Source: Gemmatimonadota bacterium
Lineage (GTDB): Bacteria > Gemmatimonadota > Gemmatimonadetes > Gemmatimonadales > GWC2-71-9
Reading direction: 5' to 3'
Length of the DNA stretch: 64,000 nucleotides
NCBI GenBank assembly: GCA_039588335.1
Contig: JBDGZZ010000001.1
Coordinates: 12,090-76,089, forward strand
Shown: positions 1-64,000 of the stretch, one piece after another
Layout: the number at the start of each line of letters is the position of its first letter
How positions within the stretch are numbered: the first letter of the stretch is position 1
Program-made: the position numbers and the translations under genes
Notes under the pieces: generated by a model
Databases searched by the model: none
Told to the model about the DNA's origin: nothing
Seen by the model: only the letters and a program-made list of their open reading frames with translations

Positions 1-467
1 CTCCGATCTTGATGCTCACAGCGCGGGATTCAACCGAAGACGTTGTACGCGGACTCGATGCCGGCGCAGATGACTACCTATCGAAACCGTTCCGGTTTGA
101 CGAATTACTAGCCCGCTTGCGAGCCTTGATAAGACGCGGCGGTTCGACGCGTCTCGAACGGTTGACCTACGGTCCGTTGGAACTAAACCGCATGAAGCAT
201 CAGGCACGCACCGGCGCGCACGTACTGGATCTGACGCCTCGTGAGTTCCAACTGCTCGAACACTTCATGCTTCACCCAGAGGAAGTGGTGCGGCGGACTG
301 AGTTATTGGAAAAAGTCTGGGACATGCACTTCGATCCCGAGAGCAATGTGGTTGACGTACACGTGGGTAATCTACGCCGCAAGCTCCGGGAGGCAGGATG
401 CAGTGACCTCATTCAGACGGTCCGCGGTGTGGGTTTTTGCCTGAAGACCAACGACGCTGACAACTAA
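1..467 (+). CDS. OmpR/PhoB-family response regulator, C-terminal part (5' end outside window)
   Basis: Frame stays open to base 1. End of receiver domain (DAGADDYLSKPF) followed by a winged-helix effector domain (LTPREFQLLEHF, VRGVGF). Stop overlaps the start of the downstream kinase (TAATG). Confidence 0.9.
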   Translation, partial: PILMLTARDSTEDVVRGLDAGADDYLSKPFRFDELLARLRALIRRGGSTRLERLTYGPLELNRMKHQARTGAHVLDLTPREFQLLEHFMLHPEEVVRRTELLEKVWDMHFDPESNVVDVHVGNLRRKLREAGCSDLIQTVRGVGFCLKTNDADN

Positions 468-1879
468 TGCGGTCGCTCCGCCGCACCCTCGCGGTGCGGT
501 TATCCCTCACCATCTTCCTAGCACTCCTGCTCATCTCTCTGTGGGCATTTCTAGGCACCCACTACAGTTTGAGCCGTCAGCTTGATGAATCCCTGAAATC
601 CACTCTGCAACTCGAGGCTGCCATGCTCGCAGCCCGAATTCCAATTGGAGTCCAACCCAGCTCGAACGACTTAGACACGTATATCCGCCAAGTCAATCGG
701 TTCGTGACCGTGCGCGATTCGTTTGGTGTAGTGCAGTCCGCCAACAGTTCCTTCGCCCTCAACGTACCTGTAGACCGAGAGAACTTCGCCAGGGCAATAG
801 CCGGCGAACAGAAGCTCACGACCCAATCCTGGGGGACGCGGCGAATCAGATCGCTGTATGCGCCGGTACCAGTCAACAGCGTGGCCGGCTCAGCCGTGAT
901 ACAGGTCGCTGCCTCACTAGAACCACTAGTCGAAGTGGAGCGTCGGATCTTCTTTCTAATGCTGGGTACGGTCTTGCTGGGCACTGCCGCGACGATCGTT
1001 GGGGCGGGTTGGTTAGCCGGCTCAGCGGTGTCTCCGATAGCCGCCGTTACAGCCCAGGCAGAAGCGATAACGCCGGGAATCGTGGGGAATCGGATAACTG
1101 CCCACGCTGATGTGGCCGAGTTCAAGGGATTGGTGGGAGTGCTGAACCGAATGCTCGAGCGGCTCGAAGGAGCGCTGCAGCAGCAGAGACGCATAATAGC
1201 CGATTTGGGACACGACCTCCGTACTCCTCTCACGGCCATGCACGGAGAACTCGAAGTAGCCTTGCGCAGCGACAGGAGCCCCAAGGAGTACCGCGCAGTG
1301 CTCGAAAGTTGCCTGGAGGAGGTTGAGCACCTGAGCTCCATAGGAGAGGCGTTGGTGCTTCTGGCCCGAATCGAAGCTGGGGAGCTCACTCCAGAACTCA
1401 GCTCCACCGATCTTTCGATTCTGGCTGAAGACGCCGCCAGCCGGGTCCGGTCTAGGTCCGAAGGAAGGGACATTACGGTCAGGGGACCCCCGGGAGAGAG
1501 CGCCTTGGCGCATGTGGACTCCAAAATGATCGGGCTAGTTTTGGATCACCTCCTGTACAACGCAATCCAGCACACTCCCGAGGGTACACACATCGCGGTC
1601 ACCGTGGTCACCGGTGACGGCAGAGCGATAGTCTCGGTTGAGGACAGCGGACCTGGCATTCCCGACGATCTGCTACCCCACTTATTCGAGCGGCTGTATC
1701 GCACTGACAAGGCCAGGACCAGATCCGCCGGTGCGGGACTGGGCCTCACGATCTCCGCAGCCATCATCGATGCACACACAGGATCGATCCAAGCCTCCCG
1801 CAGTGACCTTGGCGGACTCAAGGTCTCTCTTAGACTACCCCTGGTGAGCCAACAGCAGCGGGAACCAAAGGACGGGTAG
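467..1879 (+). CDS. Sensor histidine kinase (TM-periplasmic-TM, HAMP, HisKA, HATPase)
   Basis: Two hydrophobic segments flank a ~150-aa region. H-box DLGHDLRTPLTAM; ATPase boxes LLYNAIQHTP, VEDSGPGIP, GAGLGLTISAAI. Coupled to the upstream regulator. Confidence 0.9.
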   Translation: MRSLRRTLAVRLSLTIFLALLLISLWAFLGTHYSLSRQLDESLKSTLQLEAAMLAARIPIGVQPSSNDLDTYIRQVNRFVTVRDSFGVVQSANSSFALNVPVDRENFARAIAGEQKLTTQSWGTRRIRSLYAPVPVNSVAGSAVIQVAASLEPLVEVERRIFFLMLGTVLLGTAATIVGAGWLAGSAVSPIAAVTAQAEAITPGIVGNRITAHADVAEFKGLVGVLNRMLERLEGALQQQRRIIADLGHDLRTPLTAMHGELEVALRSDRSPKEYRAVLESCLEEVEHLSSIGEALVLLARIEAGELTPELSSTDLSILAEDAASRVRSRSEGRDITVRGPPGESALAHVDSKMIGLVLDHLLYNAIQHTPEGTHIAVTVVTGDGRAIVSVEDSGPGIPDDLLPHLFERLYRTDKARTRSAGAGLGLTISAAIIDAHTGSIQASRSDLGGLKVSLRLPLVSQQQREPKDG

Positions 1880-1994
1880 CGCAGAAACTCGGGTGCTGGG
1901 TAGCTTTCTAGCCTGGTTACTGCTGGGGGACTGGCTTTCGCTGAGCGCCACGAGCCCTCAGCCCGACGGATCGTGTACTAGGAGGTAACAAAAA

Positions 1995-2390
1995 GTGAAG
2001 ACGTTTATTACACGCCTGGCGCTACCCGTGTGTGCGCTGGTATTCGTTGCTTCTACCGCAACCGCGCAGGTCAAGCAGGAATCCACTCCGACTGGGGTCA
2101 CCGAAAAGACGATCGCCGAGGGTGAGGCTCTGTTCAAGGGAGCGGGAATCTGCTTCACCTGCCATGGTCAGGACGCCAAGGGCGTACCCGGACTGGGCGC
2201 AAACCTCACCGATGATGAGTGGACCCAAGCCGACGGCACGTACGAGTCCATCATCGAGACCATCACGAAGGGTGCCACCTCGTCAACCGGCGCCGTCATG
2301 CCACCTCGAGGCGGCCCCAGTCTCACCGACGAGCAGGTAAATGCAGTAGCGGCTTATGTTTGGAGTCTCAGTCACAAGCCAGCCAAATAA
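1995..2390 (+). CDS. Class-I c-type cytochrome, secreted
   Basis: GTG start preceded by AGGAGG. Signal peptide ending ATAQ. Single haem motif CFTCH and distal Met context AVMPP. Confidence 0.85.
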   Translation: MKTFITRLALPVCALVFVASTATAQVKQESTPTGVTEKTIAEGEALFKGAGICFTCHGQDAKGVPGLGANLTDDEWTQADGTYESIIETITKGATSSTGAVMPPRGGPSLTDEQVNAVAAYVWSLSHKPAK

Positions 2391-2421
2391 CTGACCCGCC
2401 TACGATAAGGCTCATGGCGAT

Positions 2422-2442
2422 CCCGCAGACAGGCTCTGCGGG
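2422..2442 (+). terminator. Hairpin downstream of cytochrome gene (possible terminator, no U tract)
   Basis: CCCGCAGA-caggc-TCTGCGGG, an 8-bp stem 30 nt after the stop at 2390. Followed by an AT-rich patch at 2490-2580. Confidence 0.35.
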
Positions 2443-2715
2443 ACCGCTCTCTCGTGTCGTCCGGAGACTGTGACGCGGGGTTGGCACTCAAGAATTATGA
2501 GTGAACTTCATGTTGCCTATGAGCTTCTTATTTAAAGGACGCTATCTATCATCTTCTCATGGAAATATCTTCTTTTGTGCGTCCGGGACCTGATAGGCAT
2601 GAGTTCAAGGCACCGGTCGAGGACCCGCACAGGTTGGGACACCGACCGGTATCTTGCAGCGTCGCCCACCGCCAGGCGGACACTACTCAGGTACCTCAAG
2701 ACATAGGAAAACGAG

Positions 2716-3156
2716 ATGAGTTCCAGACATCATTTGGCGCTTTTGATCGCGTTTGCGTTGTGTATCGGTTGCTCCGGAGAGGGAGCAGAAGGGGAAGGAT
2801 CTACGGTTGAGACGGCGCAGCCAGCACCAGAGGACCCACCCTCTTCTGGCCAACCCACGGGCAACGTCGACGCGGAGCTGGCCGATCGCGGACAATCCCT
2901 ATTTCAATCGAAGGGTTGTATCGGATGCCACACGATTGGCAGTGGACGCCTGACCGGCCCCGACCTCATGGGTGTCGTCGAGCGTCGTGAGTTCGATTGG
3001 ATCATCGCGATGATGACGAATCCAGACTCGATGGTAAAGGAAGATCCGGTCGCCAGACAGCTCTTTGCCGAATACATGACGCCCATGCTGAACATGGGAG
3101 TTAACACGGACGACGCCAGAGCGATCTACGAGTTCTTGCGGCGCGACGGACAGTAG
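2716..3156 (+). CDS. c-type cytochrome lipoprotein
   Basis: Lipoprotein signal LIAFALCIGCSG. Haem motif CIGCH and distal Met context YMTPMLNM. Confidence 0.85.
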   Translation: MSSRHHLALLIAFALCIGCSGEGAEGEGSTVETAQPAPEDPPSSGQPTGNVDAELADRGQSLFQSKGCIGCHTIGSGRLTGPDLMGVVERREFDWIIAMMTNPDSMVKEDPVARQLFAEYMTPMLNMGVNTDDARAIYEFLRRDGQ

Positions 3157-3281
3157 GAGCCATCCCTCAGGGTTCGACGGTTCTGGCTGCTTGCTCCCTC
3201 GTCCTCTGGACAATCGTTCCGGGAATGGCCGGACTTCGCTTCTTCAGGAAAGTGTGGCAGCCGATAGGGGATTGGCCACGT

Positions 3282-5561
3282 CTAGCCGGCAATCAGGCGC
3301 CAAACCTGTGCAACCAAGAAACAAACGACTAACCCCATAAACACGGGTAAAACCGTTGCCACCGAAGTCCACTTTGCGCTCTTGGTTTCCCTGTAGATCG
3401 TGTATATCGTGGTCGAGCACGGGTTGTGGAGCAGGCTGAACAACATCAAACTGATTCCGGTGAGCGCCGTCCAACCCGCGTCACGCAATATCGTTCCAGT
3501 TGCCACCGTAGATCGCTCGAACATCACACCCGCACCTTCTCCAACCGCATCATTGCCGAGCGTTAGAACCGTCAGCATGAGGATGGTCGGAATCACGATC
3601 TCGTTGGCGGGAATGGCCACGATATAGGCGAGCAAAATGACGCCGTTCAGTCCTATCAACAGCCCGAATGTGTCGAGCCGTAAGGCCACCTGTTCGGCGA
3701 TGCTCAAACCGCCGATGGAGATATTTGAAACCAGCCAGATCACTGCCCCCGCCGGCATCGCAAAGAGAACAGCACGCCAGAGTACGATCAATGTCCGATC
3801 GATCACGGAGGTGTACAGGGTCTGGAGAACACGCGGTGGCCTATAGGGTGGGAGCTCGAGGCTGAAGGTCGTCGCCTCTCCCTGCAGCACCGTACGGGAC
3901 AGCATCCAAGATGCAACCAGCATCATGGCCACACCGAGCACTGCCACACCCACCACTGCGGTTGCTGACACAAATCCTGCCACGTGTGCCGGCACCAAGG
4001 CGCCAATGAAGATCGACGCAATCAGTATCTGAGTGGGCCACCGCCCGTTGCAGAGCGAGAAGTTATTGGTGATGATCGCAATGAGCCGCTCGCGGGGACT
4101 GTCAATCACCCGCGTTGAGACAACTCCAGCCGCGTTGCACCCGAAACCCATGCACATTGTGAGCGCCTGTTTTCCGTGCGCTCCCGCCTTCTGAAATAGC
4201 TTGTCCATGTTGAATGCAACGCGCGGCAGGTAGCCAAAATCCTCCAGCAGCGTGAAGAGCGGGAAGAAGATCGCCATCGGCGGAAGCATCACACTGATTA
4301 CCCACGCTGTCGCAAGGTAAACCCCGTCGAACAAGAACCCATCAATCCACCAGGGCATGCCGACCGCGGCGGCGATGCTCTTGAGGAACGGATGCACAGT
4401 GTCCAACAGTACCGCGGCGAGCATCTGTGATGGCACGTTCGCTCCGGCTATGGTGAGCCAGAATACGGCGGTCAAGATCAGCAACATGATCGGGAATCCC
4501 GACCACCGGCTAGTAAGCAACCGATCGAGGGTCCGGTCGAAGTCGAACTTGGCTCGTGTCAAGCCCTTTATTGTGCACCGTTCTGCAATCCGCTCAGCTT
4601 CCGAGTAGATGCTTTCCGCAAGCAAGTCGTGGAAGTCCGGGCTCAGCTTCCACCGCAGGGCCTGCGCTTGGTCAATAATCGCAGAGCGCCCGTCGGACGG
4701 TGCAATCGGGTCGGCCGAGGGAGCTTCTGTCGCTTCTGGGTGCCGGTCACCGTCGGTCAGATCACCCAGATCCCCCGAAAGAACAGCAGCCTGTATCCTC
4801 GAATCGGCGTTCAGAAGTCTGTGAGCCACCCAGCGCGAGTTGGGAAGGTTGGGAAACGCAGATTCGATCGGTTCGGTAAGGGCACCAACAGCTGCCTCCA
4901 CATCGGCTGGATGTCGCTGGATTCGAAACGGGCTCGTCTGCAATTGACCAGACGCGACACGATCAATCGTCTCCAGCAACTCGGGTATTCCCTGACTCCG
5001 CCGTGCCACCGCCGGAACGACCGGCACGCCAAGCTCTCGCTCGAGGCGCTCTACATCGATTCCAATCCCATGTCGCCGGGCCTCATCCATGAGATTCAGA
5101 CATATGACCGCTCTATCCGTGATCTCGAGTATTTGCAGTACCAGGTTGAGATTGCGCTCGAGTCGCGTTGCGTCCACAACGGCAACGGTCACATCCGGCT
5201 GGCCGAACAGGATGAAGTCACGGGCAACTTCCTCGTCAACACTGCCGGCGTGCAGAGAGTAGGTCCCCGGCAGATCGATGACTTTCACCCGCTTTCCCTG
5301 GTGATCGAAGCCGCCCTCAGCTCGCGCAACCGTCTTGCCCGGCCAATTGCCGGTATGCTGTTTGAGGCCTGTCACTGCGTTGAAGACGGTGCTCTTCCCC
5401 GTATTCGGGTTCCCTGCCAGCGCGATCAGGTAATCCCACCGGTCCGGTCGGATTCCCAGCTTGACCAGATTGTCCGCCCTGTGAGCGCCGCATCCAGCGC
5501 AGTGACCGGTAACCGCGGGGATGGCCACGTCAGTTTCCCCCGCTCGGTCCAGTTCGGTCAA
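3282..5561 (-). CDS. feoB: Ferrous iron transporter FeoB
   Basis: G-domain motifs GNPNTGKST, DLPGTYS, NLMD, followed by a large polytopic permease domain. 32-nt overlap with the upstream dtxR-feoA ORF. About 40 aa of N-terminal extension before G1, so the start is uncertain. Confidence 0.92.
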   Translation of the reverse strand: MTELDRAGETDVAIPAVTGHCAGCGAHRADNLVKLGIRPDRWDYLIALAGNPNTGKSTVFNAVTGLKQHTGNWPGKTVARAEGGFDHQGKRVKVIDLPGTYSLHAGSVDEEVARDFILFGQPDVTVAVVDATRLERNLNLVLQILEITDRAVICLNLMDEARRHGIGIDVERLERELGVPVVPAVARRSQGIPELLETIDRVASGQLQTSPFRIQRHPADVEAAVGALTEPIESAFPNLPNSRWVAHRLLNADSRIQAAVLSGDLGDLTDGDRHPEATEAPSADPIAPSDGRSAIIDQAQALRWKLSPDFHDLLAESIYSEAERIAERCTIKGLTRAKFDFDRTLDRLLTSRWSGFPIMLLILTAVFWLTIAGANVPSQMLAAVLLDTVHPFLKSIAAAVGMPWWIDGFLFDGVYLATAWVISVMLPPMAIFFPLFTLLEDFGYLPRVAFNMDKLFQKAGAHGKQALTMCMGFGCNAAGVVSTRVIDSPRERLIAIITNNFSLCNGRWPTQILIASIFIGALVPAHVAGFVSATAVVGVAVLGVAMMLVASWMLSRTVLQGEATTFSLELPPYRPPRVLQTLYTSVIDRTLIVLWRAVLFAMPAGAVIWLVSNISIGGLSIAEQVALRLDTFGLLIGLNGVILLAYIVAIPANEIVIPTILMLTVLTLGNDAVGEGAGVMFERSTVATGTILRDAGWTALTGISLMLFSLLHNPCSTTIYTIYRETKSAKWTSVATVLPVFMGLVVCFLVAQVWRLIAG

Positions 5562-6564
5562 CGTAGATCCAATCTGCTTGCTGTCTGCGCAGAGCTATCA
5601 GGGCGCTCCGGATGCGATACGCCACCGGATCCCTCAGGGCACCCTCCAATTCGGCAGTGATTACGGTGCCAGGTACAACGCCTAGATCAAGTAACCGCCG
5701 ACGCTGTGGCCCTTGGCACGCATGCGCGATCTGGACCACCGTGGCTGACTCACCGGCACGCAACGAGCTGAGCTTCTCGTACGGTCCCGCCCCAATTTCC
5801 TCTGTCGGAAGAGGAAGAACGGTGATGTTGGTGGCGGCTACCGGCTCGAGTTCCCTCACCTCGCCATCAGCTGCGAACCGAATCACATCCGGTGATGTGT
5901 CGAGTAGTTCCACACGCATGAGTGGGGCCAGGTCTGCGGAAACGAGCTTTTCAAACACTTCGCGGGGCTCGTCCTCGAGGTGGACGATTGTGCCGACATC
6001 ACCTGCACGCAGCGAAGTCAGTGCCACACCGGTACGGGGCGGCAGCTCGCCCTTGGCCGTGGGAATGGGATCCCCGTGAGGATCGTAGACCGGGTGTCCC
6101 ATCCTCGCGGCGAGCTCGTCGACCTCAGCTACCGCAAGCATGTGTTCGAGCCGTTCGGCCTCGTCATGCCAGTCGGTTGGGCTCACGTTCGTGCGGTCGG
6201 CCAAGTATCGCTCCCACAGCCGGTGGGTCCTGAGGATCCGCAGCGCGTACTCTCTGCCGGGCTCCGTCAACCGCAGTCCCTCACCGCTCGAATGAACCAA
6301 CTCCAGTGTCTCTAGCCGGCTGGCCAGCCGTACTGCCATCGCCCGTGAGATCTCCAACGCCCCAGCCAGGCTGGCTACTGTCGTCACGCGACCTGAATAC
6401 TCCTCGTTGTATGAGTGCTTCAGAGCATCCTCGATGCGCACGCGCTCGGTCATCCGCAGAACTCGTGTCAGGCGGACGGCGAGGCCATGCCGTGGCCAAA
6501 AGAGGACCAGTAGAACGGCAGCCGCGATTGTGAACCAAACGAGAGCAAGGGCTGGATCGGCCAT
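5530..6564 (-). CDS. DtxR-family metalloregulator fused to two SH3-like/FeoA modules, with hydrophobic N-terminus
   Basis: wHTH TVASLAGALEISRAMAVRLASRLE. Metal/dimerisation region HRLWERYL, HPVYDPHGDPIP. FeoA-like modules LRAGDVGTIVHL... and LRAGESATVVQI...GVVPGTVITAE...IALRRQQADWIYV. N-terminal LALVWFTIAAAVLLVLFWP. Alternative start at Met38 (6453) would remove the hydrophobic segment. Confidence 0.8.
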   Translation of the reverse strand: MADPALALVWFTIAAAVLLVLFWPRHGLAVRLTRVLRMTERVRIEDALKHSYNEEYSGRVTTVASLAGALEISRAMAVRLASRLETLELVHSSGEGLRLTEPGREYALRILRTHRLWERYLADRTNVSPTDWHDEAERLEHMLAVAEVDELAARMGHPVYDPHGDPIPTAKGELPPRTGVALTSLRAGDVGTIVHLEDEPREVFEKLVSADLAPLMRVELLDTSPDVIRFAADGEVRELEPVAATNITVLPLPTEEIGAGPYEKLSSLRAGESATVVQIAHACQGPQRRRLLDLGVVPGTVITAELEGALRDPVAYRIRSALIALRRQQADWIYVDRTGPSGGN

Positions 6565-6574
6565 AGCTACTTAC

Positions 6575-6604
6575 ATTCTAGAGAATTAGGTGTGCCTAAG
6601 ATTA
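6575..6604 (-). promoter_or_regulatory. Candidate -10 element plus DtxR/IdeR-like iron box upstream of dtxR-feoA-feoB
   Basis: Minus strand: TAGAAT (6575-6580) lies 10 nt before ATG 6564. TTAGGTGTGCCTAAGATTA (6586-6604) has the core palindrome TTAGG-N4-CCTAA. It matches 13/19 positions of the IdeR/DtxR consensus TTAGGTTAGCCTAACCTAA as I recall it. Confidence 0.45.
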
Positions 6605-6683
6605 AGGTTTGGGGCCGGTAACGCAATAGGCGCTGAGCGACATGCGAAGCAGAAAACCGGCGACGCCAATATCTTCTCAACCT

Positions 6684-8021
6684 ATGGAACCATTCCGAAT
6701 CAAGGCCGTCGAGTCGATTCCGTTCACCACTCGCGCGGAGCGCGAGGGTGCGCTCCGGGAGGCGGGATACAACCTCTTTAACATTCCCTCCAACCTCATC
6801 ACAATCGACTTGCTGACTGACTCCGGAACGTCGGCTATGTCCGACCGACAGTGGGCTGCGCTGATGGTCGGAGACGAGTCGTACGCGGGGAGCCGGAACT
6901 ATTTCAGGTTCGAACAGACCGTGCGGAGAATAACGGGATACAAGAACGTGATCCCAATGCATCAAGGGCGGGTCGCCGAAAACCTGTTGTTCTCCAACTG
7001 TGTGCGGACTGGCGACCACGTGCCGAACAACATTCATTTCGACACCACCAGGGCCAACGTGGAGCACAACGGTGGAGTAGCAGTCGATTGTGTCGTAGAC
7101 GAAGCATACGACCCGCTGGTAGAGGTACCGTTCAAAGGCAACATGGACCTGGCCAAGCTGGATCGAGTGCTGGCATCTGTGGGTCGCGATCGTATCCCGC
7201 TGGTGCTACTCACAATCACAAACAACTCGGGTGGTGGGCAGCCGGTTAGCCTCGAGAACGCCGCGAAAGTATCGGAATGGTGTAGATCGAACGGGATCCC
7301 CTTCTTCTACGATGCGTGTCGTTTTGCAGAAAACGCATTCTTCTGCAAGGTCCGAAGCGACCTCAATGAGGGTATCCCGGAGATAGCCCGGCAGTTCTTC
7401 GACATGGCCGACGGGTGCACCATGTCTGCGAAGAAGGACGGTTTGGTGAACATGGGTGGATTCGTTGCCCTAAACGACGATGCGATGACCGAGAAGGTCA
7501 CCAACATGCTCATCCTGATCGAAGGATTCCCCACATATGGAGGGCTGGCCGGCCGAGACCTCGAAGCAATGGCACAGGGGTTGGAGGAGGTGCTGGACGA
7601 GCGTTATCTCGCTCATCGCATCGGTCAAGTTAGAGAGTTCGGCAAGTCCCTCATCAATGCCGGAGTGCCAATCGTGTTGCCCGTGGGGGGTCATGCAGTG
7701 TACCTGGATGCACGGCGTTTCTTGCCTCACATACCACAGGAACAGTTTCCGGCGCAAGCTCTCACCTGTTCGCTCTACCTCGAAGGTGGGATCAGAGCCG
7801 TGGAAATCGGTGGACTCATGTTTGGTGAAGATGGAACCTGGCCCGAACTCGAGTTGGTTCGACTGGCAGTTCCACGAAGAGTATACACCAAGAGCCACCT
7901 CGACTACGTTGCGGCAGTAGCGACGAAATTGTTTCAAGAAAAGGAATCGATTGGCGGCCTGAAGATCACGCATGAAGCGCAAGTATTGAGGCACTTCACC
8001 GCGCGACTGGAGCCACTCTAG
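6684..8021 (+). CDS. Tryptophanase / tyrosine phenol-lyase family PLP beta-eliminating lyase
   Basis: Collinear with TnaA/Tpl over its length: EPFRIK, LLTDSGTSAMSD, PLP-lysine context SAKKDGLVNMGGF, PVGGHAVYLDARRF. ATG 6684 preferred over the upstream ORF start at 6642. Confidence 0.9.
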   Translation: MEPFRIKAVESIPFTTRAEREGALREAGYNLFNIPSNLITIDLLTDSGTSAMSDRQWAALMVGDESYAGSRNYFRFEQTVRRITGYKNVIPMHQGRVAENLLFSNCVRTGDHVPNNIHFDTTRANVEHNGGVAVDCVVDEAYDPLVEVPFKGNMDLAKLDRVLASVGRDRIPLVLLTITNNSGGGQPVSLENAAKVSEWCRSNGIPFFYDACRFAENAFFCKVRSDLNEGIPEIARQFFDMADGCTMSAKKDGLVNMGGFVALNDDAMTEKVTNMLILIEGFPTYGGLAGRDLEAMAQGLEEVLDERYLAHRIGQVREFGKSLINAGVPIVLPVGGHAVYLDARRFLPHIPQEQFPAQALTCSLYLEGGIRAVEIGGLMFGEDGTWPELELVRLAVPRRVYTKSHLDYVAAVATKLFQEKESIGGLKITHEAQVLRHFTARLEPL

Positions 8022-8061
8022 TTTTGCGAGGCAGTCCAAATCCCGCTTAACACATGAGGAC

Positions 8062-8481
8062 ATGAGCAAACGGAGAATGCAGTCTATCACGCTGGCAACA
8101 GCCATGGCAATCCTCTTACTCGGCTGCAGCGGTGGCGCGCCCTTTGGCACGGTTGAGATTGGTGATCTGACGGTGGATGGAGAGGTAGATCCGGACTACC
8201 TCTTCCTACAGCTCGGCCAACTCGACCCACGCTTTGAAGCATGTTATGTGAGAGCGCTGCGGCAAGACCGGACTGCAGAGGGAGTAATTGAGATCCACAT
8301 GCTGGGCAGAGATGGCAGCCTCGAGCCGGAGGTCACCGCCAATCAGACGCAGAGTGAGCGCCTGGCCGACTGTGTGACAGAGGCTATATCGGGCCTCAAG
8401 ATCGTTCAACCGGCAGGTACTACGCTGTGGGACTATGTCGGAGATTGGTCTGTCAAGTTCGAGATCGTGTCAAAGAAATAA
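8062..8481 (+). CDS. Small lipoprotein, AgmX/PglI-C-terminal-like pattern (tentative)
   Basis: Lipobox LLLGCSG. Two conserved Cys contexts (FEACYVRAL, LADCVTEAI) in a ~100-aa domain. Family call from memory only. Confidence 0.55.
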   Translation: MSKRRMQSITLATAMAILLLGCSGGAPFGTVEIGDLTVDGEVDPDYLFLQLGQLDPRFEACYVRALRQDRTAEGVIEIHMLGRDGSLEPEVTANQTQSERLADCVTEAISGLKIVQPAGTTLWDYVGDWSVKFEIVSKK

Positions 8482-8517
8482 TGTGGTGGGCCCCCGATAA
8501 CATGGTGAGCAAAAGAA

Positions 8518-8547
8518 GAATGCCGGTGCCCAAGGGCACCGGCATTC
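8518..8547 (-). terminator. Intrinsic terminator of cspA (possibly bidirectional)
   Basis: Perfect 13-bp stem GAATGCCGGTGCC-caag-GGCACCGGCATTC between convergent genes. On the minus strand it is followed by TTCTTTTGCT. Confidence 0.7.
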
Positions 8548-8571
8548 TCTCAAATGGCGTGTCGTTGGAGA

Positions 8572-8793
8572 CTATTCCGATACAGTACCGGACTCGGCTT
8601 TGCGGACGTTGATTGCATGTAGTCCTTTCGGACCTTCCTCAACTTCGAACTCGACAGGATCTCCCTCTGCGAGCGTTCGGAATCCGCCGCCTTCGATCGC
8701 GGTATAGTGAACAAAGACATCGGGGCCATCGTCCCTTTCGATGAATCCGAAGCCCTTCGCGCTATTGAACCACTTCACCTTACCGTTGCTCAT
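8572..8793 (-). CDS. cspA: Cold-shock protein CspA family
   Basis: RNP1 KGFGFI and RNP2 VFVHY. AGGAG RBS 9 nt before ATG 8793. About 280 nt of non-coding sequence lies upstream, consistent with the long csp-type leaders. Confidence 0.95.
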
Positions 8794-9079
8794 GCTACCC
8801 AGCTCCTTCGTCGTGCTGAATGACATCCGGCCGGTTGACCGGTGTAGACCAGAGCTTGGTCCAGTCCGGTTAACCTTGAGCAGTTCTACGAAGTTGTCAA
8901 TACCGCGGGTCCCGTTACAACTGCGACCGTCGTTAGCTACGAAAACGGCGATTGTGAAAGTGTAATGGCAGGTACCCGTCCTCGCTTATACGGTTACCAA
9001 CCTCGCGAAGCTACGATCGGATCTGGCGCGAATCCATTCTCTAGAGCCTCGGTTCCGGGATCAACGATAAGTACTATTA

Positions 9080-9349
9080 TTGCTGATCCGTCGGCATCGT
9101 CCCGGACCCTCTAATGGAGTCTTCGCTACTTTGAATCTCCACTTGTTGGATACGCTGGCACTCGTTGCTTATTTCCTGGTTGTAGGCATTGTTGCCGTGG
9201 TCGCATCACGACGGGAACGCGTTGCAGCAGACTACTTCCTGGCTGGGCGTCAACTACCTTGGTGGTTGATCGGAACCATCCTGATAGCTATCCCTTTCAA
9301 ATCCGCGAACTCGGATGCCGGATCCGCAGAGCTGGCCAAGCGACGGTGA
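9080..9349 (+). pseudogene. N-terminal remnant of a sodium:solute symporter (SSF) gene
   Basis: LDTLALVAYFLVVGIVAVVASRRERVAADYFLAGRQLPWWLIGTILIA matches the first ~1.5 TM helices of SSF transporters. The frame stops after ~70-89 aa and the next gene starts at 9357. Confidence 0.5.
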
Positions 9350-9356
9350 GAGCTAA

Positions 9357-10232
9357 ATGAGGAGATCCAGCACTGGCCGGGCACTTCTCGGACTCGGGTT
9401 GTCGCTCCAGCTGGCCTCTGCAGGCTGCCAAGCCGGACGCGGCCCGCAGATTCATGCCGACCCGGTACCGCCAGAGTCGACCCTCCGCATACTGGCCTAC
9501 AACATTCGGCACGGCCTCGGTATGGATGACAGTGTCGACCTGGCACGCGCTGCCCGCGTTATCGCGTCTCTCGACCCGGACCTCGTGGCGCTCCAGGAAA
9601 TCGACAGCGCAACGGAACGCACCGGGTACGTCGCTCAAGCAAAGGCTCTCGGCGACCTCACTGGCATGGAGTCGGTGTTTGGTGGGTTCATGCATTACCG
9701 CGGAGGAAAGTACGGGATGGCAATCCTGTCACGGCTTCCGATCAAAGAGCACCAGAACTACGAGCTGCCCGGCGGGACTGAACCTCGATCAGCCTTGGCC
9801 GCACTGGTTCACGACAGCACCAAGGGCCTCGAAATCGTCTTCGTGGGAATCCACCTGTATCGCACCGAAGAGGAACGGCTAGCCCAGGCGCAAACGCTTG
9901 TTGATCTACTGGAGGATGTTACCGCACCCGTCATTCTGGCGGGTGACTTCAACTCCACGCCGGGATCCGAAGTCATGAATCTCCTACAACAGTATTGGTA
10001 CATTCCGGGCAAGGGTGGCGACCATTTCACGTTCCCATCAGTGGGTGCGGACAGGGAGATAGATTTCATAATGTTCAGGCCAAGGGCGGCCTTCGAGATC
10101 GTGGAATCGCGAGTGATAGAGGAGCCGCTTGCCTCAGATCACCGGCCTGTGTTGCTGACACTCAGAATGAACACCAACGACGAAGAAGACAACAATCCCG
10201 CATCTTCGACGGAGAGCTCGTCAGAGCGGTGA
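9357..10232 (+). CDS. Secreted endonuclease/exonuclease/phosphatase (EEP) family protein
   Basis: Signal peptide. EEP motifs LRILAYNIRHG, DLVALQEID, GDFNSTPGS, SDHRPV. Confidence 0.85.
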   Translation: MRRSSTGRALLGLGLSLQLASAGCQAGRGPQIHADPVPPESTLRILAYNIRHGLGMDDSVDLARAARVIASLDPDLVALQEIDSATERTGYVAQAKALGDLTGMESVFGGFMHYRGGKYGMAILSRLPIKEHQNYELPGGTEPRSALAALVHDSTKGLEIVFVGIHLYRTEEERLAQAQTLVDLLEDVTAPVILAGDFNSTPGSEVMNLLQQYWYIPGKGGDHFTFPSVGADREIDFIMFRPRAAFEIVESRVIEEPLASDHRPVLLTLRMNTNDEEDNNPASSTESSSER

Positions 10233-10270
10233 TTGGCCACGCATCGCTACACAATAGAGACGGAGTCAGC

Positions 10271-11608
10271 ATGTCATTCATCGATCGAAGAGATTTCATC
10301 AGAGGTGGAGCAGGAGCTGCCATGGCTCTTTCCGGGATGTCGCCAAGCCTCCTAACGAGGCGGGATGATAGGAAGGTAAGAGTCGGAATCATAGGGGTAG
10401 GCGGTAGAGGCACCAGCCTCCTCAACCTCTTGCTCAGAAGAGAGGACACCACCATACTCGCCCTCTGCGACATCAAGCCCGAAGCTGTGCAAAGAGGGAT
10501 TGACTTGATCACTGAGGCGGGGGCCAACGCTCCTACGGGCTACGCTGAAGGAGAGGATGATTACCGAAACTTGGTCGAGCGCGATGACCTTGATGCCGTA
10601 TTCATCGCCACTCCGTGGCTATGGCACACGCCGATGGCAGTTGCGGCCATGAATGCGGGAAAGGCTGTTGGCGTGGAGGTTCCCGCGGCAACGACGGTCC
10701 AGGAATGTTGGGACTTGGTCAATACATCGGAACAGACCGGTATGCCATGCATGATCATGGAGAATGTCTGCTACCGACGCGATGTGATGACCGTATTGAA
10801 CATGGCTCGCCAGGGAATGTTTGGCGAACTCATTCATTGCCAAGGCGGGTACCAGCATGACCTACGTGGCATCAAGTTCCAGCCTGGCGCCGAGTTCGGC
10901 CCCGGAGCCAAAGGTGAGGCGGAATGGAGGACCCACCATTCCGTGACTCGTGACGGAGAACTCTATCCAACTCACGGCATGGGGCCCATTTCGAAGTGCC
11001 TCAATATTCAGACCGGCAACCGGTTCGAGAGTCTAACTTCAACTGCGACGAAGTCGCGCGGCCTGCACAACTATATCATTGAACACGGCGGTGAAGACCA
11101 CCCCAACGCCGACATTGAGTTCAAGCTGGGCGACATTGTGACAACCGTCATCAAGTGCGCCAACGGCGAGACAATAATGTTGAGCCACGATACCAACCTT
11201 CCACGTCCCTACTCACTCAACTTCCGGGTACAAGGTACCAAGGGACTGTGGATGAGCGACAACCGATCCATCTACCTAGAGGGCGTGAGTCCGGAACCGC
11301 ATCGATGGGAACCATTCAGCAATTATCGCGAACGGTATGACCACCCGCTGTGGAAGCGTTACACACAGGAATCGGAAGGTGCTGGACACGGAGGAATGGA
11401 CTTCTTCGTAGTCCACGCTTTCATAGAGTCGGTCAAGCGCGAGGTTCCCACTCCGATCGATGTATACGAGGCTGCCACATGGAGCGTCATAAGCCCGTTG
11501 TCGGAACAGTCTGTAGCGATGGGAAGCGCACCCGTCAGGTTTCCAGACTTCACACGAGGTAGATGGTCAAAGAGAACCAGCTCGTTCGCGCTGAACGACG
11601 AGTTCTGA
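10271..11608 (+). CDS. Tat-exported Gfo/Idh/MocA-family oxidoreductase (GH109-like architecture)
   Basis: GGAG RBS then ATG 10271. Twin-arginine signal RRDFIRGGAGAAMAL. Rossmann motif VGIIGVGGRGTS. The longer ORF-track start (9995) overlaps the EEP gene and was discarded. Confidence 0.85.
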   Translation: MSFIDRRDFIRGGAGAAMALSGMSPSLLTRRDDRKVRVGIIGVGGRGTSLLNLLLRREDTTILALCDIKPEAVQRGIDLITEAGANAPTGYAEGEDDYRNLVERDDLDAVFIATPWLWHTPMAVAAMNAGKAVGVEVPAATTVQECWDLVNTSEQTGMPCMIMENVCYRRDVMTVLNMARQGMFGELIHCQGGYQHDLRGIKFQPGAEFGPGAKGEAEWRTHHSVTRDGELYPTHGMGPISKCLNIQTGNRFESLTSTATKSRGLHNYIIEHGGEDHPNADIEFKLGDIVTTVIKCANGETIMLSHDTNLPRPYSLNFRVQGTKGLWMSDNRSIYLEGVSPEPHRWEPFSNYRERYDHPLWKRYTQESEGAGHGGMDFFVVHAFIESVKREVPTPIDVYEAATWSVISPLSEQSVAMGSAPVRFPDFTRGRWSKRTSSFALNDEF

Positions 11609-11618
11609 GGAACATACT

Positions 11619-12200
11619 ATGAGAGCCGTACGGATCGTCGTAGTCACCGTTTTCTTATCAGTGATTGCGCTATCGCCGGCCGCGGGTCAGATAGGGGTTA
11701 TCGGCGGGTGGAGTTACTCTACCGTGAGCGCCTCTGATGGAGGTACAGACCTCGACACCGGTTACCGCAACGGATACCACTTGGGAATCACGTACGGCGG
11801 GTCAGGATTGCTCGGCTTCATGGCGCAGGCCCTTTACACGCGCAAGGGTTTTACCACCGGGGAAAGCGCCTCTGAGGCAAGTGTGGATCTAGGGTACTTC
11901 GAGATCCCGATAATGCTGGCCGTCAAGATTCCGGGTTTTCGAGTCTACGCAGGAGGCAACCTGGGATTTGAAGTCAGTTGCAGCGTTGAAACTGCAGTTC
12001 CCTTGAACGGTTTCGGTTGCGACGATTCAACCCAGGCCTTCGACGTCGGACTCAAAGGAGGGGCTGGTATTCAACTGTTGTTGTTCACTCTAGATGCAGC
12101 TGTCACATATGGGATATCCAATATATCGAGCATTGAGGGACTCGACATGAAGAACAGAACGCTCTACATATCGGCCGGAGTAGTCCTGCCGTCCCTCTAG
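11619..12200 (+). CDS. Small outer-membrane beta-barrel protein (OmpA-membrane-domain/porin-like)
   Basis: Signal peptide ending PAAGQ. G/Y-rich alternating strand pattern, ~170 aa mature. Confidence 0.7.
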   Translation: MRAVRIVVVTVFLSVIALSPAAGQIGVIGGWSYSTVSASDGGTDLDTGYRNGYHLGITYGGSGLLGFMAQALYTRKGFTTGESASEASVDLGYFEIPIMLAVKIPGFRVYAGGNLGFEVSCSVETAVPLNGFGCDDSTQAFDVGLKGGAGIQLLLFTLDAAVTYGISNISSIEGLDMKNRTLYISAGVVLPSL

Positions 12201-12286
12201 CAATTGCCAAGTACCACGATGCACATGAGCAAGGCGTCCTCACGACGAAGAGACATGTCACGCAATCAACGCCTGAGGAGGGTGTC

Positions 12287-14851
12287 ATGATTGGAACCAC
12301 AACTCGCTCGGCCCTGACCACATCACTGGTCATCTCGATCGTCACAATGACGCTCGCGGCCTGGACGAGCCCTAACCCGGCCAACGCGCAGGCCGGGAGA
12401 GACCAACCTCAGGCACTGCCCTCGATCTCCGAGAAGACTGCAGGCATGGAAAGAATCGATGGCTTCTTTCCCCTCTACTGGGACGCCGACGCCGGTCAGC
12501 TATGGATGGAGATCAGTCGACTGAACGCTGAGGTTCTAAACATCACTGGAGTCGGAGCCGGGTTGGGCTCCAACGACATCGGAATCGATAGGGGACAACT
12601 TGCGGGGTCTCGCATAGTCGAGTTCGAGCGCGTGGGACGAAAGATCTTCATGGTGCAGCCCAATTACAGGTTCAGGGCATCCAGCAATAACCCTGCGGAA
12701 GTGCGCGCCGTGACAGATGCATTTGCTCGGTCGGTACTGTGGGGGTTCACTGCCGCGGCCGAATCCGATGGTTCCCTGTTGGTCGACATGAATGAATTCT
12801 TACTCCGCGATGCCACCAACCTCGCACAGCGTCTTCGTCCTGGGACGTATCGGTTCGATGAGAGCCGGAGTTCAATCTACATGCCCATGACCAAGGGCTT
12901 TCCTTTGAACACCGAGATGGAAGCCGAACTGACATTTCGGCAACAGCCTGCGACCGGAGGAGGGGGTGGTTTCGGCGGCTTTGGCGGAGGAGCTTTCGAG
13001 GGAGTAGGTAGTGTCGCCGCCACCAGCGAGGCCGCGAGCTTGCGGGTCCATCAGTCCTTCGTGCAACTCCCCGACAACAACTACGAGCCTCGCTTGGCCG
13101 ATCCGCGCGCTGGGTACGGAGCGTTGACTTACGATGACTACTCTGTGCCACTCGGCGAATCCATGACCAAGCGTTTCATACGGCGTCATCGGCTACAGAA
13201 GACCGATCCGTCGGCGGCCGTAAGCGATCCCGTCGAGCCCATCATCTATTACCTGGATCCCGGCACACCAGAGCCGATTCGCTCAGCCCTGCTCGAGGGT
13301 GCGGGTTGGTGGAATCAAGCGTTCGAGGCAGCAGGATATCGCAACGCGTTTCGCGTTGAACTCAGACCAGACAGCATAAGTCCCATCGACGCCCGCTACC
13401 ATGTGATCAACTGGGCACATCGATCGACCCGAGGATGGAGTTACGGCGGATCCGTTACCGATCCTCGAACCGGTGAGATAATCAAGGGGGTCGTGACGTT
13501 GGGTTCTCTGCGCATCCGCCAGGACTACATGATCGCCGAGGGACTGCTTGCGCCCTATGAAAACGGTGACGAAACGCCTCCTGAACTCGCCGAATGGGCG
13601 CTGGCACGAATCCGACAGCTGTCGGCTCACGAGGTGGGACACACGCTGGGGTTGGGCCACAACTACTATGACAGCCGTGCGGGCCGAATTTCTGTCATGG
13701 ATTACCCCCACCCCCTGATCACTTTGAACGGTGATGGATCATTCGACTTTTCCCAGGTTTACGACGTTGGCATCGGCGAGTGGGACAAGGTGACCATCAC
13801 GTGGGGCTACCAAGACTTCCCGACGGGTACTGACGAGAGGCAGGCGCTGGACGCGATTCTCGACGAGGCTTGGGATCGCGATGTCATCTACATGTCGAAC
13901 CAGGACGTCTCGGCACATCCACGAGTCGACCAGTGGTCAAATGGAACCGATCCTGCGGCAGAGTTGGAGCGGATGATGGAGGTGCGACGCGTTGCGCTGT
14001 CACGGTTTGGTGAAAACGCCATCAAGAGCGATCAGCCGTTGGCAACAATAGAGGAGGTCCTGGTACCTCTCTACATGCACCATCGGTATCAAGTTACGGC
14101 AGCAGCTTCTGCATTGGGTGGCATACACTACATCTACGCAATGCGTGGCGACGGGCGAGAGCCTGTGCGTCCGGTCCCAGCAGACGAGCAGGAGGCCGCC
14201 TTGGATGCTCTGCTCGCGACTCTCCAGCCGTCAGCCTTGGCCCTCCCCAAGAGTCTTCTGAGCAAGCTGCCGCCGCGTCCTTCTGGATACGGCCGTAGCC
14301 GCGAGCTATTCCCCCGCTATACAGGATCCATGTTCGACGCGATAACGCCGGCGGTGGTCGCGGCTGATCACACGATCTCCAGCATTCTGAACGCCCAACG
14401 GGCAGCTCGGTTGGTAGAGCAGCACGCGCTCGATCCAGCATTGCCTGGCCTCGACACCGTGCTCGATAGACTGTTTACGGCAACGTTCGGGGTCACACCC
14501 CAGGATCCATACGAAGCGGAAGTGAGTCGCGCCATAGAGCGTGTGCTCATGGACCGCCTCGTGGCCCTGGCCGCTAACGCACGGATGCCACAGGTGCGGG
14601 CAATAGCTTCAGCGCGTCTCGAATGGATGCGCGACCAGTTTGTCACCTCTAGCGGGCAGATTGATCCTGTCGCGGCCCACTATGCTTTGATCGCACGCGA
14701 TGTCACCAGATTTCTCGAGCGGCCAGCTGGCGAATTCAGCCAGCCAGCAACGCAATCGGCGCCACCAGGCGCCCCCATTGGCGAGCCCGCTATGGAGTGG
14801 ATTAGGCGGCTGGCTCCTGTGTGCGCCGGGTGGGACGGTTGGTGGCAGTGA
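12287..14851 (+). CDS. Secreted zinc metalloprotease (DUF5117/DUF4953-type layout)
   Basis: Signal peptide; zinc motif HEVGHTLGLGHN; 854 aa. Gly-rich low-complexity insert GGGGGFGGFGGGAF. Confidence 0.85.
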   Translation: MIGTTTRSALTTSLVISIVTMTLAAWTSPNPANAQAGRDQPQALPSISEKTAGMERIDGFFPLYWDADAGQLWMEISRLNAEVLNITGVGAGLGSNDIGIDRGQLAGSRIVEFERVGRKIFMVQPNYRFRASSNNPAEVRAVTDAFARSVLWGFTAAAESDGSLLVDMNEFLLRDATNLAQRLRPGTYRFDESRSSIYMPMTKGFPLNTEMEAELTFRQQPATGGGGGFGGFGGGAFEGVGSVAATSEAASLRVHQSFVQLPDNNYEPRLADPRAGYGALTYDDYSVPLGESMTKRFIRRHRLQKTDPSAAVSDPVEPIIYYLDPGTPEPIRSALLEGAGWWNQAFEAAGYRNAFRVELRPDSISPIDARYHVINWAHRSTRGWSYGGSVTDPRTGEIIKGVVTLGSLRIRQDYMIAEGLLAPYENGDETPPELAEWALARIRQLSAHEVGHTLGLGHNYYDSRAGRISVMDYPHPLITLNGDGSFDFSQVYDVGIGEWDKVTITWGYQDFPTGTDERQALDAILDEAWDRDVIYMSNQDVSAHPRVDQWSNGTDPAAELERMMEVRRVALSRFGENAIKSDQPLATIEEVLVPLYMHHRYQVTAAASALGGIHYIYAMRGDGREPVRPVPADEQEAALDALLATLQPSALALPKSLLSKLPPRPSGYGRSRELFPRYTGSMFDAITPAVVAADHTISSILNAQRAARLVEQHALDPALPGLDTVLDRLFTATFGVTPQDPYEAEVSRAIERVLMDRLVALAANARMPQVRAIASARLEWMRDQFVTSSGQIDPVAAHYALIARDVTRFLERPAGEFSQPATQSAPPGAPIGEPAMEWIRRLAPVCAGWDGWWQ

Positions 14852-14943
14852 TGATTTGGCAGCTGCCGGTTGACACGCGCTGCAACACGAGGCAGGGGCC
14901 TCCAGCCGGTGGCCCCCGTTTGGCTTAGCGCCACCCGAATACC

Positions 14944-15498
14944 TCAAAAGGTAACCGTCAGCCCCAACGCAATCCGCCCGTCTCTCTGTGGAACGACGTT
15001 GACGCGGAGGCCTTCGAGCGACACATCCTTCCAACGGTCTCGTGGTAACAGCCCCACTACCAGGCCCGCGACAAACCCCACACAGCCTCCCACCACCGCT
15101 CCTATCGCCACAGCCATTCCTTCCAACTCGTAGTCGCAAGGAGCGCAGGTGGCGTAACCAATTAGTCCGCCAGCCAGTCCACCCGCCAGGAGTCCCATGG
15201 CCGGAAAGCCGATGGCCCTGCCGGCACTTACCCCGCGACCGGCGTACAGCCGCAATCTCTTCACGGACGCAATCAGCACCCGGGTTGATCGACCGTCCAT
15301 TATGAGTACCAGATGCTCGGCAGTGACAGCCTCGAGTCGTCCGTTACCTTTGCAGCGCTCGGTACTCGGGTATCCTTGTGGCCCACAGTCGTAATCCACT
15401 TGCACGTTTGTACCAGGCTGGATTGGTGAACCTTGACCCTGCAGATTGACGGTCGGGGCGACCAGGAACAGGACTGCTACAGCAGTTGCGGCGCGCAT
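14944..15498 (-). CDS. Hypothetical secreted/membrane protein with glycine-zipper segment
   Basis: Signal peptide from Met at 15498. Segments GLLAGGLAGGLIGY and AIGAVVGGCVGFVAGLVVG. C-terminal LGLTVTF. Confidence 0.5.
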   Translation of the reverse strand: MRAATAVAVLFLVAPTVNLQGQGSPIQPGTNVQVDYDCGPQGYPSTERCKGNGRLEAVTAEHLVLIMDGRSTRVLIASVKRLRLYAGRGVSAGRAIGFPAMGLLAGGLAGGLIGYATCAPCDYELEGMAVAIGAVVGGCVGFVAGLVVGLLPRDRWKDVSLEGLRVNVVPQRDGRIALGLTVTF

Positions 15499-15571
15499 GA
15501 CAGCCTCCATCGGAGGACAGCACACTCATAACAAAACCGAATCAAGGGACAGTCAAGCGCATAGATAGAAG

Positions 15572-15603
15572 GAGCCCCGAGCGCGCAGTTACGCTCGGGG
15601 CTC
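15572..15603 (-). terminator. Hairpin downstream of tRNA-Cys
   Basis: 12-bp stem GAGCCCCGAGCG-cgcagtta-CGCTCGGGGCTC, 58 nt 3' of the tRNA on the minus strand, followed by CTTCTATCT. Confidence 0.5.
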
Positions 15604-15661
15604 TGATTCCTACTGCAACTCCCCCCTTATGCCGGGTGACGGTGGTTCAGAGGGAATCTAG

Positions 15662-15733
15662 AGGCGCCGGGCAGATTCGAACTGCCGAATAGAGGTTTTG
15701 CAGACCTCCGCCTTACCACTTGGCTACGGCGCC
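15662..15733 (-). tRNA. tRNA-Cys (GCA)
   Basis: Hand-folded cloverleaf. Acceptor GGCGCCG/CGGCGCC; anticodon stem GAGGT/ACCTC with loop CTGCAAA; T arm GGCAG-TTCGAAT-CTGCC; discriminator U. CCA not encoded. Confidence 0.9.
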
Positions 15734-15815
15734 CTAGGATCGGTAAAACTCATCAGGAAGCGGATTTTCCTCAAGCCATGAAGATTCTGACCCGAGTCAT
15801 CTCATCCACACACAG

Positions 15816-18488
15816 TCACTTCTTGTCCAGAACGTCACGGATCTTTTCCAGGAGTTCGCTGACAGTCCAGGGTTTATGCAAGAAAGGTACACTGGGATCC
15901 AAAGGGCCGGAGTGCTGCACATCTCGGTCGGTATACCCGCTCGTGAATAAGATCTTGGGAGTTCGCCCCTGTTGCCGCAGCGCCTCGTAGAACTTGATCC
16001 CGCCCAGCCGTGGCATCACGACATCTGAGATTACCAGGTCAATCTCGTCTTGGTGTTGGGGATACAGAGCGAGCGCTTCTTCTCCGTCCGCTGCCAGTAA
16101 CACAGTGTACCCGTGCTTCTCGAGAACTCTCCTCGCGGCACGCCGAATGGGTTCTTCGTCCTCAACGAGTAGGATGGTCTCGGTGCCTCCCGTCACACCA
16201 CGAGGAGGGGTGTCGTGTTCACGGACGGCACGTTCCTGTACCAGCGGAAAGTACAGTTTCACGGTAGTGCCGTGTTCCTTCTCCGTGTATACCTCGACGG
16301 ACCCACCCTGCTGCTTCACCAACCCATACACCATTGAGAGCCCCAACCCTGTACCCAAATCTGGAGGTTTTGTTGTAAAGAACGGTTCGAAGATCCTGTC
16401 ACGTGTATCCTGGTCCATCCCTATGCCCGTATCACTCACCGCTATACACACGTAGTCGCCGGGTGAGGTCCAAGGATGGGCAGTGCTGTACTCTTCGTCC
16501 AAGTCTTGCCGGCACACCGTTATCCGTAGGTTGCCACCTTCCGGCATGGCATCACGCGCGTTGGTAACCAGATTGAGAAGAATCTGTTCCAGTGCCCCAA
16601 TATCGGCTCTAACTGTCCCAGCTTTCGGATCCGTCTCCAGATAGATACGTATGTTCTCTGGAACCACACGTCTGACCATCGTCGATAGATCCGTTACGAG
16701 CTTCACGGCGCTGACCGGCCTCAGCTCTAGGTGACTGCGCCGGCTAAATCCGAGCAGCTTCTTGATCAGTGATGAACCGCGCCGCACTGCCCTGGTAGTC
16801 TCACGCACATCCTCCCTGAGCTCTTGTAGATCGACTGGCAGTGCCCCGGCAATGAGTTCGAGATTCGTAGAGACGACGGTCAAGATGTTGTTCAGATCGT
16901 GCGCAATACCACCGGTCAATTCGCCCAACGCCTGCATCTTCTGGGCTTGATGCAATGCTCCTTCCAAGACACGCTGTTCAGTGATGTCCTCGGCGATTAC
17001 CTCGAACCCTCCTAGCTCGCCGCCCTCGTCGTAGAGATGACGACCACTCAGCCGAACCAGAATTCGCTCGCCATCCTTCCGCCTCCACTCCACCTCCAAA
17101 CCATCGATCAGCTGATCGCGCTGACTCGTCTCTAGCATCCGTTCACGCTCCCCAACGCCCCAGTGCCGATCCAATTCGCTATCAGCAGCCAACAGTGCAT
17201 CCTCGCTATCGTAACCGAGCATTCTGGCCAAGGCAGGATTCGCCGAGAGAAAACGACCCTCTACCGTCGACCGGTAGATACCATACGTAGCGCCCTCCAC
17301 CAGCTCTCGGTACTTCGCCTCTGAACGTCTCAGCTCTTCCTCTGCACGGGTTCTGTCCGTGATATCGCGAGCTACTCCGAACAGACCTGCGACACCACCT
17401 CCCTCATCACGATAGACTCCCTTGGTGGATAGATAGGTCCGGTCCACTCCACCGGTGGACATGATCTCTTCAAAAGTCTGAGTTTCGCCAGACGTCATTA
17501 CTCGTCGATCGGACTCTATTATTTGCCGCGCGACTTCGGGGGAAAACAACTCCTCATCACTCTTCCCAACGATTTCAGATGCGGCCTTTCCAACTTGTTG
17601 AGCAGCAACCGAGTTGAGCAGCAGGTACTTACCTTGGCGGTCTTTCACGTATACGGCATCAGTCGTCCCACCGACCACTGAGTGAAGTAAGTTGAGGCTC
17701 CTGCGAACCGCCTCCTCAGCCCTTCTGCGCTCAGTGATATCTTCCACCATGACGATCCCGTAGAGGGTAGTCCCATCTTCGCTGCGCACTGCAGACGCGC
17801 TCTGATTACCCCAAAGCACAGACCCGTCCCTCTTCAGATACCGTTTCTCGAGTTGATAACTGGGAGTTTCTCCGCGTAAGGCCTCAGCAAGTTGTTCGTC
17901 GGCTTTGAGATCGTCAGGATGGGTGATAGCGGAGAAGCTGCCTCCAAGGACTTCCTCCTTGGAATACCCTAAGGTCCGGCAGAACGCGTTGTTGACTCCT
18001 ACAACCCGGAAATCGACGCCAACCAGGGCCATTCCCAGTGTCCCTTCCTCGAACACCCTTCGAAACCGCTGTTCACTCTCGCGCAGCGCCTGTTCAGCGA
18101 ACTTCCGTTCCAGGGCATGCCTGATCGCCCGCATTAGAACTAGCCCATCGTACTGCCCTCTTATCAGGCAATCCTGCGCGCCTTCGCGCATTGCTCGAGC
18201 CGCCGTGTCTTCATCTGGCTCCGACAGAAGGACAACTACCGGGATCTGAGGAGCTCGCTCCCGAACAGTGACCAGTGCGCCGAGCCCATTGCCGTCAGGA
18301 ACGAGCGGGTTCAGAATCACGACGTCGATGCCACCGTTTTCGAGTCTGACCTCAGCAGCTGCTACGGTACTGACACACTCGACATGGTATTGGCTCCCCC
18401 CACTGGCAGAGAGTGCCTCCCGAACCTCGGTCGAGTCATTACGGTCGTCCTCGACGAAGAGGATCTTCGTTATCTTACCGCCGTTCAT
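15816..18488 (-). CDS. Hybrid sensor histidine kinase: pseudo-receiver, multiple PAS, HisKA, HATPase, receiver
   Basis: N-terminal receiver fold with Asn at the acceptor position (DVVILNPLVPD). About 4 PAS/PAC modules. H-box GGIAHDLNNILT; ATPase boxes NLVTNARDAM, DTGIGM, GTGLGLSMV. C-terminal receiver (LVEDEE, DLVISDVVMP, KPW). Confidence 0.9.
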   Translation of the reverse strand: MNGGKITKILFVEDDRNDSTEVREALSASGGSQYHVECVSTVAAAEVRLENGGIDVVILNPLVPDGNGLGALVTVRERAPQIPVVVLLSEPDEDTAARAMREGAQDCLIRGQYDGLVLMRAIRHALERKFAEQALRESEQRFRRVFEEGTLGMALVGVDFRVVGVNNAFCRTLGYSKEEVLGGSFSAITHPDDLKADEQLAEALRGETPSYQLEKRYLKRDGSVLWGNQSASAVRSEDGTTLYGIVMVEDITERRRAEEAVRRSLNLLHSVVGGTTDAVYVKDRQGKYLLLNSVAAQQVGKAASEIVGKSDEELFSPEVARQIIESDRRVMTSGETQTFEEIMSTGGVDRTYLSTKGVYRDEGGGVAGLFGVARDITDRTRAEEELRRSEAKYRELVEGATYGIYRSTVEGRFLSANPALARMLGYDSEDALLAADSELDRHWGVGERERMLETSQRDQLIDGLEVEWRRKDGERILVRLSGRHLYDEGGELGGFEVIAEDITEQRVLEGALHQAQKMQALGELTGGIAHDLNNILTVVSTNLELIAGALPVDLQELREDVRETTRAVRRGSSLIKKLLGFSRRSHLELRPVSAVKLVTDLSTMVRRVVPENIRIYLETDPKAGTVRADIGALEQILLNLVTNARDAMPEGGNLRITVCRQDLDEEYSTAHPWTSPGDYVCIAVSDTGIGMDQDTRDRIFEPFFTTKPPDLGTGLGLSMVYGLVKQQGGSVEVYTEKEHGTTVKLYFPLVQERAVREHDTPPRGVTGGTETILLVEDEEPIRRAARRVLEKHGYTVLLAADGEEALALYPQHQDEIDLVISDVVMPRLGGIKFYEALRQQGRTPKILFTSGYTDRDVQHSGPLDPSVPFLHKPWTVSELLEKIRDVLDKK

Positions 18489-18598
18489 CCGATACCGCTC
18501 CGGTTCTCCATTCTTACGTCGAGTACGACAATGTCGGGTTGGGCCGCGCGAATCAGTCCTTCGAGGAGCTGATCCCTAGTCTTGTCACAGTCTTGCAT
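18485..18598 (-). pseudogene. 37-codon relic of a response-regulator receiver domain
   Basis: Minus-strand ORF MQDCDKTRDQLLEGLIRAAQPDIVVLDVRMENRSGIG resembles the alpha2-beta3-alpha3 core of CheY-like receivers (consensus PDlvllDirMPgmdGi). It has stops just upstream and ends in ATGA with the kinase start. Confidence 0.4.
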
Positions 18599-18681
18599 CA
18601 GTGTTCAATCTCCAAGCGCGAGGTGCTACCATTGCAAGGACGGCTGTACGTAGGGCCAGGGCTGCTGCCCGTGGGCAATTG

Positions 18682-21471
18682 TCACTCTCGATCCAACACT
18701 TCTCTCACCCGTGCAAACAGATCGTTCAATGTCCACGGTTTCAAGAGCAGCGGAACATCGAAACCCACCCCGCTCCTCTGAACTTCGCGTTCCGAATAGC
18801 CACTCGTGAAGAGAAACGGCACCCGGGCGCCCTCTTGCTCGAGAACCTCGAACAACTGGCGGCCCCCCAACCTAGGCATGATGAGATCTGAGATGATCAG
18901 ATCGATATCCGCCTGTCGAGCTCTAACCACTTCGAGAGCTTCCGCACCATCTCCCGCGAGTACAACATCATATCCTTGCCCCTCCAACGCTCGCTTGATG
19001 GTCCGCCGAATGGCCTCTTCATCTTCCACGACGAGAATGGTCTCGCTACCACCGTGGGCCGGTATTACTTCGGCCTCAGTTTGCTCCTCCACCGCAACTT
19101 CTTCGAGAACTGGAAAATAGAGCCTGACAGTTGTTCCGGAGTCCGGTTCACTCACGACATCGACGTAACCGTTGAGTTGTTTCACCAGACCATAGACCAT
19201 CGACATTCCCAGTCCTGTGCCCATACCAGGTGGCTTTCTAGTGAAGAAGGGCTCGAATATGTGTTCCTTCGTGTCCGTCGTCATACCGATGCCAGTGTCG
19301 GCCACCGTTACGCATACGTACTGTCCTGGATGACATCCCGGATGCGTCGCGCTGTAGCCTTCATCGAGCCACTGCTCCGCCACATGCACACGCAGCATCC
19401 CGCCATCGGGCATGGCATCGCGAGCGTTCGTAGCGAGGTTCAGAATGATCTGCTCGAGTGCCACGGGGTCGGCACGAACGTTGCCCACTGGTCGATCGAC
19501 ATCGAGGTCTATTTCGATGTTCTCTGGCACAATGCGTCGCACCATTCCAGCTGCGTCCGAGACTACGTTGCTCAGGTTTACCAGCTGGAGGTCGAGCATG
19601 GTGCGGCGCCCAAAGCCAAGCAACTTCTTCACCAGAGCCGTACCTCGTTGCGCAGCGGCTTGCAGGTCCTGGACGTCTTCCTTGAGAGGAGCGAACTCAG
19701 CTGGCAACGAGTCAGACACGATTTCTGCATTGGCCGATATCACCGTCAAGAGATTGTTGAAATCGTGTGCGATTCCACCTGTCAGCTGGCCGATCGCCTC
19801 CATTTTTTGCACCTGCCTGAGTTGCGCTTCCAGCATTCGCTGCTCAGTTACGTCCTCGGCAATCATCTCGAAATACTCGAGGTCGCCGGCATCGTCGTGT
19901 ACCGGGTGGCCGCTCAGCCAGACCGTGATCGGGCTCTGGTCCTTACATTTCCAGTGTACTTCGAAACCGTCGATGCGCCCCGCCCTACTGTATTTGTTTA
20001 TTGCCGGCAGCCGATCCGAAGGGTGGAGGTATACGTCCTTTCCGATGTCCAGATTGAGCAACTCATTCTCGGACTGATAGCCGAGCATCTTCACGAGAGC
20101 CGGGTTGACCATCAAGAATCTCCCCTCTGGACTCGACCGGTAGATGCCGTGAGTGGCGTTTTCAACCAACCCTCTATAGTTGGCTTCCGACTGACGCAGG
20201 GCCTCCTCAGCCCGCTTGCGTTCCGTTATGTCCCGGTAGATCCCGTAGATGGCAACCTGCCCATCGGAAGTCGTTATGGGAGCTCCGAGTATGGACACGT
20301 CCACCAAGGAGCCGTCTTTCCGCTGCCGCACGGTCTCAACGGCTATGAGATCTCCCGACGCTACTCGTCCTGTAATTGCCGCTGCTTCGTCGCGGAGATG
20401 GTCGGGAGCCAGAAGCTCGTCAACCGACCTTCCCAGAACTTCCTGTCCGTCATATCCGAATAGCTCGGTGAACTCCCGGTTGGGCCGTAGGATGCGATTC
20501 TCGTTATCCAACAACACAACGGCCTCGGGGGAACTCTGGAACAGTTCGTCTAGATAGGCACGCTCGATGCTCAGGGCTTCTTCTACTCTTCGGTGTACGG
20601 TGATGTCTGTGGCAACTCCTATTACACCATCCACTACTCCGGCCTCACCGAAGACGGGAACATACCTGACGTCCCAAGCCAACTCCTCGACTTCCACCGT
20701 TGCTCCGAAACTCTCTCCCGTGAGAGCCCTACGGTTGAACTCCAATACATCCGGTGAATCCTTGTACACATCAAACACCGATTGCCCCACGAGATCACCC
20801 GGGCTCAGACCCAATGCGCCCAGGCCACTGCCCTCCGATAATGTGAATACACCGTCTCGGTCCAGAGCCCAGAGAATTATCGGTGCACTCGAGATCACCG
20901 TCCTCAGACGTGCCTCGCTCTCGTGCAACGCGTCTGCGGCCTCACGCCGCTCGGTGATGTCACGATAGTTGGCCACAACGGCACTGACGCTGGGATCGTT
21001 CATCAGGTTGGTGCCTACCGCCTCGAGCCACCTCCAGGAGCCATCTTTGTGCAACCCTCTCAGTTCGATGGTTACGGTGCGCCCATCCTCCAACAAGACA
21101 TGCCCGAATGCATCACGGACCTTCTGCACATCATCCTCGTGAATCAAATCGAAGATGATGTTGCCAACATACTCGTCTACCGTGTAGCCCATGACACGAC
21201 TCACCGCATCGCTGGCATAGGTTATCTCACCGCCTTCGCCGATCAGGATGACCACTTCCCATGCATTCTCCACCAGCCTTCGGAATTGCTGCTCGCTCTC
21301 ACGAATCCGAAGATCAGATTGCCTCAAGTCGGCTTCTGACGCCTGTAGCTCTGCTATGCGCCCTCGAAGGGACGTGATTTCTTGGATCAGCTGGGCTTTG
21401 GTCTTGTGCAGGTCCTGCATGAGTCGCTCCGAACTGCCGGCCGCTGCCGATTGCACCTGAAAGCCAGGCAA
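18682..21471 (-). CDS. Hybrid sensor histidine kinase: coiled coil, multiple PAS, HisKA, HATPase, receiver
   Basis: About 5 PAS/PAC modules. H-box GGIAHDFNNLLT; ATPase boxes NLATNARDAM, DTGIGM, GTGLGMSMV. C-terminal receiver (VVEDEE, DLIISDLIMP, KPW). Paralogue of 15816-18488. Start could be Met at 21420. Confidence 0.9.
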   Translation of the reverse strand: MPGFQVQSAAAGSSERLMQDLHKTKAQLIQEITSLRGRIAELQASEADLRQSDLRIRESEQQFRRLVENAWEVVILIGEGGEITYASDAVSRVMGYTVDEYVGNIIFDLIHEDDVQKVRDAFGHVLLEDGRTVTIELRGLHKDGSWRWLEAVGTNLMNDPSVSAVVANYRDITERREAADALHESEARLRTVISSAPIILWALDRDGVFTLSEGSGLGALGLSPGDLVGQSVFDVYKDSPDVLEFNRRALTGESFGATVEVEELAWDVRYVPVFGEAGVVDGVIGVATDITVHRRVEEALSIERAYLDELFQSSPEAVVLLDNENRILRPNREFTELFGYDGQEVLGRSVDELLAPDHLRDEAAAITGRVASGDLIAVETVRQRKDGSLVDVSILGAPITTSDGQVAIYGIYRDITERKRAEEALRQSEANYRGLVENATHGIYRSSPEGRFLMVNPALVKMLGYQSENELLNLDIGKDVYLHPSDRLPAINKYSRAGRIDGFEVHWKCKDQSPITVWLSGHPVHDDAGDLEYFEMIAEDVTEQRMLEAQLRQVQKMEAIGQLTGGIAHDFNNLLTVISANAEIVSDSLPAEFAPLKEDVQDLQAAAQRGTALVKKLLGFGRRTMLDLQLVNLSNVVSDAAGMVRRIVPENIEIDLDVDRPVGNVRADPVALEQIILNLATNARDAMPDGGMLRVHVAEQWLDEGYSATHPGCHPGQYVCVTVADTGIGMTTDTKEHIFEPFFTRKPPGMGTGLGMSMVYGLVKQLNGYVDVVSEPDSGTTVRLYFPVLEEVAVEEQTEAEVIPAHGGSETILVVEDEEAIRRTIKRALEGQGYDVVLAGDGAEALEVVRARQADIDLIISDLIMPRLGGRQLFEVLEQEGARVPFLFTSGYSEREVQRSGVGFDVPLLLKPWTLNDLFARVREVLDRE

Positions 21472-21632
21472 CTAATAGCTACAAGTCCACGGTATTATCG
21501 ACAAGGTGACAGCCATCCCCCAATAGGTGAAGGGGTCTCGGTCCACGGGATAGCCACCTCGTTGTATAAATAGCATGGTCGCTGTCTGAGCAACACGGAT
21601 TCCCGCTCCAAGGCAGAGCATTTCATTGAGGG

Positions 21633-21660
21633 TTGACTACGGCGTGTCAGGCTCTAAGCT
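21633..21660 (+). promoter_or_regulatory. Sigma70-like promoter upstream of truncated protease gene
   Basis: TTGACT-16 nt-TAAGCT, about 70 nt before GGAGG RBS/ATG 21732. Confidence 0.35.
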
Positions 21661-21731
21661 ACCCCGGACTCAGCGGGAAAAGGACCGTCCGCACAATAGA
21701 CAGGGCAATGCCCACCAACTGGAGGATTTGT

Positions 21732-22219
21732 ATGTACTCGCTGAGAGCCATTGCGCTGTCGGTCATGCTAGTTGGGTTGTCGGCCCAAGGCTACGCCCAG
21801 ACCGTCGGCGACGTCTTCAAGCGGGTGAACCAGGCTGTGGTCGTGATATACACAGCCGAGCGCACAATACAACAAGACGATCCAACCCAGTTGGTCAGTG
21901 TCGGAGGGATAGGCTCTGGCTTTCTCATCTCGCACACTGGCGAAGTCATGACTGCGGCACATGTCGTGCGCGCCGCCGACAAGATCGTGGTCCAATTCAA
22001 GTCGGGGGAGCGCATTCCGGCCAACGTTGTGGCCTCTGACCCATCTGCCGACGTAGCATTGCTCAAGCTGGAGCAACGACCAACCGGTGTAGTGCCTGTC
22101 AACCTGGTCGACTCGGAGTGGAGCCCGTCAAGAGCCCTGCTTGGTTGATTCGGAGTTGACCAATGTCGGCATCTCGATTGGAACTGGTCTCGACGACGTT
22201 GTCACTCGTCGCCTCGTTC
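21732..22219 (+). pseudogene. Truncated/frameshifted HtrA/DegP-like S1C serine protease
   Basis: Signal peptide plus the N-terminal half of the trypsin fold (catalytic-His context TAAHVV, Asp context DVALLKL). Frame stops at 22148. A protease-like continuation (LVDSELTNVGISIGTGLDDVVT) sits in the +1 frame after a 37-nt near-duplication. No GNSGG serine region before the Nudix gene. Confidence 0.55.
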
Positions 22220-22264
22220 GACCCAAGGGGCGACCAAAGGTCAGCCGAGAGCCGAACCCGGACC

Positions 22265-22759
22265 ATGCAGCTATTACTAGATACGGCGGATCCGTTCAGC
22301 AGGGATAGCTTTGATCCGGGACACATGACCGCGAGTGCTGTTGTGCTATCGCCAGACAGAACCCGGATGGTCTTGGTGTATCATGTGAGTCTGGCACGCT
22401 GGCTCCAGCCGGGGGGACACGTAGAGCCCTGCGATGACGACCTCGTCTTCACAGCCCGACGGGAAGTTGAGGAGGAGACCAACCTCAGCCTGGCCGGAGT
22501 TGTAGACGCGCCGTTAGTGGGCGTCGATGTGCATGAGATCCCCGCCGTAAACGGTGAACCGCCGCATTTGCACCATGACCTGGCATTCGTTCTTGTCTTG
22601 AAGACCGACCAGTCAGTCGAGCCAGGACACGATCGGCAGGCTGCATGGTGTCCGATCGACCGGCTCGACAGTTATGGCGTCGACTCACCACTTCGGACAA
22701 GCCTCACGCGTGCCTTGCACGATTCCGGACTATCCGTGGGCCCGCATGAGAATCTATGA
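22265..22759 (+). CDS. Nudix hydrolase
   Basis: Nudix box [25 protein letters not shown]. Start is either ATG 22265 or the ORF-track start 22163. Confidence 0.85.
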
Positions 22760-23082
22760 TCATCACTACCACAAATACACTCGACGGCGCCGAAATCGTT
22801 GACTACCTGGGCCTCGTCACAGGTGAGGCCATCTTGGGCGCCAACATGTTCAAGGACGTATTCGCAGGGATTAGAGACATAGTTGGCGGCAGATCCGCTG
22901 CTTACGAAAAAGAACTGCGTGAGGCACGTCAGATAGCAATCGATGAAATGGCATTCCAGGCCGAGGACCTCGGCGCAGACGCCATCGTGGGGGTCGACTT
23001 GGACTACGAGACGATATCCATCGGTTCCGGGACGATGTTGATGGTGACCGCATCAGGGACAGCAGTCAGGTCCAACTGGTGA
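22756..23082 (+). CDS. YbjQ/UPF0145 family protein
   Basis: Full-length family pattern ([36 protein letters not shown]). ATGA overlap with the Nudix gene. Confidence 0.9.
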
Positions 23083-23117
23083 GGAGACTCTCTCCTCTTC
23101 CTACTGTACCGTCCGGC

Positions 23118-24701
23118 TCAGAAAGAAAACCCCTGCCCGAAACTCATCGCCCAGCGCTTGTCTTCCGTTCCGGCTCCAAAGCGGTAGCCGAAGTCGATCC
23201 GGCCCACGTTCGGACCGGTTGCGCGCGTTGCTCCAATCCTCAGCCCCAACCCCACATTTCCTCCCAATCGGCTGGGCTCGTTCTCATACCATGCTCCTCC
23301 ATAGTCGACGAACCCCGCAAGCCCGATACCCAAGAGACCTAGGACCTCATCCACCAGGAATGAACGGTGCTCGAGCGATCCCCACGCTGACCTAGTTCCG
23401 GTGAAGGCATGAGGCCCAAATAGCCTGGGTCCCGACCCGTGACCCAGATCGAACTCCAACCCGGGCGGTGGATTCTCTTGTGCACCTGCTTCTAGGTGGA
23501 ACACGGTGGCGTTCTTGGGAACCAACCGCGCTGCCAAAGTCAGGGCGACCCAGACCTGACCCGAGTCGAGACCGGCAGATGTGAACAGCCCATTGGCCCT
23601 CCCCTCCAGCAGGGCGAAGTTGGGTCCCAATGAAGCCCCGGTCTGTAGCGACAAGCCAAGGCCAATGCCGGTTTCGGGGTAGCCCCACGAACTGGGCGCC
23701 AACCAAGTTGACAGTGACACCCGGCTGCTCAGATCCAAGTCGTGCTCGCGCGCGAATCCGTTGTAGTGTGTTACGACCTTGAACCGGGCACTGGCAAGCT
23801 CCGCAAACGCACCGACCGCACCACTGACCGAATCCGGAAGCACCCCACCGCTGTCCGCTGCGAGGACATACTCCTCCTGCTTATACTGCCCCGCTAGTCC
23901 GACGCGCAGGTACATACCCGATGTGGCCACCAGTGCAGTGGAGACCTGTCCAATCTGGATGAACGAACTCCTTTGGTAGGTCTCAAAGACTTCTCCGTCG
24001 CGATACTGCAGTACCCGTTCCAGACCAGCAAACCCGTCCAGACCGAACGAGTGCCTATCAGCCCAGGCCCGGAAGGGAATCCCTACACCCCAGGCTCCGC
24101 GGCTTCCGTCAGATAGATCATCATAGAATCCGCCTACGGCGACCGGGCTCCCAAGTGCTCGATCAGTCCCCGCAAGAAGAGTGATCGCATTGCGGTCGGG
24201 CTCGTCGCGGTAGGTTACTCCGACTCTGGCCGCTCTGCCGAGGAAGTTTCGCTCAACGAGACCCGTACCCCACGAGAAGGTTCCAGCGGTGAATCGCATA
24301 TTCAGCCGCAACTCCGTGGTCCATCCATCTGCAGTGCTAACCGTGGCAGCTAGCTTGCCATCGGTCCGAACCGTGTCGATAATGGCCCGCCGAAAAATGC
24401 CCATTCTACGCAGGTTGCGTTCGGTTTCAGCAACTAATGCGGAGTCGTAAGGTGAGCCCACACCGAAGAGGATTTCGCGCCTGACTATCGCCTCGCGCGT
24501 GGTGAAATGAAGGCCATTCGCGAGTCGAAACAGGAAACTAGAACGAGCCTCCACCTGACCATACACGTCCTGCGTGACGACTATGATCGTGTCGATGACG
24601 GGCGGCGGCTCCGGCTCTTGCGCCACCGACGAGAGCGGAACTGAAAGGCCCAGTGCGCAACATAGGACGAAGATTCGAAGCATAACGGTTGACGGCATCA
24701 A
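23118..24701 (-). CDS. Omp85/surface-antigen (D15) family outer-membrane protein
   Basis: Signal peptide, POTRA-like N-region, large barrel, C-terminal MSFGQGFSF. Confidence 0.8.
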   Translation of the reverse strand: MMPSTVMLRIFVLCCALGLSVPLSSVAQEPEPPPVIDTIIVVTQDVYGQVEARSSFLFRLANGLHFTTREAIVRREILFGVGSPYDSALVAETERNLRRMGIFRRAIIDTVRTDGKLAATVSTADGWTTELRLNMRFTAGTFSWGTGLVERNFLGRAARVGVTYRDEPDRNAITLLAGTDRALGSPVAVGGFYDDLSDGSRGAWGVGIPFRAWADRHSFGLDGFAGLERVLQYRDGEVFETYQRSSFIQIGQVSTALVATSGMYLRVGLAGQYKQEEYVLAADSGGVLPDSVSGAVGAFAELASARFKVVTHYNGFAREHDLDLSSRVSLSTWLAPSSWGYPETGIGLGLSLQTGASLGPNFALLEGRANGLFTSAGLDSGQVWVALTLAARLVPKNATVFHLEAGAQENPPPGLEFDLGHGSGPRLFGPHAFTGTRSAWGSLEHRSFLVDEVLGLLGIGLAGFVDYGGAWYENEPSRLGGNVGLGLRIGATRATGPNVGRIDFGYRFGAGTEDKRWAMSFGQGFSF

Positions 24702-24705
24702 ACCT

Positions 24706-24748
24706 AAAAGAAACGCCCCGACACCGCAGGCTGGGCGGTGTCGGGGCG
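24706..24748 (-). terminator. Intrinsic terminator of glnA
   Basis: 14-bp stem CGCCCCGACACCGC-aggctgg-GCGGTGTCGGGGCG. On the minus strand it is followed by TTTCTTTT. Confidence 0.75.
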
Positions 24749-24788
24749 GGAGTCCAGCGGACTCTTGCTACCGCGGGGCAAACGGGAA

Positions 24789-26192
24789 TCAGAAGCTCCC
24801 TAAGTACCTCTGCACCTCCCAGTCGCTCACCATCGCCGAGTACTCCAGCCACTCCTGACGCTTGGCCTCCACAAAGCGTTCATAGATGTGTTCACCCAAC
24901 GCCTCGCGAACGACGGCGTCCTTCTCGAGCTGGTCCAGAGCCTCGTGGAGGTCACGCGGAAGCTCATCGATCCGATAGCGCCGGCGTTCACGGTGGCTCA
25001 TGGCAAAGATATTCTTGTTCACCGGTTCCGGCGGCGTAAGCGCGTTCTCCACACCATCCAGACCCGCTGCAAGCTGGACTGCAAGGGCAAGATAAGGATT
25101 GGCGGACGGATCAGGCATCCGCAGCTCACAGCGCGTGCCCTGACCGCGACGATCCGGAATCCGTACCAGTGGCGACCGGTTGCGCATACTCCATGCTACG
25201 TTGGTCGGAGCCTCGTACCCTGGCACGAGTCGCTTGTAGCTGTTGACGAGCGGGTTCGTTAATGCCACGAAGCCCCTGGCATGCTTCAACAACCCAGCGA
25301 TGTACCCGAGCGCGACCTCTGACAGCTCCCACCTGGCTGTCGGATCATAGAAGGCGTTGTCACCGTCCTTGAACAAAGACTGGTGCGTGTGCATGCCAGA
25401 ACCGTTGTGCCCCTGTATGGGTTTCGGCATGAACGTCGCCATGAAGCCGTTCCTGTATGCGATGTTGCGAACGACGAACCGGAAGGTCGCTAGGTTGTCG
25501 GCGGTACTGAGGGCGCCGGCGTATCTGAAGTCCACTTCGTGCTGCCCCAAAGCAACCTCGTGATGCCCCGCCTCCACCTCGAAACCCATGTGCTCCAGGT
25601 CGTGGATTATCAGCCTACGTATGGGCTCCGCCTTGTCGACCGGCGCCAAATCGAAGTAACCTCCAACATCATGCGTCTCGAGCGAAGGATTCCCACGCTC
25701 ATCTAGATGGAAGATGAAGAACTCTGCCTCACATCCGGCCATCATCTCGTAACCCAGTTTCGCAGCCCGTTCTACCTGACGCTTCAACGCCATTCGGGGG
25801 CAACCGAGGAAAGGCGAGTCGTCCGGGTTGTAGATGTCGCATATGAGGCGGGCGACCCGTCCACCTTCGTCGTCGTAGGGAAAAACCTTGAAGGTGTCGA
25901 GATCGGGCTTGAGCACCATGTCGCTCTCCTCGATCCGGACGAACCCTTCGATCGACGACCCGTCGAACATGATGTCACCGGCCACAGCCTTGGAGAACTG
26001 GCTCTCCGGTACTTCGACATTCTTGTTGATGCCGGTGACGTCGGTGAATTGGAGTCGGAGGAAATCGACTTCCAGCTCTTTCGCCAGCTGCAGTATGTCG
26101 GCCTCCGTGGCCCCTTTCGTGTCAATGACGGTGCCGCGAACCTCCGACTGCTTCGTCGGGCCAGGTGCTGTGAGGGACTTGTAGGACGACAT
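24789..26192 (-). CDS. glnA: Glutamine synthetase type I
   Basis: FDGSSIEGF, NGSGMHTHQSLF, NSYKRLVPGYEAP. AGGAGA RBS before ATG 26192. Confidence 0.95.
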   Translation of the reverse strand: MSSYKSLTAPGPTKQSEVRGTVIDTKGATEADILQLAKELEVDFLRLQFTDVTGINKNVEVPESQFSKAVAGDIMFDGSSIEGFVRIEESDMVLKPDLDTFKVFPYDDEGGRVARLICDIYNPDDSPFLGCPRMALKRQVERAAKLGYEMMAGCEAEFFIFHLDERGNPSLETHDVGGYFDLAPVDKAEPIRRLIIHDLEHMGFEVEAGHHEVALGQHEVDFRYAGALSTADNLATFRFVVRNIAYRNGFMATFMPKPIQGHNGSGMHTHQSLFKDGDNAFYDPTARWELSEVALGYIAGLLKHARGFVALTNPLVNSYKRLVPGYEAPTNVAWSMRNRSPLVRIPDRRGQGTRCELRMPDPSANPYLALAVQLAAGLDGVENALTPPEPVNKNIFAMSHRERRRYRIDELPRDLHEALDQLEKDAVVREALGEHIYERFVEAKRQEWLEYSAMVSDWEVQRYLGSF

Positions 26193-26279
26193 CGAAAGAC
26201 TCTCCTGTGCAGGTGAATTACCGGATCGGCTCTGGCCCAGCACATCACATTCCGTGCCCGTACGGCCCAAGGACACCGA

Positions 26280-26308
26280 ACCCTAACGGTGATGGGGCTC
26301 TGTGTCAA
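26280..26308 (-). promoter_or_regulatory. Sigma70-like promoter of glnA
   Basis: Minus strand TTGACA-17 nt-TAGGGT, about 85 nt upstream of the glnA ATG. Confidence 0.45.
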
Positions 26309-26439
26309 TTGATTTGTGCAGAAATGGCAGATCCTAACTTACACAAACGCAAAATAACGGAGAAAACGGCTAATGTGTGGCGTAATTCCTGCAGATTGTG
26401 CTGCGGAAAACACACACAATCACGGGCGGATTGGCTAGA

Positions 26440-26742
26440 TCACTCTCCTCCCAAGGACCTCAGGAGGTTCCACAAATCCTGCGCCGAAAAACCCGCGAAG
26501 CGGGTTTCTACTTCCTGCTGAGACCACTCCAGGAAGATCCAACCTGATAGCCTGTGGATATGGCCTGATACGAAGTGAATTCGACCCCTAATCGCCTTCA
26601 ACTCTGGATCAGCTGCAGTCTCGAGTAGGACGTCCCAGCGGCTCGTCCCACGCATCAACTCCCCCATCTGACGGGCTTTAATTTCGCTAAGGGGCGGTTC
26701 AAACCTGGTCTGGGCGGCTTTGCCGTCCGGTTCCCGTGCCAT
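26440..26742 (-). CDS. Hypothetical protein
   Basis: ORF of 100-114 aa with no recognisable motif and no clear RBS. Kept only because it fills the gap upstream of glnA. Confidence 0.4.
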   Translation of the reverse strand: MAREPDGKAAQTRFEPPLSEIKARQMGELMRGTSRWDVLLETAADPELKAIRGRIHFVSGHIHRLSGWIFLEWSQQEVETRFAGFSAQDLWNLLRSLGGE

Positions 26743-26925
26743 AGGCGCTAGAGTAATGCCCCCGTGCGGACCACGCCAGCACACTTTCTGCCGGTCGCGC
26801 CCGATTTACTGCTGCGTAGCAGTTAGAGTGCCGATTGGCAGCGGCCGTGATCACGAGTGACCATAAACCGTCCCTGTAGCTGGACAACCGGCTCGTTTAA
26901 ACTTGGTTCCGCTCGCCGACCGCAG

Positions 26926-28239
26926 TCACGGCAGTTCCTGTTGCACCATCGTGCCCCTGAAGATGATGGGACGTGCGCCCGCGCAACGATCAAATCCGGT
27001 TGGCCCCTCACACTGGTCCAACACGATCACCTGCCAGGCTCCCTCTTGCCTGACACCGCGAAGCGTATCGGCTCTCACCCGCGTGCCCACGGTATCGGTA
27101 ATCCAGGCCACGAATTCATTACCCGAGAAGAACCCATCCGCGCTGGTGTCCACGTCGCCCCACATCCAGGGGCCCTCCACAAACGCAGAGAACTCCGTGC
27201 TGTCCACTGGACGCGCGAGATAGAGTTCCCAAAGCAGGTCAACCGTCACTTCGTCGTTGAACACTCCTTGCAGTCGGTACATACCTTCACGTGGGTCTTC
27301 CACTTGTCCGACGGCTCTCAGAAACGTCGTCGACGCAACCAGACTCCCGAAGATCCCGATGCCTCCTGATAAACGGTTGATGAATCCCCTCCCTGTGAAC
27401 GGATTGTTCTCTGACCGGGCAAAGTCGAAGTAGTTGGAGTCGGTCAGCGCAACCGTAAATGCGTACTCGCGTCCGGCCCGGAACACGTCGTCTTCGTCGC
27501 CGATGACGAACGAGTTGATGACATCACCGGGGATCCCCACCGCCGTAGTGTCGGCGTAGATCTTTGTTCCGAAGTCGGTGAGATCTCCGTTTCTCCGCAC
27601 TTCAATTTGTAGCATTCGCGCGGCCTGTCCGTCCACGACCACTCGAACGGTATCCGTGTCGCGATTGAACGTCGTTACTGTCGCGGTGTCGAACGGGATC
27701 GAATCACCTGCCACGCGCAGCAGCGCCCAATTCATTCCAGGCACTCTGGTCACTCCAGTTACCACTTCACCTTCGGAAGATTCGACCCGCAACTCCAGAA
27801 CGTCACCAGGACGCATGGTCGGGCATCCCTCCGGCCCCCAATACAAACCCGGCTTCTCACTCACCTTGTGACTAGTCGGATTGGGCACGAACTGAACGTT
27901 TGTGCCGCAGCTATCCTCTGGAAAGTCGACATTCCTGAGCCAGACAACTGCGTCCTCTATGGGAGTCGACGGATAGCCGCCGTAAGGGATCGTTATCGAG
28001 TCTGCCTCATGAAATCGCGCATCCCCCGTTTCGGGGTCAATCACCGGTCCCACTGCGCCGGTGAAGGAACGCTCGACCACAATGAATTGGCGCCCGTCAA
28101 ACTGGTCCGGGAGATCAGGACGCATGACTCCCTGAACCACGACGACCGGCTCACCGTTCGGGATCTCGACCTCGCTGAGGTCACAGCCCCCGAGCGCAAT
28201 GAGGGCCACGAGCGAAAGAAGGGTCGTCGACCTCACCAC
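26926..28239 (-). CDS. Lipoprotein, DUF4249-like by position and N-terminal pattern
   Basis: Lipobox LIALGGC. Overlaps by 7 nt the end of the TonB-dependent receptor, the usual DUF4249 context. Confidence 0.65.
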   Translation of the reverse strand: MVRSTTLLSLVALIALGGCDLSEVEIPNGEPVVVVQGVMRPDLPDQFDGRQFIVVERSFTGAVGPVIDPETGDARFHEADSITIPYGGYPSTPIEDAVVWLRNVDFPEDSCGTNVQFVPNPTSHKVSEKPGLYWGPEGCPTMRPGDVLELRVESSEGEVVTGVTRVPGMNWALLRVAGDSIPFDTATVTTFNRDTDTVRVVVDGQAARMLQIEVRRNGDLTDFGTKIYADTTAVGIPGDVINSFVIGDEDDVFRAGREYAFTVALTDSNYFDFARSENNPFTGRGFINRLSGGIGIFGSLVASTTFLRAVGQVEDPREGMYRLQGVFNDEVTVDLLWELYLARPVDSTEFSAFVEGPWMWGDVDTSADGFFSGNEFVAWITDTVGTRVRADTLRGVRQEGAWQVIVLDQCEGPTGFDRCAGARPIIFRGTMVQQELP

Positions 28240-30503
28240 TCGAACTCGACGCCGATGGTTGGAAAGATTGGCAGTTGTGAGAATCCGGTACGCGTCGGCG
28301 GAGAAACGTCATAGTTGAACGAGTACACCCAGACGTTCGTACGATTGTACACGTTCACGATTTGCAGGAACGGACGCCAAGTACCACCCCACTTCTCAAA
28401 CTCCCACCTGAAAAGGATGTCCAGTCTGGAGTAATAGGGAAATCGCTCGCCATTCCTCGTGGTGCTGATCGCTTCGTCCTCAAACCAATCGAATGCGTGC
28501 AATTCTGCGTTGTACTCGCGATGCAGCCATTGACCCACGATTCCAGTGTAGGGCAGAGGCGACCCATAACCCCACCTCACACCCATCGAACTTCCGAACG
28601 GCCCCTTCCCCTCCACAACTATGTCAAAGGTGTGGCGACGATCGTGTGCCGGCGCGAACACCTCGCCGGTAGGAAGCTCTCGCTCAGTTTGCACATAGCC
28701 GTAAGAGATCCATCCACTGAAGAGACCGCCGTACTTTCTTATCATCACGTCCACACCGCGAGCGTAGCCCGAGGCTGGGATGAACTCGTCGCCCCTGATC
28801 TTGGGATCATCGGCGTCGTTCTGGATCGCAATATTCTCGTACGATTTCGCAAAGCCTTCGATCGAAACCGAAAGTCCGGTACCGAACCACCGCTCCAACC
28901 CCACGACTGCGTGGTCAGACCTGGCGATGGGCGTGACATCGTCTGCCCCAATCCAGAACTCGAACATCGTGATCGGTACTTCTTGGTCGCGAATCGAGTG
29001 AATCGGCTGGTAAAAGCGGCCCACCGAACCGCTCAGGGCGAAGTCCTTAGTCAGAAACGCCTTGAGCCCGAGTCTGGGCGACAACAGCGTGGTATCGGCG
29101 CCGCCGGTCACGTGGTTAACTCTCAATCCGGCTCTGAGTAGCAGTGGCTGGAATACTCGCCACTGGTCGTCCAAGTAGGCGTAGTACACGGTGGGCTTGT
29201 AATGGAGTTTGAGCGTGCTGGTTTCGAGGGCCGCGCTTTCCTGGAGGAAGTCCATTTCGTAGCCCTCGATCCCCACTCCCAGTCTGAAGTCGTTTGCCCG
29301 CCCAGGTGACAGCAACAGGTTGGTGCGGGCCGAGAGCACCCTCGCCCAGTTGTCCAATCGTTCTATATCCGGCTCCAAACCCAATCCGGTAGAGAAGTAG
29401 CTGGCACTGAAATACTGCTCCAGATGCATCGACCCGAGGGGTTGAAGCCATGCCAAGCCGAGCAGTCGATTCCCCCAGTCCAGTTTCAGGTCGATCCCCT
29501 CACGACCCGGTTCGGCATCGACCCAAGGAATATCTAGTACGTCACGACCCCAATAGCCGGTTAGAGCCAGCTTGCCTCCAGCGGGGAGTCCGGTTGTTAT
29601 CTTGGCGACCGCGTCAGCGAAGTAGTACGGTAGAATCGTTGGATCGAATACCGCCAAAACGGCATCAGCGTACGTGCGCCGCACCCCTACCAGGTAGCGG
29701 AGGCCCGTCTTGCCGACCGGACCGTCCACCAACAGCTTTGCGGACAGGGCCGAGACCATGCCGCGAACGTTGGTTCTGTTGCGGTCTCCCTCTTTGAATT
29801 GCACATCGAGTACGCTGCTCAGCCGGCCGCCATAGCTCGCCGGGTAAGCACCGGCTATGAACTCCACTTGTTGCACCGCGGAATTGTCAAACGTGCTGAA
29901 CATGCCACCCAAGTGACTCGGGTTGAACACTGGCACGCCGTCCAGTTGAATCAGGTTTTGATCCGTTTCGCCGCCCCGGACGTTGAATCCGACTGTGTAA
30001 TCACTCTTTGCCACAGTTCCCGGCAGTAGCTGGACGGCTCTGACTGGGTCGGGTTCGGCCAGAGTCGGGACATTTGCTATATCGATGGGATCCAGGGTAA
30101 TGGTGCTGGTCTGTGCCACGAGCTCAAACCGCTGCCGTGCCACAGGGGCCGGCTCGGCAGTGACCGGTTCCAATGAGACTGGAGCGAGGGTCAGATATAC
30201 AGTCAACCTGACCTGGTTAGCTCCAAGTGTGAGCGTGTCTGCAGTCAGCCCGATGCGTTGGAACGCGACGCGCAGCTCGCTTCGAGGCAGGTTTGACAGA
30301 ACGAAGCGACCCGACTGGTCACTTTCCGTCTGCACTGGCTGCCCGATGACCATGATGTGCACGCCGCTCAGCGGTGTGCTGTCATTGGCTGTGTAGACCT
30401 GGCCGACGACTGCCCGGGTCTCCTGTGATTGCAGGGGCACCGCCAGGCCCAGCCACATCAGGGACAGGATCGAAATTCGAACGTAGTCATTTTTCATCCG
30501 CAA
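28233..30503 (-). CDS. TonB-dependent receptor with carboxypeptidase-regulatory-like N-domain
   Basis: Signal peptide. N-domain VVGQVYTANDSTPLSGVHIMV, then plug and large barrel. Terminal TIGVEFEW. Confidence 0.9.
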   Translation of the reverse strand: MRMKNDYVRISILSLMWLGLAVPLQSQETRAVVGQVYTANDSTPLSGVHIMVIGQPVQTESDQSGRFVLSNLPRSELRVAFQRIGLTADTLTLGANQVRLTVYLTLAPVSLEPVTAEPAPVARQRFELVAQTSTITLDPIDIANVPTLAEPDPVRAVQLLPGTVAKSDYTVGFNVRGGETDQNLIQLDGVPVFNPSHLGGMFSTFDNSAVQQVEFIAGAYPASYGGRLSSVLDVQFKEGDRNRTNVRGMVSALSAKLLVDGPVGKTGLRYLVGVRRTYADAVLAVFDPTILPYYFADAVAKITTGLPAGGKLALTGYWGRDVLDIPWVDAEPGREGIDLKLDWGNRLLGLAWLQPLGSMHLEQYFSASYFSTGLGLEPDIERLDNWARVLSARTNLLLSPGRANDFRLGVGIEGYEMDFLQESAALETSTLKLHYKPTVYYAYLDDQWRVFQPLLLRAGLRVNHVTGGADTTLLSPRLGLKAFLTKDFALSGSVGRFYQPIHSIRDQEVPITMFEFWIGADDVTPIARSDHAVVGLERWFGTGLSVSIEGFAKSYENIAIQNDADDPKIRGDEFIPASGYARGVDVMIRKYGGLFSGWISYGYVQTERELPTGEVFAPAHDRRHTFDIVVEGKGPFGSSMGVRWGYGSPLPYTGIVGQWLHREYNAELHAFDWFEDEAISTTRNGERFPYYSRLDILFRWEFEKWGGTWRPFLQIVNVYNRTNVWVYSFNYDVSPPTRTGFSQLPIFPTIGVEFEW

Positions 30504-30564
30504 ACTCCGGTCCTCGCGCCTATATTACTGGGTTCGTGCCGAACCAAAACTGATGGAATGATTA

Positions 30565-31350
30565 ATGAACGAAACCGCATCAAACACCACCTGCCCCGGC
30601 TGCGGCAAGCAAGCCTCAGGCAAGTTCTGCACCCACTGCGGGGCGCCCTTGACGCAGTCCGCTTGCACCAAGTGCGAGGCTTCACTGTCGCCTGGGGCCC
30701 GATTCTGCCACGTCTGCGGTGCGCCGTCGGGTGCCGGTCCGAACGCCCGGCCAGGTGGAAAAGGTACGCTGCCACTCCCCGGAGTGGTTGCCATCGCAGT
30801 TCTGGTGATCGTCGTCCTGGTCATAGCCGTTCGGTTCACTACCTCGTCCGCCCCGCCTGCGGTGCCGGCCAGTCCTCCACAGACAGCCGCAACCATGGGT
30901 GCACCCGATATTAGCACCCTGACACCTCGAGAACAGGCCGACCGCCTTTTCGAAATGATCATGGCGGCGGCCGAGGCAGGAGATACGGGTCGAGTCGAGT
31001 TCCATACGACGATGGCCATCCAAGCCTATGAGATGCTGGGCGAACTGGACGGCGACGCTCGGTACCACGTGGGACTCATTCATCTCGTCCGACGTGAGAC
31101 GGACGCCGCTATGGCTCAGGCCGCTGCGCTGGATGAGGGAGCACCGGGCCACCTCCTCGCCACAGTCTTGCGACACACAGCGGCGACTGCCGCGGGTGAC
31201 GACGCAGCAGTGCAGGATACCTATGGGGACTTCCTCTCGCATTACGAAGGCGAGATTGCGGTGGCTCGCCCTGAGTACGAGATGCACCGAAACACGATTG
31301 ACTCGTTCCTAAACGCAGCGCGCGAAGCAGCCGGCGCGGCAGGGAATTGA
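30565..31350 (+). CDS. Double zinc-ribbon membrane protein
   Basis: CPGCG...CTHCG and CTKCE...CHVCG. One TM segment VVAIAVLVIVVLVIAV. Helical C-terminal domain. Confidence 0.7.
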   Translation: MNETASNTTCPGCGKQASGKFCTHCGAPLTQSACTKCEASLSPGARFCHVCGAPSGAGPNARPGGKGTLPLPGVVAIAVLVIVVLVIAVRFTTSSAPPAVPASPPQTAATMGAPDISTLTPREQADRLFEMIMAAAEAGDTGRVEFHTTMAIQAYEMLGELDGDARYHVGLIHLVRRETDAAMAQAAALDEGAPGHLLATVLRHTAATAAGDDAAVQDTYGDFLSHYEGEIAVARPEYEMHRNTIDSFLNAAREAAGAAGN

Positions 31351-32204
31351 TGCCTACGATTCACTTGGCGCATAGTCCAGACTCGGATGACGCCTTCATG
31401 TTTTACGCCCTTGCAGCCGAAAAGATTCCTACGGGCGACCGGGAGTACGTGCACGAATTGGCTGACATCGAGACCCTGAATCGCCGAGCCCTGAAAGGAG
31501 AACTCGACGTTACGGCGGTCTCTATCCATGCCTACGCATACCTCGCCGAGACCTATGCGCTTCTGCCGAACGGATCCTCCATGGGAGACCGGTATGGCCC
31601 ACGTCTCGTGGCTGCTGCTCCGGCTCCTTCTGACATCCGAAATGCACTGGAGGGTATGCGGGTCGCCATCCCGGGAGACCTGACCACTGCTGCCCTGGCC
31701 GCGCGTCTCTACCAACCGGATTTCGACCCGGTGGTGATGCCGTTTGATCGGATAGAATCCGCAGTTGTCTCGGGCGAGGTTGGCGCCGGAGTCCTTATCC
31801 ACGAAGGTCAACTCACGTACCCTGACCGAGGACTCAACCTCTGGCTCGACCTGGGTGAATGGTGGTTTTCCGAAACAGGGCTACCGCTACCGCTCGGTGG
31901 CAATGCTGCAAGAAGAGACCTTGGCGACGACTTGATACGAGCCGTATCGCGTGACTTGCGTGCAAGTATCGTATATGGCCTCGAACATCGAGATGAGGCA
32001 CTGGCTCACGCGATGCGATATGCGGGTGACCTCGACGAAGACCAGGCCGATCGGTTCGTCGGCATGTACGTCAACGACTACACAGTCAACTATGGCGATA
32101 AGGGGCGGCGAGCAGTCCGCGAACTTCTCCGTAGGGGAACCGAAGCGGGCATCATTCCCCATGAAGTCCAGGTCGCCTTCGTGGAGGATGATGTCCCGGC
32201 CTAA
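31347..32204 (+). CDS. MqnA/MqnD (VitK2_biosynth) family protein, futalosine-pathway type
   Basis: N-terminal signature HSPDSDDAFMFYAL. ATGA overlap with the upstream zinc-ribbon gene. Confidence 0.8.
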   Translation: MMPTIHLAHSPDSDDAFMFYALAAEKIPTGDREYVHELADIETLNRRALKGELDVTAVSIHAYAYLAETYALLPNGSSMGDRYGPRLVAAAPAPSDIRNALEGMRVAIPGDLTTAALAARLYQPDFDPVVMPFDRIESAVVSGEVGAGVLIHEGQLTYPDRGLNLWLDLGEWWFSETGLPLPLGGNAARRDLGDDLIRAVSRDLRASIVYGLEHRDEALAHAMRYAGDLDEDQADRFVGMYVNDYTVNYGDKGRRAVRELLRRGTEAGIIPHEVQVAFVEDDVPA

Positions 32205-32264
32205 CCTACTGAGTTTTACGACGGAGCAGGACATGAATGCGCATCGTGTCACAGGCAAGGTCCC

Positions 32265-33347
32265 ATGAACGAACAGGGGATGGTGGAACAGCCCGTGAGG
32301 GTCCTCGTCGTCGACGATGATGATGCCCTGAGAAAAGGCCTAGTTCGCTTTCTTTCCAATCAGGGATACTCCGTCAAGGCCGCGGGAACTGGACCGGAGG
32401 CTCTGGAGATACTGAGCGAAGGAGATATCTCCCTCATGCTGTTGGACATCCGGATGCCGGGCATGAGCGGCATCGATGTCGTGCCCGAGGCTCTGCACAT
32501 CGATTCCGACCTGGCGATCCTGATGCTCAGCGCGCTAACGGATGCTACCAGCGCAGCGCTCTGCATGCAGCGCGGGGCAATAGACTACCTCACGAAGCCG
32601 ATCGAGCTGAACGACTTGAGCAAGGCGATAGATCGGGCGCTGCGTAGACGGGACACACTGATCCAGAGCCGCGAGATCTCTACATGGCTCAAGGAAGAAG
32701 TACAACGCCGCACTGAGGAGATTGAACGGGAGCGCCAGAAACAACAACAGCTCACGATCGCAACCCTGGAAGCCCTAGTAAACGCGCTGGAAGCAAAGCA
32801 TCCCTGGATAAGCGGCCACTCCGCGCGCATCGCCGCTTTCTCCGCGACGGTGGCGCACCACATGCAGTTGACTGACGACGAGGTTGAAGACGTTCGTATG
32901 GCCGGTCGCCTGCACGACCTGGGCAAGATCGGCATTCGCGAGTCAGTGTTGAACAAGAACGGCGAACTGACCGATGAAGAGCGCGAGCACGTCAAGCAGC
33001 ACGTTCTCATCGGCTCGCAGATCTTGGCGCCACTAGAGCACCTCGGCCAGATTGTATCGTTCGTGAGAGGCCACCACGAGCACTGGGATGGGACTGGATA
33101 CCCTGACGGCCTCGAGGGTGTGGATATCCCAATCGGAGCACGCGTCATCTGTGCAGCTGAATTGTATGACGCCCTCACCACCTCCCGACCGTATCAAGAC
33201 AAATCCACGCCCGACCATGCAGTCGAGCAAATGCGCGGGCTGAGCGGATCTGTCTTGGACCCCAGTGTGATGGATGCCGTGACTGCTGCCGTGGAAGCTC
33301 GCCGGACTCTTGTCTTCATTGAGGAAGACGACATCACCACTGCCTAG
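32265..33347 (+). CDS. Response regulator with HD-GYP phosphodiesterase domain (RpfG-like)
   Basis: Receiver (VLVVDDDD, MLLDIRMPGMSG, TKP). HD-GYP domain (GRLHDLGKIG, HHEHWDGTGYPDGL). Confidence 0.9.
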   Translation: MNEQGMVEQPVRVLVVDDDDALRKGLVRFLSNQGYSVKAAGTGPEALEILSEGDISLMLLDIRMPGMSGIDVVPEALHIDSDLAILMLSALTDATSAALCMQRGAIDYLTKPIELNDLSKAIDRALRRRDTLIQSREISTWLKEEVQRRTEEIERERQKQQQLTIATLEALVNALEAKHPWISGHSARIAAFSATVAHHMQLTDDEVEDVRMAGRLHDLGKIGIRESVLNKNGELTDEEREHVKQHVLIGSQILAPLEHLGQIVSFVRGHHEHWDGTGYPDGLEGVDIPIGARVICAAELYDALTTSRPYQDKSTPDHAVEQMRGLSGSVLDPSVMDAVTAAVEARRTLVFIEEDDITTA

Positions 33348-34392
33348 GACGCGCCAGGCTGCCTGTGCAGTAGCCGTGCTGCTGGCCGCGTGCACTCCAC
33401 CCACTCGCTGGATAGCCGTAGCGGGCGGCGATAGCACAATCATCTTCTTCAACGCGACCCTCTCCCAATCGGATACTCTATACCTCGAGGTCGACCGAGC
33501 CGGCACCAGATCCGTTGCACTGGCGGAGTTCGGGCGTGACGGGGCGAGGCTCTACACGGTCGGCGAAGGGGGCAGTATCAGCCTCCTCCGCAAGCTGGAC
33601 GGGAGAGAACTCGAGCACATCGAGGCATCACCCAACGAGCTGGCCGGCACGTTGACCGCGTTGCCAGATGCTCGAACCCTGATTAATACGACAGCTCGGG
33701 CCGACGGAACGGGGGGAACCCTGTCGCTCCTGACCGCCGAAACCCTCGAGGCCGGGACAAGGCTCACGCCGTGCGCTGGGTATCCTGGGAAGGTGACGGT
33801 GTTGTGGGACCTTAACAGAGCGTACACGCGATGCCTGGGCGCCATAGGACAGATAGCCGACATCGATCTCAAATTGCGCAGGGTCATCAAAACCGTCCGA
33901 ATCAGCCCGGCAGACTCGACCGAGCATTTCGCGGGGGCGTGCGGCAATGGAGGCATCGACCTCTCCCGTACTGGTACTGTTTTGCTCGTTCCATGCAGCT
34001 CATCTGGCATGTTGCTGTATTTCGATCGGCTCAGGTTAGAACCGCTCGACTCGGTTGCAGCAGGATCGGGCGTGTATCACGTAGCGGTATCTCCCAATGG
34101 CTCCAGGGCAATCGTGAGCTTCCCTGACTCGGGACGGGTGGCGTTCGTTGATCTCCGGAGCCGGCAGGTCACGACCGTGATTCCTACCCCCGGTCGGCCC
34201 ACGGACATCGCCATCGCCGGTGACGGAAGGTGGGGCTACGTCCTCACTTCTGCTGACCCCGGAGACCCCGGTATTCTGGTCCTGCTGGACATGGATAGCG
34301 AACGGGCTATTTCCGAGGCGTCGGTTCCCTTCGGATCTCGGTCACTTTCACTCTGGCCGGGGCGTTGGAGCCCAAGCCTGAGGTGGGAATAG
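33310..34392 (+). CDS. Beta-propeller-repeat lipoprotein (YVTN-like)
   Basis: Lipobox LLAAC. Repeated strand motifs (VAVSPNGSRAIVSF, IAIAGDGRWGYVL). 38-nt overlap with the HD-GYP gene. Confidence 0.65.
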   Translation: MSSLRKTTSPLPRTRQAACAVAVLLAACTPPTRWIAVAGGDSTIIFFNATLSQSDTLYLEVDRAGTRSVALAEFGRDGARLYTVGEGGSISLLRKLDGRELEHIEASPNELAGTLTALPDARTLINTTARADGTGGTLSLLTAETLEAGTRLTPCAGYPGKVTVLWDLNRAYTRCLGAIGQIADIDLKLRRVIKTVRISPADSTEHFAGACGNGGIDLSRTGTVLLVPCSSSGMLLYFDRLRLEPLDSVAAGSGVYHVAVSPNGSRAIVSFPDSGRVAFVDLRSRQVTTVIPTPGRPTDIAIAGDGRWGYVLTSADPGDPGILVLLDMDSERAISEASVPFGSRSLSLWPGRWSPSLRWE

Positions 34393-34434
34393 CCACCCGC
34401 TCAGATCCGGCAGCGGTAGGTTACCGACAAAACA

Positions 34435-34461
34435 AGCCCGGGGCCAAAAGGCACCCGGGCT
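34435..34461. terminator. Hairpin between convergent genes
   Basis: AGCCCGGG-11 nt-CCCGGGCT. On the minus strand it is followed by TGTTTTGTC. Confidence 0.4.
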
Positions 34462-34579
34462 GTTGGGCCGGGCGACGCCGCCGTCAAACGCCGCGCGCGA
34501 CCATTCACCAAACAGGAGAGACAGACACCTCCCGTTGGTACTTAATAACCTCTACCCCCCCCAATTGGTTCCCTCTCTC

Positions 34580-35008
34580 TCAGGGCCACCGCTTGAGGCG
34601 CCCCAACCGAGATACCGTGAGTGATTCGGCGGCCATGCCGCGGCGCAGGACAATCTTCGTGTTGGAGCCGCCCAAGCCTATTCCAGAGGGATAGAACCGA
34701 ATCAGACCGCGCGATGCGTGGAGTGACACACCGTGGACTCTAGGACCGCGCACCCGGACGAGCACGGAATCTGTGCCGTTTTCGGCAACGGCCACCAGAG
34801 AATCCGGGCTAACCTCAACGCGCACTCGCGCTGCACGGTAGATGGCAATCATCCTCGCTTTGAAGTAGAGGCCACGAAAATCCTCCATTGCACGTTCTAC
34901 AGCTACCCTGTCGGCCCACCCTCTCACACGGGGTACCGACAGTGTCGTTAATACTCCCAAAATGAGAAGCACGACAACGAGTTCGAAGAGAGTAAACCCA
35001 CGTTGCAT
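34580..35008 (-). CDS. Prepilin-type minor pseudopilin (GspH/FimT-like)
   Basis: Leader/cleavage motif MQRGFTLFELVVVLLILGVL. 142 aa with a GspH-like C-domain. Confidence 0.8.
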   Translation of the reverse strand: MQRGFTLFELVVVLLILGVLTTLSVPRVRGWADRVAVERAMEDFRGLYFKARMIAIYRAARVRVEVSPDSLVAVAENGTDSVLVRVRGPRVHGVSLHASRGLIRFYPSGIGLGGSNTKIVLRRGMAAESLTVSRLGRLKRWP

Positions 35009-35189
35009 GAGGCAAGATGGGGGGCATTACGCCACGCCGTACAACCGTTAATACGCCCTAAGGGTCTTAGAATTGCGTACTTGGGTGGCGGCACAGGTTG
35101 TGCGAGTCTTTCAACAACGCTCTTGCCCGAGTCCGAACCGGACCGCATACTAGGCGGGCGAGCGCTTCAATTAGCAAAGGAATCCAAGG

Positions 35190-36473
35190 GTGCCCCTAAC
35201 GGACAACCGACTAAGAATAGACAACCTCAGCTTGCACGAGCCGTTTCTGGAGCGGGCTGCCGCCAAGGACACACAAGATTCTGGCAGCGGCGGATTAGGT
35301 GCGTTCCTGACGCTGCGGTTGGTCGATCAATTCGCCGGGGACAAGGAAAATATCTCGACCGACGCCGTGAAATATCAGATCACGGCCACTGGCGAGTTCC
35401 TCGAAGACCTCTACCCTCGTAATCCGGAAATCACCAGCCTCCGCGAAATTGTGCGGGTGTCTGGCGCGGCACTGGAAGTGAGCGACCGGCGTCTGCTCTT
35501 CTCCCCTTTGATGGCGTTCGCCTTCTGGCTGGAGCAGGAGCTGCGGCTGGATGAGGCCCTGGACGTCCTAGGTACGGCGCTGCACTTGAGCGACGGGCGT
35601 AGTGCAGAAGAAGAGGTGGCGGGTTTCCTTCAGAAAGCCCGGGTACTGAGGCTATCGGGCCGATTGGATGACGCTCGGGTAGCCTATCAGAGAAGTGGGA
35701 AAATCGCGGCCCAGATAGGCGACAAACACTCCGTGCTATTGAGCCAGATCGGCCGCGGCGTGGTGATGCAGAAGCTGGGTAACCTGCCGGAATCAGAGCG
35801 AATTCTGTGTGAGGTGATTGCTGCGGCACGTCGCATCGACGATCGCGATGCAGAGGGCAGGGCCTGCCAGGACCTAGCGGGAACGCTATTCTTTGGCGCC
35901 CGAATGGCGCACGCAGCGCATTATGCCTTCCGCGCCTACGAGCTGTTGGAGCAGCCGCTGCAGCGGCTGAGAGCTTTGAGCGACACCGGGGTGTGCTTGA
36001 AGGAACTGGGGCACTATTCGGAGGCGGGCAAGGCCTTCGCCGTGGTTCTTGCCGGCAGGCCGACCCAAGAAATCCGCATTCACACAGTTGTCGAGCTGGT
36101 CGATTTGAGCGCCTTGACCGGTGACCGGATCGGGTTTGAGCGTTGGCGCCGCGAGCTGGCCGAGCAATACGATCATTTACCGCCAGACGACCAGGTGGAC
36201 TTCGACATCAAGGTGGGAACCGGCCTGTCTCAATTTGGCATGCAGTCACAGGCCCGGACCCACCTGGAGCGCGCCCTGGCTCTGGCGGAAGAATGCAAGA
36301 TGGGAGAACGCATCTTCAAGCTCGAGGAATTGCTGAGAACCGGGCAGGAGCAGAGCACCCGCAGAATAGCGGACGCACAGCCCCCCACGGTACAGCCTAC
36401 CGTCGAGCCTCAGCTACAGAGCACACTGGAGAGCCTCAACGCTTTAGCTGTGCCGGAGACGGCCGGAGTCTGA
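35190..36473 (+). CDS. TPR-repeat protein
   Basis: All-alpha protein with repeated ~34-aa A/L/G/Y-rich units (e.g. ARVLRLSGRLDDARVAYQRSGKIA). GTG start. Confidence 0.7.
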   Translation: MPLTDNRLRIDNLSLHEPFLERAAAKDTQDSGSGGLGAFLTLRLVDQFAGDKENISTDAVKYQITATGEFLEDLYPRNPEITSLREIVRVSGAALEVSDRRLLFSPLMAFAFWLEQELRLDEALDVLGTALHLSDGRSAEEEVAGFLQKARVLRLSGRLDDARVAYQRSGKIAAQIGDKHSVLLSQIGRGVVMQKLGNLPESERILCEVIAAARRIDDRDAEGRACQDLAGTLFFGARMAHAAHYAFRAYELLEQPLQRLRALSDTGVCLKELGHYSEAGKAFAVVLAGRPTQEIRIHTVVELVDLSALTGDRIGFERWRRELAEQYDHLPPDDQVDFDIKVGTGLSQFGMQSQARTHLERALALAEECKMGERIFKLEELLRTGQEQSTRRIADAQPPTVQPTVEPQLQSTLESLNALAVPETAGV

Positions 36474-36491
36474 CGGTCTCTGACCAGCTAG

Positions 36492-36653
36492 CTAGGTGCC
36501 GGAGCCCTGCCAGGTGGCCTGCATGCAGGTGCCGGAGCCTTGCCACGTGGTGGAGCATTCTGCTTGCGGCTCAGTAATGTCGGAGCAAGCCGCTGCACCG
36601 AGGGCAAACGTGGCTAGGAGCGCGAAGGCAAGAAGACGAGCACGACGGGACAT
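36492..36653 (-). CDS. 53-aa lipoprotein with tandem C-x3-TWQGSGT repeat (not in ORF track)
   Basis: AGGAGG-ATTC-ATG. Product MSRRARLLAFALLATFALGAAACSDITEPQAECSTTWQGSGTCMQATWQGSGT*. Basic n-region, hydrophobic core, lipobox LGAAAC. The 33-nt repeat is visible at DNA level (36495-36550). Confidence 0.6.
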   Translation of the reverse strand: MSRRARLLAFALLATFALGAAACSDITEPQAECSTTWQGSGTCMQATWQGSGT

Positions 36654-36736
36654 GAATCCTCCTGATGGAGTAGTGACGGAAATGGAATCCAGATTCTATA
36701 GTCCAAAATCAGGTGTGTTTTCCCTACCCGTTAGTG

Positions 36737-36769
36737 CGTTTTTGGGACTTTATACGTCGTTTTTGGGAC
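36737..36769. repeat. Perfect 12-nt direct repeat CGTTTTTGGGAC x2, 21-nt period, in divergent intergenic region
   Basis: Copies at 36737-36748 and 36758-36769, read directly from the sequence. Lies between the small lipoprotein gene (minus) and the AraC-type gene (plus). Confidence 0.6.
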
Positions 36770-36773
36770 ATTT

Positions 36774-37574
36774 GTGCTAGTTTTGGCCGCTACCCGCAGG
36801 CCGCTGGTCATCAGACTGCAGCGCGCCGCCGCCCACCGGTTCCAGTTCTACCAGGTGGATTCGTGGGAATCTGCTGTCGATGCCATCCTGCGCCAGCCGC
36901 TCGAGATGGCCGTGGTGGATCCTGCACTGTCCGGTGAGACCAGAGCCCAAGAAATAGAGCGTATTCGGGTTTTGTTCCCTTCTCTGCCTCTCATCATCTA
37001 TGCGACACTGTCCCCCGACCTCGCACCAGCTCTGCTGAAGCTGGGGCAAGCCGGCCTCACGCAGGTGGTGATCGCCGAGCACGACGACCATCCGAATCGT
37101 CTGAGCGATCTGCTGGCGGCCGAAACGTCGCAGGCTGTGTCTCACCAACTGATTGCTGCGATCTCCGATTTGCTGGCTGAGTGCCCCACCGAGCTGCGCT
37201 GGGCCATCGAAACCATCATTCGTGAACCGACGTCGGTGCAGTCGGTGCAGGAATTGGCCTACCGTGCTCGGATGGACCGCCGCACATGCCTCAGGTGGTT
37301 CGCGCGGGTACATCTGCCACCTCCGAGCGTCATACTGACGGTCCTACGGGCTGTGTACGCTCACAGACTGCTACAGGATCCGGGCTACACGGTTGAGGAC
37401 GTGGCCGCCAAGCTCGGCTACCAGCAGACGCGCACCTTTGCCCAGAACGTCAAGGAAGTGCTCGGCATGACGCCGGGAGAATTGCGAGTGGCTCTAAGCC
37501 CGGAAGAAGCCCTCGCGATAGTGCGGAAGAAGTACTTCGGCAAGACCGATCAAGCGCTGGCTGATGCATCATGA
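36774..37574 (+). CDS. AraC/XylS-type HTH regulator with N-terminal CheY-like domain
   Basis: C-terminal HTH (VQELAYRARMDRRTCLRWF, YTVEDVAAKLGYQQTRTFAQNVKEVLGMTPGELR). N-terminal beta-alpha pattern (LVIRL, MAVVDP, LIIYATL). GTG start directly abuts the repeat, so the start is uncertain. Confidence 0.8.
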   Translation: MLVLAATRRPLVIRLQRAAAHRFQFYQVDSWESAVDAILRQPLEMAVVDPALSGETRAQEIERIRVLFPSLPLIIYATLSPDLAPALLKLGQAGLTQVVIAEHDDHPNRLSDLLAAETSQAVSHQLIAAISDLLAECPTELRWAIETIIREPTSVQSVQELAYRARMDRRTCLRWFARVHLPPPSVILTVLRAVYAHRLLQDPGYTVEDVAAKLGYQQTRTFAQNVKEVLGMTPGELRVALSPEEALAIVRKKYFGKTDQALADAS

Positions 37575-37969
37575 AGAGCCGGTCGATTCTCGTCGTCGAC
37601 AACTATCCCAACGTTCGAAAAGTGTTGGGCGAGGCACTCCAGCGCGCTAGTTACGAGGTCCACCTGGCGGCCTCCGGAGAAGAGGCCTGTGAGATCCTGA
37701 GGCATGTTCCGATCGACGCCGTACTGATGGACCTGCGCATGCCTGCCATGTCGGGCAAGACCCTGTTTCACGTCATCATGAGTCAATGGCCCGAACTCAG
37801 GTCGAGCGTGGCGGTCATGACAGGAGACCCCGACGCGAGCGACCATGAGCCCTGGCTGAAGCTCTACGAACTCCCCGTGGTCATGAAGCCATTCACAATG
37901 ACCCACATGATCTCTTTAGTCGAAGCCATCACCGCCGACCCGCCGCGGGAGGTAAACGGGGAGGTCTGA
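37571..37969 (+). CDS. Single-domain CheY-like response regulator
   Basis: ILVVDN, LMDLRMPAMSG, VMTG, MKPF. ATGA overlap with the upstream gene. Confidence 0.9.
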   Translation: MKSRSILVVDNYPNVRKVLGEALQRASYEVHLAASGEEACEILRHVPIDAVLMDLRMPAMSGKTLFHVIMSQWPELRSSVAVMTGDPDASDHEPWLKLYELPVVMKPFTMTHMISLVEAITADPPREVNGEV

Positions 37970-38655
37970 TGACGATCGCCGGCGCCCGTGCTGACGATCC
38001 GCTGGCGACCCTGCGTGAGTATCGCCAGCTTGCGCCGTGGAATCTACGGGATCTGGCCACGGTCACCGGTGCGATCCTAGAAGCTTCCGGTGTTCGACCA
38101 ATCAACGCGGCGGCGAGTCCGCGACCGAACGAGCGTACCATTCGATACTACGTGACTCGCGGTCTGGTGACTCCACCGGACGGCCGCGGGACAGCTGCCA
38201 CCTATTCCTATCGCCATTTACTCCAGGTCCTCAGCATCAAACTGAGGCAGATGGAGGGTGTGACTCTCTCAGGCATCAGCCGCGAACTCGAAGAACTATC
38301 GGGAGACGTGCTGGAGCGACGAGTTGCAGCCTCTCTGGGATCGGGACTGCCGAGCCCGCGGCATCTCCCCCTCACCAGCCAGGATCGGCCGGCTTGGGGC
38401 CGGTCTGGAAAAGCAATGCGTGCTTGGCTAGTCGAAGACGAGGAAGATGGAGCAGACGATGGAGCGGTTGCCGGAACCAACTGGCGCCGGATTCAGATTT
38501 CTCGGGGTGTCGAACTGCATCTCAATGAGACACACCCTCTTTTGCAGATGGGAGAGCGGGAAGCCGACATAGCAGATGCGGTTCGCTTGGCGGTGGCCCG
38601 CATCCTTGGTCAGGAACCGAGAGGTAGAGGTGACGAGCAGGCAGCCTCCGACTGA
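37969..38655 (+). CDS. MerR-like HTH protein
   Basis: ERTIRYYVTRGLV...YSYRHLLQVLSIKLRQ. Acidic, low-complexity C-terminal half. TGATG coupling to the upstream gene. Confidence 0.7.
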   Translation: MTIAGARADDPLATLREYRQLAPWNLRDLATVTGAILEASGVRPINAAASPRPNERTIRYYVTRGLVTPPDGRGTAATYSYRHLLQVLSIKLRQMEGVTLSGISRELEELSGDVLERRVAASLGSGLPSPRHLPLTSQDRPAWGRSGKAMRAWLVEDEEDGADDGAVAGTNWRRIQISRGVELHLNETHPLLQMGEREADIADAVRLAVARILGQEPRGRGDEQAASD

Positions 38656-38762
38656 TTCGATCACCGACCGGAGAGTCAACACCCCGGTCAGCAACAGCTA
38701 AATTGAACACCACGCAGGGCAGCGTCGTGCCCTCTCTGACTCAATAGCGAGGTGACTTACTC

Positions 38763-39350
38763 ATGACTTGGGTTTTTCTGGGACTCTTCTTGATCGCGAT
38801 CGTTTGGGCCATCTCGGCCTATAACAAACTGATCGCCCTCAAAGGTCAGACGATAAACGCGTGGAAGCAGATCGACGTGCAGTTGAAGCGCCGTCACGAT
38901 TTGATCCCCAACCTCGTCGAAGCAGTCAAAGGAGCCATGGAGTTCGAGCGAGGGACGCTGGAAGACGTGATACAGGCTCGCAATCAGGCCGTGAAGATCC
39001 AGGCCGATGCATTGCCGACCGCGGGTGTGAAACAGCTTGCGGCCGCCGAAGCGGCGCTGAGCTCAGCACTCGGCCGTCTGAACGTGGTTGTGGAGCGATA
39101 CCCGGACCTCAAGGCTACTGGCAACGTGGCCCAGTTGCAGGAAGAACTGACGTCGACTGAAAACCGCGTATCGTTTGCGCGCCAACTCTACAACGACACG
39201 GCCACGACATACAACGTCAAGCAACAGCAGTTCCCGTGGAATATGGTAGCGAGTTTCGCCAAGGCCGAAGTCGTTGAGTTGTGGGAGATCACCGATGAAA
39301 GCGAAAGGGAGGTGCCGAAGGTCGATTTGTCCATGAAACCCAAACAGTGA
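38763..39350 (+). CDS. lemA: LemA family protein
   Basis: N-terminal TM segment. YNKLIALKGQ, WKQIDVQLKRRHDLIPNLVE, ERYPDLKA. Confidence 0.9.
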   Translation: MTWVFLGLFLIAIVWAISAYNKLIALKGQTINAWKQIDVQLKRRHDLIPNLVEAVKGAMEFERGTLEDVIQARNQAVKIQADALPTAGVKQLAAAEAALSSALGRLNVVVERYPDLKATGNVAQLQEELTSTENRVSFARQLYNDTATTYNVKQQQFPWNMVASFAKAEVVELWEITDESEREVPKVDLSMKPKQ

Positions 39351-40402
39351 GCGAAAGCAACCTATTTGAACAACAGACGGCCAACCGCCGCCGATCCGCA
39401 ATCCTGGTAACCATTTTCCTCCTCTTCTTCGCGTGGATCGGATTTGGCGGAGACGTAATCTTCTACCTTCATACCACTGAATTAGCGGCAGACGCAACAT
39501 CAAACACTCAAGACATACCCTATCGACACATCATCCCCTGGTTCGGAATCTGCGCCACACTGCTGGGGATCGGCTTGGCGTGGTACGGTTGGAAGAGGGG
39601 ACCTAAGGAAATCCTCTGGGCAACCGGGGCGTGGGAACTGGTCGAGCCGTCCCGGCAGGAGGAAAAGGTCCTCGTGAACGTGGTCGAGGAAATGGCAATC
39701 GCTTCAGGTCTTCCTCGGCCAACCATATGGGTGGTGCCCGATAAGGATCCCAATGCCTTTGCGACCGGAACGGACGAACGAGATGCACACGTCGCAGTGA
39801 CCGAAGGTTTACTCGACTCGCTCAACCGAAATGAATTACAGGGAGTCGTGGCTCACGAGATGGCACACATCAGGAATCACGACGTGAAGCTCATGACCCT
39901 GTTAGCGGCCCTGGTGGGAGTAATGGCGTTGATTGCCGATGGAACCCGGCGATTCATGTGGTACGGAGGCGGCGGCAGGCGGAGTGGTGGACGCAGCGGG
40001 GGTGGAGGCAAGAAAGGCGGTGGCCCTCTAGTCGCGATACTGCTCGTTGTCTGGGTACTCAGTGTCATCCTCGCTCCGATCGTTTCACGCCTTCTCGCAC
40101 TCGGAGTCAGTCGCAAACGGGAGTTCCTCGCCGACGCAACTGCTGCACAATTCACGCGAAATCCGAGCGACCTGGCAGCTGCGTTGCGCAAGATCGAAGA
40201 CGCGAGCGCGCCGACTAGGGCAATCAAAAGAGGCACCGCACATCTCTGCATCGCCGACCCCGTCGGCAGAAGATTGACCCACAAGCAGGGCATGGTTGCG
40301 AACTTGCTGGCGACCCATCCTCCGATGGCGCTACGCGTCGCCCGACTCAAGGCAATGGCCTACCAATACCAGAAGACCGGCGAGATTCCGGAGGACATCT
40401 GA
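39347..40402 (+). CDS. M48-family (HtpX-like) membrane zinc metalloprotease
   Basis: HEMAHIRNHD. Multiple TM segments. Gly/Arg-rich insert GGGGRRSGGRSGGGGKKGGG. GTGA overlap with lemA. Confidence 0.9.
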   Translation: MSESNLFEQQTANRRRSAILVTIFLLFFAWIGFGGDVIFYLHTTELAADATSNTQDIPYRHIIPWFGICATLLGIGLAWYGWKRGPKEILWATGAWELVEPSRQEEKVLVNVVEEMAIASGLPRPTIWVVPDKDPNAFATGTDERDAHVAVTEGLLDSLNRNELQGVVAHEMAHIRNHDVKLMTLLAALVGVMALIADGTRRFMWYGGGGRRSGGRSGGGGKKGGGPLVAILLVVWVLSVILAPIVSRLLALGVSRKREFLADATAAQFTRNPSDLAAALRKIEDASAPTRAIKRGTAHLCIADPVGRRLTHKQGMVANLLATHPPMALRVARLKAMAYQYQKTGEIPEDI

Positions 40403-40518
40403 GTTTCTCTGTCAGCGACTGGATCCTGCTCGGTATCGCAGTCGTACTGGCCAGTGCCCTAACACTCTGGACGATTCGATGGACGCGGGAGGCCATTCGG
40501 CGCCGCTGGGAACGTGCC

Positions 40519-41883
40519 GTGCTCCACGCCGTCCACAGGTTTCAGGTCCGACTCGATCGATACAAGCTGGTGAACAAACGTGTCATTCGCGAAGACTTGC
40601 TGCGTGATCGAGTCGTCGTCGAGGCAATGCAAGAACACATGAAGGTGAAGGGCGCCAGTGAAGAAGAAACCCGGCGCAGCGTTGAAGCATATGCCGACGA
40701 GATCGTCCCTTTCTTTGATGTACTCTCGTATTACAAACTCGGCTACAATGTTGCCCGTGTGTTTATCAAGCTCTTCTTCAACGTCAGCTCTGAATATCAA
40801 GATCGCAAGGCACTGGAAGCGATCCCACGGGGCGACGTCGTACTGTACGTGATGAACCACCGATCAAACGCGGACTATGTGATAGTGGCTTATGTGCTGG
40901 CACACGGTGTGAGCATCAGCTACGCAGTGGGTGAGTGGGCCCGAGTCTGGCCACTGGAGTACGTCTTCAAGTCGTTCGGGGCCTACTTCGTCCGCCGCGG
41001 TTTCCGCGAACCCCTGTATCACTCGGTCCTCGAACGGTACGTACAACTGATAACGAGAAATGGTGTGACTCAGGGAGTCTTCCTCGAAGGCGGATTGACC
41101 CGCACAGGCGGATTTCGCTCGGCGAAGCTTGGACTTCTCGATTATGTAGCGCGCACCATTCTTGAGCCTGAGTTCGATCGTGATGTTTGGCTCGTGCCTG
41201 TCGCCATCAATTACGACCGGGTTCTCGAGGATCGAACCCTCATTCATGAACTGCTCGACGCCAAAGAGCGCCCGAGCCGGCTGCGCCAGCTATCGTCGGT
41301 TCTCAACTACGTCCTCCACAACATTGCGCGACTCCTCACCGGCACATTGAAGCGTTACGGACGGGCAGCCGTGAACTTCGGGACGCCACTCTCGCTGAGA
41401 CAGTGGGACGCCAACCACCCTGGCACGTTGCAGCTTCCCAAAGACGAGCGACTTCCCCAGCTACAGCAGCTGGCGGACCGACTGATGGCGGATATATCGG
41501 ACATAATCCCAGTGACACCGGTTCCGCTGGCTTCGGCCGCACTACTCTCTTTTGGGGAGACGATGGTTCGGCGCTCCGAGCTTCTCGACCGTATCGATGA
41601 GTACCGCGATCACTTGCTGGCAACTGGGGGTAAACTGGTACGGGAAGAACGGGGGGCCAACGAGATACTCGATCGTGCCTGGAGAATGATGAAGATGAGG
41701 CGGCTCGTAGTGCGGGACGGGGACAGCTACTTCGTTTTGCCAGGTCAAAGACCCTTGTTGGAGTACTACGCCAACTCGATCGCACACCTCCTGCCTGAGC
41801 AACCCGCACAGAGGATCATGCATCCGGCTCACGAAACAGATGACTCGTTGCCGAAACTAAGAAAGGCGAAGAGGGGGCAGTGA
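40519..41883 (+). CDS. PlsB-like glycerol-3-phosphate/glycerolipid acyltransferase
   Basis: H-box VMNHRSNADY, FVRRGF, VFLEGGLTRTG. GTG 40519 is the first canonical start, but an in-frame TM-like segment lies upstream (see findings). Confidence 0.8.
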   Translation: MLHAVHRFQVRLDRYKLVNKRVIREDLLRDRVVVEAMQEHMKVKGASEEETRRSVEAYADEIVPFFDVLSYYKLGYNVARVFIKLFFNVSSEYQDRKALEAIPRGDVVLYVMNHRSNADYVIVAYVLAHGVSISYAVGEWARVWPLEYVFKSFGAYFVRRGFREPLYHSVLERYVQLITRNGVTQGVFLEGGLTRTGGFRSAKLGLLDYVARTILEPEFDRDVWLVPVAINYDRVLEDRTLIHELLDAKERPSRLRQLSSVLNYVLHNIARLLTGTLKRYGRAAVNFGTPLSLRQWDANHPGTLQLPKDERLPQLQQLADRLMADISDIIPVTPVPLASAALLSFGETMVRRSELLDRIDEYRDHLLATGGKLVREERGANEILDRAWRMMKMRRLVVRDGDSYFVLPGQRPLLEYYANSIAHLLPEQPAQRIMHPAHETDDSLPKLRKAKRGQ

Positions 41884-41937
41884 TTGACAGCCGCAGACCC
41901 GTTGCCCCTGCTGCCTCTTGTCCAATAGCTTCACTCT

Positions 41938-42945
41938 ATGCCTGCAATCGACATCCCGTCGCTCAAGACGGGTGACCGGGTCCAAGACACCTTTCTCGTA
42001 GTGGACTTGGAGACACGGTCGCTTGATACCGGCGACGTGTACACGCTCCTCCGAATCGGAAACAGCACAGGAGAGATATCCACAGAGCCGTTTTGGCCGA
42101 CGCGGCAAGGCGAGATCTCCGGCGTGCAAAAAGGCCAGGCCGTACAGATCGTCGGCGAAGTCGGGGTCTTCCGGCAGAAGCGCCAGCTAAAAGTGGTATC
42201 CATCCGCGTCCTCCCCAAGGAGGCGGTCGACGTATCCTCGCTGCTGCCAAGCATCGGGCCAGTTGACCGGTATTGGGAAACTTTGGACGGGTGGCGCCGG
42301 GCAATAGGGAAAACGCGCCTGAAGCGGGTCCTCGATCTCTTCTTTGAAGACGACGAATTCAGGCTCCAATTCGAGGGCTGCCCCGCGAGCATTCGCGGTC
42401 ATCATGCACAGTTGGGAGGGCTTCTCAAACACACAACAGAGGTGGCGGCCATTGCGCGCGCAGTTGCCCGTGCCTCAGGTGCCGACCTAGATCTTGTGCT
42501 GGCCGGCGTGTTGCTACATGACATTGGCAAGTTGGAGAGTTACCGATGGGACGGGGCGTTCGACTACACCGTGGTCGGTTCACTCCTAGGACATGTGGTA
42601 ATTGGCGCTCTGATGTTCGACCGCCGACTGGAGATGGAGGATGAGCCACCGTGCACGCAAGAGGAACGGCAGATATTACAGCACTTGATCCTGTCACATC
42701 ACGGCAAGCTCGAGTACGGCAGTCCTGTTCAGCCCATGACATTGGAGGCAGAAGTACTCCATTGGGCGGACAATGCCAGCGCGAAGACGGCGAGCATGTC
42801 TGACGTACTCGACAATGAAGACAATTTCGTTGAAGGGAAGATCTCCAAGCCGCAGTGGCAGATCGATCGCCGCCGCGTGTACCGCATGACCTGTGATTGG
42901 GGATCGCCACCCGCTGACGAGCTACCTACTGCAGAACCCGGTTGA
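41938..42945 (+). CDS. YhaM-like OB-fold + HD-domain nuclease
   Basis: N-terminal OB-fold-sized domain. HD motifs LLHDIGKLESY, ILSHHGKLEYGSP. Confidence 0.8.
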   Translation: MPAIDIPSLKTGDRVQDTFLVVDLETRSLDTGDVYTLLRIGNSTGEISTEPFWPTRQGEISGVQKGQAVQIVGEVGVFRQKRQLKVVSIRVLPKEAVDVSSLLPSIGPVDRYWETLDGWRRAIGKTRLKRVLDLFFEDDEFRLQFEGCPASIRGHHAQLGGLLKHTTEVAAIARAVARASGADLDLVLAGVLLHDIGKLESYRWDGAFDYTVVGSLLGHVVIGALMFDRRLEMEDEPPCTQEERQILQHLILSHHGKLEYGSPVQPMTLEAEVLHWADNASAKTASMSDVLDNEDNFVEGKISKPQWQIDRRRVYRMTCDWGSPPADELPTAEPG

Positions 42946-43199
42946 GTGCCTCCGCGACCCTGGCAATCTGAGCCAACGACGTGTTGACCAATTCCCGTTC
43001 AACTGTCCGAAGCCCTGGCTCATCGGCCAGCAACATGAGGGCACACCGTGCGCCCGACAGCGCATGCCAGAGATCCTGAAACAGCGCCCGTTGCTTGGCT
43101 TCATCCCGGACCGGCATCTTGAACCAAGGAGCCATGGATCTACGCTAATACCGACAGGTCGGTCTAGCGGTACATTTTGACTCGAAACGGCGCAAGAAA

Positions 43200-43613
43200 G
43201 TGACACACCGCTTCCTTCCCCACACCGCCGATCTCATAGTGGAACTCCATGCCGCGACACTGGCAGGATTGTTCGTTGAAGCCACTTCAGTCTGCCGCAT
43301 CCTGTTAGCAGGCGATTCGCCAGTGACCACTGCAGAGAAGCGGAGCATATCTCTTTCCGGCCCGACACCAGAGGAACTCATACTCCATTTCGTGCGCGAG
43401 TTGCTCACGCAGTTCCAGCTGGACACCTTCGTGCCGGCTGGCCTCGAACACCTATCGGTTTCAACCACTGGAGTTGAAGCCGTCATGTCCGGTGAGCGTT
43501 TTGACGACACGCGACACGAACCACAACCCGAAGTCAAGGCAGTAACCCGCCACCAATTACGTGTAGAAGAAACAGCGAGGGGCTGGACGGCGGTGATGGT
43601 CTTGGATCTGTGA
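43200..43613 (+). CDS. Archease
   Basis: N-terminal FLPHTADL signature, 137 aa, directly upstream of rtcB. GTG start. Confidence 0.9.
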   Translation: MTHRFLPHTADLIVELHAATLAGLFVEATSVCRILLAGDSPVTTAEKRSISLSGPTPEELILHFVRELLTQFQLDTFVPAGLEHLSVSTTGVEAVMSGERFDDTRHEPQPEVKAVTRHQLRVEETARGWTAVMVLDL

Positions 43614-43631
43614 GCCTGGAGGCACAGACCA

Positions 43632-45107
43632 GTGCCACAGACATGTATCTTTCATCTCATGGCTACGCGTTCGAACATCCAGATTGAGCGCATCGATTCC
43701 TACCGTTGGCGAGTCAAGCGTACCGGAGGTATGCGCACAGACGGACTCATTTTCGCCGACGACAAGTTGATGCACGACTTGGAAGGGGACCAGTGCGTGC
43801 AACAAGTGGTCAACGTCGCTCACCTACCAGGAATCGTGGGCCCCTCAATCGCAATGCCCGACATCCACTGGGGGTACGGGTTCCCTATAGGAGGCGTTGC
43901 CGCGTTTGACGAACACGACGGTGTGGTGTCGCCAGGTGGTGTGGGCTACGACATCAATTGCGGTGTCCGGCTCCTGACGACGCCTCTTACCATCGACGAA
44001 ATACGGCCCCGCCTGCGGGCACTCGCCGATACTCTATTCCGTCAGATTCCATCGGGCGTGGGGTCGTCGCGGTCCGATCTGAAACTGTCTCTCAAGCAGC
44101 TAAACGGGGTCCTGGATAGAGGGGCCGGGTGGGCTGTAGCCGAGGGGTACGGTACGGAGAGCGACCTCGAGTGCATTGAGGCCGGCGGCCGGCTCGAGGC
44201 CGACCCAGACTGCGTCAGCAAGCGGGCTAAGGAACGCGGCCTGAACCAAGTAGGGACCGTTGGCTCGGGCAATCATTTCGTCGAAGTGGGCTATGTCGAC
44301 GAGGTATACGATGTACGGACAGCGGCTCGCCTCGGTCTCGAGTGTGGCTCAGTAACCGTATTCATCCATTCGGGATCGCGCGGACTCGGTTATCAGGTGT
44401 GTGACGACTACCTCGATTCCATGGTCCGCGCGGCTGACAAGTACGGAATCGAGCTACCCGACAAGCAGTTGTGTTGCGCGCCGCTTTCGAGCAACGAGGC
44501 CAAATCCTACCTCGGTGCCATGAACGCCGCAGCAAACTATGCGTTCGCCAACCGTCAGTTGATGAGCCACTACACACGTCGATCACTGGAGTCCGTGTTT
44601 TCTACCGCTGTCGCAGAGAGCACCAACCTCGTGTACGACGTGGCACATAACATCGCCAAGTTCGAAACGCACCAGATTGACAACGAGTCCAGACGTGTGT
44701 GCGTTCATCGCAAGGGGGCGACTCGCGCGTTTCCACCAGGGCACCCGGAGCTCAACGAACGGTATCGGGATCTGGGGCAGCCAGTCTTGATACCGGGCGA
44801 CATGGGACGCTACTCCTTCGTGTTGACCGGCACACAGGGTGCGTATTCGGAGACGTTCGGCTCAACCTGTCATGGTGCCGGTAGACGCATGAGCCGACAT
44901 CAGGCCAAGAGAGTCGCCCGCTCGCGTAACGTCCCCAAGGAACTTGAGAAGCGGGGCATAATGATCCGAGCCGCCAGCCGTCGCACAGTGGATGAAGAGA
45001 TCCCCGAAGCGTACAAGGATGTAGCGAACGTGGTGGATGTGGTGGATGCCGCAGGCATCGGAAGGAAAGTAGCCCGGCTGCGACCGGTCGCAGTCGTCAA
45101 GGGATAA
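43632..45107 (+). CDS. rtcB: RNA 3'-phosphate ligase RtcB
   Basis: GYDINCGVR, HSGSRGLG, PGDMG, CHGAGR. GGAGG RBS 9 nt before GTG 43632. Confidence 0.95.
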   Translation: MPQTCIFHLMATRSNIQIERIDSYRWRVKRTGGMRTDGLIFADDKLMHDLEGDQCVQQVVNVAHLPGIVGPSIAMPDIHWGYGFPIGGVAAFDEHDGVVSPGGVGYDINCGVRLLTTPLTIDEIRPRLRALADTLFRQIPSGVGSSRSDLKLSLKQLNGVLDRGAGWAVAEGYGTESDLECIEAGGRLEADPDCVSKRAKERGLNQVGTVGSGNHFVEVGYVDEVYDVRTAARLGLECGSVTVFIHSGSRGLGYQVCDDYLDSMVRAADKYGIELPDKQLCCAPLSSNEAKSYLGAMNAAANYAFANRQLMSHYTRRSLESVFSTAVAESTNLVYDVAHNIAKFETHQIDNESRRVCVHRKGATRAFPPGHPELNERYRDLGQPVLIPGDMGRYSFVLTGTQGAYSETFGSTCHGAGRRMSRHQAKRVARSRNVPKELEKRGIMIRAASRRTVDEEIPEAYKDVANVVDVVDAAGIGRKVARLRPVAVVKG

Positions 45108-45111
45108 AAAA

Positions 45112-45150
45112 AGACGGCGGACTCACTCCTAATGGAGCGGTCCGCCGTCT
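45112..45150 (-). terminator. Intrinsic terminator oriented for a minus-strand transcript (hairpin also caps rtcB)
   Basis: 11-bp stem AGACGGCGGAC-17 nt-GTCCGCCGTCT. The run of 7 A on the plus strand (45106-45112) reads as a U tract only on the minus strand. The plus-strand side is followed by ACACACTGG. Confidence 0.7.
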
Positions 45151-45714
45151 ACACACTGGTTACCCGGAGCCAGGGGATTTACTCCCTCTGTTCTCCTTCC
45201 CGCAGCCTCCGCTTGGACTGATACGTCCGCGGTAGGGCTTTTGGGAGCTCCGGCCTCCATCCCCAAGCGGCTTGGCCGAGCCGCGAGGTTCACCAGTGCA
45301 AGCGCTGCGAGTCGGGTCTAGTCGCGGATCGACCCCTCACACTGCACGCCGAGGCGCCAAATCGGCGTGGACGAGGCGCGCGACTGGCCTCGCCACCCCC
45401 GAGCAAGGTGATTCACCCGGATCATCGGACGCCTGAGCCCTTGTTTGCATCGGCGGCCTCCCCGGAATTCTCACTGGGGTAGTCGTTCAGGGCGTTGTCC
45501 AGGCACCGGGGCCACAGACCCTTCCCCTGAGCGGCTGCAGCAATGATAAGAGCGGGGGAAAACCGCGCAAGCGCCGTTGTTTCTTCGGCTTAGGAGACGC
45601 GTGTGAACTTTGTGTGGAATGTTAAGCGGCTATGTCGCACGCTTTTGCCGAGAGATTTCCACGCAATGTGGAGTTGTGCAAAACCTCTTTACTCAGGTAC
45701 TCCACATGGGTGGA
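45151..45714 (-). ncRNA. Candidate structured non-coding RNA or long structured 3'UTR, family unknown, strand inferred from terminator
   Basis: The ORF track lists no ORF of 60 aa or more in any frame for 45108-45609. Many local helices: 45209-45232, 45267-45284, 45345-45369 (8 bp), 45372-45392 (6 bp), 45666-45707 (9 bp). Ends at the minus-strand terminator. Confidence 0.35.
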
Positions 45715-46392
45715 TCAATTTGCCGCACGGACTTCATCGTATATGAAGGGTTCGCCCTGAGCCCTCGGAATGAACAACACACCTCCTCCACTCGTGGCAA
45801 ACCAACCGGCTAGCATGAGATTGGAAATGTCGGGAGCTGGTGGCTGGAACAGCACTCCTAGCCAGCGGCGAACATGTTTCAACTCGGGCGCCCGGCGCGA
45901 CAGCATGGAGATCACCCCACCCACACCCTGGGTAGCCCGTAAGAAGTGGGCAAGTGCGTGTACCCGCTGAGCGAACTCAAAGGCTCTAACCCCCGGCTCG
46001 TCGTACAGCAGGGATCCCTCGTAGGGGTCGGCTGGAGGTGCGTCCATTCGCGGCCCCATGTACAGGAACAGTCGCCGACCATCCTGCTTGCGTTCCACCA
46101 TGGCAGCGGCTGCTTCTCCACTCATCCGAGCCGCATGGACTAGATCATCGTCAGAGAGGATTCCCACAGCCAACGTCCACTCGAGTGCCGCGAGCGCATT
46201 GTGCAGCGGACATCCCATCTCTTCGTCGTATGCGACAAAGCGAGGGGCCTCCCCAGCACGCTGGAAGAAATATCCCAGCGCCTCAGCTCGGTCATCAAAA
46301 GTCCGCGTGTCTCTCGATACGTCTGGATCAGGCATGGCCAGAGAAGATAACTCCGGTACCGACCGTCCAGTAGATGGCCATTGCGCTCTCAC
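45715..46392 (-). CDS. Hypothetical protein
   Basis: 225-aa ORF with no recognisable motif. Start uncertain (46392 or ATG 46335). Confidence 0.5.
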   Translation of the reverse strand: MRAQWPSTGRSVPELSSLAMPDPDVSRDTRTFDDRAEALGYFFQRAGEAPRFVAYDEEMGCPLHNALAALEWTLAVGILSDDDLVHAARMSGEAAAAMVERKQDGRRLFLYMGPRMDAPPADPYEGSLLYDEPGVRAFEFAQRVHALAHFLRATQGVGGVISMLSRRAPELKHVRRWLGVLFQPPAPDISNLMLAGWFATSGGGVLFIPRAQGEPFIYDEVRAAN

Positions 46393-46436
46393 TAACGGCC
46401 AATCAGCTTTACCCAGAACGCTGTAGTAGAGGGTGA

Positions 46437-47087
46437 ATGAGGTTACCGCTAGTCAAAACCAGGCGTGGCAACCCGAGTTCACGGATCCTACTAGCCGTGC
46501 TGGCTCTGGGATTCTTGCTCGGGGCGGATGGGTTTTCCCAAACCCAGGAAGACGGCCCCCTAATGCGCCGTTGGGTGGGCACTCACCGAGGCTTCGCACT
46601 GTTCCTGGACTTCTACAGTGACACAATGCTCGTTGTTAACGATCTGCGGATCGCCAACTTCCTCGCGACGTCTGACTCGATCATAGTATTCGGTGACACT
46701 TCGTTTGCCGTTCACTACCGCTTCGCACACGACAGACTTCTGCTTCGAACAGAAGAAGGCAACGTAATCACCATGAGTTCCCAGGGCCCGCTGGCCCGCC
46801 CTCTATGGGGACGTTGGCTGGGCCGGGTGAGCCGACTGGACAACCGCATGATCGAGATTCGCTTGTTTGCTTCCGGCACTGCGCGGTGGCGCTGGATTCC
46901 TGGCGGAGAGACGATCGAAGGCGAGTGGGACCGATTCAGCCGCATCATCACATTCACTTGGCTGCCGGACACGACATTGTGGACCGGCCTGTACGATCCA
47001 ATGGCCAACCAACTCTTGTTCGAAGAAACGGTACCGGAAAGCGGAGTGGTAGTGCTGGAACGTTTCTTTCGCCGACCCAGTTTCTGA
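46437..47087 (+). CDS. Hypothetical secreted protein
   Basis: GAGGGTGA RBS. Signal-peptide-like SRILLAVLALGFLLGADGFSQ. W/R-rich, no known motif. Confidence 0.6.
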   Translation: MRLPLVKTRRGNPSSRILLAVLALGFLLGADGFSQTQEDGPLMRRWVGTHRGFALFLDFYSDTMLVVNDLRIANFLATSDSIIVFGDTSFAVHYRFAHDRLLLRTEEGNVITMSSQGPLARPLWGRWLGRVSRLDNRMIEIRLFASGTARWRWIPGGETIEGEWDRFSRIITFTWLPDTTLWTGLYDPMANQLLFEETVPESGVVVLERFFRRPSF

Positions 47088-47095
47088 TCCTCGGA

Positions 47096-47953
47096 TCAGA
47101 TGACCACGACCGGGATGAAGACCTCCCTTTGCGAATCGAATAGCAACTCGGCGTAGTCCAAGGCGGCTCCGACCGCCTGATCACTCAAATCAGAATACTT
47201 GGAGTTGGGTTCGAGTTGCCCTGTGAGTTTCCTGACCATGACCAGCGAGCGAGTCACCTCGCAGTGCTCGGGATCTCCGGCTGTGTGCCCCGCTATCAAC
47301 AACTCACGGAAAAAAGGCAGCGCAGTCTCACCGGCCAGAAAATGAAGCGATCCCAGAACCCTGGGGCTCAGAAAGGCCCTTAGATAGAGATCGCCTCGCA
47401 CTTCGTCGAATAGCTCGATCAGCCTCGAGGTCGCTCCTAAGTCAGGGTAGAACCGTGCCGCTTCCGCCGCCGTCCCGACAAACGCATGGTGCGCTCCCCG
47501 CCTGAGGTAACTTGAGAAGAGCGGCCAACCGTTCTTGGGATGCCGTTCCGCAAGTGTCAGGAACGCGAAGTAGCGGCGCGCGATCGGAGCCTCGGCATCA
47601 GCCACTACCGTGTGCAGTCCGGCTGAACCGAACCGCTGTGCGACGAGAGCTGCGGCTGTGGCATGCTGAAGCCGCTCGAGGACGGGCAGCCGGAAGGTCC
47701 TCACGTGAACCTCTGCAGCCCTCGATCCGCTCGCTAACCTCGGCATCTGGTCCAGCAGCCGCAACAGGAGTCCGTCGACTTCACTCAAGGCTCTCTCCCA
47801 GTGCGGTAGATCACGCTTCCGGGCTCTTCTTACCGCATCCCAGCCCACCGATTCAATACTGAGCGCATCCCAACACGACTCCAAACGGGCCGAGCTGTCG
47901 GAATCCAAGAGGATCCGGAGCACTTCTGCAAGCCGAAATACTTCCTCGGGCAT
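47096..47953 (-). CDS. Hypothetical all-alpha protein
   Basis: 285-aa ORF, helical and Leu/Ala/Arg-rich, with no recognisable motif and no clear RBS. Confidence 0.5.
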   Translation of the reverse strand: MPEEVFRLAEVLRILLDSDSSARLESCWDALSIESVGWDAVRRARKRDLPHWERALSEVDGLLLRLLDQMPRLASGSRAAEVHVRTFRLPVLERLQHATAAALVAQRFGSAGLHTVVADAEAPIARRYFAFLTLAERHPKNGWPLFSSYLRRGAHHAFVGTAAEAARFYPDLGATSRLIELFDEVRGDLYLRAFLSPRVLGSLHFLAGETALPFFRELLIAGHTAGDPEHCEVTRSLVMVRKLTGQLEPNSKYSDLSDQAVGAALDYAELLFDSQREVFIPVVVI

Positions 47954-48043
47954 CTGAGTAATTTAACTCGCGGGCACCTGAGGCCCCCTGACGGGGACCC
48001 TCACGTTGCGTCTGAACCCGGCGGATACTAACGTTTCGCGGCG

Positions 48044-49207
48044 ATGCTTAAGGCAATCACAAAAAAGACAGTCCTACTCGGGGCAAGGCACCGGGCTCGC
48101 ACCCTCACAACATTGATGACGGCAGCCCTTGCTGCTTGCGGTCCCGGTGAGGAGCCCATCCTTATAGGCCTGGCCGGGCCGTTCTCAGAGCAGCGTGCGC
48201 AGTCGATGCAGCTCGGGGCCCAGTTGGCCGTGTCCGAGATCAACCAGCAGGGCGGGGTGCGCAGCCGTGAGCTGCGACTGGTGGTCGTGGACGACAGTGG
48301 AAAGGGCAACGTCGCCGTTCGAGTGGCCCAGTCTCTGTACGACAACCCAGACATAGTCGCGGTGGTCGGACACTTGAACAGCGGTGCCACCTTGGCTGCG
48401 GCACAGGTATATAACGGCGGACGCCACCCGATTGTGGCGATCTCCCCATCGGCATCGAGTCCCGACATCACACATGCGGGTGAGTACACCTTCAGAATCT
48501 GTCCCGATGATTCCGTCCATGGTGTGCAACTGGCCGAATGGGCCTACGGCCAGATTGGGGCCCGAAGGGCGGCGATCCTATTCGAGAACGACTCGTACGG
48601 CAGGGGACTCAGGTCCACTTTCCGCAACAGCTTCGTGGCGCTGGGCGGGCAGATAGTGTCGGAGGATCCATTCCTCTCTGAACTCCCCAGCTTTGAACCC
48701 TACCTGACGCGGATTCGTCTCCGCGGGGGAGCCGACGCTGTATTGCTCGCCGGTGCCCGCGATGGCGCGGTGAACATCTTGAACACGATGGCCAACCTCG
48801 GGTATCGGCCGGCGACGTTGAGTGGAGACGGCATTGTCGGTATCCAGGCCTCCGAAGCGGACCCCGAAGGAGTTTTTGTGTCATTGGCGTACCTCGCCGA
48901 CGCCGGGGGTGATCGTAACCAAGATTTCGTTTCCGCATACCACACAGCGTACGGAGGCCAGCAACCGGACCATCGAGGGGCAGGCGCATACGACATCGTC
49001 CGCCTGCTGGCCCGCGCGATTCAGGAAGCCGGGTTCGAGCGCTCCAGGATCCGTGACTACCTGGCAGGAGTAGGATCCGAAACAGACGCGTTCGAAGGAG
49101 TCACGGGTCAGATCGCCTTCGATAGTAGAGGCGACATCTCAGGTAAGGACGTCGTTATTGGTGTCTTCCGAGACGGCCGGATTGTACCGGCTCCGAAAAG
49201 ACGATGA
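48044..49207 (+). CDS. LivK-like (Peripla_BP_6) periplasmic substrate-binding lipoprotein
   Basis: Lipobox ALAAC. Type-I PBP pattern ([24 protein letters not shown]). Confidence 0.85.
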
Positions 49208-50907
49208 ACCTACGAGTCGCGCTGAACACCCTACGAGCCAGAATCATTCTCGGAGAGATAGCGCTCGCGGTTGGCCTGGTCTTCGTCGCTGCGATCGGAA
49301 TCGGGGCGCTCCGGACAGTACGGAATACGGTCACTCAGGAATTGGAGGCGCTGACTCGCATTTCCAACGAAACCAACGGCCTGGTGACGACGCTGTTCGA
49401 GCAGATACGGGCGGCCGAACAGTATCTCACGGACGGCTCGCTAGACGCCCGGAACACGTTCCGGGCGGGGGGAGAGTCCGCGTACTCCTCGCAGCAACGG
49501 ATGCAGACAGTCCCGGACCTAACCGAATCCGACCGTGTCGTGGTGATGCAAATCGGAGCGCTTCAGGCACAGGCTGAGGTCCTCTACAGCTATGCCCATG
49601 CTCAACAGGATCTGGGACGCCGGTCTGACGCCCAGGCCGGCGCCGCTATGGCTCGAGAACAGGCGGATGAGATGCTCAGATTGGTGGGGCTTCTCTCCCG
49701 CCGCCAGACCACACGGGCCGAGGCAACGGGCCGTTCGCTCGCGCTGGCAGCCACAGATCGCGAATTGCTCGTCTGGACGGTGCTGGCAGTTTCCATGCTC
49801 CTGGCGGCGGCAGTCGGGATCGCGACGCTCAACTCCGTGGAACGTCCACTCCTCAGACTCGTGGCTGCTGCCCGTCGTTTCGGCGATGGCGATTTGCGGC
49901 CTGTAACCCTGGGTGGCATGCCGGCAGAACTGGCCGAACTCGGCAGTGCCATGGACCGGCTGGGTGGAACGTTGCGCACACTGGTGACCGAAGTCATGGA
50001 GGAGAGTGAGCGCATAGCAACTGCTGCTGAGGACCTTTCGTCCATAAGCGAGGAGCTTGCGGCAACTGCCGGGGATATCTCCTCCGCGATGACGGAGGTC
50101 TCGTCTGGCGCCCAGCAGCAGGTGTCGGGCCTGGCAAGCAGTACAACGGCCTCTATAGGGCTTCGCGAAGCCGCAGAAGACACGGGCAAGGTCTCTGGTC
50201 GGGTAGCCGAGTTGGGAGGTGAGATTCACAGGTTGGCAGAGACCTACAGTTCAGACGTAGGCGCAGCTGGAAACGCACTGGTCGAACTCGGGAACTTGGT
50301 GCAGCAGACGGCGACACAGGTGGAGGAGCTCGACAAACTCTCCGAGCCAATCAACGACTTCATTGATTTGATCAAACAGATCTCGTCACAGACAAACTTG
50401 TTGGCTCTGAACGCTGCCATAGAGGCGGCGCGGGCCGGTGAGCAGGGAGTGGGCTTTTCAGTTGTGGCCGAGGAAGTACGACAGCTAGCCGACACGAGCG
50501 CACAGGCTGCAGAGAAGGTATCGGGAACGACCAAGACGATTCGCGATCAAGTTGGGGTAATGGCTGAGACGATGGCCGCTGGGCGCGCTCAAGTGCGGGG
50601 GGTCGGTTCGGTTTCGCGCGGCGCCGCTGACGCCCTGGCTAAAATTGTGCAGTCAATTGGCGAAATCGAGAGCGAATCGCAGCGAGTAGCTGGCGAGGCC
50701 AATAGGAATCTGAAAGCGGTAGAGCAAATCGGCCAATCGCTCCGGTCAGCATCGGAGACGGCCCAGTCCCACGCATCTTCGAGCGAGCAAGTGGCTGCGG
50801 CGGCTGAGGAGCAGGGAGCAACCACTCAAGAGATGGCAGCCCAGGCGGCGGCTCTGAATCGGGCCGCGGATCACCTCCGTTCTTTGGTTAGAGCCTTCCG
50901 AGCCTAA
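49204..50907 (+). CDS. Methyl-accepting chemotaxis protein
   Basis: TM1, ~150-aa helical periplasmic domain, TM2, HAMP. Signalling hairpin [36 protein letters not shown] overlap with the binding-protein gene. Confidence 0.9.
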
Positions 50908-51329
50908 CGCTTCTTCTTGGCCGCTTTGGCTGGCCGTTTGGAGGACTTCGTGGCCGTCTTGGTGGACTTCGTGGCTTTCTGTTTGGCAACCTTCTTTGCT
51001 GCCTTGGCCTTGGCCGCCTTCTTCGGAGCTTTTGCCTTGGTGGTGGTCTTCTTCGCTCTATTGACGGGCTTGTCCTTGTGGCGACGTTGCTTGGCCGCCC
51101 CTTCCACTGCGGCCAACAACTCGGCTCCCTCAGCAGACGGTATCAAGCCTCTTCTGGTGGCATACTGAACCAGTTCTCGGACGTCCTGCATGCGAAACTC
51201 GCCCAATCCCGCTCCCGCACGGATCATGTTCACGATGGCGTCCGCCACTGGACTGCGGAGAACACTGGCCAGACCAGGAACAGATTCAAGTAGGGACGAC
51301 AACTGCGAGCCACCGAGCTCGGCCGTCAT
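50904..51329 (-). CDS. Histone-H1-like Lys/Ala-rich DNA-binding-type protein
   Basis: ~85-aa globular N-domain, then the tail [49 protein letters not shown]. Confidence 0.7.
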
Positions 51330-51542
51330 GCAGCACTCCTTAACCAGAGGTAAGTTCGGAGCGGCAAGCTAGCGGGAACACCATTCTACGTCAAGCGGGG
51401 CCCAGCCGGGGAGGATTGGCTCTAAAACGTTGTCTTTCAATAAGTTGCGTGCAGCATCGCCGCCCATCACACCAGTCGGCTCTCGTGAGCTGACCGGTGG
51501 CTCGGGACGGCGGACGACAACTGGGGTGTGCAGTCCGCTGGA

Positions 51543-51818
51543 TCAGGCTACCGGCTTACGATTCGTGCGGGAACCCGCCTTGCGCAACGGAGTCGGTGCT
51601 TTCCGCAGGACGCGCCACTCCGACTGTGCCAGCATCTCACCCAGAATCGTCTGGGTGCGCCTGTCCACCGGGATATCGAGGTGCATCTCGAGACGGTACT
51701 CGGCACTGTCGGCACCACGGCCCTGAAGTACGAACCCGGAATGCTCCGGCCGGACTGAGTCAACCTCGATGTCCACCACCGCTACGTAACCCTCGTCTGC
51801 CTTGTTCGTAGACTCCAT
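51543..51818 (-). CDS. Hypothetical small protein
   Basis: GAGAGG RBS before ATG 51818. 91 aa, no known motif. Confidence 0.45.
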   Translation of the reverse strand: MESTNKADEGYVAVVDIEVDSVRPEHSGFVLQGRGADSAEYRLEMHLDIPVDRRTQTILGEMLAQSEWRVLRKAPTPLRKAGSRTNRKPVA

Positions 51819-51949
51819 CTTACCTCTCAAGGAGGGCTCATCTGGAAGAGATAACCCCAACCCGACGCCCGTCAAGTATCTGGCACCGAGTTTGCCACTG
51901 AATCTGTGGAAGGCTAGATTTTAGCGTTGGCTCAACCTAGGGGGGAAGC

Positions 51950-52201
51950 ATGGGACGCCGAGGGATAAAGGAGTACCGACCGGCCGAGGCACTTGAGTTG
52001 ATCCTGGCCGATCGTGATCGAGAGACCCTGAAATGCCCGTCCTGTGGGCATTCCGCGATCGAACGGACCCCGAAGAGACGCCTGAGTGGTTCCCGCTGGA
52101 GCTCACACAGGCAGGTACTTTTGCGCTGCGCCAAATGCGGCCGCCAGGCCGCCTACGTGCCAGCCAAGGTGACCCAGCCGTCACACCACGAAACGGACTG
52201 A
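51950..52201 (+). CDS. Small zinc-ribbon protein
   Basis: CPSCG ... CAKCG pair in an 83-aa basic protein. Confidence 0.5.
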   Translation: MGRRGIKEYRPAEALELILADRDRETLKCPSCGHSAIERTPKRRLSGSRWSSHRQVLLRCAKCGRQAAYVPAKVTQPSHHETD

Positions 52202-52363
52202 CCCGCCCGGCCAACGGCCCTGTTGGATCGGGCCACTACACTTGACACCACATCATAGGCCTCCGGGCCGACACCGGCCTGCGTCCCTCAATGGCGCTGG
52301 ACACTGCTGGGGAATCTCCTTGTCGGGGTTGGCTTGCTCGGATCCCGAGCGAAAGGCTGCCGG

Positions 52364-53080
52364 TCAGTCGGGCGTGGAGAAGATTCGGCTCCACCGAATG
52401 GCTGTCAGGAACGGCAGTGGCAAGACACCCCTTTTGTCGAAACTGTAGTAGATGAAGAGAGGCCTTCCGTCGATCCTGTCCCGGCCCAGGAATCCCCAAT
52501 ACCGACTGTCATATGAATTGTCCCGATTGTCTCCCATCACAAAGAAGGAGTCGGCCGGCACCGCGATCGGTCCCCAGTTCTTCAGCGTAGGTCGATATGG
52601 CCCGGGCTCATTGCCAACGAGATACTCGCGCTGCCAAGCCCGCATTTGCGGATGCTCCGGATCTACCGTCGGGTCCAATCGGTTGGCGTACGGCTCTTCG
52701 AGAGGCTTCCCGTTGACATAGATATAGTTGTCTTCCATAGCCAATGTGTCACCAGGCATTCCCACTATTCGCTTCACCACATTGGTGCCGGGGCTCTCGG
52801 GAGAGTCAAACACCACGACATCGCCTCGAGCTGGCTCCCGGATAGCGGGCAACCGCTTATTCACTATGGGGATCTCGGCACCATAAAGCGCCTTGTTCAC
52901 GAACAGAAAGTCACCAATCAACAGTGTGTTTTCCATGCTCGGTGACGGGATCCGGAACGCCTGAACCAAGAGTGCCCGGAGGAAGAACCATATGACAAGC
53001 GCGATCGCAATCGACTTCATCCATTCCCAAGCCGACTGCGATGGCGATCTTTTCATTTCCTTCGTGTTCTTACCGCTCAC
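52364..53080 (-). CDS. lepB: Signal peptidase I
   Basis: IPSPSMENTL (Ser), KRIVGMPGD (Lys), GDNRDNSYDSRYWGF. Confidence 0.92.
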   Translation of the reverse strand: MSGKNTKEMKRSPSQSAWEWMKSIAIALVIWFFLRALLVQAFRIPSPSMENTLLIGDFLFVNKALYGAEIPIVNKRLPAIREPARGDVVVFDSPESPGTNVVKRIVGMPGDTLAMEDNYIYVNGKPLEEPYANRLDPTVDPEHPQMRAWQREYLVGNEPGPYRPTLKNWGPIAVPADSFFVMGDNRDNSYDSRYWGFLGRDRIDGRPLFIYYSFDKRGVLPLPFLTAIRWSRIFSTPD

Positions 53081-53099
53081 CTGCTAACTCCAGTACTCT

Positions 53100-54170
53100 T
53101 CAGCGTTCAATCCAATCGGCAATGAAAATATTCGTTTCTCCCTCTACGCTGCCATAACGATTCGACGCGAAGACGAGTTTCGTGCCGTCAGGAGAGAACA
53201 TCGGAAAACCGTCGAATTCCCCGTACGTAGTCACCTTGGTGAGTCCCGATCCGTCGACACCAGTCAAATACAGGTTGAAATCCCTGCCACCCATCTCGAA
53301 ATTCGACGAGAAGATTATCCGCCTACCGTCGGGGTGAAAGAACGGGGCGAAGTTGGCACCACCTAGATCTGTTACCCGGCGCTGTTCGGTCCCATCAGAG
53401 TTCATGACCCAGATTTCCATCCGGCTTGGCCTCACTAGACCATCGGACAACAGGGCCTGGTAACCGTCAATCTCCTCTTGGGAACTGGGATGCCAAGAAC
53501 GATAGACGATCATCGAGCCATCGGGCGAGAAGAAAGGACCGCCGTCGTATCCCACGGTGCTGGTCAGTCGCTTCAGCCCGGTCCCGTCGACGTTCATTGT
53601 ATAGATGTCCAGGTCCCCATCCATGACTGAGGTGAATACGATGGTTTCACCGTCCGGCGAGAGAGTCGCCTCGGCCGTGTATCCGACAGTCTCCGTCAGA
53701 CGCTGCAGCCCGCTTCCGTCAGGTAACGACGTGTAGATGTCAAAGTCATAGAGCGCCCAGACGTAGCCACGTGACATGTCTGGTGGCGGGGGGCAGGCCT
53801 CACCAGCATGGAAGGTGCTCGAATACAGCACGCGTGACCCGCCGTCATAGAAGTAGCCGCAGGTCGTTCTGCCGAGCCCGTTCGAGACCCGCGTCATCCC
53901 CGAGCCGTCTATGCCGATTACATACTGTTGGTCACACTCGGCGACGGAGTCGGTTCGCTGGAAGATCAGGCGTTCTCCGTCAGACGAGAAATACGCCTCT
54001 GCATTTTGCCCCCCGAAAGTGAGCTGAGTCAGATTTGCAAGGAACGGTTCTCCTTCTTCGACATCGCGTGCGACTGCCGGGGACTCCTGTGTCGAACACC
54101 CGCTCAGGAATACGACCGCGGTCAGCACCGCAGGCGCCCATCTCGAAAAGCGAATCGATTTGACCATCAT
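53100..54170 (-). CDS. PD40/WD40-like beta-propeller lipoprotein (TolB-C-terminal-like)
   Basis: Lipobox FLSGCS from Met 54170. Repeated units (FSSDGERLIF, LSPDGETIVF, FSPDGSMIVY, FHPDGRRIIF, FSPDGTKLVF). Confidence 0.85.
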   Translation of the reverse strand: MMVKSIRFSRWAPAVLTAVVFLSGCSTQESPAVARDVEEGEPFLANLTQLTFGGQNAEAYFSSDGERLIFQRTDSVAECDQQYVIGIDGSGMTRVSNGLGRTTCGYFYDGGSRVLYSSTFHAGEACPPPPDMSRGYVWALYDFDIYTSLPDGSGLQRLTETVGYTAEATLSPDGETIVFTSVMDGDLDIYTMNVDGTGLKRLTSTVGYDGGPFFSPDGSMIVYRSWHPSSQEEIDGYQALLSDGLVRPSRMEIWVMNSDGTEQRRVTDLGGANFAPFFHPDGRRIIFSSNFEMGGRDFNLYLTGVDGSGLTKVTTYGEFDGFPMFSPDGTKLVFASNRYGSVEGETNIFIADWIER

Positions 54171-54400
54171 GTTTGAATCCGTCTCAATTGAGCCGATAAT
54201 TATAACCACGGGGTCCCTCAGGTTCTGCCCACGTGCCACGGAATTTGCGCATTCTCTCGCAATTTCTAGCGCTCCTAAGACCACCGCCGACCCTCCCATT
54301 GCGCGTAAGTTCTTTCTTTATAGTATGTTATATATCTTGGTACTACGCTTGCGTATATCACGGGTTTGTGGGAACACGACCGGTCAGATGGAGACAGATT

Positions 54401-54757
54401 ATGCTCGATGGGATGAAGAACAGCGGACGAAGGGCCATGGACCCACTAGGTAAGCTCTGTTTCGAAGGGCAGGACGTAGCGAGCTACCTGTTTCAGGTCC
54501 CCGATGACGAGGCTCAGTGGGAACGAGTGCGGGGCATCGTTGACTCCATCATGACAGAGACCGCCAACTCAAACCGAAGAGAGCTGCCGGCAATAGCGTC
54601 CGACCTAAAGGCCGCCTTGTCCCAACCGCCGTCGATGTTGGTCGCGGAACAGCTCATGACGGGCTTTGATCGGATGACGAAACTATGGAAGTCAGCAAGA
54701 AGCGGACTGATGGATGCCCGGTCGCTCCGGAAATTGGGAGAAGAAGGAGATCAATAG
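54401..54757 (+). CDS. Hypothetical helical protein
   Basis: GGAGA RBS 6 nt before ATG 54401. 118 aa, no motif recognised. Preceded by an AT-rich patch at 54300-54360. Confidence 0.45.
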   Translation: MLDGMKNSGRRAMDPLGKLCFEGQDVASYLFQVPDDEAQWERVRGIVDSIMTETANSNRRELPAIASDLKAALSQPPSMLVAEQLMTGFDRMTKLWKSARSGLMDARSLRKLGEEGDQ

Positions 54758-54820
54758 GGACTCCCAGGCGAGCTGGCTAGCACGCACACCCGCCTGGGAG
54801 TCGGCAGTCAGCGTATCTGG

Positions 54821-56110
54821 CTAGAAGAAGACACCTAGATCGAGTCTTGCTGATGCCCCCGTTGCGTTGTCAAACAAACCACCGAGGGTTCTTCCACCCA
54901 GCCCAAAGAAGAAGTTCCGCGTCTCCACACCGATACCACCACTGAATCCGACACCTTCCTGCCCGCCGAACACGAGTCCAGCGCGCAGTGGCAAAGCCTT
55001 TACTAACCGCCAAGTCGACCAGAGATCGACGGTGGTCGGAAGTTCGAAATCGTTGCCGAAGGGAAACGTCGCTATTACGTCCAACTGAAGAATGCGGTTG
55101 GCCCAGGCACTGGCCGAAAAGCGGGCGATCCGGGGCAACGTTACGGTGACACTGGTCGTCTCCTGCAACTCCAATTGGAGTGTATCGAGCACTTCCCTTA
55201 CTTCGTCAATGTCGGTGGTCTGGAGATCCACGGTTGCGGAGCGCCGCTCCACTTGTGCAATCGACACGGCACCCACGTTGGCTAGCATCGCCTCGAAAGC
55301 GAAGCCGGACGTGGGCCACTCCACCCGGGCCAGAAGGTCGGCAACGAAGCCACCGCCATCGTTGAGTTCTATGTGGCCGTCGAACAGATCCGGAGTCTGC
55401 AGTGTTTCGATTGACAGGTTGGCCGAAATGGAATCGCCGGTCACACGGATTACTCCACCGTTACTCAACGCCGAATTTGCGCTCCCGTACGCCAGCGGTC
55501 GCACATAGCGCGTGCCGGCACCGATGGTGAGGAGTGCCCCATCTTGCGTCTTGAAAGGCCCGAGGCGATAAAGAAGGTGGCCGCCGATCTCACCAGTTGT
55601 CAGCCCTTCCGAATCTGAGTCGCCAAGCGAGAAGTCAGACTTGGCACCGTTCCCGTCCCGCAGTAGCGACACTGCTTCATCGTCAACCGAGAGCCCGCCG
55701 TACGCACGGGCACCTACCGTTACACCGATGTCGAGACGGCTGCCTATCGGACCTCCGATGTACACGCTGACCTCGGCCTCCCCGTTCCCCTTGAGCCCCG
55801 ATCCCTTCTCAACGAGCCCCAGCGCATCCAGCATGTCCACTATCAAGACGTCATCGTTGTCACCGATGAAGACCAGTGCACCAATGTCGTTGAAGTTGAC
55901 AGTATTGTTCGCAGCGGTCCCCCCTACGGAAGTCACGAAACCCCAGTGGGGAATGAACAAGTTGCGGAACGGATCTATCCGAAACGTTGGCGTCCGCCTG
56001 TACCCTTCCTCGACCCGCGCCGCCTGGGAAGTCTCGGGAATGGTCTGCGCTTGCAGCCCAAATCCCGTTACAACTACGGCGGTGAGTAACAGCATGATCG
56101 TGCGTCTCAT
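54821..56110 (-). CDS. Outer-membrane beta-barrel protein, family unknown
   Basis: Signal peptide LLLTAVVVTGFGLQAQ. Strand-turn pattern throughout. C-terminal ARLDLGVFF. ATGA-type overlap with the upstream lipoprotein gene. Confidence 0.65.
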   Translation of the reverse strand: MRRTIMLLLTAVVVTGFGLQAQTIPETSQAARVEEGYRRTPTFRIDPFRNLFIPHWGFVTSVGGTAANNTVNFNDIGALVFIGDNDDVLIVDMLDALGLVEKGSGLKGNGEAEVSVYIGGPIGSRLDIGVTVGARAYGGLSVDDEAVSLLRDGNGAKSDFSLGDSDSEGLTTGEIGGHLLYRLGPFKTQDGALLTIGAGTRYVRPLAYGSANSALSNGGVIRVTGDSISANLSIETLQTPDLFDGHIELNDGGGFVADLLARVEWPTSGFAFEAMLANVGAVSIAQVERRSATVDLQTTDIDEVREVLDTLQLELQETTSVTVTLPRIARFSASAWANRILQLDVIATFPFGNDFELPTTVDLWSTWRLVKALPLRAGLVFGGQEGVGFSGGIGVETRNFFFGLGGRTLGGLFDNATGASARLDLGVFF

Positions 56111-57369
56111 TGCGAGGCCCCCAGACGCAGCTGTATCCGCCCTCGCGAGTCAAACTCGGCTCTGGCTCCAGCTTTCACAGCACCCCTTCTCTGCGAGGTC
56201 TCGTTTCCCATCAGTCGGACTCGAACACTGGCCGTGAACTGATTCTCCAGCAGCGCCCTAACCTGATCACTTAGGAGTGAAATGAGGGCAGTACTAGTAC
56301 GAGCACTGATGAGCCGTCCGTTCAGATCAACGATCGCGGTATCGACACCTACCCGGCTCACGATCACCGCGTCCGGGTTGAAGAACAGGTCCTCATCACC
56401 CAAGTCGCCCGGCGCGAACGCGATGTCGAGTTCCACACCGAACGGGAGGTTGTTGATGACATCGGTTGCGAGTTCCGCTAGAACCAACCGCTCCAGAATT
56501 GGATCCGCGTCGTCTGCATCGAAGTCGAGGCCATCCTGAGTGGTGTTGATGACGAAGACCACCCCGGTGTCAGGAACTGTGAAATCGAGCACCGCAATCA
56601 GATCGAGCTGAAGGTTGATCGCATCACTGCCCAGGATCTGACCCGCGACAGCATCCGTTGTAACAGTTCCCTCACCAACCAGGGCCGCGCGTCTCCCGTC
56701 CAGAACCATATGCACTAGGCGATCGATCAGCGCACCGCCCTGAAATGTGAACGTCGTGTCTCCGTTGGCCGGGATGGTGAGGTAGTTCTGGTTCGTCTCG
56801 GCGACCGCAACGAAGATTGAATCCCCGGTGACCGAATCGGTCTCGAAAACAATGGGAGATGGCAGTAGGCCACCGGCTGTGAGTTCAGCAACTCCGAGGT
56901 TGAAATCAACAAGAATAGCGTCAACGTCAGCCGTGTTCTCCACGCTCATTAGCAACCTTGCGTCGTGGAGGGTCACCTGACGGACCATGTCCTCCAGATC
57001 TCCGAAATCCACAGTGTTGAAGGCTTGGTCGCTTACGATCTCCTGGTAGGCCACAACAGGCACCGAATCCCCGAGGCCTATGAACGGGGCGAATAGCCCA
57101 ATTCCATAACCCAGCGTTCGCGTGTCGATTCGGATACCTAGCATGCTGTCCGAGGTTACGACCACGACCACAGGATCCAACAGAGATTCAACGTTGAATG
57201 TGTCGCTCACCACCGGCAGCACGTACTCGACGATTCGCTCCCCACCGCGGCCCAATTGGTCCCTGGCCTCAGTGAGCGATGACGGCTCACAGGACAAGCC
57301 AAGGAGGGCTGCAGTTAGGAGAAGACCGCCTGTTCTGATCGAGTTGGGCATGGGACTCCACTGCTCCAT
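56107..57369 (-). CDS. Lipoprotein, family unknown (D/V/T-rich, predicted all-beta)
   Basis: Lipobox LLGLSC. 420 aa, acidic, no motif recognised. Confidence 0.6.
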   Translation of the reverse strand: MEQWSPMPNSIRTGGLLLTAALLGLSCEPSSLTEARDQLGRGGERIVEYVLPVVSDTFNVESLLDPVVVVVTSDSMLGIRIDTRTLGYGIGLFAPFIGLGDSVPVVAYQEIVSDQAFNTVDFGDLEDMVRQVTLHDARLLMSVENTADVDAILVDFNLGVAELTAGGLLPSPIVFETDSVTGDSIFVAVAETNQNYLTIPANGDTTFTFQGGALIDRLVHMVLDGRRAALVGEGTVTTDAVAGQILGSDAINLQLDLIAVLDFTVPDTGVVFVINTTQDGLDFDADDADPILERLVLAELATDVINNLPFGVELDIAFAPGDLGDEDLFFNPDAVIVSRVGVDTAIVDLNGRLISARTSTALISLLSDQVRALLENQFTASVRVRLMGNETSQRRGAVKAGARAEFDSRGRIQLRLGASQ

Positions 57370-57451
57370 GAGATGAACCTACGTAAATCTCTCAAATGCA
57401 GTGAGATAGACAAGTACTTAGATCACATTTTCGGTACCGTGGGGGTCACAT

Positions 57452-57497
57452 GCCAAGACGTGGTGGTGCGACCAGTGTGCCACCACCACGTCTTGGC
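57452..57497 (-). terminator. 17-bp perfect hairpin downstream of pruA (no U tract)
   Basis: GCCAAGACGTGGTGGTG-12 nt-CACCACCACGTCTTGGC, 11 nt after the pruA stop. Confidence 0.5.
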
Positions 57498-57507
57498 TGC
57501 TAAGTAC

Positions 57508-59136
57508 CTACTCGGCTCTCATATACGGATATCTGTAATCCACCGGCGGTGCGAAGGTTTCCTTGATCGTTCGCGCGGAGACCCAGCGAACGAGGTTCAG
57601 GCCCGACCCGGCCTTGTCGTTTGTTCCACTGGCCCGTGATCCACCAAACGGCTGTTGCCCTACCACTGCCCCGGTGGGCTTGTCATTGATGTAGAAATTG
57701 CCAGATGAATGTCTGAGGGCGGCATGCGCTTCTGTCACAGCCTTCCGATCAGTGGCAAACACGGCCCCAGTTAGCGCGTATGGCGATGTCGAGTCCAGGA
57801 GTTTCAACGTCTCGGCCCACTTTGATTCCTGATATACGTAGACGGTCAGCACCGGACCAAATATCTCTTCGCACATGGTCACATAGTCGGGTCGTTTCGC
57901 CCTTATGATCGTGGGCCGGATGAAGTACCCGTTGCTCCCGTCCGATTCACCACCGACCAGAATCTCGGCGTCCGACGAAACGCGCGCATCCTCAATGTAT
58001 GTGTTGATTTTCTTGAAGGCCTTCTCGTCGATCACTGCCCCCATGAAGTTCCGGAAGTCGCAAACGTCTCCCATTGGAATCGCCTCTACCTCCGAAACGA
58101 GCCGGTCCTTCATGGAATTCCACATCCCTTCGGGAATGTACACTCGAGAGGCTGCGCTGCACTTCTGTCCCTGGTATTCGAACGCTCCTCGCACTATTGC
58201 CGTGATGAGAGCATCCACGTCCGCGCTTGCGTGGGCAATTATGAAGTCCTTCCCTCCCGTCTCCCCCACGATTCGCGGATAAGAACCATACTTGTGGATG
58301 TTCTCACCGATCGTTCGCCAGAACGACTGAAAGACCGCCGTCGACCCTGTGAAGTGCACGCCAGCAAACTCGGGATTAGCCAGCACCATGTCTGTGATCT
58401 GGCCCGAATCGCCAGGGACGAAGTTGACGACACCCGGAGGTAACCCTGCGGCTTCGAGCAGCTTGGCGACGTAGTATCCGCTGTAAATCGTTGTTCTTCC
58501 AGGCTTCCAAACCACTGTGTTGCCCATGAGCGCAGGCGCGGTCGGGAGGTTGCCGGCAATCGAAGTGAAGTTGAACGGGGTGATGGCGTAGATAAAGCCT
58601 TCCAACGCACGGTACTCAAGCCGGTTCCACATGCCGGGCGCGGACATTGGTTGGTCCTGATACAGACGCTCAGCGAAATGAACGTTGAAGCGGTAAAAAT
58701 CGATCAACTCACATGCAGCATCTATCTCCGCCTGATGTGGGGTCTTACTCTGACCCAATATCGTCGCTGCATTGATGGTGTCGCGCCATGTCGTGGCCAG
58801 GAGTTCCGCCGCTTTGAGCATGACTGAAGCACGCTCTTCCCAAGGCCACGTAGACCACTCTTCGTGAGCTTTGTTGGCAGCTCTTATGGCGGCCTCAATC
58901 TCCTTTGGGCCTGCCCAATGACACGTCGCAAGAGTATGTCCGAAATCGTGTGGCATCACGTTCTTGGCTGTCCTACCAGTACGTATCTCCTTGCCTCCTA
59001 TCAGAAGCGGGATCTCAATCTCCTGAGAAGCCAGCTCCTTGAGCTTGGCCTTGAGGGAGGTCCGCTCGGGTGTGCCGGGCGCGTAAGAACGCACCGGCTC
59101 GTTTACGGGAATCGGTACTTGGATATCACCGCTCAT
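57508..59136 (-). CDS. pruA: L-glutamate gamma-semialdehyde (1-pyrroline-5-carboxylate) dehydrogenase
   Basis: Aldehyde dehydrogenase core (HFTGS, VGETGGKD, catalytic Cys context EYQGQKCSA). AGGAG RBS before ATG 59136. Confidence 0.92.
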   Translation of the reverse strand: MSGDIQVPIPVNEPVRSYAPGTPERTSLKAKLKELASQEIEIPLLIGGKEIRTGRTAKNVMPHDFGHTLATCHWAGPKEIEAAIRAANKAHEEWSTWPWEERASVMLKAAELLATTWRDTINAATILGQSKTPHQAEIDAACELIDFYRFNVHFAERLYQDQPMSAPGMWNRLEYRALEGFIYAITPFNFTSIAGNLPTAPALMGNTVVWKPGRTTIYSGYYVAKLLEAAGLPPGVVNFVPGDSGQITDMVLANPEFAGVHFTGSTAVFQSFWRTIGENIHKYGSYPRIVGETGGKDFIIAHASADVDALITAIVRGAFEYQGQKCSAASRVYIPEGMWNSMKDRLVSEVEAIPMGDVCDFRNFMGAVIDEKAFKKINTYIEDARVSSDAEILVGGESDGSNGYFIRPTIIRAKRPDYVTMCEEIFGPVLTVYVYQESKWAETLKLLDSTSPYALTGAVFATDRKAVTEAHAALRHSSGNFYINDKPTGAVVGQQPFGGSRASGTNDKAGSGLNLVRWVSARTIKETFAPPVDYRYPYMRAE

Positions 59137-59315
59137 ATCCGCTTGCTCCTGACGATGCGGGTGTGATCTATTTGGCCCCAATCCGTCAGCCGGGGCTGGC
59201 TGTTTCGCGGATAAAGTTACAGCGTGAAAGGGCTGTGTGAGAGGGGGAGGGCTCGACGCCACAGAGCCCGCATAAGGCCGGATGGTAGGCGGGCGGCGGG
59301 CGCCCGCCTGCCAAC

Positions 59316-60428
59316 CTAGAAGTACAGATGCAACTCGACGCTTATCACATCCACGTCGGTCTCTACCTGAGGGACGTCTTCGAGAAACGTGTAAAAAGCC
59401 GATAGCTGTACGAAAGAAACTGGGAACGCCTCCAAACCCACCCGAACTCGTATGCGCTGATCTTCATCGACATCGAGATTCGGGTCGTGATAGCCATATG
59501 CGAGTTTGGCGTTGAGCCCCTTTAGGAACAGATAATTCCCTTCGACGTACGCGACGAGCTGATCAGCAAGGTCTCCAGCTGATGCGTCGCTTGCTGATTC
59601 AGCTACGTAATCAACCTCTCCAAGCACTGCCAGCGAACCGAAGCCCACTCCACCCCACCCACCGAAGACGTTGCGCTTGCTGGCGGAGTTGCTGTTATGC
59701 GATGCAGAAGCCCCCAGTCGAAAGTGCCGGTGGACAAATGCAGCGCTCGAAGTGAGTTGCTTCTGGTCGTCGTTTTCTACGGGGGCTGTGTTGCCATTGG
59801 TGAGTGATACCATGATGGACAACGGGCCGGGCTCGGCTCCCAGTTCGATCCCCTGGTCGGGCGTCTTGAACGTGAAACCGGTCTGCGACCTGATAAAGGC
59901 CGCGTCGTCCCACAGGCGCCACCCGAACGGCAGCACGAACTTCCCCGCCTTGATGTAGCCGTCGAGAGGCAAGCTCTCGAACAAGCCAAACACTTCCCGA
60001 GTGCTGGCTCCCCCTGGACCAAGCGTCTGGTCCACGTAGAACGAGACCACGTTCGGTATGAGTTTGGCTTGCAGATGTAACTGGGCTTCGCTCACTCCTG
60101 CTTCGGTGCGGGGAGTTGTCTCACTCACAGCAGCGGCGGCAAAAACACGGAGGTCGAACCCCAAGGAAACCCAATCGTTGAGCCCACGGCCTTTTGCATT
60201 CAAGGTCCGAAACGGCAGTTCCGTCTGAGACCAGGCGTTGCCGAAATCGTTCCTGCCGCCCCCACCGGTTCTGTTGACATGACACTGGGAGCACTTGAGA
60301 CCGGTTCTGAGCGCAAGGTAAGGCTCCTCCGCGCGGAGTTCACCCGCAACCACTGCGGTCAGCGCCATCACCAGTGACAAGCCCTTCAGCGCTTGGCTGG
60401 CCGAGGACTCAGTTGTTTGTTGCGCCAT
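59316..60428 (-). CDS. Putative outer-membrane beta-barrel with N-terminal CXXCH haem-binding motif
   Basis: Signal-like LSLVMALTAVVAGELRA, then LKCSQCHVNRTGGGGR. About 320 aa of strand-turn pattern follow. Terminal VISVELHLYF. Start is ATG 60428 or 60452. Confidence 0.65.
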   Translation of the reverse strand: MAQQTTESSASQALKGLSLVMALTAVVAGELRAEEPYLALRTGLKCSQCHVNRTGGGGRNDFGNAWSQTELPFRTLNAKGRGLNDWVSLGFDLRVFAAAAVSETTPRTEAGVSEAQLHLQAKLIPNVVSFYVDQTLGPGGASTREVFGLFESLPLDGYIKAGKFVLPFGWRLWDDAAFIRSQTGFTFKTPDQGIELGAEPGPLSIMVSLTNGNTAPVENDDQKQLTSSAAFVHRHFRLGASASHNSNSASKRNVFGGWGGVGFGSLAVLGEVDYVAESASDASAGDLADQLVAYVEGNYLFLKGLNAKLAYGYHDPNLDVDEDQRIRVRVGLEAFPVSFVQLSAFYTFLEDVPQVETDVDVISVELHLYF

Positions 60429-60873
60429 CGGATATCCACTGTCGGATTGCATCTATCTGCGCCTGCGTGAGGGCATCTAGTCCTCCCAACGGCATGCGGC
60501 CTCCGGAGCCGTCGACTCCGGCCTGCGTGTGCGTACCCTGAACCTTGTGGACAAGATAACTCTGATCGGGAAAGTCCGGCAGCACTCGCATCAACCCGGA
60601 ACTTGATACCGTCTCGGCGGCAGGTACGTTCACGATGTTGGCGTATGCCTGCCCGTCACTGAGGTTCATTCCCATCGCGGGACTCGAGCCGGCATGACAG
60701 CCGGAGAGAGCGCAGCTGGCAGTGAAGATGGGCTGCACCGTAGCTGCGAAACCGGTTCCGCCGCCGTTCCCTCCGTTGTCGTCATCGTTAGGGTCCACGA
60801 CCCCGGACCCATCTCCTGCGCACGCCACTCCCGCCCACACCACGGCCCCCAATAACAGGTTCGTAGCTCGCAT
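60409..60873 (-). CDS. Cytochrome-c-like lipoprotein with CX4CH motif
   Basis: AGGAGG RBS before ATG 60873. Lipobox WAGVAC. D/G/N-rich linker. FAATVQPIFTASCALSGCHAG and distal GGRMPLGG. Its stop overlaps the barrel gene start. Confidence 0.65.
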   Translation of the reverse strand: MRATNLLLGAVVWAGVACAGDGSGVVDPNDDDNGGNGGGTGFAATVQPIFTASCALSGCHAGSSPAMGMNLSDGQAYANIVNVPAAETVSSSGLMRVLPDFPDQSYLVHKVQGTHTQAGVDGSGGRMPLGGLDALTQAQIDAIRQWISDGATNN

Positions 60874-61127
60874 ATTCGCTCCTCCTGTTGAGCAGTCTCC
60901 AGTCGGGGACGCCGAGGGCGCCACCGTCGCTCCTTCCAAAGCGAACCGATCGACCATCTACACTGTTCCTGGTTCGGGGTTCCGGTACAGGTCTTGATGC
61001 GCGCTCCCGGCGGCCTCGACTACGTGGTCCCGACCAGTTGTCATTCCGACGCTTAAGTCGTCTATTTCGACGTTCGGTTGTCCTCACACTAATCCGTGCT
61101 AGGTCCGGCGGGAGGGAGGAGGAGTAG

Positions 61128-61793
61128 ATGGGCCAGCGATCACGAAACGGGACCGGTCGCATCTGTGGCATCTACACGATGGGGATGAGAGATCCGTATT
61201 CAGGCGAGCTCGGGGAAGGTTCCTTTTCTGGTAACGATCACCCGCTCCTGACGGCATCGATCGGCGAGGATTATGCAGACTGCCAGTGGCCGCTCACGGT
61301 GAAGGCCAAGGCTTCCGTAACACAAGAGCAGCTCACGTGGTATCTCACCAAGCTCTTCGAAGCCGTAGATGAGGGCTTCTACATGGATCCAGCTATTGGA
61401 CCCGCCATCTATTGGCGGTGGGCTGGTAAGAGCCTCCCAGGCCTGGCTCCAGGTGAGGGTGACGAAGATACCGACGACCCTGACGACATCAATCTCGAGT
61501 TCGGCTCCGGCGTAGCTAAAAGATCTTCTCCCGGTAAGGGACCACAATGCGGGATCTACCTGGTGGATGACGCAGAGAACTGGGATGGCGATCAATTCTA
61601 CGGAAGGATCCACCGCGATACAGCGATATCAGGGGCAGTCGGTGAGGATTTCGCCGCATCGAGGTGGCCGCTGGTCGTGAAGATCAAGGCAGGCATAGAA
61701 CGCGAGCGTTTCTGCGAATACCTGGGTGGCTTGATTGCCTGCATCGAAGACGGGATGTTCTTCGATGTAGAGGATGGCCAACCGGATTCCTGA
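61128..61793 (+). CDS. Hypothetical protein made of two copies of an unknown ~80-aa domain
   Basis: GGAGGAGGAG RBS. Repeats share CGIY, (I/V)GED(Y/F)A, (Q/R)WPL(T/V)VK(A/I)KA, (D/E)(E/D)G(F/M)(Y/F)xD. They are joined by the acidic linker GEGDEDTDDPDD. Confidence 0.6.
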   Translation: MGQRSRNGTGRICGIYTMGMRDPYSGELGEGSFSGNDHPLLTASIGEDYADCQWPLTVKAKASVTQEQLTWYLTKLFEAVDEGFYMDPAIGPAIYWRWAGKSLPGLAPGEGDEDTDDPDDINLEFGSGVAKRSSPGKGPQCGIYLVDDAENWDGDQFYGRIHRDTAISGAVGEDFAASRWPLVVKIKAGIERERFCEYLGGLIACIEDGMFFDVEDGQPDS

Positions 61794-61805
61794 CACCTCC
61801 CCCAG

Positions 61806-62432
61806 TCAGCTGTTTCTGATAGACATAACGATCGGACGGATAGCGCAAACGAGTGCCAGCGTATAACTGGTGAGCTCGTTGTCTGACATCGCCTCCCTGG
61901 GCGCGAAGTGCCTCGGTGACTGGAAGGGCTCAAAGAAGAGATGCGAGAAGCGCTGAAGGAAATCACGCCACGATCTACTCTGCTCTCCTTGGTACTCCGG
62001 CGTGGAGAGCCGCACCTCCTCAAGGAACGCGAGTAATATCTGCGCGGCAGCTGGCGGCAGATCCCGAAACCGATGCATACCCGGCTGTTTCACGAGCAGC
62101 TCGGTCCCTCCAAGACCCGACGTATCGACCTCACCGGACACCCGGCTCGCCCCACCCTGCAACGGTCGCCCCTCGCCCGATATCAACCAGGCGAGGTTGA
62201 GAGCCGGGTATGCGTGCTTCAGCGCTGCCAGAAAGGAAGCCCTCGGTTCCGTTCTTCGCTCGTAGTTGGAGACTGTCGTGACGGCAACCCTATCCCCGGC
62301 TGGCAGAAGTTCGTTTACGGTACGACACATCTCCGCCTGTGACACTTTGGCTACCTCGGTGCGCCAGTATCTGAGCCGATCGTTAACCGTCTCTCCAAAA
62401 ACTTGCAGTTGATCATAATTTATTGCAGTCAA
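61806..62432 (-). CDS. XRE-family HTH protein with unknown C-terminal domain
   Basis: HTH region VSQAEMCRTVNELLPAGDRVAVTTVSNYERR. TTG start with no SD. AT-rich upstream region. Confidence 0.7.
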   Translation of the reverse strand: MTAINYDQLQVFGETVNDRLRYWRTEVAKVSQAEMCRTVNELLPAGDRVAVTTVSNYERRTEPRASFLAALKHAYPALNLAWLISGEGRPLQGGASRVSGEVDTSGLGGTELLVKQPGMHRFRDLPPAAAQILLAFLEEVRLSTPEYQGEQSRSWRDFLQRFSHLFFEPFQSPRHFAPREAMSDNELTSYTLALVCAIRPIVMSIRNS

Positions 62433-62524
62433 TTCAAATACCCAATATTTTGCCTATTACCACAAATTATTGCACAAAAGTACGAGAAAGGCCAGTGTTT
62501 TTGAGGGGTCTGCTGATCGGCTTC

Positions 62525-63256
62525 TTAGGTGATCTCACCTTTTAGTGGGGCAGATAGGCCTTGTCGGCGCAAGAAATCCCCGTCTGCAAGGATTTCTGCC
62601 ACCGGTCGATCAGCCACTAGCTTGCCACTCTCCAGTACCAGTGCGCGGGTGCAGAGTGCTCGCGCCACCTCGAGATCGTGGGTTGCCACCATCAGGGTTT
62701 CCTCTCGCTCACCGAGAAGCCTGACGAGCGTGCGCCGGCCGCGAGCATCGAGATTCCCGGTCGGTTCGTCCAGAGCCAGCACTGCCGGCCGTGACACCAA
62801 CACCGTTGCCAGCGCTGCCAGTCTTTTCTGCCCGCCGCTCAGGTGATGGGCCGCCCGTCCTTCATTTCCCAGCAGGCCTAGCTCACCCAGCACCTCCCGA
62901 GCTCTACCCACAGCCTCTTCCGGGTCACGGCCCTCGTTGAGCGGCGCGAACGCCACGTCCTCCAGTAGTGTGGGCAGGAACAACTGGTCATCCGGGTCTT
63001 GGAACACCAGCCCTACTCTTGTCCTGACTTCCCTCAGTGTGTCGTCAGAGATCGGGACTGAGTCCACCGTCACGCTCCCGGTACTCGGTTTCAGCAGTCC
63101 GTTCAAGTGAAGCAGCAGCGTGCTCTTTCCGGCTCCCGTGGGTCCGAGAAGAGCAACTCGCTCGTTCAGGTCGATTTGAAATGTCACTCCATCGAGTGCA
63201 CCGGTTCCGTCGGGATACCGGTATCCGAGGTCGGTGATCTCCAGAATGGGTGTCAC
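62525..63256 (-). CDS. cbiO: ECF/cobalt-type ABC transporter ATPase (CbiO/EcfA)
   Basis: Walker A GPTGAGKST, signature LSGGQKRL, Walker B VLALDEP. GTGA overlap with cbiQ. The longer ORF-track start (63469) lies inside cbiQ. Confidence 0.9.
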   Translation of the reverse strand: MTPILEITDLGYRYPDGTGALDGVTFQIDLNERVALLGPTGAGKSTLLLHLNGLLKPSTGSVTVDSVPISDDTLREVRTRVGLVFQDPDDQLFLPTLLEDVAFAPLNEGRDPEEAVGRAREVLGELGLLGNEGRAAHHLSGGQKRLAALATVLVSRPAVLALDEPTGNLDARGRRTLVRLLGEREETLMVATHDLEVARALCTRALVLESGKLVADRPVAEILADGDFLRRQGLSAPLKGEIT

Positions 63257-63960
63257 AGATTGGTCAAGTAGGCGGACAGGGTGATCGATCCTACCGCCAC
63301 TACGAGCAACCCGAACAGCAGGATCGTGCGAACATCCGAGTGGTAATGGTACAGCGACGGCACCTCGCCCTGGAATCCGCGCGCCAACATGGCCCGGTAG
63401 GTCCGTTCGCCGCGAGCGAACGAGCGTCCCAGAGCCGCTGCTGTGATACCTATAAGCAGCTGGCGCCATTTCCTCGCTCCGCCTCCTGCATTCCGGCTCA
63501 GAGCTGCACGCTTCATTCTCTCTACTTCGTCGACCAGGATATAGAGCAAACGGTACGCCAAGCCCAGCGAGGCGGTGACGCCTCTGGGAAGACGGAGCTG
63601 ACGCAAGGCCATGATCAGTTCGGGGAATCCGGTAGTGCTCACCAACACTATCGCGGCGCCGAGAGCCACCGCGGCTCGCCCTGAGGCAGAGCCAAACCGC
63701 AGCAGACCTTGGTCTGTCACGCTAAGCCAACCCAGCTGCAACACCGTCTCTCCCGGAACTAGGAACAGGAGGGCCACCGATGCAAACAGGACGAGCGCCA
63801 GCGGGCCTGACATTCGTCTGATGAGAACGCCGGCGGGGACGCGAGCCACAGCTGAGAGCAAAGCAACCAATACGGTGAACGCTGAGATTTGAACCCAGGC
63901 GCCCAGCGGGAGCGCCGCAGCTCCCACCGCCACCACAACAGTACCCAGCAGGCGGATCAC
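63253..63960 (-). CDS. cbiQ: ECF/cobalt transporter transmembrane component (CbiQ/EcfT)
   Basis: Polytopic protein with conserved C-terminal ARGERTYRAMLARGF. Start near the window edge, not verified. Confidence 0.8.
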   Translation of the reverse strand: MIRLLGTVVVAVGAAALPLGAWVQISAFTVLVALLSAVARVPAGVLIRRMSGPLALVLFASVALLFLVPGETVLQLGWLSVTDQGLLRFGSASGRAAVALGAAIVLVSTTGFPELIMALRQLRLPRGVTASLGLAYRLLYILVDEVERMKRAALSRNAGGGARKWRQLLIGITAAALGRSFARGERTYRAMLARGFQGEVPSLYHYHSDVRTILLFGLLVVAVGSITLSAYLTNL

Positions 63961-64000
63961 CGGAGGCGCCCGGGTTACCGGAGATTGTATGTGTGCGTAT

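What the first reader, a model, noticed from the sequence alone, without database searches (positions are those of the whole stretch)
36492..36653. Unannotated 53-aa lipoprotein with a tandem Cys-x3-TWQGSGT repeat
Seen in sequence:
- The ORF is below the 60-aa cut-off of the ORF track.
- On the minus strand AGGAGG-ATTC-ATG opens MSRRARLLAFALLATFALGAAACSDITEPQAECSTTWQGSGTCMQATWQGSGT*.
- It has a basic n-region, a hydrophobic core and a lipobox (LGAAAC). The mature 31-aa peptide would be lipidated on Cys1.
- The mature peptide carries two more Cys, each heading a near-identical unit (CSTTWQGSGT, CMQATWQGSGT).
- The repeat is also visible in DNA as GGTGCCGGAGCC(C/T)TGCCA(G/C)GTGG at 36495 and 36528, a 33-nt period.
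- The plus-strand ORFs listed over this region (36143-36577, 36496-36780) have no such features.
- The gene is convergent with the TPR gene, and divergent from an AraC-receiver/CheY/MerR operon across a repeat-bearing intergenic region.

Inference: a small surface or periplasmic lipopeptide, possibly a signal or disulfide-constrained ligand tied to the neighbouring regulators.
Basis: partly seen in the sequence, partly recalled or inferred. Interest (0 to 1): 0.55.

Follow-up and report, generated by a model that had tools for sequence, protein, structure and literature searches.

The report
Repeat-tailed lipopeptide with co-evolving TPR partner
The 53-codon ORF is a real, conserved gene for a small exported (lipoprotein-type) peptide of Gemmatimonadota whose repeated 7-residue tail changes together with the neighbouring TPR protein, so it looks like a Gram-positive-style peptide-signal/receptor pair in a Gram-negative phylum.

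Summary
ORF 36492-36653(-) exists, with a Shine-Dalgarno site, a lipobox and two TWQGSGT units.

It is a genuine gene:
- About 180 related clusters, where named all Gemmatimonadota MAGs.
- dN/dS 0.14 over the first 29 codons, at saturated dS.
- It is the only frame open in all 23 loci examined.

The two units of a peptide are identical in protein but differ at synonymous sites: 25 of 61 codons differ and none changes the residue. The unit differs between genomes, with 44 distinct units seen.

The conserved module is three genes: an AraC-type regulator with a pseudo-receiver domain, the peptide, and a convergent cytoplasmic 427-aa TPR protein. It recurs in three unrelated genomic contexts.

The peptide core and the C-terminal ~240-260 residues of the TPR protein form one ~1-kb polymorphic block inside otherwise near-identical DNA. 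This holds for the window's own closest relative. Two alleles coexist in one metagenome sample.

Trp-type peptides always pair with Gly231/Gly236 in the TPR; Phe, Ile and Tyr types of the same clades have Ala/Ala.

Best reading (about 0.5): a Rap-Phr/RRNPP-like peptide-ligand/TPR-receptor recognition cassette with pherotype-like alleles. Export, processing, binding and signalling are all inferred, not shown.

The parts
36492..36653 (-). Pre-peptide gene, 53 codons plus stop: signal peptide, linker, and two 7-residue units
   Evidence: Searches give the sequence. Searches give the homologues; dN/dS 0.14 over the first 29 codons, with variable columns at codon positions 1/2/3 = 16/10/27; the only frame open in all 23 loci.
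36658..36663 (-). Shine-Dalgarno AGGAGG, 4 nt before the ATG
   Evidence: A GGAGG-like element precedes the ATG in all aligned loci.
36588..36653 (-). Signal peptide, residues 1-22: MSRRAR n-region, 12-residue hydrophobic core, GAAA before Cys23
   Evidence: Read directly from the sequence. It fits the PROSITE lipobox rule as I recall it; 176 of 178 family members have [AGS]-Cys at this place. SignalP and LipoP were not available.
36585..36587 (-). Cys23, the predicted lipidated first residue of the mature 31-residue peptide
   Evidence: An invariant column in alignments A1-A4. Lipidation itself is inferred.
36528..36548 (-). Unit 1, TWQGSGT (residues 36-42), lying between Cys33 and Cys43
   Evidence: It differs from unit 2 only at two synonymous sites (ACG/ACC and CAA/CAG).
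36495..36515 (-). Unit 2, TWQGSGT (residues 47-53), at the very C-terminus
   Evidence: In 58 of 178 family representatives the C-terminal unit recurs exactly earlier in the peptide.
36737..36772 (-). Two direct repeats, GTCCCAAAAACG with 21-nt spacing, in the divergent promoter region next to the AraC-like start codon. Probably a regulator-binding site.
   Evidence: the only two matches in the window. They are conserved as GTC[CG]CAAAA..(N11)..G[TC]C[CG]CAAAA in both clades. The function is inferred.
35190..36473 (+). Cytoplasmic all-helical TPR protein (427 aa), the proposed specific binding partner or receptor of the unit
   Evidence: TPR_12 3e-10. AF2 mean pLDDT 89.1, 20 helices, and no signal peptide visible in the sequence; best TM-scores to Rap/NprR. 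It is adjacent to the peptide gene in every locus with enough flank.
35760..36470 (+). Variable C-terminal TPR region (about residues 191-427), which forms one polymorphic block with the peptide core
   Evidence: window versus L042 has 6 differences in 33690-35789 and about 166 in 35790-36690. Searches show the same block in other pairs. Gly231/Gly236 go with Trp-type peptides.
36774..37574 (+). AraC-type regulator (C-terminal HTH_18) with an N-terminal receiver-like domain that lacks the acidic pair. Third member of the conserved trio.
   Evidence: HTH_18 1.1e-14; weak receiver hits 3kcn 0.0076, FleR 0.0078, HupR 0.066; alignment with invariant D49. Synteny.
37571..38655 (+). CheY-like receiver (37571-37969) and MerR-family regulator (37969-38655), co-oriented with the AraC-like gene. 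Accessory genes, not present in all contexts.
   Evidence: Present in window-type loci. Absent from L011, L029 and L033.

Best explanation
A three-gene recognition cassette that is widespread in Gemmatimonadota.

1. The 53-residue pre-peptide is exported through Sec and cut before the invariant Cys23. The cleavage is probably by signal peptidase II, with lipidation of Cys23.
2. The functional element is the 7-residue unit x-[W/F/Y/I/V..]-Q-G-S-[G/Q/H/N]-T. Here it is present twice: once between two Cys and once as the free C-terminus.
3. That unit is recognised specifically by the C-terminal repeats of the adjacent cytoplasmic TPR protein.
4. The conserved N-terminal part of the TPR protein passes the state on. 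The most likely target is the divergently encoded AraC-type regulator, which has a pseudo-receiver domain and probably acts on the conserved direct repeats upstream of the peptide gene.
5. Peptide core and TPR C-domain evolve as one recombining specificity block with many alleles, as in pheromone types.

The most likely biology is therefore Rap-Phr/RRNPP-like cell-cell signalling or kind discrimination.

Shown here: the coding status, the family, the conserved trio, selection for identical units, the mosaic block, and the Trp/Gly covariation.

Inferred: export and lipidation, proteolytic release and re-import, physical binding, the link to the AraC-like protein, and the signalling role.
For: Real gene:
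- dN/dS 0.14 at dS 1.19 over the first 29 codons.
- The only open frame in all 23 loci.
- No Rfam match.

Family:
- 63 clusters from the word-indexed search and 131 representatives at 50% identity from the full search.
- All loci that carry an organism name are Gemmatimonadota MAGs.

The unit is the selected element:
- Within nine genes, 25 of 61 unit codons differ between the two copies, and every difference is synonymous.
- 58 of 178 representatives end in a unit that recurs exactly earlier. 43 of these units are 7 residues long, and there are 44 distinct units.
- Rare intermediates have copies that differ by one residue: P0012, P0020, P0021 and P0227.

The trio is kept while everything else changes: L011, L029, L033/34 and L031.

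TPR identity follows the peptide core, not the flanks:
- Same core: TPR 94-99% identical.
- Different core: TPR 71-87% identical, while AraC, CheY, MerR and GspH are 93-100%.

Sharp mosaic blocks:
- L036 versus L040: 144 differences lie between -60 and +961 of the peptide ATG. The next 2,440 nt have none.
- In that pair, TPR residues 1-165 have dS 0 and residues 166-427 have dS 0.48.
- L021 versus L022 shows the same pattern.
- Window versus L042: 6 differences in 2,100 nt, then about 166 in 900 nt.
- Both alleles occur in one sample, JGI 3300056881.

Covariation:
- All 6 Trp-type loci have G231/G236. Seven Phe/Ile/Tyr-type loci of the same clades have A231/A236.
- In clade A, C269 goes with Trp and F269 with Phe.
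- The Trp/Phe split is the best-supported of the ten 3:3 partitions in the C-domain, and has no support in the N-domain.
- Two of three blind predictions were correct.

TPR model:
- Mean pLDDT 89.1.
- The highest TM-scores are to peptide-bound Rap proteins and NprR: 0.51-0.55 on the query and 0.60-0.66 on the target.

The cassette meets the five-point RRNPP signature of PMC10075063. Tandemly duplicated pheromone units are documented for Phr propeptides (PMC5199041, PMC11343458).
Against: - No experiment, and no SignalP or LipoP run.
- A lipobox implies a membrane-anchored product, not a diffusible one. Release of the unit would need an unknown protease.
- The receptor candidate is cytoplasmic, so re-import across two membranes is required. 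No Opp-type importer is in the parts of the window that I scanned.
- In 98 of 178 family members the single unit sits inside a Cys-Cys loop, unlike the linear RRNPP pheromones.
- The TPR protein has no significant sequence similarity to RRNPPA receptors: RapJ E = 0.087, while LGN/Pins scores 3e-13.
- The fold match is moderate, with rmsd about 10 A. The viral library gave only generic TPR hits.
- The genes are convergent, which is not the usual RRNPP arrangement.
- dN/dS inside the variable block is 0.15. There is thus no direct signature of positive selection, only old alleles.
- Physical linkage alone would make the adjacent peptide core and TPR 3' end co-transfer.
Confidence: 0.5

Rival explanations
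1. Intracellular partner switch coupled to export. The TPR protein binds the unit of the not-yet-exported pre-peptide in the cytoplasm, like a class II type III secretion chaperone. When the peptide leaves, the freed TPR protein co-activates or releases the AraC-type regulator. Known parallels are IpgC/MxiE in Shigella and ExsC/ExsE/ExsA in Pseudomonas.
For: - The same triad of TPR protein, AraC-family regulator and exported small protein. The IpgC/MxiE paradigm is in PMC3299695.
- The TPR protein is cytoplasmic, and the pre-peptide passes through the cytoplasm in reduced, linear form. This removes the re-import problem and the Cys-loop problem.
- Several units could bind several TPR molecules.
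- The covariation and the mosaic block fit any direct binding, wherever it happens.
Against: - A purely intracellular switch gives no reason for dozens of discrete alleles that coexist within one population.
- Export here is by the housekeeping Sec pathway, not by a regulated secretion apparatus.
- The TPR protein has about 9 repeats in 427 residues, not the 3.5 repeats of class II chaperones (PMC10701871 abstract).
- No type III secretion genes are nearby.
Confidence: 0.2
2. A polymorphic surface or periplasmic lipopeptide, for example for kin recognition, adhesion, or as a phage or predator target. Its variation is driven from outside the cell. The TPR gene varies for its own reasons, or by hitch-hiking, and does not bind the peptide.
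For: - The invariant lipobox Cys.
- A short Gly/Ser/Asn/Thr-rich exposed tail.
- High allelic diversity.
- Fast evolution of other envelope genes next door, the beta-propeller lipoprotein and the GspH-like pseudopilin.
Against: - The trio is kept in three unrelated contexts.
- The block boundaries fall inside the TPR gene, at its N/C domain border, in independent pairs.
- The Trp/Gly231/Gly236 association recurs in at least three independent contrasts.
Confidence: 0.12
3. Precursor of a ribosomally made, post-translationally modified peptide (RiPP), with a conserved leader, one to five variable cores, and Cys or aromatic residues as modification sites.
For: - The N-terminal 29 residues are conserved while the core is hypervariable and multi-copy.
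- A very weak NCBIfam hit of the TPR protein to a cyclophane-RiPP TPR protein: E = 0.0093, 14 bits against a cut-off of 1125.
Against: - The 'leader' is a textbook lipoprotein signal peptide.
- No radical-SAM, YcaO, lanthionine, MNIO or other modifying enzyme is in the conserved trio or in any of the four contexts.
- Cys and aromatic residues are absent from many family members.
Confidence: 0.06
4. An ordinary small lipoprotein of no special function, whose low-complexity tail duplicated by replication slippage. Alternatively, a spurious ORF or a non-coding element.
For: - The short ORF is below usual length cut-offs.
- The tail is Gly/Ser-rich.
- A 33-nt tandem repeat is visible in the DNA.
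Against: - 25 synonymous and 0 non-synonymous differences between the copies rule out both recent slippage and neutrality.
- dN/dS is 0.14.
- The family spans the phylum.
- No Rfam hit.
- Stop codons appear in the other frames.
Confidence: 0.03

Closest known systems
Rap-Phr and the wider RRNPP(A) peptide quorum-sensing systems of Bacillota (Rap, Rgg, NprR, PlcR, PrgX, AimR)
   Same: - A small Sec-exported pre-peptide is encoded next to a cytoplasmic TPR protein of 250-500 aa. This is the five-point signature of PMC10075063.
- The active unit of 5-10 residues lies at the C-terminus (PMC11343458).
- There are 1-4 or more tandem copies of the unit, sometimes slightly diverged (PMC5199041, PMC11343458).
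- Peptide and receptor co-diversify into many specificities.
- Like Rap, the TPR protein has no recognisable HTH, and receiver-domain proteins are encoded alongside.
- Rap, NprR and phage Rap give the best TM-scores for the model.
- Many units end in Thr, as do the Phr peptides listed (RGHTS, ERPVGT).
   Different: - The phylum is Gemmatimonadota (the MAG titles), a Gram-negative phylum.
- The signal peptide is lipoprotein-type (SPII), with an invariant Cys.
- In most members the unit is enclosed in a Cys-Cys loop.
- The gene order is convergent.
- There is no significant sequence homology to RRNPPA receptors.
- A separate AraC-type regulator with a pseudo-receiver domain is the third conserved gene.
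- Processing and import are unknown.
Pherotype loci such as comQXP of Bacillus and agrBDCA of staphylococci (from my own knowledge; Rap-Phr diversification in PMC5199041)
   Same: Signal and receptor specificity regions form one polymorphic block, flanked by conserved sequence. Old alleles are exchanged by recombination and coexist within a population.
   Different: The proteins are unrelated. Those systems use membrane histidine-kinase receptors and modified peptides. Here the partner is a soluble TPR protein.
Type III secretion TPR chaperone plus AraC-family activator circuits (IpgC/MxiE, SicA/InvF)
   Same: A TPR protein, an AraC-family regulator and an exported small protein are encoded together. 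The TPR protein could act as co-regulator (PMC3299695).
   Different: - No secretion apparatus is present.
- The TPR protein is much longer.
- The exported partner is a 53-residue Sec/lipobox peptide.
- The strong allelic diversity is not a feature of those circuits.
Enterococcal and staphylococcal sex pheromones derived from lipoprotein precursors (cAD1, cCF10, cAM373; from my own knowledge)
   Same: A peptide signal originates from a lipoprotein precursor gene. In Enterococcus it is sensed by a cytoplasmic RRNPP-type receptor (PrgX/TraA).
   Different: There the pheromone is the signal peptide itself, and the lipoproteins are large with other functions. Here the signal peptide is conserved, the variable repeated unit is at the mature C-terminus, and the whole mature product is only 18-43 residues long.
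Multi-copy pheromone precursors of fungi (alpha-factor type) and multi-core RiPP precursors
   Same: One precursor carries several identical or near-identical copies of a short peptide. PMC5199041 draws the same parallel for Phr.
   Different: No Kex2-like dibasic spacers and no modifying enzymes are present, and this is a bacterial lipobox precursor.

Membership tests
Bacterial lipoprotein (Sec/SPII substrate) | Positively charged n-region, a hydrophobic core, then a lipobox [LVI..][ASTG][AGS]-Cys with the Cys at about position 15-35 | tested here: met
   In the window peptide: MSRRAR, then LLAFALLATFAL, then GAAA-C23. 176 of 178 family members have [AGS]-Cys at this place, and Ala is at -1 in 169. 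Cys23 is invariant in A1-A4. This is a rule-based check only; SignalP and LipoP were not available.
Bacterial lipoprotein (Sec/SPII substrate) | Actual diacylglyceryl modification and cleavage by signal peptidase II | not testable with these tools
   This needs globomycin sensitivity, lipid labelling or mass spectrometry.
RRNPP(A) quorum-sensing systems | Small pre-peptide (10-100 aa) with a secretion signal | tested here: met
   The pre-peptide is 53 aa with a signal peptide by rule. Because the signal is SPII-type, it would fall in the 'relaxed' class of RRNPP_detector (PMC10075063).
RRNPP(A) quorum-sensing systems | Receptor of 250-500 aa containing TPRs, encoded directly next to the pre-peptide gene | tested here: met
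   The protein is 427 aa, with TPR_12 at 3e-10. It is adjacent in all loci with flank. The L011 and L029 variants are 604-605 aa.
RRNPP(A) quorum-sensing systems | Receptor homologous to the Rap/Rgg/NprR/PlcR/PrgX/AimR family | tested here: not met
   A profile of 65 homologues against PDB sequences gave RapJ at E = 0.087 and pLS20 Rap at 0.22, against LGN/Pins at 3e-13. No Pfam or NCBIfam Rap, Rgg or NprR model was hit.
RRNPP(A) quorum-sensing systems | Rap/NprR-like fold: an N-terminal effector domain plus a compact TPR superhelix that closes on the peptide | tested here: inconclusive
   Foldseek gave the best TM-scores to RapJ (4gyo, 0.53/0.63), phage Rap with ERPVGT (8rte, 0.55/0.66) and NprR (5dbk, 0.51/0.60). 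However, rmsd is about 10 A, and MalT domain III scores similarly. The viral library gave generic TPR hits only.
RRNPP(A) quorum-sensing systems | Peptide and receptor specificity co-evolve | tested here: met
   TPR identity follows core identity. The mosaic block covers the core and the TPR C-domain. The Trp/G231/G236 association holds.
RRNPP(A) quorum-sensing systems | Extracellular maturation to a 5-10-residue peptide, re-import by an oligopeptide permease, and binding in the cytoplasm | not testable with these tools
   No Opp-type genes were found among the ORFs of the window that I scanned. The rest of the genome was not available.
RiPP precursor | A dedicated modifying enzyme co-encoded with the precursor | tested here: not met
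   No such enzyme is in the conserved trio or in any of the four genomic contexts.
Type III secretion class II chaperone / AraC co-activator circuit | A short (about 3.5-repeat) TPR chaperone encoded with a type III secretion apparatus and its translocators | tested here: not met
   The TPR protein is 427 aa with about 9 helix pairs. No secretion-apparatus genes are nearby. The only NCBIfam hits to SscB and SctY are weak (E = 0.03 and 0.084).

The most novel reading that the evidence does not exclude
This is the first peptide-pheromone/cytoplasmic-TPR-receptor communication or kind-discrimination system outside the Bacillota, and it is widespread in Gemmatimonadota. It has evolved its own solutions: export as a lipoprotein-type precursor, a unit displayed in a disulfide loop and/or as tandem C-terminal copies, and output through an AraC-type pseudo-response regulator. 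Because the two genes are convergent, the peptide core and the receptor's ligand-binding half sit back to back as a single ~1-kb cassette. Recombination swaps this cassette between otherwise identical genomes.
Probability: 0.4. Interest if true: 0.85.

Novelty: new variant of a known kind. Interest (0 to 1): 0.72.

Why it matters
Genetically encoded peptide signals read by cytoplasmic TPR receptors are regarded as a hallmark of Bacillota and their phages. The large-scale screens were run on Firmicutes and viruses (PMC10075063).

A phylum-wide analogue in Gemmatimonadota would matter in three ways:
- It would show that this logic arose, or spread, in diderm bacteria.
- It would give a handle on social behaviour in an abundant but mostly uncultured soil and sediment phylum.
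- It would offer a compact natural example of how signal and receptor specificities are kept matched: two convergent genes forming one recombining cassette.

The observed Trp/Gly231/Gly236 pairing gives an immediately testable specificity rule.

Even if the signalling reading is wrong, the finding still defines an unnamed family of about 180 clusters of 40-64-residue exported peptides, with a specific protein partner.

Tried and rejected
- **Known families.** Pfam, NCBIfam and PADLOC gave nothing for the peptide, apart from a sub-threshold signal-peptide-like hit to YhcN. There was no Rfam match in 35000-38000.
- **False positives.**
  - L012 (Acidimicrobiales) is an unrelated lipoprotein matched only through its signal peptide.
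  - P0190 is a 470-aa repeat protein matched by chance.
  - Both were excluded, along with P0064, P0065 and P0068.
- **Complex prediction.** No complex model could be made.
- **Entropy per helix.** Per-helix column entropy of the TPR alignment gave no clear contrast between A and B helices. I dropped it.
- **Viral fold library.** The search returned generic TPR proteins.
- **Promoter and terminator scan.** It found only one sigma-70-like site, on the + strand at 36673-36702, and no terminator. I drew no conclusion from it.
- **Literature.** Searches for RRNPP or peptide signalling in Gemmatimonadota returned nothing relevant.
- **The 'G231/G236 implies Trp' rule.** Only 'Trp implies G/G' holds.
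- **M48 peptidase and LemA as processing partners.** I rejected these because they are absent from L011, L029 and L033.
Full report
**1. The observation**

The minus-strand ORF 36492-36653 reads MSRRARLLAFALLATFALGAAACSDITEPQAECSTTWQGSGTCMQATWQGSGT*. AGGAGG lies 4 nt before the ATG.

The DNA repeat is a 24-nt pair at 36494-36517 and 36527-36550, with a period of 33 nt. No other WQGSG-type motif occurs in any frame of the window.

The gene is convergent with a TPR gene (35190-36473), 18 nt apart. It is divergent from an HTH_18 (AraC-type) gene at 36774-37574, which is followed by a CheY-like receiver and a MerR regulator.

The exact protein already exists in NCBI and JGI records as 'hypothetical protein'.

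**2. It is a real, conserved gene**

- A word-indexed search found 13 close clusters. A profile search found 63. A full profile scan of 1.84 billion representatives found 131 at E <= 0.001.
- Where an organism name exists, it is a Gemmatimonadota MAG.
- Over the first 29 codons the two-unit clade has pooled dS 1.19 and dN 0.16, giving dN/dS 0.14. Variable columns at codon positions 1/2/3 number 16/10/27.
- This frame is the only one of six that is open in all 23 loci examined.
- No Rfam family matches.

**3. Anatomy of the family**

The N-terminus is a lipoprotein-type signal peptide. 176 of 178 members have [AGS]-Cys after the hydrophobic core, with Ala at -1 in 169. This is usually followed by [SA]-D-x-T-x-P. 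Mature products are 18-43 residues long, median 25.

The core holds a unit of about 7 residues, rich in Q/G/S/N/T. It takes four layouts:

| Layout | Example |
|---|---|
| One unit inside a C-x(4-10)-C loop with a tail of 0-3 residues (98 of 178) | CDTNSPNTCH |
| A looped unit plus a linear copy at the C-terminus (the window type) | C..TWQGSGT-CMQA-TWQGSGT |
| 2-5 Cys-free tandem units | HTIGSGN x4, HTLGSEN x5, SVQNSGTH x3 |
| One linear C-terminal unit | ..ENVQGSGT |

58 of 178 representatives end in a unit that recurs exactly earlier in the peptide. 43 of those units are exactly 7 residues long, and there are 44 different units.

**4. The two copies are kept identical by selection, not by recent duplication**

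In nine loci, 25 of the 61 codons of the shared unit differ between copy 1 and copy 2. Every one of these differences is synonymous. In the window the differences are ACG/ACC and CAA/CAG.

Between genomes both copies change together: TW, GW, SW, NW, GF, NI, SY and so on. A few peptides have copies that differ by one residue (P0012, P0020, P0021, P0227).

The same pattern, with the same interpretation of duplication as a route to new specificity, is described for Phr pro-peptides (PMC5199041, PMC11343458).

**5. The conserved module is a trio**

In the window-type context the whole neighbourhood is syntenic, so synteny there says little. Three other contexts are more informative. In each of them only the divergent AraC-like gene, the peptide gene and the convergent TPR gene persist:

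- L011 and L029, flanked by Peptidase_S13 and FUR, with a 604-605-aa TPR protein.
- L033 and L034, flanked by PQQ dehydrogenase, cytochrome c, desaturase and RND efflux genes.
- L031 and L032, where one side differs.

CheY, MerR, LemA and M48 are therefore accessory.

Upstream of the peptide gene lie two direct repeats, GTC[CG]CAAAA, 21 nt apart. They are conserved across clades and occur nowhere else in the window. I infer that they are a regulator-binding site.

**6. The TPR protein is the peptide's specific partner (the key result)**

*Identity follows the core.* Across syntenic loci, TPR identity follows peptide-core identity rather than flank identity.

| Pair | Core | TPR identity | Flank identity |
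|---|---|---|---|
| L001/L015 | same | 94% | AraC 98% |
| L018/L024 | same | 99% | AraC 100% |
| L020/L021 | same | 97% | AraC 94%, GspH 99% |
| L021/L022 | different | 80% | AraC 97%, CheY 100%, MerR 97%, GspH 99% |
| L036/L040 | different | C-domain 87% | TPR N-domain, GspH and beta-propeller 100% |

*Sharp boundaries.*
- L036 versus L040: all 144 differences lie between -60 and +961 of the peptide ATG. They are followed by 2,440 nt without a single difference.
- In that pair, TPR residues 1-165 have dS 0. Residues 166-427 have dS 0.48 and dN 0.07.
- L021 versus L022: dS is 0.07-0.17 in the N-terminal 150 residues and about 1 or more in the rest.

*The window itself.* Against L042 (GCA_039590475.1) there are 6 differences in 33690-35789 and about 166 in 35790-36690. 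This gives 40 amino-acid changes in TPR residues 191-427 and 1 in residues 1-190. The peptide changes from TWQGSGT to [S/G]FQGSGT.

*Coexistence.* L037 (GFQGSGT allele) and L040 (GWQGSGT allele) come from the same JGI sample, 3300056881.

Peptide core and the C-terminal ~240-260 residues of the TPR protein therefore form one old-allele block. Recombination moves this block between near-identical genomes. The convergent gene order places the two variable parts back to back.

**7. Residue-level covariation**

- All six Trp-type loci from two clades (window, L004, L040, L013, L008, L043) have Gly231 and Gly236 in helix 11, in the motif DL[AG]GTL[FY]FG[AG]R.
- Seven Phe-, Ile- or Tyr-type loci of the same clades (L035, L036, L038, L042, L001, L015, L010) have Ala/Ala.
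- In clade A, Cys269 goes with Trp and Phe269 with Phe.
- The larger peptide side chain thus pairs with smaller TPR residues.
- Among the ten 3:3 partitions of the six clade-A proteins, the Trp/Phe partition has the most disjoint columns in the C-domain: 8, of which 3 are fixed, with the runner-up at 6 and 2. It has none in the N-domain.

I predicted the neighbouring peptide from the TPR motif for three proteins:

| TPR protein | Motif | Neighbouring peptide | Prediction |
|---|---|---|---|
| P0070 | A/A | Phe type | correct |
| P0088 | G/G | SWQGSGT x2 | correct |
| P0138 (distant) | G/G | TIHGSNT | wrong |

P0087/P0014, paired only by equal contig length, is a second G/G exception. So 'Trp implies G/G' holds, and the converse does not. 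The sample is small and only partly independent, with about three or four contrasts.

**8. What the proteins look like**

*TPR protein.*
- It has no hydrophobic N-terminus.
- It is modelled with mean pLDDT 89.1 and pTM 0.87 as 20 helices.
- By sequence profile it is closest to LGN/Pins TPRs (3e-13). Rap proteins are only marginal, at 0.087.
- By Foldseek the best TM-scores are to peptide-bound Rap proteins, NprR and MalT domain III, at 0.50-0.55 and 0.57-0.66.
- The viral library gave nothing specific.
- The fold is compatible with a Rap-like receptor but is not diagnostic of one.

*AraC-like protein.*
- It has a C-terminal HTH_18 domain.
- Its N-terminal domain gives only weak receiver hits.
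- It lacks the acidic pair after strand 1 but keeps an invariant Asp49. I read it as a pseudo-receiver.

**9. Interpretation**

The data fit a specific peptide-ligand/TPR-receptor pair with pherotype-like alleles, coupled to an AraC-type regulator.

It satisfies the five-point RRNPP signature: small pre-peptide, secretion signal, receptor of 250-500 aa, TPRs, and adjacency (PMC10075063). It also shares the duplicated-unit feature.

It is not a member of the RRNPPA receptor family by sequence. It also differs in phylum, in the lipobox, in the Cys loop, in gene order and in the third gene.

Still inferred: export and lipidation, release of the unit, re-import, binding, and output.

The main rival is a cytoplasmic partner switch of the IpgC/MxiE kind (PMC3299695). 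That model avoids the re-import problem but does not explain the coexisting alleles.

The RiPP, plain-lipoprotein and non-coding readings are poorly supported.

**10. Verdict**

- Confidence that this is a real exported-peptide gene: about 0.95.
- Confidence that its unit is specifically matched to the TPR protein: about 0.7.
- Confidence that the system is cell-cell signalling or kind discrimination of the RRNPP type: about 0.4-0.5.
- I found no family model and no paper describing it.

Noticed in passing
L020 versus L021, about -775 to -1561 nt upstream of the peptide ATG (3' part of the AraC-like gene, CheY and MerR): There is a second, independent mosaic block. Identity falls to 56-80% over the CheY/MerR region, while the peptide, TPR and GspH genes are 92-100% identical. 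CheY is 68% identical, against TPR 97% and GspH 99%. The regulator operon may carry its own exchangeable alleles.
   Followed up: no
window 33310-34392 (+) and 34580-35008 (-): The beta-propeller lipoprotein and the GspH-like pseudopilin next to the TPR gene evolve fast. The propeller is 40-60% identical and GspH 55-74%, where AraC is 74-94% and LemA 88-95%. Yet both are 100% identical in the L036/L040 pair.
   Followed up: partly
L011 6134-7951 (-) and L029 5180-6994 (-): In the sub-family with Cys-free multi-unit peptides (YE[SA]GPN x2, HTIGSGN x4), the TPR protein is 604-605 aa long. It has an extra N-terminal region of about 180 residues with no Pfam match. In L029 the peptide and TPR genes overlap by 4 nt at their 3' ends.
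   Followed up: partly
window 36773-36776, and the aligned loci: The AraC-like ORF starts (GTG 36774) directly after the second direct repeat. This leaves no room for a Shine-Dalgarno site. The transcript may be leaderless, or the repeats may lie in its 5' UTR. A sigma-70-like site on the + strand at 36673-36702 would place them in a UTR of about 70 nt.
   Followed up: no
L018-L026, about 25-60 nt after the peptide stop codon: A conserved GC-rich hairpin, GCGGCGAGGGAGG-CCGACA-CCTCCCTCACCGC, lies inside the last codons of the convergent TPR gene (..AVREVSASLAAL). It may serve as a bidirectional terminator embedded in coding sequence. The window itself has no terminator-like site here.
   Followed up: no
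P0002 and P0004: JGI names these 51-56-residue peptides 'opacity protein-like surface antigen'. This is probably a spurious transfer based on the signal peptide.
   Followed up: no
P0069 and P0071 versus P0070: JGI calls the TPR protein 413 aa long, and NCBI calls it 427 aa. Residues 1-12 of the 427-aa form have pLDDT below 50. The true start codon is therefore uncertain.
   Followed up: no
P0190: This 470-aa protein is built of about eight near-identical 53-residue repeats (..TLSTVACGDVFTVAVSN.KCYTFGSNQCGQLGYN..). It scored 5e-19 against the peptide profile. It is an unrelated repeat protein and a warning about short-profile searches.
   Followed up: no
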